Positions 1 to 31,781 of a stretch of 31,781 nucleotides of DNA are shown in pieces (within the stretch, counting starts at the first letter, position 1; every line of letters starts with the position of its first letter). The notes below the pieces were generated by a model. The model did not search any database. It was not told where the DNA came from and saw nothing but the letters and a program-made list of their open reading frames with translations. Position numbers and translations under genes: made by a program. The stretch is from a virus (taxonomy: Duplodnaviria; Caudoviricetes), in IMG/VR virus record IMGVR_UViG_3300025318_000032, positions 1 through 31,781 of that record; one strand, 5' to 3'.

Positions 1-25
1 CGTAGGCAATAAGCCCCGCTACAAC

Positions 26-571
26 GTGGTCGTCATTGCCCTGATCGTAGCGGGGCTTATTGCCTACGCCAAGTATGCTCCCGATTCGATGAAACCGTGG
101 ACGAACGCGCCGCAACCAGCAAGCCAGCCGAAGGACCCGGCGGCGAATGTGGAAAGGGTAGAGGTGCCGGGGCCGGTAAAGGTGACCGTCATCCCAAAAA
201 AGAAATACACCGAAAAGTTACCTGATGTTCTCACCCCGGCCACGGTACAGGACAATTCCGCGCAGGTCATCGCGTCGGCCACCATCCCCCCCTCCCCGGC
301 GGGCGGTACCGCGTCCGCCATCCTCCGTACCGTGGACGGGGTAGGCGTGGGATCGATCGAGTACCGGGCGGCAACGCCGAGGTTCTTCGCGGTGCAAAAG
401 GAGTTCGGTGTCCGTGCGGGCATGGGGACCGGGGGGCTGGTGGTGGGCGAGGTCTATGCTCGCCCGTTGAGAATTGGTCCCGTCAATATCGAAATAAGAG
501 GTTACGGCAAGCGGGACGATAGGAGCGGGGCAGATTTCGGGGGAATTGTTTTAATTGATTATAGGTTTTAG
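26..571 (+). CDS. Phage late-operon membrane protein (N-terminal TM helix, Pro-rich linker, beta-rich C-terminus); may start upstream of the window
   Basis: Hydrophobic VVIALIVAGLIAYA; ends ...GGIVLIDYRF; frame is open from nt 2. Confidence 0.6.
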   Translation: MVVIALIVAGLIAYAKYAPDSMKPWTNAPQPASQPKDPAANVERVEVPGPVKVTVIPKKKYTEKLPDVLTPATVQDNSAQVIASATIPPSPAGGTASAILRTVDGVGVGSIEYRAATPRFFAVQKEFGVRAGMGTGGLVVGEVYARPLRIGPVNIEIRGYGKRDDRSGADFGGIVLIDYRF

Positions 572-694
572 GTATAATAAATCGGGAGGGAAATTTTATA
601 GATACTTGATATCAAATGGATATCCCCAGAAATGCACTTTTAATGAGGCGACGAAAAAACGCAAGTAATTGAAATCATTGAAGGGGGCATCGGA

Positions 695-1024
695 TTGCAA
701 TCTTACACTGGCCCCGAGCGGCGCGATTTGTCCTACCATCCTCCACGGAAGATGGTGCTTACTGATGCCGATGTCGCCGCGATCGCCGTGGAGGTGAAGA
801 AGCATCATGTCTGCCGGTACGACATCGAGCCGAAGGACATGGCCAGCCTGTTGGATTTCGTCAGATCGTTTCAGGAAGGAGCGATCGAGACGCGGCGCAC
901 GTTCCGCACTGCTGCCATCCGGATGATCGTATGGGGTACAATCGCCGGATTCATCGCGCTGCTGGAGGTCAAATTCCGGTGGATACGCCCCCTGCTTCGG
1001 TTCATCACAGGGGCGCCGGGATAA
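695..1024 (+). CDS. Small membrane protein, holin/lysis-like by position
   Basis: 109 aa, C-terminal TM (IRMIVWGTIAGFIALL), GAAGGGGG RBS before TTG, last gene of the rightward operon. Confidence 0.5.
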   Translation: MQSYTGPERRDLSYHPPRKMVLTDADVAAIAVEVKKHHVCRYDIEPKDMASLLDFVRSFQEGAIETRRTFRTAAIRMIVWGTIAGFIALLEVKFRWIRPLLRFITGAPG

Positions 1025-1035
1025 CTGTCAACTCT

Positions 1036-1065
1036 CCCTCCCGCATTGTCAAACGGGCGGGAGGG
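1036..1065. terminator. GC-rich hairpin at the end of the late operon
   Basis: CCCTCCCGC (1036-1044) pairs with GCGGGAGGG (1057-1065); weak U-tract. Confidence 0.4.
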
Positions 1066-1080
1066 GTTGTCAACTTCCTC

Positions 1081-1106
1081 CTTCCCCTAGTAGTGGGTCA
1101 GTTTGA
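1081..1106 (+). repeat. Left target-site duplication and terminal inverted repeat
   Basis: CTTCCCCT then A-GTAGTGGGTCAGTTTGA. Confidence 0.9.
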
Positions 1107-1154
1107 TTTGCCGGGCCGTTGACTATGCTTGACCGCTAATGCTATCCTTGATGC

Positions 1155-1403
1155 ATGACAACCCCAAAGAAGAGGCGACCCCGCGATATCTCCCAACTTG
1201 CCGCGTCGATTGTGGCGGATGCCACGAGCGAAGAGAAGCCAATATCTGAACCGACGAAGAAGAATCCCGCAGCCGTTGCCCTCGGACGATTAGGCGGACT
1301 AAAAGGCGGAAAGGCCCGAGCGGCCAAGCTATCCGCGAAGAAGCGGAAGGAGATCGCCAAGAAGGCGGCGCAGACACGTTGGGCGAAAACGACCAAGAAG
1401 TAA
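1155..1403 (+). CDS. Small basic 'histone H1-like' protein of the type associated with IS1/IS1595-like elements
   Basis: RPRDISQLA...KNPAAVALGRLGGLKGGKARAAKLS..KRKEIAKKAAQTRW motif; K/R/A-rich. Confidence 0.8.
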   Translation: MTTPKKRRPRDISQLAASIVADATSEEKPISEPTKKNPAAVALGRLGGLKGGKARAAKLSAKKRKEIAKKAAQTRWAKTTKK

Positions 1404-1453
1404 TTTCCTAAACCTAATCTCCCTACTCTTCCCAAGCCGGTGCCCTCCTGATC

Positions 1454-1633
1454 CTAATTCTGAATAATGTCCTCCCGCCGGAACCCTATCGGCATTGGCG
1501 CTTCTTTTCCTGACATCAGCAGACCGAAGCTTTCCTCGTTCACCACATAGATGGTTTTATCGGTTTCGCTCCAAACCCGCCGCTCAAGTTGATCTCCCGT
1601 AAAGGATCTGACCACGACGATATCGCCCCTCAT
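1454..1633 (-). CDS. Small hypothetical protein (59 aa), divergent from the DUF5343-like gene
   Basis: MRGDIVVVRSFTG...PIGFRREDI; AGGGGG RBS upstream of ATG 1633. Confidence 0.6.
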   Translation of the reverse strand: MRGDIVVVRSFTGDQLERRVWSETDKTIYVVNEESFGLLMSGKEAPMPIGFRREDIIQN

Positions 1634-1771
1634 GGCGCACCCCCTTTTTTTAGACATTTTAGTCATGCCAAAAAGCAGATTCAAAAAAAGTCGGTAGACG
1701 GCAGATGGGGTATTGACATACGGATTGTGGCATGAGACTCTACCGGTATAAAAAATTGGAGGTAGACGATC

Positions 1772-2491
1772 ATGACGAAGGGCGAAACTGATGGGGGCCG
1801 GAAGCCTGTTCCTCCGTACGTCGCCTACAAATCATTTAAGAACTTCGTGGACGGGCTGCGGGGTCACGGTCTCCCTGGTCGTATTGACCGAAGCGTCATG
1901 GGAAGCCTCTCTGGCGCAACACAAACCAATATACTTCATGCACTGCGTTACTTGAAATTGACAGCAGATGACGGCAAGCCTACGGAGAAATTGACAAATC
2001 TAGTCAAGGCTCAGGGTGAAGAAAAGCAAAAATACTACAATGGTATTGTAAAGGAATCATATGTTTTTCTTTTTTCAGAAAATTTTGATCTTAAAACCGC
2101 TACTTCTAGGCAACTTGATGAGAGGTTTGAAGGGCTAGGTATTTCAGGTGATACAATACGTAAATGCGTTGCTTTCTTTATATCTATAGCAAAGGATGGG
2201 GACATACAACTTTCAAAATATATACAGAAGATACGACGACAAAGGCAACCAGGCGGAACACGCCAGAAAAAGACACATGGTCAACAGGGAAACAACGGCG
2301 CAAAGGGTGGTGAGCAAGAATTTCAGCATAGTGGTGACGAGAAACCACCCGAAGGAATGGTTCGGATACCGATATCTATTGGTATTGGCAAAATATGGAC
2401 TCTTACAATGAATCAAGACTACAACGTGGAGGATGTAGATCGGTTTGTACAAATTGTGCGCATTACATTGGGTCTTGGGGAAAAGAAATAA
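1772..2491 (+). CDS. DUF5343-like putative DNA-binding protein
   Basis: PPYVAYKSFKNF..LPGRIDRSVM..LSGATQ..ALRYLKL N-terminus recalled as DUF5343-like; GGAGG RBS; AT-rich. Confidence 0.65.
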   Translation: MTKGETDGGRKPVPPYVAYKSFKNFVDGLRGHGLPGRIDRSVMGSLSGATQTNILHALRYLKLTADDGKPTEKLTNLVKAQGEEKQKYYNGIVKESYVFLFSENFDLKTATSRQLDERFEGLGISGDTIRKCVAFFISIAKDGDIQLSKYIQKIRRQRQPGGTRQKKTHGQQGNNGAKGGEQEFQHSGDEKPPEGMVRIPISIGIGKIWTLTMNQDYNVEDVDRFVQIVRITLGLGEKK

Positions 2492-2569
2492 TGATTTCCC
2501 CTAGGAAGGAGGATCGGTAATGAAATTATTAGTGACAGGGCATCGCAGGGAGGCCCGTAAAAAACAAAG

Positions 2570-2612
2570 TGGGTGAGACGGAGTAGGCTTGGCGGTCCGC
2601 TCGTCTCACCCA
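2570..2612. ncRNA. Hairpin with UUGGCG loop (+) / CGCCAA loop plus U-tract (-)
   Basis: TGGGTGAGACG (2570-2580) pairs perfectly with CGTCTCACCCA (2602-2612); loop TTGGCG 2589-2594; followed on the minus strand by CTTTGTTTTTT. Confidence 0.65.
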
Positions 2613-2645
2613 TACCCTGCCCCCGTTAGGGGGTCACAACCTGGT

Positions 2646-2729
2646 GCCCGTGTGGTGAAACTGGCAAACACGGCGGTCTTTAAAATCGCTGGCTGGCCGG
2701 CCTTGTGGGTTCGAGTCCCACCACGGGCA
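2646..2729 (+). tRNA. Leu-type class II tRNA with UUA anticodon (putative ochre suppressor)
   Basis: Acceptor GCCCGTG/CACGGGC; D arm GTGAAACTGGCAAACAC; anticodon stem GCGGT/ATCGC with loop CT-TTA-AA; long variable arm; T arm GTGGG-TTCGAGT-CCCAC; discriminator A; CCA not encoded. Confidence 0.8.
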
Positions 2730-2735
2730 CCTTTA

Positions 2736-2765
2736 TTTATAACCCACGGTTGTATCCCGTGTCAA
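2736..2765 (-). promoter_or_regulatory. Sigma70-like promoter reading antisense into the tRNA
   Basis: Minus strand TTGACA (2765-2760), 18 bp, TATAAA (2741-2736). Confidence 0.55.
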
Positions 2766-2807
2766 GATGCATTTCCGCTCAAGCATAGCGGGGGCAGAAA
2801 ATACTTG

Positions 2808-2836
2808 TTGACATTGCTTGACCGCTCAAGCATGAT
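2808..2836 (+). promoter_or_regulatory. Transposase promoter with a palindromic operator in the spacer
   Basis: TTGACA 2808-2813, 17 bp, CATGAT 2831-2836; TGCTTGA-CCGC-TCAAGCA at 2815-2832. Confidence 0.6.
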
Positions 2837-2859
2837 GAATACATCAGGCTTGAGGGGGG

Positions 2860-3699
2860 ATGGAGATGAATAGGCTGAGCACGAAGCAGAGGGCGCAAAT
2901 CGTAGCCGCCTTGGTAGAGGGGAACTCGATCCGCGCCACGTCCCGCATGACGGGCGCGGCCAAGGGCACGGTGCTCAAGCTCCTTGCCGATCTTGGCAAG
3001 GCATGCGCGGAGTACCAGGATAAAACCTTCCACAACCTGAACTGCAAGCGCGTCCAGGTCGATGAGGTATGGAGCTTCTGTTACGCGAAGGGAAGGAATG
3101 TCCCTGAAAAATACGAGGATCAGTTTGGGTTCGGTGACGTATGGACCTTCACGGCGATTTGCGCTGATACGAAACTGGTCCCTTGTTGGAAGATTGGCCG
3201 CCGGACCGCTGAGCATGCTGCTGAGTTCATAAATAACCTCGCTGGAAGACTTGCCCACCGAATCCAACTGACATCAGACGGCTACCGAAAATATGTTGAT
3301 GCCGTGGAAAACTCCTTCTCCGGGAACGTCGATTACGCGATGCTGGTCAAGATGTACGGAAGCGAGAACAGCAATAAAAATCCTGACACCAAATATAGCC
3401 CCGCAGAATGCACAGGAACGCGAGTTGCCAAGATCAACGGAGAACCCGATCCGAAATACATATCGACCAGCTATGTGGAACGGAACAATCTTACCATGCG
3501 GATGAGCATGCGCCGATTCACGCGGCTAACGAATGCTTTCTCGAAAAAGGTGGAGAACCTGAGCCATGCCGTGAGCCTGCATTTCATGTACTACAACTTT
3601 GCGCGAATCCATCAGACGTTGAGGGTTACACCCGCGATGGAAGCGGGGGTATCGGATCACGTGTGGTCGGTGGAGGAGATCGCCTCGTTGCTAAACTGA
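2860..3699 (+). CDS. IS1-family DDE transposase (single ORF)
   Basis: N-terminal HTH (LVEGNSIRATSRMTG); acidic motifs QVDEVW, LTSDG, YVERNNLTMR; RRFTRLTNAFSKK. Confidence 0.9.
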   Translation: MEMNRLSTKQRAQIVAALVEGNSIRATSRMTGAAKGTVLKLLADLGKACAEYQDKTFHNLNCKRVQVDEVWSFCYAKGRNVPEKYEDQFGFGDVWTFTAICADTKLVPCWKIGRRTAEHAAEFINNLAGRLAHRIQLTSDGYRKYVDAVENSFSGNVDYAMLVKMYGSENSNKNPDTKYSPAECTGTRVAKINGEPDPKYISTSYVERNNLTMRMSMRRFTRLTNAFSKKVENLSHAVSLHFMYYNFARIHQTLRVTPAMEAGVSDHVWSVEEIASLLN

Positions 3700-3724
3700 C
3701 AATCAGATACCCCTTTCTCAAATA

Positions 3725-4684
3725 CTATTTCCCTACACGTTGATGCAAGTGGGCATTGCCGGGGTACTGAAACAGTCGCTTCGGAGGTGCTACTTGTCCT
3801 GTAGGATTAATAATTAATGCACTGTCCGTGATTGCAAAAACAGCCCCCTCAGAAGTGATTAATAAACCCCTTAACTTAAGGAAATTCCAATTTATTCTCT
3901 CAATCTGAAATATTGGATTTTGCCTTTCATCGACAATTTCAAAGGCAACTGGATCCCAATTTCTGTCCCATCCGCTGTTTATAACAGCGAAATTACTGGA
4001 TTTAATGACCGCAGCAACCTTTCCGCGACTTTCGTATATTGTTGCGTCGATCTTCATGTCGCCGTCTTTATCGAAATAAACCTTTAGTGGGAGATCGCCA
4101 TCAGCCTTGATCCCGATAAGTCTTTCAAATGGCACCTGCCTTTCCAGGAGTTCTGTTGGGAATGTCCCTTTGTTTGTCCCAAACTCAATCGTAAAACTGT
4201 CAGGCACGGTTCGCTTAAACCCTAGACTTTCAGGTGGTACTTCTCGGAAAGTTAACCCTGTATCAACATCTTTTTGTTTCGATTGCGCGGGAGAAGGAGA
4301 TGTTTTACTCGGGTGTGGAGTCTGTTTAGTTTCTGGCTGTGCCTTCTCGGGTTGCCGTGTTGCTTGCGGCGAAGGAATTTCCGGCAGTGTGGTCACCTCA
4401 TCGGTTAGTTTAGGTCGTTCGGCTTGGGCAGGATGTTTTATAGATTGTTTCCATGCCAATCCTGCGGCGATACATCCTACAACTCCTCCAATAATTACAA
4501 TCGGCCATAATGAAACTTTCATGGCTACATACTCCAAGGTAATCGTTGTGAGGCCATATATTAAAAAAGCGATGGCAAAAATCCCAAGAATTAGTCTCAT
4601 CAGAATAGTCCTTGGGGGGAAAACCGCAAACCATATGGTTGCGCCGATACCAACCGATAAGGTGGCGATTTCGCTTCCTTGCAA
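3725..4684 (-). CDS. Passenger membrane protein (about 3 N-terminal TMs, Pro-rich linker, soluble C-terminal domain)
   Basis: Three hydrophobic stretches; TTG at 4684 behind GGGAG RBS; AT-rich. Confidence 0.7.
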   Translation of the reverse strand: MQGSEIATLSVGIGATIWFAVFPPRTILMRLILGIFAIAFLIYGLTTITLEYVAMKVSLWPIVIIGGVVGCIAAGLAWKQSIKHPAQAERPKLTDEVTTLPEIPSPQATRQPEKAQPETKQTPHPSKTSPSPAQSKQKDVDTGLTFREVPPESLGFKRTVPDSFTIEFGTNKGTFPTELLERQVPFERLIGIKADGDLPLKVYFDKDGDMKIDATIYESRGKVAAVIKSSNFAVINSGWDRNWDPVAFEIVDERQNPIFQIERINWNFLKLRGLLITSEGAVFAITDSALIINPTGQVAPPKRLFQYPGNAHLHQRVGK

Positions 4685-4785
4685 ACCTTTTCTCCCCCAT
4701 ACGAGACCGATCCTAATTCGCGCATCATATCGCGGACACCACGCCAAGTGAACAACCATTGCCTGACCTCTCAAGCACACGCATC

Positions 4786-4811
4786 TCAAACTGACCCACT
4801 ACCCTTCCCCT
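4786..4811 (+). repeat. Right terminal inverted repeat and target-site duplication
   Basis: TCAAACTGACCCACTAC-C then CTTCCCCT. Confidence 0.9.
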
Positions 4812-5016
4812 CGGGCGGGTAGGTTATCGGAATCCGCACAGCCTTCAGCCCCCACGTTTTCACCACAGGACTCTCCCGCTTCCAGTCGGCGATGAACGCA
4901 TCAGCCGCTTTCTTTGTGCGGAACAGGTTGGGGATGTCCACCAGGTTGCAGTCCATCCCGACAAGGTGCCGCTCCTTGCCGATTTGCTCCGATACGGGCC
5001 ACCAGTTATAGGTCAT
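4786..5016 (-). CDS. Phage hypothetical protein; its C-terminus and stop now come from the transposon end
   Basis: ATGA-coupled to the upstream gene; last codons GSGSV* lie in the TIR. Confidence 0.6.
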   Translation of the reverse strand: MTYNWWPVSEQIGKERHLVGMDCNLVDIPNLFRTKKAADAFIADWKRESPVVKTWGLKAVRIPITYPPEGKGSGSV

Positions 5017-5744
5017 CTCCCCTCCTTCAGGTGGGCAGAGACGGCGCGGGAATGTTCATCGAACAAGCCCCTGTCCATTACCGTATACGCTTCGCCTAAC
5101 GCACACCGCCCGATAATGTCCGATATTCCCTCTACGTCCTCCGCACGTTCGGCGAGGGCGCGGAGAAGCTTCAACTCCGCCTCATCCCGCTTGATGATGT
5201 CGAGCAGCCCCTTCTCGTTCTCGGCGATCCCACGGAGGCGGGTAAGTTCGGCGGCGTTGGCGTACAAATCCTCCTGCGCGCAGGCCTGGACACGATGTAC
5301 CTCGGCGCATTTTTCGAAGTAAGCGTCCCGCCACATCACACCCGTCATGGACGGAGACGGCGGTATCCGATAAACGTCTTGCTCGTTGTAACTCATCCCT
5401 CTCTCCGCTTCCTGTCCAGCAATGGTTTCTCGCGCCACTTTTAGTTCCTCTTCGTGTCGGCAGGGGGTTGGGAAATGGCGTACCGAATACCATCGGGAGA
5501 GCGCCAGTTGGATCCGTTCCCTGTGGTTGAAGGTGATGGCGTCAGCCAACTCCTGGCCCGCATCTGCTGCCAAGCACAGTTTATCTCCCTTGGCGGCGAA
5601 GGAGCGAAGGCGGGTGAGTTCCGCGTCTGCGGCGATAAACACTTGCTGCGCCGCCCTGAACTGCTTGTCCTCTATCGGCATCGACAAGTTGCGCTTCGCA
5701 ATATCCAACATGATCGCCCAATCTTTCTTTTCTTCGTCGGTCAT
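5013..5744 (-). CDS. Phage hypothetical coiled-coil protein
   Basis: Start MTDEEKK at 5744 with AAGGAG RBS and ATGA overlap; repeated AELTRLR. Confidence 0.65.
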   Translation of the reverse strand: MTDEEKKDWAIMLDIAKRNLSMPIEDKQFRAAQQVFIAADAELTRLRSFAAKGDKLCLAADAGQELADAITFNHRERIQLALSRWYSVRHFPTPCRHEEELKVARETIAGQEAERGMSYNEQDVYRIPPSPSMTGVMWRDAYFEKCAEVHRVQACAQEDLYANAAELTRLRGIAENEKGLLDIIKRDEAELKLLRALAERAEDVEGISDIIGRCALGEAYTVMDRGLFDEHSRAVSAHLKEGR

Positions 5745-6598
5745 GGCGTCTCCTTTCGTCCATATTTCACCAATGCCATATGCGCCGCATCGACCGTTTC
5801 CCGCCAGTCGTGTCCTCCATGACTCCCTGAGTACCATGACGCATCTGATGACTTCATGAGGTTCACAAGTGCTTCTTCCAATCTCTCCGCCTCTTTCGCG
5901 TGGCGGCAGGGAGAGGAAGAGTAAAGGGCGGCGCGATGGATACACGGCTCGTCCGCATCGCATAAACAACCCATCTTTTCGTGGAGTTCCTCTATCGACC
6001 ACGCCATTCTGCAAACAAGTTTCTCCTTCTCCGCGAGTTGGGCGAGGGCGGAGTCGCGCTGTTGTAAAGATTCGTTGGCTATGCGCTCCCAATCTTTCAC
6101 CACCGCTACCATGTCCGCGCGAAACATCTCCGCTTCCTCGGCACGGGCGAGGGCGGCGCGGATACGATCAAGTTCGGCCATGATTAGCGCGGCGGCGATT
6201 TCAAGGGACCGCTCCCGGTCGTGTTTCTCGCGCTTATCCCAATCGGGATGCCACGGCCACCATTCGCAAGTATTAGCCCACCATAAGTCTACGAATGCGG
6301 GCATCTTGTTCAGCGCGTAGCAGGCCGCCGCTATCGCCAGTTCCCCTTGATCGTGTTGCGAGTCATGTTCCGGCGTCCAACCTTCGACGGACTTCTGCCG
6401 GATGCGCTCAGCGACGGCTCGATCCGCCCCGTATCCCGCCTCCCTGCGCTCCTTCAGTTCCTTCATGATCTCGTCGATGTAATCCCCGAGCACTAAATCT
6501 GCCCCGCACGTTAAGCAGCAACGGTCCTCGTCGCATTTGTCGGCGGGGCCACAATCGGGGCAAATCGCATGATTGTACAATTGTTCTTCCGTCATCAT
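5741..6598 (-). CDS. Conserved phage protein (ERxRQ..EGWTPEHD..GELAxAAACYA..WPW domain) with an N-terminal Cys cluster
   Basis: Motif common in phage early regions; coupled at both ends. Confidence 0.75.
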   Translation of the reverse strand: MMTEEQLYNHAICPDCGPADKCDEDRCCLTCGADLVLGDYIDEIMKELKERREAGYGADRAVAERIRQKSVEGWTPEHDSQHDQGELAIAAACYALNKMPAFVDLWWANTCEWWPWHPDWDKREKHDRERSLEIAAALIMAELDRIRAALARAEEAEMFRADMVAVVKDWERIANESLQQRDSALAQLAEKEKLVCRMAWSIEELHEKMGCLCDADEPCIHRAALYSSSPCRHAKEAERLEEALVNLMKSSDASWYSGSHGGHDWRETVDAAHMALVKYGRKETP

Positions 6599-7161
6599 CT
6601 TCCCTCCTTCAGCGAGCGCAGGGCGGTGCTAAGCGCGTTGTACGATGAGCAATCGTCAGGGCATATATGCTTATTGCCGAAAAGGTATACATCTGCCGCT
6701 TTTGCAACCTCCTTCAAGAGGGCTAGTTTACATTCAGGGCAGTACCATCCGGCCTTTGCGTTGTGGTACATATTACACCCACATTTAGAGCATTCCTTTA
6801 CTCCAGCACAACGCGGGCAATCTATATTTAGCGTGATATTTGCTTCTGGCATGGTTGCCATCCCCTCCCCCTCTCCCCGCGCGCGGGCATCTCTCCAAGC
6901 CAACATGGCCAATCGTGTTTCCTCTGGGTGTTCTTCCCGATATTTTGCCTGCGTTACCCTGGCTTGCTCACGATGCGCCTCGCGGTACGCCGCCATATAT
7001 GCTCGGACTTTCTCCGCGTGCGCCGCCCGATATTTCGCTTTTGCCGCACGGACCTTTTCAGGATTGGCGGCACGCCATGCGGTGTAATTAGCGCGGTCGC
7101 GCTCAGGATGAGAAGCACGCCATGCGGCCTGATATATTCGGTTCTGTTCCTTGCTGTGCAT
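6595..7161 (-). CDS. Protein with HNH-type helical N-terminal repeats and a C-terminal Cys-rich domain
   Basis: WRAANPEKVRA-type repeats; CPRC, CSKC, CPEC. Confidence 0.6.
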   Translation of the reverse strand: MHSKEQNRIYQAAWRASHPERDRANYTAWRAANPEKVRAAKAKYRAAHAEKVRAYMAAYREAHREQARVTQAKYREEHPEETRLAMLAWRDARARGEGEGMATMPEANITLNIDCPRCAGVKECSKCGCNMYHNAKAGWYCPECKLALLKEVAKAADVYLFGNKHICPDDCSSYNALSTALRSLKEGR

Positions 7162-7166
7162 CTAAA

Positions 7167-7868
7167 TTACCGTCTCCCTGCCGCGACAGAATCCTCTTCC
7201 CATACTTCGACTCCCGGCCAACGGAGGGACGTTTTCAGGGAACGCGCCTGTGCTCCGATCACGGTATCGTTCGACATGACGGCTGCGATTGTAACCTGCC
7301 CCCGGGCGATGGCTTGCACGAGTGCCTTCATGTCCACAACCCGGAACTTCGTCACCTTCCGAATACTGATGCCCTCAAGTTTCGGCCCGGCAGGGGCAAT
7401 AGGTGGCGGGATAAATACAGGGGCATCGACGATGGCCTGTACATCCTCCGGGGACGCACCTTCGGCTTCTGCTTCAATGGCGGCGTCAAGGGCTTCTTCC
7501 TCTGCCTGCCGTTCCATCTCCTTCCGGATGCGACTCTCTTCCTCCCGGCGCTTTCGCTCGACCTCGGACATATACCGAGCGATGGAAGGCTTTATGATTG
7601 TTTCCGCCTCGATTAGAGGGGCCTCGGCGTCCTTCTGTGCTTTGACGGCGGTCTTGTGCGCAGCGAAAGCGGCGGCGCAAATCGGCCCGAAGGTATCCGC
7701 GATCTTTTTTCGGAGATCCTTGATCGTCAGCAGGATTTCGTTGCCGTTTCGGAGCGAGGCATCATCTCGTATGACCAGCGCCTTTGCCTGATCGGGGATA
7801 GGGAGGGCAAGGGCCGCAACTTCCTCGGCCTCTGGAGTCACGTCGATGGTGTGGGCGGGGTCACTCAC
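7167..7868 (-). CDS. Phage coiled-coil protein of the recombination module
   Basis: 233 aa, helical, E/R-rich; next to exonuclease and SSAP. Confidence 0.7.
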   Translation of the reverse strand: MSDPAHTIDVTPEAEEVAALALPIPDQAKALVIRDDASLRNGNEILLTIKDLRKKIADTFGPICAAAFAAHKTAVKAQKDAEAPLIEAETIIKPSIARYMSEVERKRREEESRIRKEMERQAEEEALDAAIEAEAEGASPEDVQAIVDAPVFIPPPIAPAGPKLEGISIRKVTKFRVVDMKALVQAIARGQVTIAAVMSNDTVIGAQARSLKTSLRWPGVEVWEEDSVAAGRR

Positions 7869-8049
7869 CGGGGGCCTCCTTCAGTGGATTGAGGATGTCA
7901 GCGGCGATCCGGCCCACCTTGTCGCGAGCGTCGTAGGAATCGTCATCCACGACCGTCGCCGTTGCTATTTCATCCACCGTGATTGCTAAAGTTTCCCGTT
8001 CGACTATCAGATATCCCTTCTGCAGTCTCACCGTAAATACCGCCTTCAT
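7861..8049 (-). CDS. Small hypothetical protein
   Basis: ATGA overlap at 8046-8049; GGAGG RBS. Confidence 0.55.
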   Translation of the reverse strand: MKAVFTVRLQKGYLIVERETLAITVDEIATATVVDDDSYDARDKVGRIAADILNPLKEAPGE

Positions 8050-8630
8050 GCCGCCTCCTTTTTCCACCGGCATATTGCCAGTGCAGCTAAAAATATGTTG
8101 AAGTTGCGCCTCATCTCCGTAACGCCGATCGGAGGAGAGAGACGATAGGTCGCGTCGTTCCTAAGCCAAAGCGTATGCCCGCACGGGGCCGATATCTTTT
8201 CGTTGATGAGTGCCAGTTGCCAGTACGCCGCCACTTGAACGTATTTCGCCGGAAGCGGATCGCCCGTGGAGAAATCCACGATGGCTAGTTTGTCGCGGAT
8301 CTTCAGGATGCGGTCCAACCGGCCCGCATATAGATGTTGTGGATGATAAGACGCCTTCTCCGACAGGATTATCTCCGGCCGCGTGTCCTCGATGAACTTT
8401 CGATACGCCTCACAGTACGGAACGAGGACCGGATCGAGCGCGGTCCAATCAAGGCTGCCTTTATCTATGTATTCAGTGGCACGATGCACGTGTTGGCCTC
8501 TCGTCCGCGCCTCTTCCGTGAAGAAACGAGAGTCGATCATCCCGGCCCCGCCAAGCGTTTCCGTCACACCGTCAAGGCGGCGGTCCGAAAGCCAGTACGA
8601 ATGATCTTCTTCACGGAAGGTAAAGCTCAT
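8046..8630 (-). CDS. PD-(D/E)XK (RecB/Cas4-like) exonuclease-fold protein
   Basis: HSYW, GVTETL, RGQHVH, YAGRLDR, IVDFSTG, QVAAY. Confidence 0.8.
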   Translation of the reverse strand: MSFTFREEDHSYWLSDRRLDGVTETLGGAGMIDSRFFTEEARTRGQHVHRATEYIDKGSLDWTALDPVLVPYCEAYRKFIEDTRPEIILSEKASYHPQHLYAGRLDRILKIRDKLAIVDFSTGDPLPAKYVQVAAYWQLALINEKISAPCGHTLWLRNDATYRLSPPIGVTEMRRNFNIFLAALAICRWKKEAA

Positions 8631-9538
8631 CCCTGCTCGCTCTCCTTCGTCGCCTTGTCGAACTGTTCCTTGGCCTTCGAGTGGAACGCCTTCAGCGGAG
8701 ACCACTCCCCGCCGCCCTTCTTCGACATGGAGAACTTGATGGCCGCGAAATCGGACTCGCCATATTTCCCCTCCTTGTTCACGGTGAGGGAGTAAAGGAT
8801 CTCCTCCGGTTTGAGTCCGTTCACCTTGCCGATCACCTCGCACATCGACAGCAGCTCGGCGCGGAGTTCCGCTTCGGGCTTCTCGGGTTCGGAGGATGCG
8901 GCCTTCTCCCGCGGCGGTTTCACCGGCTCTTTCCCGTCCCCGACGATTCCGTCCCTCACTTCCGGCGGCAGGTCTTCGAGGTCCTGATCGAACACGTCCG
9001 ACGCGGCGGTCGCCTTCAGGACCACGGCGATGTACGCCCGCTTGTCGGCCATCTTCAGGACGGTGTTGGCGATGTCGGCGGCGTTCGTCCGGATCTGCTT
9101 GACGGTGTAGTGGGAGCCGCCCTGTCCCTTCGCATACTTCACCCGCCTGCGGTCCTCGCCCGTTGCGGCGAACTCCTCGTCACAGACCGCCGCCCGCCAC
9201 ATGTACTTTTCTTCGAGCGTCGAACATTCCCCGATGCCTTCCCCGAGGATCACGCCGTCCCGGTTGTACAGCTCCACCCTCACGCGATACCGGAAGAAGT
9301 CCGGGCCGGACAGGTCCTCGACGATAGAGCGGGGGACCAAGCGGAAGGATGCCGTGATCTTCTCAGCCCCCGGCTTGTAGAGCGTTGGCTTCTTCGTGCC
9401 GGGGATCGTCCCGTAGTGGACATCCTTCTTCATGACGTGCTTCAGGAGTTCGTCCAGGACGCGCATCTGCTCCTTCATTTCCGGAAGCGACATCGGGCGC
9501 GACTCCTGTACCTCGATCCGTGCTACTTCTCCGCTCAT
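8627..9538 (-). CDS. Putative single-strand annealing protein (Rad52/Sak/Erf-like)
   Basis: YGTIPGTKKPTLYKPGAEK and NTVLKMADKRAY...DVFDQDLED motifs; directly upstream of the exonuclease. Confidence 0.7.
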   Translation of the reverse strand: MSGEVARIEVQESRPMSLPEMKEQMRVLDELLKHVMKKDVHYGTIPGTKKPTLYKPGAEKITASFRLVPRSIVEDLSGPDFFRYRVRVELYNRDGVILGEGIGECSTLEEKYMWRAAVCDEEFAATGEDRRRVKYAKGQGGSHYTVKQIRTNAADIANTVLKMADKRAYIAVVLKATAASDVFDQDLEDLPPEVRDGIVGDGKEPVKPPREKAASSEPEKPEAELRAELLSMCEVIGKVNGLKPEEILYSLTVNKEGKYGESDFAAIKFSMSKKGGGEWSPLKAFHSKAKEQFDKATKESEQG

Positions 9539-9619
9539 ACCATTGCCTCCTTTTTTCTTTCGTTCTGCCAACCCCTTCGGTTGAATGCCTGTTCGCTATG
9601 TATGGGTTCATCGATCGGC

Positions 9620-9748
9620 TTATTCGGCATCGCCTTCATCTACCTCCGGCTTGTCAAGCGGACAGGCACAGAAAATTTCCGACCACCCACACCATTCACA
9701 GAAAGCCTCCTCCTCCGGCACGATGCGCTGCCAGTCGGGGAAGGTCAT
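9620..9748 (-). CDS. Small Cys-rich hypothetical protein (42 aa)
   Basis: MTFPDWQRIVPEEEAFCEWCGWSEIFCAC...; ATGA overlap; hand-translated. Confidence 0.4.
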   Translation of the reverse strand: MTFPDWQRIVPEEEAFCEWCGWSEIFCACPLDKPEVDEGDAE

Positions 9749-10101
9749 TTCCCGCCTTCCTTCCGGTAGCGGGGAGAGTAATCCCCACGGTTCCATTTCT
9801 TCAGCAACAGGAGTCCTTTCTTCACAACTTTATCAAAGGGATGCTTCGACCTATTCAGGCAATCCCTCGCTCCTTGCATCGTCTCTCTCTTGCTTTCGTG
9901 GTATCCGGGGAAGGCGAGGCCAGTTAGCCCGTGGGAAATCTTGCACCCGAATCCGCTATAATCCGCATGGAAGAAAAGATCGACGCCGGGAAGCTCCTTC
10001 AACTTTATCGGCACAGCGTCAATCTTCATGAAACCTGTATCCTTGATGGCTATGTAATACTCCCCCGGCTTGTCGATGACGTAACGGATCGGCATCGTCA
10101 T
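9745..10101 (-). CDS. Phage hypothetical protein
   Basis: Translational coupling on both sides. Confidence 0.6.
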   Translation of the reverse strand: MTMPIRYVIDKPGEYYIAIKDTGFMKIDAVPIKLKELPGVDLFFHADYSGFGCKISHGLTGLAFPGYHESKRETMQGARDCLNRSKHPFDKVVKKGLLLLKKWNRGDYSPRYRKEGGK

Positions 10102-10244
10102 CCGATCCACCCCGCTCCAGCCCACGCCATCACGCACACGATGAACGCGCAGATGGCGATGTCCGCCAACCTGCCACGCCGGTTATGGCCATGTATATAC
10201 CGACTGTTTGCCTTAACTCCACAACCGCAAAGACAAGTGTTCAT
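10098..10244 (-). CDS. Small CxCGCG zinc-finger plus TM protein
   Basis: MNTCLCGCG...YIHGHN then a hydrophobic tail; ATGA overlaps. Confidence 0.5.
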   Translation of the reverse strand: MNTCLCGCGVKANSRYIHGHNRRGRLADIAICAFIVCVMAWAGAGWIG

Positions 10245-10375
10245 GTGCGCACAATCCATTTGATCAACACGGCGATCAGGATGATGACCGCGAAGATTTT
10301 TAAGCCGCGCCACTTGACGAACGGCTGAAACGAGTCGTACTCGGCGTCGGATAACCGACGGAAAATGGTGTTCAT
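10241..10375 (-). CDS. Small membrane protein (44 aa)
   Basis: GGAGGAG RBS; IFAVIILIAVLIKWIV; hand-translated. Confidence 0.5.
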   Translation of the reverse strand: MNTIFRRLSDAEYDSFQPFVKWRGLKIFAVIILIAVLIKWIVRT

Positions 10376-10396
10376 GGGGCTCCTCCCATCAGATCC

Positions 10397-11176
10397 CTAC
10401 TTCTCCTTCCACTCCCCGGAGATGAGATTCGTCGGTTTCTTTTTGGCAACAACCAGGGCGTGTTTTGACCAGTTTGAAATTTTGATTCGGACGCCTGCGA
10501 AAATGCCGTAGCCCTCACCGGCCTTGATGCCCTCACCGGCCTTGATGCCCGAACCGGCCTCGATGCCCTCACCGGCCTCGATGCCCTCACCGGCCTCGAT
10601 GCCCTCACCGGCCTTGATGCCCCAACCGGCCTCGATGCCCTCACCGGCCTCGATGCCCTCACCGGCCTCGATGTCCCAACCGGCCTCGATGCCCCAACCG
10701 GCCTCGATGCCCTCACCGGCCTCGATGCCCCAACCGGCCTCGATGCCCTCACCGGCCTCGATGCCCTCACCGGCCTCGATGCCCTCACCGGCCTCGATGC
10801 CCTCACCGGCCTTGATGCCCGAACCGGCCTCGATGCCCGAACCGGCCTTGATGCCCGAACCGGCCTTGATGCCCGAACCGGCCTTGATGCCCGAACCGGC
10901 CAAAAAATGCCCGGCGACTTTTATGGATTCCGAAATTTCAACTCGGCCCGCGAAGTACAGGCCAAAATGCGCCTCATAGTCGCCATTGATTTTCAGGACA
11001 GTACCGGCAGGACCGGCGGTAGACAACAGCCACGATCCCCACGACGACAGGTTTTCGTGGGCTAGCGCGTCAAGGACGGCTTGGTATCCGCCGCCTGCGG
11101 GGAAGTTGCGCTGAAACCATTCGACGCCATCGGCGCAGGCATTTTTTTCTTTTAGCCATTCGAGTGTGATTTGCAT
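10397..11176 (-). CDS. Phage protein with AGxGI[K/E] hexapeptide repeats (predicted beta-solenoid)
   Basis: [18 protein letters not shown]-terminal domain then 21 repeats. Confidence 0.8.
10511..10900 (-). repeat. 18-bp coding tandem repeat, 21 full copies plus a partial
   Basis: Unit GCCGGT(TCG/GAG/TGG)GGCATC(AAG/GAG), no spacers. Confidence 0.95.
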
Positions 11177-11529
11177 TTCCCTTCTTCCTCCCTGAAATCT
11201 TTCGATGGATTGAACCAATCGTCTTTTACGATGTGGCCGATGGCCTCGATGGGGCCAGAATAGGCCCCCCTAACCCTCACCGTCTTTCCTTTTAGTTTTG
11301 ACCATTCGGTAACTCCCGCGATTTCCATTACGCGCCAGATGAAATGACCAGCGACGGATCCCAATTTGTGATGCGTAAAACTTTTCGGGAGATAGAGGGC
11401 GTATCCGCCGAAGCCTTGACCGGAACCTCCGTAGTCAAGATAGACCCATGCAGACAGGCACCCGTGGTCATCGCTCGTTATTGTGGCACTCTCGATGACT
11501 GCATTCTTGATTTCCACGCCCATCTTCAC
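11152..11529 (-). CDS. Conserved phage hypothetical protein
   Basis: IKNAVIES...[23 protein letters not shown]...[13 protein letters not shown]. Confidence 0.75.
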
Positions 11530-11657
11530 CCTCCCACGTATTTCTTCAGCGCGAGGATGATGAGATAGCCGATGTAGGCGGCACCCGCCAGCCCTGCGAT
11601 GTAGAGTCCGACAAGCAGCACAATCCCGCCGATACCCGCGACGAATTTTGGATTCAT
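11526..11657 (-). CDS. Small membrane protein (43 aa)
   Basis: [39 protein letters not shown]; hand-translated. Confidence 0.55.
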
Positions 11658-11752
11658 CCCGGCCACCATTCCCAACACCGCTTGCATACCACCGCGCCGG
11701 AGGGGAACGAGAAGGTACGATGATCGAACAGGAAGCAGATCAGGCGGCGCAT
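11654..11752 (-). CDS. DUF1660-like small prophage protein (32 aa)
   Basis: [11 protein letters not shown]...CKRC; AGGAGG RBS. Confidence 0.5.
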
Positions 11753-12264
11753 TAATTGCCCTCCTTTAGGTACTGGCGGATGATCTCCGCTTGGGCGGCC
11801 CTTGTGGCGGCCCCTGTGGCGGCCCCTGCGGCGGCGCCCCAGGCGGCGTCCCCTGCGTCCCTGGCGGCGGCCAAGGCGGCGTCCCTGGCGGCGGCCAAGG
11901 CGGCGTCCCTGGCGGTCAGATCCTTAGCGGTTATCCTTCCGTTCGCAAAGTCCCTCGCCGCCTTGATGGCCTTCCGTGGGCGGTCATCGTTGGGGTATTC
12001 CTTCTCGAAGATGGGCAGCACGGCTTCCGCGAAATCGGCGGCCATTAGGCGCATCACCTTGTCGCCGTCCGGATGCTTCACCGTGGCGCGTAGCGCCCAC
12101 AGGCAGTCGGCAGTTCCGTTGTGCTCAAGTATATCCAGCAGATTGATATCGTCCTTGTCGCCCCACTCCGGGCCGAGTTTGGAGACGAGACGCGCGTAGC
12201 GGCCTTCGCATGCGTTGTGCTGCCGCAAGCGGTGGAGCGACGTGACGAGCGCGATCTTCTTCAT
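11752..12264 (-). CDS. Imm5-like domain protein with an Ala-rich repeat tail
   Basis: AADFAEAVLPIFEKEYPNDDRPRKAIKAAR motif; RDAALAAA repeats (24-bp unit). Confidence 0.7.
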   Translation of the reverse strand: MKKIALVTSLHRLRQHNACEGRYARLVSKLGPEWGDKDDINLLDILEHNGTADCLWALRATVKHPDGDKVMRLMAADFAEAVLPIFEKEYPNDDRPRKAIKAARDFANGRITAKDLTARDAALAAARDAALAAARDAGDAAWGAAAGAATGAATRAAQAEIIRQYLKEGN

Positions 12265-12279
12265 TTCCCCTCCGCTCCG

Positions 12280-12513
12280 TTACTCGTTTCTACTGATCGC
12301 AGCATTACTCCACATCACGGCCTCCTCCAAGTGCGTCAACGCAAGCGACCGCTCGCGGGACGGCGGGCAATTCTCCACGATCCGGAATGCGAACGTCCGG
12401 GCGCGATCCCGGATTAGGTTGTACCGGGGCACTTGGTCGGGCTTCGGCGGGTGGTACGTGAAATCTTTCTCGATGCGCTTGCTATCCTCTTCGGTGATGT
12501 ACGGGTGCGTCAT
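12280..12513 (-). CDS. Acb2/Tad1-like nucleotide-signal sponge (anti-defence)
   Basis: FTYHPP...RERSLALTHLEEAVMWSNAAI motif; GGGAGG RBS; in-frame upstream ATG at 12597. Confidence 0.75.
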   Translation of the reverse strand: MTHPYITEEDSKRIEKDFTYHPPKPDQVPRYNLIRDRARTFAFRIVENCPPSRERSLALTHLEEAVMWSNAAISRNE

Positions 12514-12593
12514 AGCCCCTCCCTTCGTTTTAACAGACTCCGGGAGTTGTTCCTCGATGCGCGGAGCGAGTGCGCCGAAAGTGATCCCGAGTT

Positions 12594-12860
12594 TCATGGG
12601 CGGCCCTCCGCTTTGGCGATGATTGCGCGGAGATCCGCGTTGTCATCGGGGCCTTCATGCCCGTCGAGCCTTGCCACCGCGCTTTTTAGCGCCTCCAGCA
12701 GTTCCGGCGCGGCGGCGATGAGGCGGGCGTTGGCGACCCTCTCGATGCGGGGTGCCCATGCGTCGGCCACTATCTGATTATCGGCACTCAGGATGATGAT
12801 CGCTCCCGGCTGTTCTCGCCAGTCGTGCTCTAATTTCCACGGCCCCGGCGTGTGACTCAT
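12594..12860 (-). CDS. Conserved phage early protein (HTPGPW...ANARLIAAAPELLEAL family)
   Basis: Both signature motifs present. Confidence 0.85.
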   Translation of the reverse strand: MSHTPGPWKLEHDWREQPGAIIILSADNQIVADAWAPRIERVANARLIAAAPELLEALKSAVARLDGHEGPDDNADLRAIIAKAEGRP

Positions 12861-13021
12861 TTCCCCTCCTTCTCCTTGATATCCTCCGGTGCGGGATCGG
12901 TGATCGCGTCGAGGAACAAAGGATCGACGGTCGGCAAGTGATCGGGCATCCGGGAGGCACGATGCTCATCCGGCTCGCAATCCGGGCACGAGTGGCAGCG
13001 GCAGACTCCGGTGCAGGTCAT
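12857..13021 (-). CDS. Small Cys-rich hypothetical protein (54 aa)
   Basis: MTCTGVCRCHSCPDC...; GGAG RBS; hand-translated. Confidence 0.45.
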   Translation of the reverse strand: MTCTGVCRCHSCPDCEPDEHRASRMPDHLPTVDPLFLDAITDPAPEDIKEKEGK

Positions 13022-13030
13022 TGGGGTCTC

Positions 13031-13300
13031 CTACAGCGCCTTGAATTCTTCGCGCATATTGTCCAGCGCGATCTTGAGTCCAGGTACCATTGCGGCGACA
13101 ACGTGCTCGGGGATGGTCACGTAGATGGAGCTGTTGTAGCCGTCCGCCTTGCGCCTGAACGAGACTTCATAATCCGATGTTCCCTTCGCCTGCCGTCTGC
13201 GAATGCCGTCCACGATCTGCCGCGTGTTGTCGATATTCCGTTCCAGTTTCTTTGCGACTTCATATCCCCTGCGAAGATCCTCAAACCCTTTCTTGTCCAT
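13031..13300 (-). CDS. First gene of the leftward operon, hypothetical
   Basis: Strong AAGGAGG RBS before ATG 13300. Confidence 0.7.
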   Translation of the reverse strand: MDKKGFEDLRRGYEVAKKLERNIDNTRQIVDGIRRRQAKGTSDYEVSFRRKADGYNSSIYVTIPEHVVAAMVPGLKIALDNMREEFKAL

Positions 13301-13321
13301 GTTTTCCTCCTTAATTTGGGC

Positions 13322-13394
13322 GGCTACCGAGGGTGATGGCCAAGCGTTGTCACGCCATCCTTCCCTGCCCAAGGGTTTCGCGCCCTCGGTAGCC
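13322..13394 (-). ncRNA. Structured leader element (12-bp closing stem)
   Basis: GGCTACCGAGGG / CCCTCGGTAGCC inverted repeat with an internal GATGGC/GCCATC helix. Confidence 0.45.
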
Positions 13395-13424
13395 ATCTCG
13401 CGTCGACCTTGCGGAGCGCGAGAG

Positions 13425-13529
13425 TGGTGCGGGGCGGCGGCAGGATTGGATACCTACCCGGGCAGTCGCTCCGATGGGGTGCCCCATGCCATTGGATTGA
13501 TCCCCGGTGCGCCGGGGCCGCGCCGCCCC
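13425..13529 (-). ncRNA. tRNA-like structured RNA of unknown class
   Basis: GGGGCGGCG/CGCCGCCCC closing stem, three internal hairpins, T-arm-like GTAGG-TATCCAAT-CCTGC, ends GCACCA. Confidence 0.5.
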
Positions 13530-13532
13530 TTC

Positions 13533-13609
13533 TGGTACTCGGGGAGGGAGTCGAACCCTCATGTAAGGCGGGTTTAAGCCGCCCGCGTATGCCATTCCGC
13601 CACCCGAGT
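13533..13609 (-). tRNA. tRNA-Leu(UAA) with a short variable region
   Basis: ACTCGGG/CCCGAGT acceptor; D arm GCGGAATGGCATACGC; GGCGG-CT-TAA-AC-CCGCC; GAGGG-TTCGACT-CCCTC; ACCA encoded. Confidence 0.9.
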
Positions 13610-13744
13610 CAGTCAAAGATCGAATCCCTTACTGCATCCGGGCTTGCCCCGCCACCTGATCCGTCGATCCCTGACGCAATCCGCAGCTTGCGAACGATCT
13701 CCCGGCACCACGTCGGGCCGTAGCCCAGTTCGATCAACCTGGGG

Positions 13745-13819
13745 ATAGTATTCCACGGGCGGAATCAGATTGCAAGCATTATTTTCTTGTTGACAGAGAA
13801 ATTCCGCCAATGGTATGAT
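13745..13819. promoter_or_regulatory. Divergent PL/PR-like promoters with two related operators
   Basis: Rightward TTGACA 13790-13795 and extended TG-n-TATGAT 13811-13819; leftward TTGCAA 13775-13770 with AATACT/TACTAT; ATTCCGCC-nn-TGGwAT in both spacers. Confidence 0.7.
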
Positions 13820-13825
13820 GCCGCC

Positions 13826-14041
13826 ATGAAACTATCCGCCTATCTCGGAAAACTCAATCTCACCCGGAAAGACTTCGCGGAGCTTTCCGGCGTGCCTCTC
13901 TCCACGGTGTACCGACTACTCGACGAACCCGATGTCATTCCCGACGGGACGAACATCGCCAAGATCATACGGGCCACGGAGGGAATCGTCGGGGTGCAGG
14001 ATCTTGTCACAGAACAGAACGGCAAGGCTCCGGCCGCCTGA
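13826..14041 (+). CDS. Cro-like XRE HTH regulator, probably leaderless
   Basis: LTRKDFAELSGVPLSTVYRLL HTH; ATG 6 nt after the -10. Confidence 0.85.
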   Translation: MKLSAYLGKLNLTRKDFAELSGVPLSTVYRLLDEPDVIPDGTNIAKIIRATEGIVGVQDLVTEQNGKAPAA

Positions 14042-14042
14042 C

Positions 14043-14222
14043 ATGGGCCGCCGACAGTTCCTCGACCCTGCAACGAAGCGTAGGAACAGCGCCCAATGTT
14101 ACCTGTCGGACAGAGAGTTCGAATCCGTCTGCCGAGCCGCACTCAAACAGGATTTACACATCAGCGTGTGGATGAGAAATGTCATCCTCCGCGAAGTGGA
14201 GAGGAAGGAAGCGGGGGCATGA
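14043..14222 (+). CDS. Ribbon-helix-helix-like small protein
   Basis: AQCYLSDREFESVCRAALKQDLHISVWMRNVI. Confidence 0.6.
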   Translation: MGRRQFLDPATKRRNSAQCYLSDREFESVCRAALKQDLHISVWMRNVILREVERKEAGA

Positions 14223-14794
14223 AGTGCGAATGCGGATGCGGCGGGGAAACTGGCGTTTATAAATACACTGACAAACGGGGCGGTATAAAAGGACAGGAGA
14301 AGCGCTTCCTGTGTGGCCACCAACAAAAGGTAAAATTCAGACAACCAACTCCTACTCTATGTGAATGCGGTTGCGGAGGAAAAACAACAGTCATAAACGG
14401 AAGAAATAAGCAGTTTATCACTGGACATAACATGATGAATCGCTGTTCCATTGAATCAAGATTTTGGATAAAGGTGAAAAAGGGCGAAGAGGAAAGCGAG
14501 TGTTGGAATTGGATAGCCTATAAAAATCCCAAGGGATACGGTTGTTTTGGTTTGAACGGGAATAAGATTATTCTATCGCACCGGTATTCATGGATTTTCT
14601 GTTTTGGCCCAATTCCTTATGGATTTAATGTGCTTCACAAATGTGACAACCCCGCCTGCGTAAATCCAAAACACTTATGGCTTGGAACACTCACAGACAA
14701 CAATCATGACATGTGCCGTAAGGGAAGACACTGGGCTCACAAGAGGTCAATCAAGGACCAGAGGAGAACAATTAAACCATATGCAACCCTGTAA
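14219..14794 (+). CDS. HNH endonuclease with two CECGCG modules
   Basis: CWNW..GYG..SHRYSW..VLHKCDNPACVNPKHLWLGT..DN; AT-rich. Confidence 0.9.
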   Translation: MKCECGCGGETGVYKYTDKRGGIKGQEKRFLCGHQQKVKFRQPTPTLCECGCGGKTTVINGRNKQFITGHNMMNRCSIESRFWIKVKKGEEESECWNWIAYKNPKGYGCFGLNGNKIILSHRYSWIFCFGPIPYGFNVLHKCDNPACVNPKHLWLGTLTDNNHDMCRKGRHWAHKRSIKDQRRTIKPYATL

Positions 14795-15008
14795 TTGTTG
14801 CGGACGCATAACTGAAAGCCCAACGATTATCGGCTTGCAACGCGGGCTGAAAGATGAACCTGCGTTGATACTCTGGAATTGTCCATGCGGGACGACGAGG
14901 GCGGTCAAATGGTCTGAGGCCACCTCGGAGCAATGGAGGATCGCGCAGGACGTTGAGGACGCGGTAAGGCCGAAGTCCCCGGAAATGATGCTGGCCCCCG
15001 CCCGATGA
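14781..15008 (+). CDS. Small Zn-ribbon hypothetical protein
   Basis: CNCCG ... NCPCGTT. Confidence 0.55.
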   Translation: MQPCNCCGRITESPTIIGLQRGLKDEPALILWNCPCGTTRAVKWSEATSEQWRIAQDVEDAVRPKSPEMMLAPAR

Positions 15009-15027
15009 CCTGCGAAAGGGCGAGGAG

Positions 15028-15579
15028 ATGAGGGTGTTAGTGGCCTGCGAGTTTTCGGGCATCGTCCGTGACGCCTTCCTGGATCGCGGCCATGACGCAT
15101 GGTCCTGCGACATCCTCCCGTCCGAGGCGTTCGGAGAACGGCACCTTGAGGGCGACGTTCTGGATTACATCGAAGGTCGCGGCTGGCAACTGTTGATCGC
15201 CCACCCTCCGTGTACCCACCTTGCCGTCAGCGGAGCGCGGTGGTTCAAGGGCAAGGAGTGCGAGCAGGAAGAGGCCTTGGAGTTTGTCCACTTTCTTCTC
15301 GACGCTCCGATCCCGCGCATCGCCTTGGAGAACCCCATCTCCATCATCAGCACGCGTATACGCAAGCCCGATCAGATCATTCAGCCGTGGATGTTCGGCC
15401 ATCCCGAGACTAAGGCCACATGCTTATGGCTAAAGAACCTGCCGAAACTTGTGCCGACGAAGATTGTGGAGGGCCGCGACAACCGGGTACACCGCGAACC
15501 ACCAGGGCCAAATCGCTGGAAGAACAGGAGCCGCACACTACAGGGCATCGCCGACGCGATGGCGGAGCAATGGGGATGA
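15028..15579 (+). CDS. Short phage DNA cytosine-C5 methyltransferase-like protein
   Basis: MRVLVACEFSG, HPPCT, ENP, KATCLWLKNLP, IADAMAEQWG. Confidence 0.8.
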   Translation: MRVLVACEFSGIVRDAFLDRGHDAWSCDILPSEAFGERHLEGDVLDYIEGRGWQLLIAHPPCTHLAVSGARWFKGKECEQEEALEFVHFLLDAPIPRIALENPISIISTRIRKPDQIIQPWMFGHPETKATCLWLKNLPKLVPTKIVEGRDNRVHREPPGPNRWKNRSRTLQGIADAMAEQWG

Positions 15580-15608
15580 ATCCGATGCCCTGCTCCCAAT
15601 GCCCCGAT

Positions 15609-15953
15609 CTACTTGACGGGCTTGCGGAGTGCCCGGTCGCGGACGTACTCGGAGACGGTCTTGCCGGATTCCGCGGCGAGGGTGGAGATATCGTCGGACT
15701 CCGCGATGGTAACGCGGACCTGGATCCATCCCGTCCGGCGAGATTTGATGTTGCGGACGCGATAATCCGGACGGGCGTACTCTCCATGTGCCGTCTCGTG
15801 GGTGGATGTCTCCATCTCCCGGATGCGCTCCCGGGCCGCCGCGATGCTCCGGTACTCGTCGGGCTGATCGTGGTACAGGCCGATCCAGTGCCAACCCTCG
15901 ATGACATTGAGCGTGCCGGTGTAGTAGTGCCGTCTCTGCTGGATACCGTACAT
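15609..15953 (-). CDS. Protein with a C-terminal MobC/CopG-type RHH domain
   Basis: IQVRVTIAESDDISTLAAESGKTVSEYVRDRAL; AGGAGG RBS. Confidence 0.7.
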   Translation of the reverse strand: MYGIQQRRHYYTGTLNVIEGWHWIGLYHDQPDEYRSIAAARERIREMETSTHETAHGEYARPDYRVRNIKSRRTGWIQVRVTIAESDDISTLAAESGKTVSEYVRDRALRKPVK

Positions 15954-15977
15954 GATGTCCTCCTATCGGTTGGGGGT

Positions 15978-16367
15978 TTACCCGGCGTTCGGGTCATCAC
16001 AATACCCGGCCCGGCGCATCCGGGCGGTGTGCGCGTCGTACTCGCGCACACCTTTGATCCACTCGGCGTTACGGCGGTCCATCTCGGCGCGATACTCATT
16101 GACCATCGCCGTAACTGCATCTGCGACCTCGGCGGTGACCGGCACAAGCGTCTCGCGGCCACAGACAATCTCGCGCAGGCACAGGCCGGCGACAGGATGT
16201 GTCACGATGGTTGGAGCGTGCAGGCACAGCTTCGGCGCCGTGAGTACCCGGCACTCCAATTTATAGCAAGGCGTCTTGACCTTGTCCCCGTCTGCGCTGA
16301 TCGTCTCGGAGGTTATAAGCTCCAGCTCCACCGCGCTACCCCTGGGGGTCGTCCACTTGATCGTCAT
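15978..16367 (-). CDS. Hypothetical protein, first gene of a counter-oriented cassette
   Basis: GGAGGTG RBS; own promoter upstream. Confidence 0.7.
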   Translation of the reverse strand: MTIKWTTPRGSAVELELITSETISADGDKVKTPCYKLECRVLTAPKLCLHAPTIVTHPVAGLCLREIVCGRETLVPVTAEVADAVTAMVNEYRAEMDRRNAEWIKGVREYDAHTARMRRAGYCDDPNAG

Positions 16368-16394
16368 CTCGTCACCTCCCGCTTTGTTGCCTCC

Positions 16395-16423
16395 ATAGTC
16401 TCATGTCGTCATAACAATGTCAA
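16395..16423 (-). promoter_or_regulatory. Sigma70-like promoter of the reverse cassette
   Basis: TTGACA (16423-16418), 17 bp, GACTAT (16400-16395); imperfect palindrome TGTTATGACGACA in the spacer. Confidence 0.6.
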
Positions 16424-16616
16424 TACATATTATTCCTGCGGGCAAGATATTTTTAATTCCTTTTACAATCAATCACTTACGGGTGGAAGGAAAGCGGGCG
16501 CAGGGAGGATAGCGGCATGAAAGCCGGTGGCCCGCAAAGCCTTGATACACGCGGGTTGCAGGACGTAGGCTCCGCAAACGCACGGCTGGCGCGGGCCAGC
16601 GGATGGGGGGCTGTAA

Positions 16617-16793
16617 ATGATATGTAATACATCCTGCCCCGATTGGCGGCTGCGCTGCATCCTGATTGCGTGTCCGGACATGAGCGAGCGCCTGTCCCGC
16701 ATCGAAGATGACATCGACCGGCAGGAGCGCATCCGGGCCATCGCCCGGGAGATGGACGAGAGGATCGAGCGGTATCCGAGGGGGAGGGGATAG
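16617..16793 (+). CDS. Small hypothetical protein (58 aa)
   Basis: MICNTSCPDWRL...; stop overlaps the helicase start; hand-translated. Confidence 0.4.
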   Translation: MICNTSCPDWRLRCILIACPDMSERLSRIEDDIDRQERIRAIAREMDERIERYPRGRG

Positions 16794-18184
16794 TGGAATA
16801 CGCGGAGTTTCTGGACAGGAAATCACAGTTGGGATCCACCGACGGGTTCGATCCGGTATGGATGCCGGATTTCCTGTTCGATTTCCAGGTGGCACTTCTC
16901 GAATGGGCTATCCTCAAGGGGAAGGCGGCGCTGTATTGTGACTGCGGGATGGGGAAAACCCCGATGCAGTTGGTATGGGCGGAGAACATCGTCTGCAAGG
17001 AAAACGCCCGCGTCCTGATCCTCACTCCGCTGGCCGTATCCGCGCAGACGATCCGCGAGGCGGAGAAGTTCGGAATCGAGGCGCACCGATCCGGCGACGG
17101 AAAGTTATTCCCCGGGATCATTGTGACAAATTACGAGCGCCTGCATTACTTCGACCCGAAGGACTTCGCGGGCGTCGTTTGCGATGAGTCCAGCATCCTA
17201 AAATCTTTCGAGGGGGCCACGAAAGTGGCGGTCACGGATTTCATGCGGAAGGTCCGGTATCGGCTACTTTGCACGGCCACCGCCGCGCCGAATGATTACA
17301 TTGAACTCGGCACGTCCTCCGAGGCCCTCGGAGAACTCGGGTACATGGATATGCTCGGGCGGTTCTTCAAGAACGAACAGAACACAATCCGCCCGACCGT
17401 TTACCGCCACCGCGGACAGAACTTCGCATCCCTTGATGAGCGGGCCAAGTGGCGTCTGAAAGGCCACGCCGAGATCCCGTTCTGGCGGTGGGTTTCCTCA
17501 TGGGCGCGGGCGATGCGGCGCCCATCCGACCTCGGGTTCGATGACGGGAAATTCATTCTCCCGCCGCTGACCGAGAATGAGCACCTTGTGGACACGAACA
17601 CCGCACCGGACGGGATGCTGTTTTCCTTGCCGGCCATTGGCCTGTACGAGCAGCGCGAGGAAAGACGCCGCACAATCACGGAGCGATGCGACAAGGTTGC
17701 GGGACTTGTAAACGATACCGGCAAACCCGCCCTCGTATGGTGTCACTTAAACCGTGAGGGCGACCGCCTTGCGGATATCATCCCGGACGCGGAACAGGTA
17801 AGCGGTGCAGATTCGGATGAGGCGAAGGAGGAAAAGTTCCTCGCGTTCGCATCAGGCCAACTGCGGGTGATGGTCTGCAAGCCGGTTATAGGGGCGTGGG
17901 GGTTGAATCTCCAAAATTGCGCCCACGTAACCTTCTTCCCATCGCACAGTTACGAACAGTACTACCAAGGAGTTAGACGGTGTTATCGGTTTGGACAGAC
18001 GGAAAAGGTAACGGTCGACATTATCACGACAGAGGGTGAACGAGGTGTGCTGAAAAACATGCAAAGAAAACAGCAAGCAGCCGATCGTATGTTTACAAAT
18101 CTGGTGGCTAACATGAACCAAGCGGTCGGTGTTAAGCGAGTCACCGCTTTCACGTCTGATGCAAGTGTCCCGCATTGGTTATGA
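16793..18184 (+). CDS. SF2 (SNF2-like) phage helicase
   Basis: CGMGKT, DESS, TAT, GLNLQ, QGVRRCYRFGQ motifs. Confidence 0.9.
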   Translation: MEYAEFLDRKSQLGSTDGFDPVWMPDFLFDFQVALLEWAILKGKAALYCDCGMGKTPMQLVWAENIVCKENARVLILTPLAVSAQTIREAEKFGIEAHRSGDGKLFPGIIVTNYERLHYFDPKDFAGVVCDESSILKSFEGATKVAVTDFMRKVRYRLLCTATAAPNDYIELGTSSEALGELGYMDMLGRFFKNEQNTIRPTVYRHRGQNFASLDERAKWRLKGHAEIPFWRWVSSWARAMRRPSDLGFDDGKFILPPLTENEHLVDTNTAPDGMLFSLPAIGLYEQREERRRTITERCDKVAGLVNDTGKPALVWCHLNREGDRLADIIPDAEQVSGADSDEAKEEKFLAFASGQLRVMVCKPVIGAWGLNLQNCAHVTFFPSHSYEQYYQGVRRCYRFGQTEKVTVDIITTEGERGVLKNMQRKQQAADRMFTNLVANMNQAVGVKRVTAFTSDASVPHWL

Positions 18185-18720
18185 GCTATAACCCCGAATA
18201 TCACAAGCGGTATCGCGAATTGAATCAAGAACGAATTCGCGAGCGAAAGCGCAATGAATATATAGCAAATAGGGAGGTCGTAAAGGAGCGGTCGCGCTGT
18301 TGGGGTGCGAACAACAGGGACCGCAAATTGGCCGTTGGGGCCATCTACCGGGAACACATGAGGGAGCAGAGGAACGCATATATGAGAGAGCGATACCGTC
18401 AAGACCCTAATCGCCATATAAGCGCCATGAGTGCCTGGAGAAAGGCAAACCCGGAACGCTACCGCGACCAATATCTCCGCGCTGAATTTGGGATATCGCT
18501 GGCGGAATACAATGCACTTTTTGAAGATCAAGGCGGAGTGTGCGCCATATGCAAAACATCTACAGAGAAGGTCTTAGTAGTAGACCACAATCACCAAACA
18601 GGCGTCGTGCGTGGGCTGTTGTGTTCTGGATGCAATGCTGGGCTGGGGCAATTCAAGGATAACCCAGAACGGATGATTCGGGCGGCACATTATATAAATC
18701 AGGAAAGGACAAGCCAGTGA
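18181..18720 (+). CDS. Endonuclease VII-family (homing-type) endonuclease
   Basis: QGGVCAIC..LVVDHNHQTGVVRGLLCSGCNAGLGQFKD. Confidence 0.9.
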   Translation: MSYNPEYHKRYRELNQERIRERKRNEYIANREVVKERSRCWGANNRDRKLAVGAIYREHMREQRNAYMRERYRQDPNRHISAMSAWRKANPERYRDQYLRAEFGISLAEYNALFEDQGGVCAICKTSTEKVLVVDHNHQTGVVRGLLCSGCNAGLGQFKDNPERMIRAAHYINQERTSQ

Positions 18721-19715
18721 ATATATTAGACCAAGAAATCACAGATCGGTATGCAATTTATTGTGGGGATTGTTGTGAGATATTGCCCACACTTCCAAGT
18801 GAATCCATCCATTTATCTTTATACAGTCCGCCTTTTTGCGGATTATTCCAGTATTCATCGAATGAGCGCGACTTGTCGAACTGCCGCAACTATGAGGAAT
18901 TTTTCGAGCACTACACCTTCGCCGTGCGCGAACTGTTCCGTATCACCCTGCCCGGGCGGATGACGGCGGTGCATTGCATGGACATACCCTCGGGAAATTG
19001 TGGGACGGATTACCTGACGGATTTCCCCGGAGACATCATCCGGCTACATGAGCGAGAGGGGTTCAGGTACATCGCCCGGTATGCGGTCTGGAAAGAACCC
19101 CTCGGGGTTCGCAACCGCACGATGGCGAAGAACCTCGCGCATAAAACCATCGTGGAGGATTCCTCCCGGTGTTCCGTTGCGTCCGCCGATTACCTGCTGG
19201 TGTTCCGAAAGAATGGCGAGAACAAGGTTCCGATCGCACATCCGACCGGGTTGATGGAGTACGCCGGGGAGCGGAAGCATCCTCACGAGTTATTGAAATA
19301 CAGGGGATGGGCCGGGAACCAGATTGAGAACCGGTTTTCGCACTGGATATGGAGACAGTACGCCTCAGCGTTTTGGGATGACGTGCGAATCTCCCGCGTC
19401 CTCCCTTTCAAGGCGGCGCGGGATTCCGAAGACGAGAAACACGTCCACCCGCTGCAGCTCGACGTGATCGACCGCGTGATTACCCTGTGGTCGAACCCGG
19501 GCGAAACCGTTATCACCCCGTTTATGGGCGTGGGATCCGAAGTCTATTCGGCGGTTCGGATGGGGCGGCGCGGGGTAGGTGTGGAACTCAAGCCCTCCTA
19601 TTACCGGCAGGCGGTGAAGAACGTCCGCCGAGCCGCAACGGATGAGGACAAGGAACAAAAGACCCTCTTCGAAACCGCGCAGGCGGAGGAATTAAGCAAG
19701 GCCGTGGCGGAATGA
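18717..19715 (+). CDS. DNA amino-methyltransferase (N4C/N6A, beta class)
   Basis: GDC, SPPF, HVHPLQLD, TPFMGVGSE, GVELKPSY. Confidence 0.9.
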   Translation: MNILDQEITDRYAIYCGDCCEILPTLPSESIHLSLYSPPFCGLFQYSSNERDLSNCRNYEEFFEHYTFAVRELFRITLPGRMTAVHCMDIPSGNCGTDYLTDFPGDIIRLHEREGFRYIARYAVWKEPLGVRNRTMAKNLAHKTIVEDSSRCSVASADYLLVFRKNGENKVPIAHPTGLMEYAGERKHPHELLKYRGWAGNQIENRFSHWIWRQYASAFWDDVRISRVLPFKAARDSEDEKHVHPLQLDVIDRVITLWSNPGETVITPFMGVGSEVYSAVRMGRRGVGVELKPSYYRQAVKNVRRAATDEDKEQKTLFETAQAEELSKAVAE

Positions 19716-19758
19716 TCTGGCACTACGCCTACATCTTCGCCGCCGAGGGGGATGCGTT

Positions 19759-20415
19759 TTGAGCAAAGAAAAAGCGAGGGAATACTGGGCCGCATACCGG
19801 GCTGCAAACCCAGAGAAGGTGAAAGCTTGCAACGCAGCATGGAAGGCAAAAAATAAGGACAGGTCAAAAGCCCTCACTGCGGCATGGAGAATTAAGAACG
19901 CCGAAAGAATAAGGGAGAAAAAATCAGAATGGGAAAAAAATAACCCCGAGAAGGTTAAAGAATATAAATCTGCGTGGAGCAAGGCTAACCCACACAAAGA
20001 AAAGGATCGTCGCGATAAATGGAATAAAGCCAACCCAAAAAAGGCGGCAGTTTATAAACGGACATACCGGACGGCTAATAAAGAAAAGATAAAGAAAAAG
20101 GAAGCCGAATACAGAAAGGCAAACCCGGAGCTTGGAAAATTACGGGCACACAACCGGCGGGCGAAAGAAAAGGAGTGCGGAGGGAAACTTTCTGCCGGAT
20201 TGTCTGAGAAGTTAATTGCTTTACAGAGGGGCAAATGCGCCATTTGTAAAAAGAATCTAAAGGAAACCGGATACCATTTGGACCACATTGTGCCCCTTTC
20301 CCGTGGAGGGAAGAATGCCGATGGAAACATTCAGGCGACGTGTCCAACATGCAACCTAAAAAAGCAGGGGAAAGATCCGATCCAGTTCATGCAGGAAATG
20401 GGGTACTTACTATAA
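19759..20415 (+). CDS. HNH endonuclease with N-terminal helical repeats
   Basis: W..xNPEK repeats; CAIC..HLDHIVPLSRGG....NIQATCPTCN. Confidence 0.9.
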   Translation: MSKEKAREYWAAYRAANPEKVKACNAAWKAKNKDRSKALTAAWRIKNAERIREKKSEWEKNNPEKVKEYKSAWSKANPHKEKDRRDKWNKANPKKAAVYKRTYRTANKEKIKKKEAEYRKANPELGKLRAHNRRAKEKECGGKLSAGLSEKLIALQRGKCAICKKNLKETGYHLDHIVPLSRGGKNADGNIQATCPTCNLKKQGKDPIQFMQEMGYLL

Positions 20416-20560
20416 ATTCAGCGCACTTATATTTTTATATTTTCGTGCGCGATTTGCCCCACTACCAATCGGACGGGTGGGAACTATGCGGCCCGATGAA
20501 GCACGAACGATACGCCGGCGGGCATCCCGATACGGTGGTCGTTAGGCGAAGGGGGGCGAA

Positions 20561-20734
20561 ATGAGCGTCGAAGCCAAGGACACCTCCCTGCCGGCCATTT
20601 TCGCCATCAACGGGCTTCGCGCCGGGTCGCGGAGTTGGCGGGACTACGAGGAAGGGAAGCTCATCGTCGCGGATGTCATGCCTGAAGATTACGAGAGGGG
20701 AATAGAAGAATTGGCGGCATACCTTTGCCTGTAA
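20561..20734 (+). CDS. Small hypothetical protein (57 aa)
   Basis: MSVEAKDTS...AAYLCL; hand-translated. Confidence 0.45.
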   Translation: MSVEAKDTSLPAIFAINGLRAGSRSWRDYEEGKLIVADVMPEDYERGIEELAAYLCL

Positions 20735-21681
20735 CGCCGCTCGATATCGAGCGGGAGAAGCGGCAGACGCTCGAAGAGATACGCTTCCGGCGGGGCTATC
20801 TACAAACCCTCGACGGAATGCGGGAGAAGTTTTCCCGAGCACTTACCGCCGAATACTGTTTCGAGAAGATACGCCTCCGCCGGGAGCGCGGAGAACACGC
20901 CATCCCCACGGGGATCGAATGGTGGGATGTGTGGGCAGGCCCGTTCAGGCGGGCGAACGTCTATTGCTTCGCCGGGTATCAGGGCACGGGGAAAACCACG
21001 TTGGCCGTGAATCTTACTTGGCCGATGGCCCGCAAGGGTGTGAAGGTCTGGAACTATTGTCTGGAGTTGACCGCAGACGAGACGTTTGAAGTTGTGGCCG
21101 GCCACGTTCTCGGGAAAGCCGTCCTGTCTGAATCCGATGAGGCGGAGGCCTACGCCATCATTCAGGCGTCCGGGTATCTTTTCTTCGAGCCGGAGCGCGA
21201 CCTGTCCTGGAAGCAGCACATCGACATCATCCAGAAAACGGTACGACAAGAGGCGATTGACCTGGTGGTGATCGATAATTTCTCCTACCTGACAAGCGTG
21301 GACAAGAACTCCTACGAGACGGAGCGGGTAGCGGCGAAGGCCCTGAAAGGGCTGGCGCAGGAACTTGAGATACCCATCATCGTAATCGCCCACTTAAGGA
21401 AGCCCGACCGGGACGATTCAGAACCGAAACCGACCGCTCACAGCGTCTTGGGGTCCGGAGCCATCACGCAGGTATCCTCCGAGACGTTCATCCTCCATCA
21501 CCCGCTCGAAGATTCCGAAACGAACTCCCGTCAACCGGTGGGGTACATATTGTCTGGAAAACCACGTTGGACGATGGGCGGGAAGCGGTACGTTCGGTTC
21601 GATGGTAGCCGCAGGAAATACGAACCGGCGATGGCAATCGAGTACAAAGGTTCCTCCCAAAATCAGAGGACATTCAAGTGA
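20725..21681 (+). CDS. DnaB-like (SF4) replicative helicase
   Basis: AGYQGTGKTT, CLEL, DLVVIDN, LKGLAQELEIPIIVIAHLRK, GSGAITQ. Confidence 0.85.
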   Translation: MPVTPLDIEREKRQTLEEIRFRRGYLQTLDGMREKFSRALTAEYCFEKIRLRRERGEHAIPTGIEWWDVWAGPFRRANVYCFAGYQGTGKTTLAVNLTWPMARKGVKVWNYCLELTADETFEVVAGHVLGKAVLSESDEAEAYAIIQASGYLFFEPERDLSWKQHIDIIQKTVRQEAIDLVVIDNFSYLTSVDKNSYETERVAAKALKGLAQELEIPIIVIAHLRKPDRDDSEPKPTAHSVLGSGAITQVSSETFILHHPLEDSETNSRQPVGYILSGKPRWTMGGKRYVRFDGSRRKYEPAMAIEYKGSSQNQRTFK

Positions 21682-22433
21682 CATCCCCGAAGACAAAAGG
21701 CCGAATGCTCACGAAAGACATCTCAGATTCGAAGGGATTTGCCTCACTTTCGCCAAATTCAGCCGTACTTTTCTGTATGTTGGTCCCACATTACAGCGGA
21801 TTTGGAAAAATGAACGGCAGCCCGGGGTTCATCAAGGGCGAAATTTGCCCTCGGATACCCTATCTGACCGAAAAAAACATACCCATATATTTGAAGGAAA
21901 TTTCAGAGCGCACAAACGTCAAATGGTTCGAATTTGATGGAAGATTTTGGATTCACTCGACGAAGTTTTTATCCGAGCATCAGACCCTTAATCCCGACAA
22001 GTTAGGGAGGGACAAACTCCCGAATTACTCCGGAGTAACTCCAGAATTAGTCAACCCCGAAGTAGAAGTAGAAGTAGAAGAGGAAGGGAACTCCGGAATT
22101 GGAGTTCCGCCAGGCAACGGTTCCTTCTCTCCCGAGAAGATGGCAGAGCTCTGGAATCAAGCCGTCGATTTCTTCTCAGAGGATCGTTTGGTAAAAATAC
22201 CGAAGGTTAAAAATCTATCCACCGACAGGAAGAAGAAATGCTCAGCCAGAATCCGGGACTGCCGCCTCAATGAGGAATCCTGGAAGAAGATCCTGAACGG
22301 AATCCATGCCGATGACTGGCTATCGGGCAGGAAAACGTCCACAAAATATCCAGATTGGTGCGCCACATTCAATTACATCATAAAAAATCCAAGCAATATC
22401 ATACAGATACTTGAGAAAACCGATGTTCAATAA
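21678..22433 (+). CDS. Phage replication initiator (O-like)
   Basis: N-terminal wHTH-like region, EVEVEVEEE linker, C-terminal W.ATFNYII; internal iteron-like repeats. Confidence 0.75.
   Translation: MTSPKTKGRMLTKDISDSKGFASLSPNSAVLFCMLVPHYSGFGKMNGSPGFIKGEICPRIPYLTEKNIPIYLKEISERTNVKWFEFDGRFWIHSTKFLSEHQTLNPDKLGRDKLPNYSGVTPELVNPEVEVEVEEEGNSGIGVPPGNGSFSPEKMAELWNQAVDFFSEDRLVKIPKVKNLSTDRKKKCSARIRDCRLNEESWKKILNGIHADDWLSGRKTSTKYPDWCATFNYIIKNPSNIIQILEKTDVQ
22022..22108. other. Putative replication origin inside the initiator gene
   Basis: Palindrome TTACTCCGGAGTAA (22025-22038), further ACTCC/GGAGT half-sites, GAAGTA x3, GGAACTCC..GGAGTTCC. Confidence 0.5.
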
Positions 22434-22451
22434 GAACCGAAAGGAGACGAC

Positions 22452-22628
22452 ATGGGCACAGTGAAGTTATCCAGGCCGCAGGAAGCCCTACTGAAGCGTA
22501 TCCGGCGATGTCCGAAAGGTTGCTACGTCGAGATCCGGGAGCGCAAGACGGCAGGGAAACTTGTGGCGGCCGGGTTGATAACTCTCGGCGCATCCATGAG
22601 GTTGGCGTACCCAGTGGAGGCGAAGTGA
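22452..22628 (+). CDS. Small hypothetical protein (58 aa)
   Basis: AAGGAG RBS; GTGA overlap with the VRR-NUC gene; hand-translated. Confidence 0.5.
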   Translation: MGTVKLSRPQEALLKRIRRCPKGCYVEIRERKTAGKLVAAGLITLGASMRLAYPVEAK

Positions 22629-22939
22629 ACGAGTCCGCCATCCAGGCGCAGATCCTCGGGTACCTGCGTCTGAAAAGGATCTTCGCGTGGCGGAACAACA
22701 CCCGCACGGTGTTCGTCGGAGGGCGTCCGCTGAAATTCGGGGTCGAAGGCGGCGGAGATATCATCGGCGTTCTTCCGGGAGGGCGCTTCCTGTCGATCGA
22801 GGTGAAGAGGCCGGGAGGATCGACGACGAAGAAGAGGGCGGAGAAGCAGCGGGAGTTCCTGAACACGGTCAACGAATCGGGCGGGCTGGCGATCACGGCG
22901 CGGTCCGTCGAGGAAGTCATGGAGGCCATAGATGCCTGA
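22625..22939 (+). CDS. VRR-NUC domain nuclease (resolvase-like)
   Basis: NESAIQAQI..GGGDII..FLSIEVKRPGG..Q.EFL..GG.A..ARSVEE. Confidence 0.9.
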   Translation: MNESAIQAQILGYLRLKRIFAWRNNTRTVFVGGRPLKFGVEGGGDIIGVLPGGRFLSIEVKRPGGSTTKKRAEKQREFLNTVNESGGLAITARSVEEVMEAIDA

Positions 22940-23141
22940 CGCCGTGTGGTGTATTTGCACAAAGTGCGGTTCCAAATTCGACACGCGCCCCTTGCAGCGA
23001 AAGCAGATATTCGCGTGTCAACTCTGCAAGGAGCCGGGGCTGCGGGTGATGGACGAGCGGGGAGAGGCGACGGATGAATGCTGGCCGAGGGAGGATGAAA
23101 CGAACCATCAACCGGCCCACGGGCCAAAGGAGGCAACATGA
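22932..23141 (+). CDS. Small Zn-finger protein
   Basis: CTKC...CQLC. Confidence 0.5.
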   Translation: MPDAVWCICTKCGSKFDTRPLQRKQIFACQLCKEPGLRVMDERGEATDECWPREDETNHQPAHGPKEAT

Positions 23142-23341
23142 AATTCGAGGTGGAGTTGATTTCTGATGGGAGAGTGCTTGTAACGGGAATCGACGGATCA
23201 ATTGCGATCACGAGCGACGAGGGATTAGGGTCGTTCCTTCGGAATCAGAACGCGCCGTCAGCTCCGGCGAAGCGGGCGTATCCCAAGGGGACGCGGAAGC
23301 GCAGGGCGAAGGCACCCGAGGCGGAGGAAGCGACGACGTGA
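23138..23341 (+). CDS. Hypothetical protein
   Basis: AGGAGG RBS; coupled. Confidence 0.55.
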   Translation: MKFEVELISDGRVLVTGIDGSIAITSDEGLGSFLRNQNAPSAPAKRAYPKGTRKRRAKAPEAEEATT

Positions 23342-23724
23342 AGTTTTCGTCTCCCCATCACGCCTTCGCTTGGGCGTTCGAAATCCTCGACGTGTGGCGT
23401 GTAGGATCCGGTTTCGACCCCGATCCGGATCACCTCGGCGGAGGCGGCACGGGGGCGCTCGGTGCCGTCGTGTTGGCCCTGTCGGTGGAGATGGTCGCCG
23501 ATCGCCATGATCCGGGTATCTGCCGCCAGCCGCATCCGAGGGACCGGGAGAAATCATGGTTTGCGCAGCATTACATCGCGCAGGACTCGCCGCGCAACTG
23601 GTCGCCGCACGAGAAGTGGTTACTCGATCGGGCGCTGTGCGATTTCTGCGCGGAATTAAGCGACCGGGGGCTTTGCGGGAGGGACGGGTGCGCGGGGAGA
23701 TGTCCGACGAAAAAAGGGGCTTGA
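23338..23724 (+). CDS. Hypothetical protein at the end of the middle operon
   Basis: GTGA overlap; 128 aa. Confidence 0.55.
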   Translation: MKFSSPHHAFAWAFEILDVWRVGSGFDPDPDHLGGGGTGALGAVVLALSVEMVADRHDPGICRQPHPRDREKSWFAQHYIAQDSPRNWSPHEKWLLDRALCDFCAELSDRGLCGRDGCAGRCPTKKGA

Positions 23725-23795
23725 CAATGAGAATCGATTTCCGGCAATATGCACCCATAGGTCAAAGTTGTCTCCGACGCACAACGCGAGGCAGC

Positions 23796-24233
23796 ATGAA
23801 GAAAATCCTCCCGCTCCTGATTTTCGCAATCCTGCTCTCTTCTTGCGGGGGAGGGAGTAGCCCCACATCGGTTTCCTTGACGTCTCCAGGCGTAAGCCTT
23901 GTCGGGTCGTACACCCTGATGGCGTATTATCGTAATGGCGCTGAACAAGGCGGGTACACGGGCGAACTGGAAATTGGGGAGACACGGATCTGGGCGCAGA
24001 TGTCCTCATACCCTCCGCCGTGGGGCGGGGGGGAATACGACTACACGGCTGAATCGTACTCTTCCGTGGGCTACATCGAGGCGTACATCCGGCTGAGGGT
24101 AGGAACGCTCAGGGTTTATTCCATGCGCATCGCAACAGATGATTCGATGACGCTGGTAACATGGACGCAGATCGACAACGTTTTATTCGAAACATTTTGG
24201 GAGAAAGTAAGCGACAGCACAACGTTGGACTGA
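23796..24233 (+). CDS. Lipoprotein (moron-like)
   Basis: MKKILPLLIFAILLSS-C lipobox; TTGACA at 23721 upstream; terminator downstream. Confidence 0.8.
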   Translation: MKKILPLLIFAILLSSCGGGSSPTSVSLTSPGVSLVGSYTLMAYYRNGAEQGGYTGELEIGETRIWAQMSSYPPPWGGGEYDYTAESYSSVGYIEAYIRLRVGTLRVYSMRIATDDSMTLVTWTQIDNVLFETFWEKVSDSTTLD

Positions 24234-24256
24234 TCCCCCGCCACAAGCGGGAACGG

Positions 24257-24297
24257 AAGGGTCGGCATCCCACGAGGATGGCTGGCCCTTTTTTTTT
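24257..24297 (+). terminator. Rho-independent terminator
   Basis: GGGTCGGCATCC / GGATGGCTGGCCC stem then T9. Confidence 0.85.
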
Positions 24298-24309
24298 GGG
24301 AGCGAGGTA

Positions 24310-24450
24310 ATGTGGCTCGTGTCCGGCGTCGATAAGATCACGCTCAAGCGCGTCCGCATCTGCATCGCCGACAACGTAGCCGAGTTGCGTATGATCTTGC
24401 GGCAGGAGCGGAAGAACTACTTCGACATGGCGTTCGAGAGGGCGGCGTGA
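24310..24450 (+). CDS. Small hypothetical protein (46 aa)
   Basis: GAGG RBS; GTGA overlap; hand-translated. Confidence 0.45.
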   Translation: MWLVSGVDKITLKRVRICIADNVAELRMILRQERKNYFDMAFERAA

Positions 24451-24755
24451 GGGAAGTCACCCTCCATATCGACGGCGCCCACCATCCCATCGATGTCCAC
24501 TGTGACGCCTACGTCCGGCCATGCAGTTCCTTCCTCCTGCTGGCCAACATCCCCGCCGATCCGCCGGGATGCCTCCTGCTGTCGTACGGGAATAGCGACA
24601 ACGTGGGGAACCTGCTGATGACGTTGTGGCAGCGGTGCGTCCACGAGGATCCGAAGATGGCGTGGACGATCGAGCAGGTATCCCGGGGGATCGTGGAGAT
24701 GGCGGATGCGGAGCGGGGGAAGTGGCCGTCGGATGAAAGGGCGGGGAGGGCGTGA
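24447..24755 (+). CDS. Hypothetical protein
   Basis: Coupled on both sides. Confidence 0.55.
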   Translation: MREVTLHIDGAHHPIDVHCDAYVRPCSSFLLLANIPADPPGCLLLSYGNSDNVGNLLMTLWQRCVHEDPKMAWTIEQVSRGIVEMADAERGKWPSDERAGRA

Positions 24756-25483
24756 TCCAGATCGAGGTCAAGGGGTTGGGGACCGCCCTAAAATCTATCG
24801 GGGTGGATCTGCCTAAACAAACTCGGTATGCGACGATGGTCGCCCTCACCCGCACCGCCTCCAAGGTGAGAGATAGGCAATACTCGGAAATGCACCGGGT
24901 ATTTGATCGTCCCACGCCGTACACGCTGAGGGCAATACGGGTAAAGCCTGCAACGAAGAGCGACTTGTCGGCATGGGTGGGGTTTAAGAAGCCTTGGGCA
25001 GCGAGGGCCGAGGAGTATATGCCCTCTCAAGTCGAGGGCGGGGGGCGACCGCTTAAGGCGCTTGAATTGTTCCTGCAACAGCGTGTCACCACCATGAGCC
25101 CGCAAGGCAAGCGCGGGGCGTATCCGAAGGGAACGTACTTCGTCCCTGGGCGTGGAGCACGCCTAGACGCCTACGGCAACATGTCCCGAGGACAAGTTCA
25201 ACAGATCCTATCCGCGTTACAGGCGCACACTGACCGGCTCCAGAACGAAACGGTCAGGTCGAGGAAGCGGGCGAAAAGGACTGTACGATACTGGGCTACG
25301 CAAAGAGGGATATGGGAGATCAAAGGCCAAAGCATGTTGATGGCGTTGGTGGCGGTTAAAAGGAAGCCGCTCTACAGCAAGCGATACCCCTTCTACGAAA
25401 TCTCCCGGAGGTTTGTCGGTGAGATATGGCCCGGCGAGTTCGACCGCGCGTTCGCCAAGGCGCTGGCGACGGCAAGATCCTAG
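24752..25483 (+). CDS. Phage morphogenesis (neck/tail-completion-like) protein
   Basis: ALTRTA..VFDRPTPYTL..GGGRPLKALE..LDAYGNMSRG; typical gene before cos/terminase. Confidence 0.7.
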   Translation: MIQIEVKGLGTALKSIGVDLPKQTRYATMVALTRTASKVRDRQYSEMHRVFDRPTPYTLRAIRVKPATKSDLSAWVGFKKPWAARAEEYMPSQVEGGGRPLKALELFLQQRVTTMSPQGKRGAYPKGTYFVPGRGARLDAYGNMSRGQVQQILSALQAHTDRLQNETVRSRKRAKRTVRYWATQRGIWEIKGQSMLMALVAVKRKPLYSKRYPFYEISRRFVGEIWPGEFDRAFAKALATARS

Positions 25484-25525
25484 GTTCTTCCGGCGGCATT
25501 CCATCGAGGGTATATTCGAATCCCT
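25481..25525 (+). other. Candidate cos-like packaging site
   Basis: GGTTCTTCC...CGAGGGTATATTCGAATCCC resembles the lambdoid pre-terminase signature by position and sequence. Confidence 0.35.
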
Positions 25526-25588
25526 TTTGATATCTTGCTTCCGATTTTCCCAATTCCCATTTCGCTTCACATAGTTACGGAGGCCCCC

Positions 25589-26053
25589 TTGCCGGATCTT
25601 GTTTGGCACACCGAACAACGCAGGGTTTCGGAGTTGACGCCGTGGGAGAAGAACCCCCGCCGGATGACGAAGAAGCAAGCGGAAGGTTTGAAGAAATCTC
25701 TGTCCAAGTTCAACTTGATGTCGATCCCCGTTGTGGACCTGGACGGCCGCATCGTTTCCGGCCATCAGCGGGTAAACATCCTCAAACTGTTGGGCCGCGG
25801 GAACGAAACCATCGATATCCGGGTGCCGAATCGCAAACTATCCGAGGCGGAGTACCGGGAGGCGAACCTTCGGGAGAATAAGAACCTCGGCGAGTGGGAC
25901 GAGGACCTGCTTGCCGCGATCGACGAGGAGTTGATGCAGGAAGTCGGCTTCAACGGGCTGGAGATAAACAACATCTTTGGGCTTGCACCGCCGCCGGAAC
26001 GCGACAACGGGAAGGGAATAGCGACTTGCCCGGCGTGTGGGGCTGAACTATGA
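25589..26053 (+). CDS. ParB/Srx N-terminal domain protein
   Basis: LTPWEKNPRRM..PVVDLDGRIVSGHQR..NKNLGEWD; GGAGG RBS before TTG. Confidence 0.8.
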   Translation: MPDLVWHTEQRRVSELTPWEKNPRRMTKKQAEGLKKSLSKFNLMSIPVVDLDGRIVSGHQRVNILKLLGRGNETIDIRVPNRKLSEAEYREANLRENKNLGEWDEDLLAAIDEELMQEVGFNGLEINNIFGLAPPPERDNGKGIATCPACGAEL

Positions 26054-26529
26054 GTGATCCCCCGGTTGCCGAAGTCGATATCAACAGGCTGGCGAAGATT
26101 CTCAACGTCACGCCGAGGCGCATCCAGCAGCTCGTTCAGGAGGGAATGCCCAGGGCGGGCAAGGGGCGGTATCCGCTCGTAGCCTGCATCCACTGGTTCA
26201 TTAAATTCTGGCAGGACCGGGCGGAAGGCCGGATCGCGGGGTGGGGGATCAACCAGAAGAAGGGCGGGGTGATCGCCGCGAAGGAACGGCTTACGAGAAC
26301 ACAGGCCGATATCGCGCAGATAGATTACGAGGAGCGTATCGGATCCATCCACAAAACCGAGGAGTGCCGCAGGTCGGCGTTTACCCTTGGCCGGGAGTTG
26401 CGGGACATGATCCTGATCGTCCCCGACCGAGTGGACGCGATCCTCGCCGCTGAGAACGACCGCGCGCGGGTCAACTCCACGTTGCGGCAGGAGCTCTCCC
26501 AGGTGCTCCATGAGTTCGCGGCAAATTGA
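26050..26529 (+). CDS. Terminase small subunit (Nu1-like)
   Basis: wHTH LAKILNVTPRRIQQL..GRY; KERLTRTQAD. Confidence 0.85.
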   Translation: MSDPPVAEVDINRLAKILNVTPRRIQQLVQEGMPRAGKGRYPLVACIHWFIKFWQDRAEGRIAGWGINQKKGGVIAAKERLTRTQADIAQIDYEERIGSIHKTEECRRSAFTLGRELRDMILIVPDRVDAILAAENDRARVNSTLRQELSQVLHEFAAN

Positions 26530-28402
26530 CGGTGCGGTCGCCTACGGAGGTTCGTTCCGGGAGGGCCTGAAGCCCGATCCCCTCCTGACCGTCTCGGAGT
26601 GGGCGGACAGGGAGCGAATCCTCCCGCCGGTGTCATCCGCCGAGCCGGGGCAGTGGCGCACCTCCCGCACGCCGTATTTACGGGAGATCATGGATTGCCT
26701 TTCTCCGTCTTCTCCGGTCCAGCGCGTGACCTTCATGAAGGGATCGCAGATCGGGGCGACGGAAAGCGGGAATAACTGGATCGGGTACGTCATCGCGATG
26801 GCGCCGGGGCCGATGCTGGCCGTCCAGCCGAACCTGGACATGGCGAAGCGGTTCTCGAAGCAGCGCGTTCAACCCACGATCCGGAATACCCCCGCGCTGC
26901 AAGGGAAGGTGAAAGACGCCCGGGTGCGGGATTCCGGGAACACAATTCTCGTCAAGCAGTTCCCCGGCGGGATCCTGGTCATCACCGGGGCGGAATCGGC
27001 AACAAGTTTGCGGTCTATGCCGGCGCGTTACCTGTTCATGGACGAGATCGACCCATACCCCGACGATTGCGGCGGGGAAGGCGACCCGTGCGGGCTGGCC
27101 GAGGCGCGTACGGCAACGTTCTCTTCCCGGAAGAAGATTTTCGAGACATCGACTCCAACGGAGGCGGGGCGGTCCCGGATCGAGAGGCGGTACGAATTAT
27201 CCGACAAGCGTCGGTATTTCGTCCCCTGCCCGTTCTGCAAGGGTGAGCAGTGGCTCAAGTGGGGGCAGATCGTATTCGAGAAGGACGAGAAGTACCGGCT
27301 CACAAGTCCGGTCCGTTATAAGTGCGAGCATTGCGGCGAACCGATCGATGAGCGGTACAAGACCTGGATGCTCGAATCCGGGCGGTGGATCGCCGAGGCG
27401 CCTGGGCGCGGGAAGCCCGCGGGGTTTTTCCTCTCTTCCCTCTATTCGCCGCTCGGCTGGCTCTCATGGGACGCCATCGCGCAGGAGTTCCTGGACGCCA
27501 GGAAGACCCGGGACGTCTCCGCGCTGAAAGTATGGACGAATACGAAGCTCGCCGAAGTATGGGAAGAGGAAGGACTCGTCATCGACGACGGGACGCTCCT
27601 TTCCCGGCGCGAGAAGTACCCGGCCTCTATTCCGGCGGGCGGGCTCGTCCTCACGATCGGCGTCGACATTCAGGCAGACCGCATCGAGGCATCCGTCGAC
27701 GCATGGGGCAAGCACGAGGAAAGCTGGCTGATCGAATACGCCATATTCCGCGGGAGTCCGGAAACAGACCTGAAGGTGTGGGAGGACCTGAGAATCCTCC
27801 TGGATCGCTCGTGGGATCAGGAGTTGGGCCTGTCCCTGCGGATCGCGGCGGGCTGCGTCGATTCGGGTCACGCGACCAGTCAGGTCTACAAGTTCGTCCG
27901 CAGTCTCGAGCATCGTCGCGTTTACGCGGTCAAGGGGCAGGGGGGCAAAGGACTCCCGGTCATCCGGATCTCCGAGAAGCGCAACAAGGCCGGGATCAAA
28001 CTGGGGCTGGTCGGCGTGGATACCTGCAAGTCGTTGATCTATTCCAGGGTAATGCTTCCCGACTTCGGCCCGGGATACATGCATTTCCCCATGTCGGTCG
28101 GTGAGGACTACTTCTCCGGGTTGACTGCGGAGAAGCGAGTCATCCGGAAGGTGCGCGGGAAGGAAATCGAGGAGTGGGTAAAGGTCCGCGCGCGGAATGA
28201 ACCACTGGATTGTTTCGTGTATTCGCACGCTGCGCTGGACCTACTGAAGATCCGGGATTGGGACCGGCTGGCGTCGAACATCGAGCGGCAGGTGGAAAAA
28301 GAAAAACCAGGGAAAGAAGAAGAGGGACCGAAGACGCAAGGCACAGAGATGCCGGTTCCTATGCGTGTGCCCCGAAAGGGTTGGTCCGCAACCAAGTGGT
28401 AA
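26510..28402 (+). CDS. Terminase large subunit, GpA family
   Basis: TVSEWAD, RTPYLREIM, KGSQIGATE, MDEID, STPT, GVDIQ, DSG, RNEPLDC. Confidence 0.97.
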   Translation: MSSRQIDGAVAYGGSFREGLKPDPLLTVSEWADRERILPPVSSAEPGQWRTSRTPYLREIMDCLSPSSPVQRVTFMKGSQIGATESGNNWIGYVIAMAPGPMLAVQPNLDMAKRFSKQRVQPTIRNTPALQGKVKDARVRDSGNTILVKQFPGGILVITGAESATSLRSMPARYLFMDEIDPYPDDCGGEGDPCGLAEARTATFSSRKKIFETSTPTEAGRSRIERRYELSDKRRYFVPCPFCKGEQWLKWGQIVFEKDEKYRLTSPVRYKCEHCGEPIDERYKTWMLESGRWIAEAPGRGKPAGFFLSSLYSPLGWLSWDAIAQEFLDARKTRDVSALKVWTNTKLAEVWEEEGLVIDDGTLLSRREKYPASIPAGGLVLTIGVDIQADRIEASVDAWGKHEESWLIEYAIFRGSPETDLKVWEDLRILLDRSWDQELGLSLRIAAGCVDSGHATSQVYKFVRSLEHRRVYAVKGQGGKGLPVIRISEKRNKAGIKLGLVGVDTCKSLIYSRVMLPDFGPGYMHFPMSVGEDYFSGLTAEKRVIRKVRGKEIEEWVKVRARNEPLDCFVYSHAALDLLKIRDWDRLASNIERQVEKEKPGKEEEGPKTQGTEMPVPMRVPRKGWSATKW

Positions 28403-28411
28403 GGAGCGCCG

Positions 28412-28945
28412 ATGAATATTCCGAGCACGATCACCGCGGGAGATACCATCGCCTGGACAGACTCCCTCGCCGATTATCCAGCGACGACGTGGACGCTGAA
28501 GTATTCGCTTTGGAAGTATGGCCAGGCCGTCATCGGCATCACGGCATCGGCTTCAGGATCCGATCATGCCGTATCGGTCGCCCCCGCCGTGTCGACCGCC
28601 TATGCCGCCGGGGACTGGCAGTGGACCGCCTACGTCGAGAAGGGATCCGGCGGGACGCTGGAGCGGTACACGGTCGCGACGGGGAGGGTGACGATCAAGC
28701 CGAATGTCGCGGCGGCATCTTCCTCGGCGGACTTTCGGTCGCACGCGGAGAAGATGCTCACCGGCATCGAGGCCACCTTGCAGGGTCGCGCCACCCGCGC
28801 CGAGATGTCCCTCACCATCAACGGGAAGGCGATCCAGTATCTGAAGCCGGATGAACTGGAGCGGTGGCGGTCTATCTACCGGCGGGTCGTTAGTAAGGAG
28901 AAAGGCGAGAGTTCCATCGTCGGAATCCAATTCGGGAGCGCGTGA
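28412..28945 (+). CDS. Head-tail joining (gpW-like C-terminus) protein
   Basis: Between terminase and portal; SHAEKMLTGIEATL..SLTINGKAIQY. Confidence 0.7.
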   Translation: MNIPSTITAGDTIAWTDSLADYPATTWTLKYSLWKYGQAVIGITASASGSDHAVSVAPAVSTAYAAGDWQWTAYVEKGSGGTLERYTVATGRVTIKPNVAAASSSADFRSHAEKMLTGIEATLQGRATRAEMSLTINGKAIQYLKPDELERWRSIYRRVVSKEKGESSIVGIQFGSA

Positions 28946-30513
28946 TGGGATTTCTTGAACGCCTGCGATTCGTTCTCCAGGGTTCTCCGGGACCGCCCCG
29001 CCGTCGTGCCTATGCAGCGGCGAAGATGGGACGCCTTACCGCGGACTGGATCACCGGGGCTACATCCATCGATCAGGACATACGATCCGGACTCGTCAAG
29101 GTTCGTTCCCGGGCCAGGGATCTTTCGCAGAACAACGAATACGTCAGGGCCTATCTCCGTGCGGTTCGAAAGAACGTCGTCGGCAGCGAGGGATTCAAGC
29201 TCCAGGTGAAGGCGACGAACTATATTGACGGGAAGCCCACGCCCGACCGACTCGCAAATTCGATCCTGGAGAACGCCTTTTACGATTGGGGTCAGCCCCG
29301 TACCGCCACGGTCACGGGCCAGCTCTCTTTCCGGAAGGCGCAGGAGGTCATCGTCGAGACGGTGGCGCGGGACGGGGAAGCGTTCGTTCGGCTTGTCCGG
29401 GGGCAGAACGTCAACAAATACGCCTTCTCTCTTCAGCTTGTTGAGCCGGACTGGATCGACGAGAAATACAGCACGGAACTCCCGAATGGGAACGTCGTCC
29501 GGATGGGTGTCGAGACCGACGCGTGGCGGCGACCCGTGGCGTACCACGTAAGCCAGCGACCAAAGGGAGTCGATGTTTACGGGTACATCGTTCCCTCAGG
29601 CCCCCGAACGATCGTTCCGGCCTCAGACATGATCCACGTCTTCGACCCTGAGCGCGCGGACCAGACCCGCGGCGTATCGTGGATGGCTCCCGCGATGCTG
29701 TCGCTTCACGACCTGAAGGGGTACGTGGAGGGCGCGATCATCAACGCCCGGGCAGGTGCGAACAAGCTCGGATTCTTCCGTAACTCTTCCGGGGACGGAG
29801 ACAGCTACGAGGGCGACGCGGTCGATGCATCGGGTAACAAGACCATCACGTGCGAGCCGGGGACCTTCGAGGACATCGGAGACAAGGAGTTTCAGGGTTT
29901 CGATCCTAAATACCCGGAGGCGCAGTTTGATCCATTCGTGAAATCGATCCTGCGCGGGATCTCGTCCGGCCTTGGCGTTTCCTTTTCGTCGCTCTCCAAC
30001 GATCTGACGGAGGTCAATTTCTCCTCGATCCGCGCTGGACTCCTGGAGGAACGGGAAACATGGAAAAGCCTTCAGTCGTGGTTCATAGAGATGTTCATGA
30101 ACCGCGTCTATTCCGAGTGGCTTTACATGTCCCTCTTGACCGGAGCGGTGAACCTTCCGAAGGCGAAATACGACAAGTTCAACTCTCCGGTGTGGGTCGG
30201 CAGGCGGTGGGGATGGGTGAAACCGCTAGAGGAAGTGAAGGCGTACCAGGAGGCGGTGAAGTCCGGGTTCAAGAGTGCCACTCAGGTGGTGGCGGAGAAC
30301 GGCGGGGACATCGAGGAACTGTACCAGGAACTCAAGGCGGAGAAGGAGCTCGCGGCGGAGTACGGGCTTGAACTCGAATACGGAGGAAAGAGCGATGGAA
30401 ATCAAGGAACTGATGGGGATCTTGAAGAAGGACCCTCCGAAGAGGACGTTCAGCCTCGACCGGGCGACGGTAAAGGCAACGGAAAGGACGGTCGATCTCG
30501 CCTTCTCGTCTGA
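28942..30513 (+). CDS. Portal protein, lambda family
   Basis: RSRARDL, RDGEAF, QTRGVSW, DLTEVNFSSIRAG, WVKPLEE. Confidence 0.95.
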   Translation: MMGFLERLRFVLQGSPGPPRRRAYAAAKMGRLTADWITGATSIDQDIRSGLVKVRSRARDLSQNNEYVRAYLRAVRKNVVGSEGFKLQVKATNYIDGKPTPDRLANSILENAFYDWGQPRTATVTGQLSFRKAQEVIVETVARDGEAFVRLVRGQNVNKYAFSLQLVEPDWIDEKYSTELPNGNVVRMGVETDAWRRPVAYHVSQRPKGVDVYGYIVPSGPRTIVPASDMIHVFDPERADQTRGVSWMAPAMLSLHDLKGYVEGAIINARAGANKLGFFRNSSGDGDSYEGDAVDASGNKTITCEPGTFEDIGDKEFQGFDPKYPEAQFDPFVKSILRGISSGLGVSFSSLSNDLTEVNFSSIRAGLLEERETWKSLQSWFIEMFMNRVYSEWLYMSLLTGAVNLPKAKYDKFNSPVWVGRRWGWVKPLEEVKAYQEAVKSGFKSATQVVAENGGDIEELYQELKAEKELAAEYGLELEYGGKSDGNQGTDGDLEEGPSEEDVQPRPGDGKGNGKDGRSRLLV

Positions 30514-31781
30514 GCTTCCGTACGTTCGCTGGTGGGGGATCGAGATTCTCGATCACTCCAGGAAGGCGATGCGGATGGACCGGGCGAAGATGGGCATCCC
30601 GCTCCTGTTCAACCATAACCGCGACGAGCACCTGGGCATCATGGAGGAATGCCGTTGCGACGACGACAAGATGGGCCGAGGCACGGCCAGATTCTCCCGC
30701 TCCCCCGCCGCCACGGAGAGGTTCCAGGACGTGGAGGACGGAATCCTCAAGGACGTGTCCGTGGGCTACGAGATCCACTTCATGAAGGAAGTTGCCCCGA
30801 AAGAAATGACTCCTGAACTGATGGAGATGGCGGCTCTGGAAAAGCTGCCGGTCTATCGGATCACGGATTGGGAGCCTTATGAATGCTCATTTGTCACGGT
30901 CCCTGCGGACCCGACGGTCGGCGTCGGGCGAACCGCCGGGGGTGTGAAGGGGCAGGAGGAAGGCGAGAGGAAAGTTCCACTGGAAATCAGCGCAGCAATC
31001 ATCGAAACGGAGGAAAGGAAAATGCCCGAGACCAGGACGATCGAGGAAGTCGAGAAGGAAATGAAGGCGGACCGCGACAAGGCGGCCGACGATGCAACCC
31101 AGAAGGAACGGGCGCGTATGAAGGAGATCCGCGAGTTGGCCAACCGCCACAACCTTCCCGCCCGCATCGTGGACATGGCGGAGGTGCAGGGGACGACCAT
31201 CGAGCAGTTCCGCGGCATCGTCCTCAACCGCATCAACGACGGGACCGGGTCCAAGCCCCTGTATACGCCGTTGGGGGAGATCGGGCTCACGAGCAACGAG
31301 GCGCAGCGGTACAGCATCCTCCGGGCGATCCGGGCCGCGACGACCAAGGACTGGCGGGACGCGGGATTCGAGAAGGAGTGCTCCGACACGGTCGCGAAGC
31401 AGGTGGGGGCGGAGTCGCGGTCCTTCTACCTGCCATACGACATCATGACCGCGCCTCGCAACAAGCGCGACATGAACATCACCACCGACACGGCCGGCGG
31501 GTTCCTCGTCGGCACGCAGCACATGGCCGGGTCGTTCATCGAGCTGCTCCGGTCGAAGCTCGTCGCCGCCGCCGCCGGTGTGCAGATCATGTCCGGCCTC
31601 GTCGGCAACGTTGCCATCCCGAAGGAGACCGCGGACCCGACCGGGTACTGGATCGAGACGGAAGGCAACCCCCCGACGGAGAGCCAGGGGACCGTCGGCC
31701 AGGTGACGCTCTCCCTGAAGAACGTCGCCGCCTGGGTGGACATCACCCGGAACCTGATGAAGCAGTCGGCGCCGGGTGATG
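30395..31781 (+). CDS. Prohead protease-major capsid fusion (HK97 type), truncated by the window end
   Basis: Hand-translated open frame: LLFNH, DVSVGY, WEPYECSFVTVPADPTVGVGR, then GGFLVGTQHMAGSFIELLR; absent from the ORF track because it has no stop. Confidence 0.9.
   Translation, partial: MEIKELMGILKKDPPKRTFSLDRATVKATERTVDLAFSSELPYVRWWGIEILDHSRKAMRMDRAKMGIPLLFNHNRDEHLGIMEECRCDDDKMGRGTARFSRSPAATERFQDVEDGILKDVSVGYEIHFMKEVAPKEMTPELMEMAALEKLPVYRITDWEPYECSFVTVPADPTVGVGRTAGGVKGQEEGERKVPLEISAAIIETEERKMPETRTIEEVEKEMKADRDKAADDATQKERARMKEIRELANRHNLPARIVDMAEVQGTTIEQFRGIVLNRINDGTGSKPLYTPLGEIGLTSNEAQRYSILRAIRAATTKDWRDAGFEKECSDTVAKQVGAESRSFYLPYDIMTAPRNKRDMNITTDTAGGFLVGTQHMAGSFIELLRSKLVAAAAGVQIMSGLVGNVAIPKETADPTGYWIETEGNPPTESQGTVGQVTLSLKNVAAWVDITRNLMKQSAPGD

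What the first reader, a model, noticed from the sequence alone, without database searches (positions are those of the whole stretch)
2559..2765. Antisense-RNA architecture over the suppressor tRNA: candidate all-RNA toxin/antitoxin switch
Seen: a minus-strand TTGACA-18-TATAAA promoter fires right at the tRNA 3' end. About 170 nt later it meets an 11-bp-stem hairpin followed by CTTTGTTTTTT. The hairpin loop reads UUGGCG on + and CGCCAA on -. Established: this loop pair is the kissing motif of plasmid antisense systems (R1 CopT/CopA, ColIb-P9 Inc), where the CGCCAA hairpin also ends the antisense RNA. Inference: a cis-antisense RNA covers the whole pre-tRNA and silences it. Loss of host transcription or of the element would release the suppressor, giving addiction or anti-phage activity. 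I know no described system with this layout.
Basis: partly seen in the sequence, partly recalled or inferred. Interest (0 to 1): 0.85.

Follow-up and report, generated by a model that had tools for sequence, protein, structure and literature searches.

The report
Antisense lock on transposon suppressor tRNA
A transposon inside this phage carries a tRNA with an anticodon for the stop codon UAA, bracketed on the opposite strand by a predicted promoter and terminator that recur in dozens of related elements, so an antisense RNA likely keeps a probably toxic tRNA switched off.

Summary
A minus-strand TTGACA-18-TATAAA sits 7 nt past the discriminator of a leucine-type UUA (ochre) tRNA. An 11-bp hairpin with a minus-strand U-tract lies about 170 nt on. 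Both are inside a complete IS1-like transposon (1089-4803) in a standard-code phage. The tRNA family is already listed (Mukai 2017, 'tRNA2, tRNALeu 7/5'); I found no report of the antisense layout. The layout is conserved: of 79 homologues without a downstream gene, 46 have the promoter, 44 the reverse terminator and 30 both, against 1 of 98 ordinary tRNA-Leu genes. It held in a later-fetched set. Stem wobbles favour the minus strand (50 against 16). The UUGGCG/CGCCAA kissing loop is not conserved (2 of 52 hairpins, one lineage) and is probably chance. Against an obligatory antitoxin: 30 homologues have no such terminator, and tRNA-less sister elements often have a divergent promoter too. No transcript, toxicity or trigger was shown. 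Best reading: an SdsR/RyeA-like antisense lock on a mistranslating tRNA toxin; an anti-phage role is a guess.

The parts
2646..2731 (+). Leucine-type (7/5, A73, A15:U48, long variable arm) tRNA with UUA anticodon; predicted ochre/amber suppressor and candidate toxin; CCA end not fully encoded
   Evidence: ARAGORN, Rfam; over 110 family members 761 of 770 acceptor pairs are standard, A73 in 108, U48 in 110; same family as 'tRNA2, tRNALeu (7/5)' in the PMC5389517 supplement
2736..2765 (-). Predicted sigma-70 promoter TTGACA-18-TATAAA; start site predicted at about 2728-2731, opposite the discriminator
   Evidence: Sequence; positional conservation in homologues; kept in sister L266 as TTGACA-18-TATAAG
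2559..2612 (-). Predicted intrinsic terminator of the antisense RNA: 11-bp stem, large inner loop, U-tract at 2559-2569
   Evidence: A-tract side and wobble polarity across the family
2559..2730 (-). Predicted antisense RNA of about 170 nt covering the tRNA and its 5' leader and stopping before the upstream protein gene
   Evidence: Inferred from promoter and terminator; predicted lengths 121-231 nt in the 30 homologues with both; no transcript data
2589..2594 (+). TTGGCG in the hairpin loop (CGCCAA on minus); lineage-specific, probably chance
2503..2576 (+). Strong Shine-Dalgarno (2503-2512) and 18-codon ORF (2520-2576) ending at TGA in the 5' arm of the hairpin; possible leader peptide
   Evidence: kept in L266 with a frame-preserving 3-nt indel; not general in the family
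1772..2491 (+). DUF5343 passenger protein (239 aa), likely co-transcribed with the tRNA; exchangeable
   Evidence: Pfam E 2.7e-5, below the curated cut-off; Atlas 0.96; weak PADLOC PDC-M34A hit, E 3.6e-6; replaced by another gene in L266
2765..2788 (.). One of four copies of a near-palindromic operator-like motif (also 1123, 2812, 4757); this copy abuts the antisense -35
   Evidence: D1, I2; the adjacency is clear only in the window type and L266 among 14 IS1-like loci
2866..3699 (+). IS1-like DDE transposase, with its own predicted promoter at 2808-2836, divergent from the antisense promoter
   Evidence: Pfam PF03400; promoter scan; 67 related viral loci
1089..4803 (.). Complete transposon: terminal inverted repeats 1090-1111 / 4781-4802 and an 8-bp target duplication (1081-1088, 4804-4811)
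   Evidence: I1, 91% complementary; flanks printed

Best explanation
The promoter and terminator on the minus strand likely make a 170-nt antisense RNA that would hold down a leucine-inserting ochre-suppressor tRNA, a probably toxic cargo of an IS1-like transposon. Shown by sequence and comparison: the tRNA keeps its cloverleaf and leucine identity marks; the promoter is fixed to the tRNA 3' end; the hairpin is polarised as a minus-strand terminator; the unit covers the tRNA and spares the protein gene upstream. Inferred: the tRNA is the last item of a plus-strand operon that begins at the upstream passenger gene, often a coiled-coil/winged-helix protein and so a likely autorepressor. Convergent transcription and pairing of the antisense RNA with the precursor (then probably RNase III cleavage) would set a threshold that removes leaky tRNA. 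When the plus-strand promoter is derepressed, or sigma-70 transcription of the antisense drops, tRNA would mature, read UAA and UAG as leucine and spoil protein ends. The most likely use is abortive defence or stress dormancy rather than plasmid-style addiction; this last step is a guess. Pairing does not depend on a conserved UUGGCG loop.
For: Promoter score 3-14 nt past N73: class B mean 5.27 against shuffles 2.01 +/- 0.33, 33 of 52 at or above 4.5 (9.3 expected); ordinary tRNA-Leu(CAA) 2.61 against 2.56. Later-fetched metagenome set: 4.84 against 1.73 +/- 0.47, 13 of 27. Best -10 within +1..+40 lies at +6 or +7 in 34 of 79. Strong upstream hairpin in 39 of 52 and 22 of 27, with an A-rich 5' side in 28 and 16 and a T-rich 3' side in 5 and 2; controls 19 of 98 with 2 and 10. 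Stem mismatches that are G.U only on the minus strand: 50 against 16 in 52 hairpins, p 3e-5; control upstream hairpins 5 against 22. After clustering, both features in 16 of 48 against 1 of 71, p 1e-6. The promoter occurs beside IS1-like (13 of 14), IS1595 (12 of 18) and no detected transposase (9 of 24). In 9 of 14 IS1-like loci the best minus promoter of the whole interval is at +6..+10 while the transposase lies 93-260 nt away. No recoding: 16 of 34 window genes and 31 of 43 upstream passenger genes end in TAA or TAG. A related missense allo-tRNA killed E. coli when induced (PMC5389517, passage).
Against: No transcript, half-life or toxicity was measured, and this UUA tRNA was not tested in the parts of PMC5389517 that I read. 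Thirty class A homologues have no strong hairpin (0 of 30) and no promoter enrichment, nor a promoter after their second tRNA (0 of 9), so the tRNA can be carried without the antisense unit. Of 79 class B loci 19 score neither feature and only 30 score both. Promoter alone is a weak separator from controls after clustering (27 of 48 against 22 of 71, p 0.008). tRNA-less sister transposons often have a divergent minus promoter (25 of 49, 12.6 expected; 20 lead to an ORF), so the promoter may be inherited. Family tRNA sequences occur in soil and peat metatranscriptome assemblies, which may mean the sense RNA is abundant; strand unknown. The promoter matrix was my approximation from memory, and the +3..+14 window was chosen after seeing the first loci.
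Confidence: 0.55

Rival explanations
1. The convergent promoter is selected, but it works only by polymerase collision or occlusion; the antisense RNA is a by-product and the terminator merely protects the upstream gene.
For: No conserved loop or other sequence in the hairpin; both RNAs are heavily folded (-101 and -70 kcal/mol), which slows pairing; SdsR/RyeA uses interference as well as pairing (PMC6610125, abstract).
Against: The start is fixed opposite N73 so that the whole tRNA is covered; interference would not need that precision.
Confidence: 0.15
2. The minus promoter is the transposon's general cargo promoter; a tRNA cassette landed backwards in front of it and the terminator only insulates. 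There is no toxin-antitoxin logic.
For: 25 of 49 tRNA-less sisters have a divergent promoter 60-140 nt before the transposase and 20 of them lead into an ORF; promoter scores are highest in IS1-like loci (mean 8.3 against 3.4 with no transposase found).
Against: The promoter tracks the tRNA, not the transposase, and occurs downstream of converging IS1595 transposases (8 of 14); none of the 25 promoter-positive sisters has the A-tract hairpin at the matching distance.
Confidence: 0.12
3. One reading: a kissing-loop antisense system giving post-segregational killing when the element is lost.
For: The loop hexamer is present and is the ColIb-P9 target motif (title of Asano et al. 1998 seen in two reference lists; the CopA/CopT loop is recalled only); it is unchanged in sister L266.
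Against: Hexamer in 2 of 52 family hairpins and 1 of 31 controls; the whole L266 hairpin is identical, so its loop shows no special constraint; addiction needs a stable, activatable precursor pool, for which there is no evidence; class A lacks the antisense unit.
Confidence: 0.1
4. The tRNA is not a decoding toxin but a decoy or processing signal, for example for anticodon nucleases (its loop differs by one base from that of tRNA-Lys(UUU); recalled), and antisense transcription only tunes its level.
For: The anticodon arm sequence is shared between Leu-type 7/5 and Ser-type 8/4 bodies; PMC5389517 found some irregular tRNAs charged but not used in translation (section read).
Against: The bodies used (Leu, Ser, Ala types) belong to synthetases that ignore the anticodon (established knowledge, recalled), which is what a working suppressor needs; Leu identity marks are nearly invariant.
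Confidence: 0.08

Closest known systems
tRNA2 / allo-tRNA polycistrons, 'tRNA2, tRNALeu (7/5)' UUA (Mukai et al. 2017, PMC5389517; passages, one part of the text and supplement rows read; review PMC7609411, passages)
   Same: Same tRNA family: 7/5 Leu body, UUA anticodon, same anticodon arm; proposed nonsense suppressors near transposons and toxin-antitoxin genes; irregular tRNAs in tandem.
   Different: 'antisense' has 0 hits in its main text; no promoter, terminator or two-class regulation in what I read; figures not seen. Here the family is traced to IS1-like and IS1595 elements in several phyla and phages.
SdsR/RyeA, type VIII toxin-antitoxin (PMC6610125, abstract; PMC10767807, passages)
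   Same: Two RNAs from opposite strands of one locus; sigma-70 antisense promoter; control by pairing-dependent decay and transcriptional interference.
   Different: SdsR is a regulatory small RNA; here the candidate toxin is a tRNA that would act on the ribosome, is cut from an operon and rides on transposons. No Rfam match other than tRNA.
CreTA, type VIII (PMC10767807, passages; mechanism recalled)
   Same: All-RNA pair that acts on translation through tRNA.
   Different: CreT sequesters a host tRNA and CreA represses through Cascade (recalled); no CRISPR repeat or cas gene was seen in this element.
Plasmid replication antisense RNAs, ColIb-P9 Inc and R1 CopA/CopT (PMC10724649, passages)
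   Same: Cis-antisense RNA ending in a terminator hairpin; the window's loop holds the same hexamer.
   Different: Target is a rep leader, not a pre-tRNA; the hexamer is not conserved in this family; no Rfam hit at gathering score.
IS1-family and IS1595-family transposons with passenger genes (ISMhu11-type; recalled)
   Same: Transposase, terminal inverted repeats, 8-bp duplication, passengers upstream of the transposase.
   Different: Cargo is a suppressor tRNA with an antisense unit; a search on these terms listed 3 unrelated papers.

Membership tests
tRNA2 / tRNALeu (7/5) UUA family (Mukai 2017) | 7/5 cloverleaf, Leu marks (A73, A15:U48, long variable arm), UUA anticodon in the family's anticodon arm | tested here: met
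tRNA2 / tRNALeu (7/5) UUA family (Mukai 2017) | Charged with leucine and decodes UAA | not testable with these tools
   Inferred from identity elements only
Type VIII toxin-antitoxin, SdsR/RyeA kind | Two overlapping RNA genes on opposite strands, each with expression signals | tested here: met
   At the level of predicted, conserved signals; transcripts not seen
Type VIII toxin-antitoxin, SdsR/RyeA kind | RNA is toxic and the antisense RNA neutralises it | not testable with these tools
   Needs cloning; class A lacks the antisense unit
Type VIII toxin-antitoxin, SdsR/RyeA kind | Sequence homology to SdsR, RyeA, CreT or CreA | tested here: not met
   Only RF00005 reached a gathering score in the window; I did not check which of these RNAs have Rfam models
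Inc/CopA kissing-loop antisense systems | Conserved UUGGCG/CGCCAA loop pair | tested here: not met
   2 of 52 family hairpins, one lineage; 1 of 31 controls
Inc/CopA kissing-loop antisense systems | Target is the leader of a replication-initiator mRNA | tested here: not met
   Target is a pre-tRNA; neighbours are DUF5343 and a transposase
IS1-family transposon with passengers | IS1-type DDE transposase, terminal inverted repeats, 8-9 bp target duplication | tested here: met
   subgroup assignment not tested
Suppressor tRNAs of stop-codon-recoded phages | Phage genes avoid the reassigned stop as a terminator | tested here: not met
   10 TAA, 6 TAG, 18 TGA among 34 chosen window ORFs, all read under table 11

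The most novel reading that the evidence does not exclude
IS1-like and IS1595 transposons spread a whole class of mistranslating tRNAs (ochre suppressors and mismatched-anticodon tRNAs) as RNA toxins that corrupt the genetic code on demand, locked either by a cis-antisense RNA (class B) or by a winged-helix repressor (class A), and released by phage infection as abortive defence.
Probability: 0.3. Interest if true: 0.92.

Novelty: new variant of a known kind. Interest (0 to 1): 0.76.

Why it matters
It would explain how standard-code bacteria and phages can carry an intact ochre suppressor, a question left open since these tRNAs were listed in 2017. It would add a third kind of all-RNA toxin-antitoxin pair, the first with a working tRNA as toxin, and a rare case of antisense control over a tRNA gene. 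The unit is about 210 bp and the predictions are sharp (start site, end, a single -10 knockout), so it can be tested in E. coli. Cultured carriers of both layouts exist in the loci found.

Tried and rejected
RNA evidence: no RNA holder listed for 1700-3700; all six companion runs were laid and none covered the stretch, which says nothing on expression. Plasmid and phage collections gave only 72-77% matches to the tRNA itself. Relatives could not be drawn for a virus record. My first pattern missed the window's own spacing and was widened. DUF5343 protein scan of viral contigs returned only three identical copies. Rejected: assembly error in a Leu(UAA) gene (110 intact homologues); phage recoding; kissing motif, and YUNR enrichment (33 of 52 against 22 of 31); readthrough feedback on the regulator gene (mixed stops, no conserved extension seen); antisense promoter after the second tRNA of class A (0 of 9 with a T-arm found, of 22 examined); operator beside the antisense -35 as a family trait. 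The 64-codon minus ORF 2613-2419 crosses the terminator and was not pursued. Earlier findings: nothing by sequence, place or the long word query; a short query gave eight notes on other suppressor tRNAs, none on this layout. Literature searches that found no description of the layout: (listings only; open-access library; bioRxiv supplements closed; figures of PMC5389517, notably Fig. 4A and S6, not seen and may bear on the context claim).

Full report
Observation. On the minus strand TTGACA (2765-2760), an 18-nt spacer and TATAAA (2741-2736) point into a tRNA gene whose discriminator is at 2729. ARAGORN and Rfam call the tRNA at 2646-2731 with anticodon UUA. Upstream lies a hairpin with perfect 11-nt arms at 2570-2580 and 2602-2612, z = -4.1 on + and -3.0 on -, followed on the minus strand by CTTTGTTTTTT. 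TTGGCG is at 2589-2594. The built-in scan did not list either site, because its rules need a final T in the -10 and a short loop.

Context. The window is a virus record with terminase, portal and helicase genes. The module lies in a complete transposon, 1089-4803, with 22-nt terminal inverted repeats and an 8-bp target duplication, between a DUF5343 gene and an IS1-like transposase. The phage is not recoded: of 34 chosen ORFs 10 end in TAA, 6 in TAG and 18 in TGA. A sister element, L266, keeps the RNA module and transposase but has another upstream gene, a compensatory pair change in the acceptor stem and the promoter as TTGACA-18-TATAAG.

The tRNA family. I dropped L047, which sits in an ordinary Bacillus tRNA array. 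Across 110 members, 761 of 770 acceptor pairs are standard with many pair types, A73 is in 108 and U48 in 110; A15 was required by my parser. These are leucine identity marks (recalled). The family is in print: the supplement of Mukai et al. 2017 lists 'tRNA2, tRNALeu (7/5)' with UUA and the same anticodon arm, from soil and peat metatranscriptomes. The text proposes nonsense or missense suppressors near transposons and toxin-antitoxin genes, reports death of E. coli on induction of a related allo-tRNA, and does not contain the word antisense.

Two layouts. Class A (30 loci) has a 124-146-aa coiled-coil protein gene directly after the tRNA, with weak helix-turn-helix hits, plus-strand promoter scores within 60 nt upstream, repeated operator-like words seen by eye, often a second irregular tRNA, and an IS1595 transposase in 20 of 22 long loci. 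Class B (52 loci, with L016 standing for the window; L129 moved here by hand because its downstream ORF is unrelated) has no such gene. Because class A is defined by a downstream gene, its lack of a promoter there is partly built in; its lack of an upstream hairpin is not.

The antisense unit is conserved in class B. Using an approximate sigma-70 matrix from memory, the best minus-strand promoter with its -10 at +3..+14 from N73 averaged 5.27 against 2.01 +/- 0.33 in shuffles, with 33 of 52 at 4.5 or more (9.3 expected). Class A gave 2.47 against 2.2, and 98 ordinary tRNA-Leu(CAA) genes (of 120 loci) gave 2.61 against 2.56. The -35 counts peak at +29/+30. A strong hairpin lay within 140 nt upstream in 39 of 52 class B, 0 of 30 class A and 19 of 98 control loci. 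Its A-rich side was 5' in 28 class B cases and its T-rich side 3' in 5; in controls 2 and 10. The window of offsets was chosen after I had looked at the first loci, so I tested it on a later scan of metagenomes: 41 loci, 28 new, 27 with enough flank. There the mean was 4.84 against 1.73 +/- 0.47, with 22 strong hairpins, 16 A-sided and 2 T-sided. Pooled over 79 loci: 30 have both features, 16 promoter only, 14 terminator only and 19 neither; class A 0 of 30 and controls 1 of 98 have both. The best -10 within 40 nt lies at +6 or +7 in 34 of 79, which puts the start site opposite the discriminator. Stem mismatches that pair as G.U only on the minus strand outnumber plus-strand G.U 50 to 16 in 52 distinct hairpins (p 3e-5); control upstream hairpins show 5 to 22. 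After clustering by flank similarity, both features remain in 16 of 48 against 1 of 71 (p 1e-6), the terminator in 24 of 48 against 2 of 71, and the promoter alone in 27 of 48 against 22 of 71 (p 0.008). Predicted antisense lengths are 121-231 nt.

The kissing loop is not conserved. TTGGCG is in the loop of 2 of 52 family hairpins, the window type and L266, and in 1 of 31 control hairpins; CGCCAA is in none; YUNR is no commoner than in controls. L320, a distant sister found through the transposase, shares stem sequence by eye but has another loop and a poor A-tract. The motif is the ColIb-P9 one by the title of Asano et al. 1998, but here it is best read as chance, though it could help pairing in this lineage.

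Is the promoter just part of the transposon? Among 49 tRNA-less sister elements, 25 have a strong divergent minus promoter 60-140 nt before the transposase (12.6 expected), 20 of which lead into an ORF; none of the 25 has the A-tract hairpin at the matching distance. So a general cargo promoter exists and may be the ancestor. But the tRNA-linked promoter also occurs with IS1595 transposases in either orientation (12 of 18) and where no transposase was found (9 of 24). In 9 of 14 IS1-like loci the best minus promoter of the whole interval lies at +6..+10 from N73 while the transposase start is 93-260 nt away. Four other sisters carry other tRNAs (CGG, AGU, UAU, GUA anticodons) upstream of the transposase in the same orientation, each behind an A-tract hairpin, which suggests the layout is not limited to UUA.

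Mechanism. Shown: conserved position and polarity of the signals and an intact tRNA. Inferred: a plus-strand operon ends in the tRNA; a convergent transcript covers the tRNA and stops before the protein gene; collision and pairing remove leaky precursor; derepression or loss of antisense transcription lets an ochre suppressor mature. That 31 of 43 upstream passenger genes end in TAA or TAG fits a tRNA that is normally off. Class A suggests protein repression can do the same job, so the antisense RNA is one of two likely locks and not a universal antitoxin; no promoter was found after its second tRNA either (0 of 9). Whether release serves anti-phage defence, dormancy or addiction cannot be told here. 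I favour abortive defence on general grounds (mobile cargo, a weak PADLOC hit of the DUF5343 protein, and toxin-antitoxin neighbours in a few loci). Confidence in the antisense-lock reading is 0.55.

Comparison and novelty. It works like SdsR/RyeA, an opposite-strand RNA pair controlled by decay and interference (PMC6610125, abstract). TADB 3.0 names that pair and CreTA as the validated type VIII systems (PMC10767807, passages). It is not a member of either by sequence, and toxicity and neutralisation are untested. It fails the membership tests for Inc/CopA systems and for recoded-phage suppressors. Seven searches (listings only) showed no paper on antisense control of a suppressor tRNA; the library lacks most subscription journals, and I could not see the figures of Mukai et al. 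Verdict: real, conserved, a new variant of a known kind; interest 0.76.

Noticed in passing
window 2503-2576 (+); L266: Strong Shine-Dalgarno and an 18-19-codon ORF ending at TGA in the hairpin's 5' arm, frame kept across a 3-nt indel; possible leader peptide. Short SD-led ORFs occur in 22 of 79 class B and 2 of 30 class A leaders, without shared sequence.
   Followed up: partly
window 1123-1143, 2765-2788, 2812-2832, 4757-4777: Four copies of a near-palindromic motif overlap or abut four predicted promoters of the transposon; likely one regulator's operator.
   Followed up: partly
L315, L336, L345, L365 (100-460 nt upstream of the transposase at 2501): Sister IS1-like elements carry other tRNAs, some irregular (CGG, GUA, AGU, UAU anticodons), in the same orientation behind A-tract hairpins; candidate missense suppressors.
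   Followed up: partly
class A loci, e.g. L004, L022, L030, L064, L066, L011, L018, L084: Operon of UUA tRNA, coiled-coil/winged-helix gene and a second short tRNA with a GCU, ACU, ACC or ACA anticodon inside IS1595 elements of Alphaproteobacteria.
   Followed up: partly
L020, L024, L035, L051, L057, L080, L087, L088, L093 (just after the winged-helix gene): In place of a second tRNA, a shared structured RNA-like stretch followed by a conserved small ORF of about 40 codons.
   Followed up: no
L009, L059, L102, L118, L130 (150 nt upstream of the tRNA): Shared structured leader in which a loop sequence is complementary to a stretch just before the tRNA; possible long-range switch on the sense strand.
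   Followed up: no
L129 (downstream) and L071 (upstream): UUA tRNA next to a gene whose N-terminus looks Cas9-like (recalled, not tested) and next to a Cas_GSU0053 gene (Pfam).
   Followed up: no
window 12280-12597 (-), 13533-13609 (-): The phage encodes an Acb2/Tad1-hairpin anti-defence protein (Pfam E 1e-19) and a short ordinary tRNA-Leu(UAA).
   Followed up: no
window 1772-2491: DUF5343 ORF ends TAA-TGA in tandem, which would cap readthrough at one residue; seen in few homologues.
   Followed up: yes

Follow-up and report, generated by a model that had tools for sequence, protein, structure and literature searches.

Natural tRNAs whose anticodon does not match the identity of the body have been described in several systems. 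Mukai et al. (PMC5389517) list in their supplement 16 rows under 'polycistronic tRNAs', from soil and peat metatranscriptomes, as 'tRNA2, tRNALeu (7/5)' with the anticodon UUA; they stand in polycistrons with other irregular tRNAs (tRNA0 or tRNA1) and are ascribed to acidobacteria. The available text of that article proposes that they act as nonsense or missense suppressors and are linked to toxin-antitoxin loci; in it, some allo-tRNAs are reported to mistranslate and kill E. coli, and no test of the tRNA2 group was found; 'transpos' and 'IS1' gave 0 matches in the available supplement. Allo-tRNAs have Ser or Ala identity and an 8/4 or 9/3 fold, with a mismatch between body and anticodon, diverse anticodons including UUA, and transposon or toxin-antitoxin neighbours (PMC5389517; the allo-tRNA part is restated in the accessible part of a review, PMC7609411). 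No mention of allo-tRNA, toxin or transposon occurs in the available part of PMC11415595. A mistranslating tRNA-Pro family (PMC10404621, available text) likewise consists of natural tRNAs with an anticodon that does not match their identity. Stop-recoding suppressors of phages (UAG, UGA; PMC12636597, available text) carry a stop-matching anticodon on a normal body and serve genes with in-frame stops, and where bacteria with the standard code have natural suppressor tRNAs, these are usually taken for patches of nonsense mutations (accessible part of PMC13092985). Our literature search returned neither a tRNA as cargo of IS1/IS1595 elements nor any work on Leu tRNAs that IS elements carry with an exchanged anticodon, most subscription papers lying outside that search. 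Elements of the IS1/IS1595 type with passenger genes, which we take to be the ISMhu11-like group, have a DDE transposase, short inverted repeats, an 8-bp duplication and cargo on both sides, as was found here. Laboratory ochre suppressors are single-step mutants with a stop-matching anticodon on a normal body, and the tRNA-Pro family is said to have Pro identity, to read sense codons and to be tied to a dedicated synthetase in Streptomyces; the element described below has no synthetase.

The window analysed here, a whole stretch of 31,781 bases, is a virus record with a lambda-type terminase and portal. At 2646–2729 (+) it carries a Leu-bodied 7/5 tRNA with the anticodon UUA at 2680–2682, as deduced from ARAGORN, Rfam and parsed features. 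ARAGORN called a tRNA-Stop with the anticodon tta at 2646–2731 (+), and the Rfam RF00005 match covered 2646–2729 with 56.6 bits (cut-off 29, E 7.4e-10). The parsed acceptor stem (7/7), T-stem (5/5) and anticodon stem (5/5, including one G-U) were fully paired, the variable region was 15 nt, and the bases U31-A39, C32, U33, A37, A38, A14, A15, U48 and A73 were present. In E. coli, according to the available text of PMC9976931, the Leu identity elements are A73, A15-U48, G18G19 and A20a, and the anticodon is not among them. All of these, together with the long variable arm of the bacterial tRNA-Leu identity set, were found in the window tRNA; a Leu anticodon (NAA or NAG) was absent and UUA stood in its place. 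Judged by its bases, the tRNA is a predicted Leu acceptor by body and not a Leu decoder. The original prediction of a Leu-type cloverleaf with a UUA anticodon was thus borne out by both programs and by the parsed stems and identity bases, with the stop-type call at the expected place. The 3′ end reads A-C-C-U, so that CCA is only partly encoded; it is encoded in 45 of 89 well-formed UUA relatives. The 27-43 pair is closed in the window tRNA and open in 41 of the 89. The minimum-energy fold of the unmodified strand (ViennaRNA) was a long hairpin, not the cloverleaf, and the fold energies were -37.4 kcal/mol for the plus strand and -30.7 kcal/mol for the minus strand (z -1.93). Two other assignments did not match. 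A tRNA-Tyr-derived ochre suppressor would have a Tyr-type D arm and variable-arm junction, but the D arm and the A15-U48 pair found here are those of ordinary Leu tRNAs; an allo-tRNA does not fit because the tRNA is 7/5 with A73, not 8/4 or 9/3 with G73 or U73.

Compared with the group of Mukai et al., the window tRNA shares the 7/5 Leu body, A73 and UUA, and one tRNA2 row in the available supplement has, by eye, an identical D arm and the same anticodon-arm core. Unlike that group, it is solitary, lies behind a DUF5343 gene and is enclosed in a bounded IS1-like element, in which ARAGORN and Rfam found no companion tRNA. About a dozen relatives do have a companion, as in the Mukai polycistrons; irregular tRNAs were seen 75-110 nt upstream in L099, L116, L134, L147, L149, L154, L158, L173, L182, L189, L221 and L227, and downstream in L124, L130 and L181, that of L130 being Ser-type with UUA. 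The Leu 7/5 UUA tRNA type is already listed in the available supplement of Mukai et al. (PMC5389517); the present analysis contributes an IS1 example with fresh ends, a census, an anticodon spectrum that avoids Leu, and the codon avoidance of the partner gene.

The IS1-like element that contains the tRNA spans 3,715 bp (1089–4803). Its ends are inverted repeats (1090–1111 against 4781–4802, within terminal repeats annotated at 1089–1111 (+) and 4781–4803 (-)), and it is flanked by a target-site duplication, the 8-bp direct repeat CTTCCCCT at 1081–1088 (left copy) and 4804–4811 (right copy). The inverted repeats and the exact 8-bp duplication around the tRNA confirmed that it is transposon-borne. 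The transposase gene (2860–3699 (+)) is intact and ends with TGA; the protein matched Pfam DDE_Tnp_IS1 (PF03400) with 28.6 bits (cut-off 24.1), and because NCBIfam IS1 was its best match (E 5e-15) yet stayed below the cut-off, it is classed from these profiles as a divergent member of the IS1 family. An IS1-type DDE transposase, terminal inverted repeats and an 8-bp target duplication, the marks of that family, were all found. A sigma-70-like promoter of the transposase was predicted 3′ of the tRNA (2808–2836 (+), with a 10/12 consensus match only). A 21-nt imperfect palindrome (1123–1143, with copies at 2765, 2812 and 4757) is likely to be a transposase binding site, because it is present at both ends of the element and over the transposase promoter. 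Besides the transposase and the tRNA, the element has four other ORFs, and its genes are intact under the standard code: a basic small protein of 82 aa (1155–1403 (+)), a recurrent passenger of these elements without a Pfam or NCBIfam family; a 70-aa ORF of no family (1454–1666 (-)), divergent from the DUF5343 gene; the DUF5343 protein of 239 aa (1772–2491 (+)); and a cargo ORF with an N-terminal hydrophobic segment and no family (3725–4525 (-)). In runs X4, X17 and X20, the ends of the element ran on into other flanks, and therefore several sites in that community carry the element; the contigs of the runs searched showed no empty-site joint for the phage.

Directly 5′ of the tRNA, two stable hairpins were found (2569–2637 (+), z -3.93). 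The first is preceded by an A-run and is terminator-like on the minus strand, and the pair possibly serves as a leader or as antisense control. Terminator-like sites were present on the minus strand in 38 of 88 relatives, some of the 38 being arms of companion tRNAs, and on the plus strand in 10 of 88. The promoter scan found no consensus promoter directly 5′ of the tRNA or of the DUF5343 gene; TTGACA with a poor -10 was read from the sequence at 1713. Just 5′ of the tRNA in L176, L183, L185 and L405, a common two-hairpin leader with UCCAAA-like loops was observed, possibly a regulatory RNA or a degenerate tRNA.

The tRNA was letter-identical in three other viral assemblies of the same phage and unchanged in contigs of six runs (assembled contigs, not raw reads). 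No RNA run containing the stretch turned up, an outcome neutral as to expression. Contigs with the identical tRNA came from X1 and X4, both possible sources of the stretch, and an 88-nt contig of the tRNA was recovered from X13, X17, X18 and X20 at depths of 34, 30, 26 and 14, X13 being a possible source of the stretch and the other three not so marked. In these four runs, a second contig differed at 13 letters and 4 gaps in the 114 nt before 2673 and ended on the same word as the window element, while the tRNA contig showed no difference in the pieces listed; a second element with an unchanged tRNA is apparently present there. Relatives with the anticodon UGA also occurred in the runs at low depth (3.3 and 5.1), and an error may account for one of them. 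As far as contigs allow, a sequencing error in the anticodon was excluded by the same letters in six runs. That the tRNA is an erroneous or decaying copy of an ordinary tRNA-Leu is hardly credible. UUA is one change from UAA, and some rows of the census described below are damaged copies (10 of 99 UUA and all 9 UCA rows failed the structure filter), as such a reading would have it; against it stand, besides the six runs, the intact stems, the diverged 5′ sequence of the second element next to what is apparently the same tRNA, and the same loop kept in 87 distinct relatives with a median identity of 73%. Comparison among these sequences indicates that the tRNA is real and selected, not an error.

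A census was performed with a pattern comprising a Leu-type D arm and the anticodon UUA, CUA, UCA or CCA. It yielded 25 viral and 120 genome loci (45 of 64 parts scanned; about 170 estimated), or 142 rows after removal of 3 duplicates; the structure filter removed 26 rows (10 with UUA), and the well-formed tRNAs comprised 89 UUA, 21 CUA, 6 CCA and 0 UCA. A73 was present in 89/89 well-formed UUA tRNAs, though the pattern did not require it. Among 87 distinct UUA sequences, 97.5% of stem cells paired and 16 of 20 pairs showed compensatory change; the rows had already been selected for pairing, which discarded 10 of 99 UUA rows and favours this result. The record titles cover alpha-, beta-, gamma- and deltaproteobacteria, Acidobacteriota, Gemmatimonadetes, Planctomycetes, Nitrospinaceae and others, and the module was found in the named isolates Rhodovulum marinum DSM 18063, Roseovarius salinarum N53, Dyella flava DHOC52 and Mesorhizobium helmanticense. 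Among 66 UUA loci with long flanks, 47, the window element included, had a transposase within 4 kb (IS1595 in 32 and IS1 in 15, family names verified on two and one proteins, respectively); 19 had neither, two of which had another DDE transposase. The IS link was weaker in viral contigs (6/13). Of 53 loci with a transposase, 32 had the tRNA enclosed between inverted repeats with an 8-bp duplication, vs 5 of 200 chimeric controls, and in 29 of the 32 the repeats had at least 15/18 matches. Ordinary Leu tRNAs were never near an IS transposase (0/47), a weak control given that UUA rows in the same viral set were so in only 1/6. With the tRNA as query, annotated phages returned only one ordinary Leu tRNA, and ARAGORN at relaxed thresholds gave mostly noise. 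Two viral contigs (L290 and L297) had Leu-like bodies with a UGA (Ser) anticodon and no IS1/IS1595 transposase nearby.

Through the transposase, 64 other loci were found, one of which (L015 = L088) carries in the corresponding position a Leu-UUA tRNA with 61% identity to that of the window, in an element of 1,323 bp with scant room for a partner gene. Four of the 64 have other tRNAs in that place, and the tRNA is an occasional passenger of these IS1-like elements. Other apparently mismatched tRNAs were noted in the slot 5′ of IS1-like transposases (L010:2679-2753, L060:3540-3629, L040 and L031; also L075:1602-1676 and L085:3452-3527); by eye they are Arg-like bodies with CGG, GCU or ACU anticodons, and one is long-armed with UAU.

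In 23 loci, a protein of 130 aa (a long helix and a winged helix) is encoded 3′ of the tRNA. A metagenome search blind to the tRNA was performed with an alignment of 20 of the 23 partner proteins, and 80 of 93 loci were kept, 69 after deduplication. A tRNA lay directly upstream in 57 of these; 6 had none and 6 were too short. The query was built from UUA neighbours, which inflates the UUA share but could not by itself have kept Leu anticodons out. The anticodons of the 57 were UUA (28), UCC (12), ACC (3), UGA (3), UGG (2), UGC (2) and, once each, GUA, CCC, GUC, GCC, UCA, CCA and GGA, 13 anticodons in total. None of the 57 had a Leu anticodon, and A35 was likewise absent. The Leu D arm, long variable arm and A73 were present in all 56 distinct tRNAs, and U48 in 55. 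At least 19 anticodon switches were counted on the partner tree; UUA to UAA, which would give a harmless Leu tRNA, is one step away and was unseen. Since 57 tRNAs lack a Leu anticodon after at least 19 switches, what is selected appears from the comparison to be a tRNA with a Leu body and no Leu decoding. As the anticodon of the cassette is elsewhere one for Gly, Ser, Pro, Ala, Asp, Tyr or Trp, 'mistranslating tRNA' is a better frame, ochre being the commonest form found. Of the original prediction, Leu identity, mobility and selection of a stop anticodon are upheld by this comparative evidence, regulated readthrough of one gene is disfavoured, and a toxin or abortive-infection role stays hypothetical.

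Sequence signs of decoding were sought in the partner gene. The share of GGA among its Gly codons was 12/133 beside UCC tRNAs vs 65/266 beside UUA tRNAs at similar GC3, and it ended with TAA in 4/28 cases beside UUA tRNAs vs 11/29 otherwise (p 0.07). When each sequence cluster was counted once per anticodon, the joint codon deficit came to 0.16-0.18, and permutation gave p values of 0.006, 0.012 and 0.0015 with clusters at 70, 60 and 50%, respectively; at 50%, the deficit in GGA by itself was no longer significant (p 0.12). The test was post hoc and concerned the IS1595 partner, not the DUF5343 protein of the window, and it suggests indirectly that the partner gene under-uses the codon that its own tRNA would misread. 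Transposases showed avoidance neither of GGA nor of TAA, which ended 17/29 IS1595 and 2/11 IS1 transposases of UUA elements vs 15/62 of the IS1 comparison set. The DUF5343 gene ends with TAA followed at once by TGA, a single case. Together, the anticodon spectrum and the partner's codon avoidance point to mistranslation as the selected trait, and not to readthrough of one gene.

An RNA that is folded or even charged and yet does not decode, acting as a decoy or antitoxin for the neighbouring protein or a host nuclease, or as a processing signal, is an unlikely explanation that still has to be reckoned with; non-Leu anticodons would then merely keep the RNA out of normal translation. Inactive irregular tRNAs are known: in the available text of Mukai et al., six allo-tRNA(UAU) variants were inactive in translation and two His-type companions were charged and unused (PMC5389517). 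Near-background UAA readthrough was seen for 20/20 phage UUA tRNAs in an E. coli cell-free assay, 11 of the 20 being low-confidence calls (PMC12636597, available text); the result bears on the window tRNA indirectly. The presence of PemK, Gp49-HTH and MqsA toxin-antitoxin genes in some elements and the position of the tRNA 15-30 nt before the partner start in the IS1595 branch would also fit. A non-decoding RNA would not, however, account for the lack of the harmless Leu anticodon in 57/57 cases or for partner codon use that tracks the anticodon, the features typical of ribosomal use are kept, and the window transposase has its own predicted promoter. According to the available text of PMC13092985, 4-bp anticodon stems occur in 20.5% of tRNA-Sup(UUA), and readthrough gains are cited for such unpinning.

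The CUA sisters of the tRNA, analogues outside IS elements, point the other way. In two phages, the in-frame TAGs of neighbouring genes aligned to Leu in homologues in 6/6 cases (one also to Met), and therefore it appears that Leu-bodied tRNAs with a stop anticodon are used in decoding in nature. In these viral contigs (L089 and L096), the Leu-bodied CUA tRNA stands directly 3′ of a phage DNA polymerase gene, with a span from ~3.1 kb before to 3 kb after the tRNA and intact homologues in L104 and L125; they are candidates for amber-to-leucine reading, of which our literature search returned no report in such phages. With these amber sisters as a model, the window tRNA might be a dedicated suppressor that lets a gene of the element or phage be read through at a programmed UAA, or that recodes ochre, which we regard as very unlikely. 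TAA ends two element genes, that of the 82-aa protein included (readthrough would append Leu and 15 aa), and also the terminase gene, in frame with the next gene. The exchange of sense-codon anticodons in the same cassette nevertheless disfavours readthrough of one gene. Moreover, the element genes are intact under the standard code and none of them needs UAA readthrough, the element inserts at several sites, the TAA of DUF5343 is backed by TGA, and the partner gene avoids the target codon instead of using it. The same appears to hold for the phage: no window gene seems to need a suppressor, unlike the genes served by the phage suppressors (PMC12636597, available text), and no in-frame target stops were found in terminase and portal, which are full length under code 11. 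TAA ends 9 of 37 greedily called genes of the carrier phage, terminase included. At the terminase TAA (28400–28414), readthrough would fuse the terminase with the following gene, and the element could harm its own carrier.

Weak constitutive decoding, in which a low level of readthrough or mistranslation would make the host phenotypically diverse or tolerant of stress, with no kill switch, is doubtful. It would fit the mostly GC-rich hosts (median flank GC 0.58 in 66 loci), in which TAA ends only 15/88 long flank ORFs, and transposases that retain TAA. Partial suppression is probable, because release factors compete at UAA. A mistranslating tRNA-Pro family has also been reported (PMC10404621, available text). 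Leu in place of Gly, Pro, Ser or Asp would, however, be disruptive and the conservative A35 anticodons are absent, while the cargo slot otherwise holds conflict genes.

We favour, over a decoy, mild mistranslation, dedicated readthrough and artefact, a deliberately mistranslating Leu tRNA that is a conditional toxin under its partner's control, a reading drawn from sequence comparison to which we give about an even chance. It is favoured because the targets are exchangeable, conflict genes share the cargo slot and the partner has a winged helix. Against it count the near-background readthrough of phage UUA tRNAs, the inactive irregular tRNAs of Mukai et al., the TAA stops kept by transposases and by genes of the carrier phage, the loose tie of DUF5343 to tRNAs, the scant room for a partner in L015 and the weaker IS link in viral contigs. 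Charged by host LeuRS, the tRNA would place leucine at UAA stops and, by wobble of U34, perhaps at UAG as well. Proteins ending at UAA would gain C-terminal extensions. The neighbouring DNA-binding protein would hold the tRNA in check by repression or as an antidote, and the element would benefit through addiction or by spoiling phage protein synthesis, the trigger being perhaps loss of the element, perhaps phage infection. That GC-rich hosts would be spared and AT-rich phages hit is conceivable, this having been considered from flank composition only. In a wider form, which is put forward tentatively and would surprise us less if wrong than if right, IS1/IS1595 elements across many phyla would spread a retargetable Leu-tRNA toxin with a winged-helix partner purged of the target codon. 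If so, its release on phage infection or element loss would corrupt the genetic code of the cell, and the module would represent a toxin-antitoxin or anti-phage class with a tRNA effector and a natural mobile source of code ambiguity, ochre included. In this family, tRNAs of the suppressor type are selected cargo that mobile elements carry, and their targets can be exchanged. If they decode, the family would allow a direct test of bacterial mistranslation as a weapon or a stress tool, and would offer a vehicle for the sideways spread of ambiguous decoding and evolved ochre readers for code engineering.

In the window, the place of the partner is taken by the DUF5343 protein, whose Pfam match (E 2.7e-5) was below the cut-off and which was also matched in Atlas. 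A tandem winged-helix DNA-binding fold is predicted for it (model pLDDT 81); the VIA Z values were 6.9 for FokI, 5.7 for BrxA and 5.5 for SspB, all middling, and a weak PADLOC match to PDC-M34A was obtained (E 3.6e-6). Foldseek gave no match at E 0.001 for this model or for that of the 130-aa partner. On the model, DUF5343 is a candidate regulator or antidote. Among close relatives found independently, 3/6 had an allo-type tRNA behind them (two UAU and one UUA, partly by eye), and none of 45 distant relatives had an irregular tRNA there. A strict linkage between all DUF5343 genes and tRNAs was not found (6 of 59 loci had no profile match), and as a single query DUF5343 had no match in genome contigs or plasmids.

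The cargo survey drew on 34 bounded elements with 113 ORFs, of which 75 proteins were selected. In related IS1-like elements, the same slot held restriction or methylase genes (4 elements), Panacea antitoxin domains (3), IrrE-type peptidase regulators (HTH-IrrE, 8) and P63C (6). IS1-like elements with uniform ends and conflict-type cargo (L007–L070) were common in phages, ends being found in 34/62 loci.

Outside the element, the phage has a second tRNA at 13533–13609 (-) with the anticodon UAA, a Leu-type D arm, A73 and an encoded CCA. It is only 77 nt long with a short variable loop, and is an ARAGORN call below the Rfam gathering score; short-armed Leu(UAG) genes that resemble it occur among ordinary viral Leu tRNAs. 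A phage ORF at 10397–11218 (-) contains a long array of six-residue repeats.
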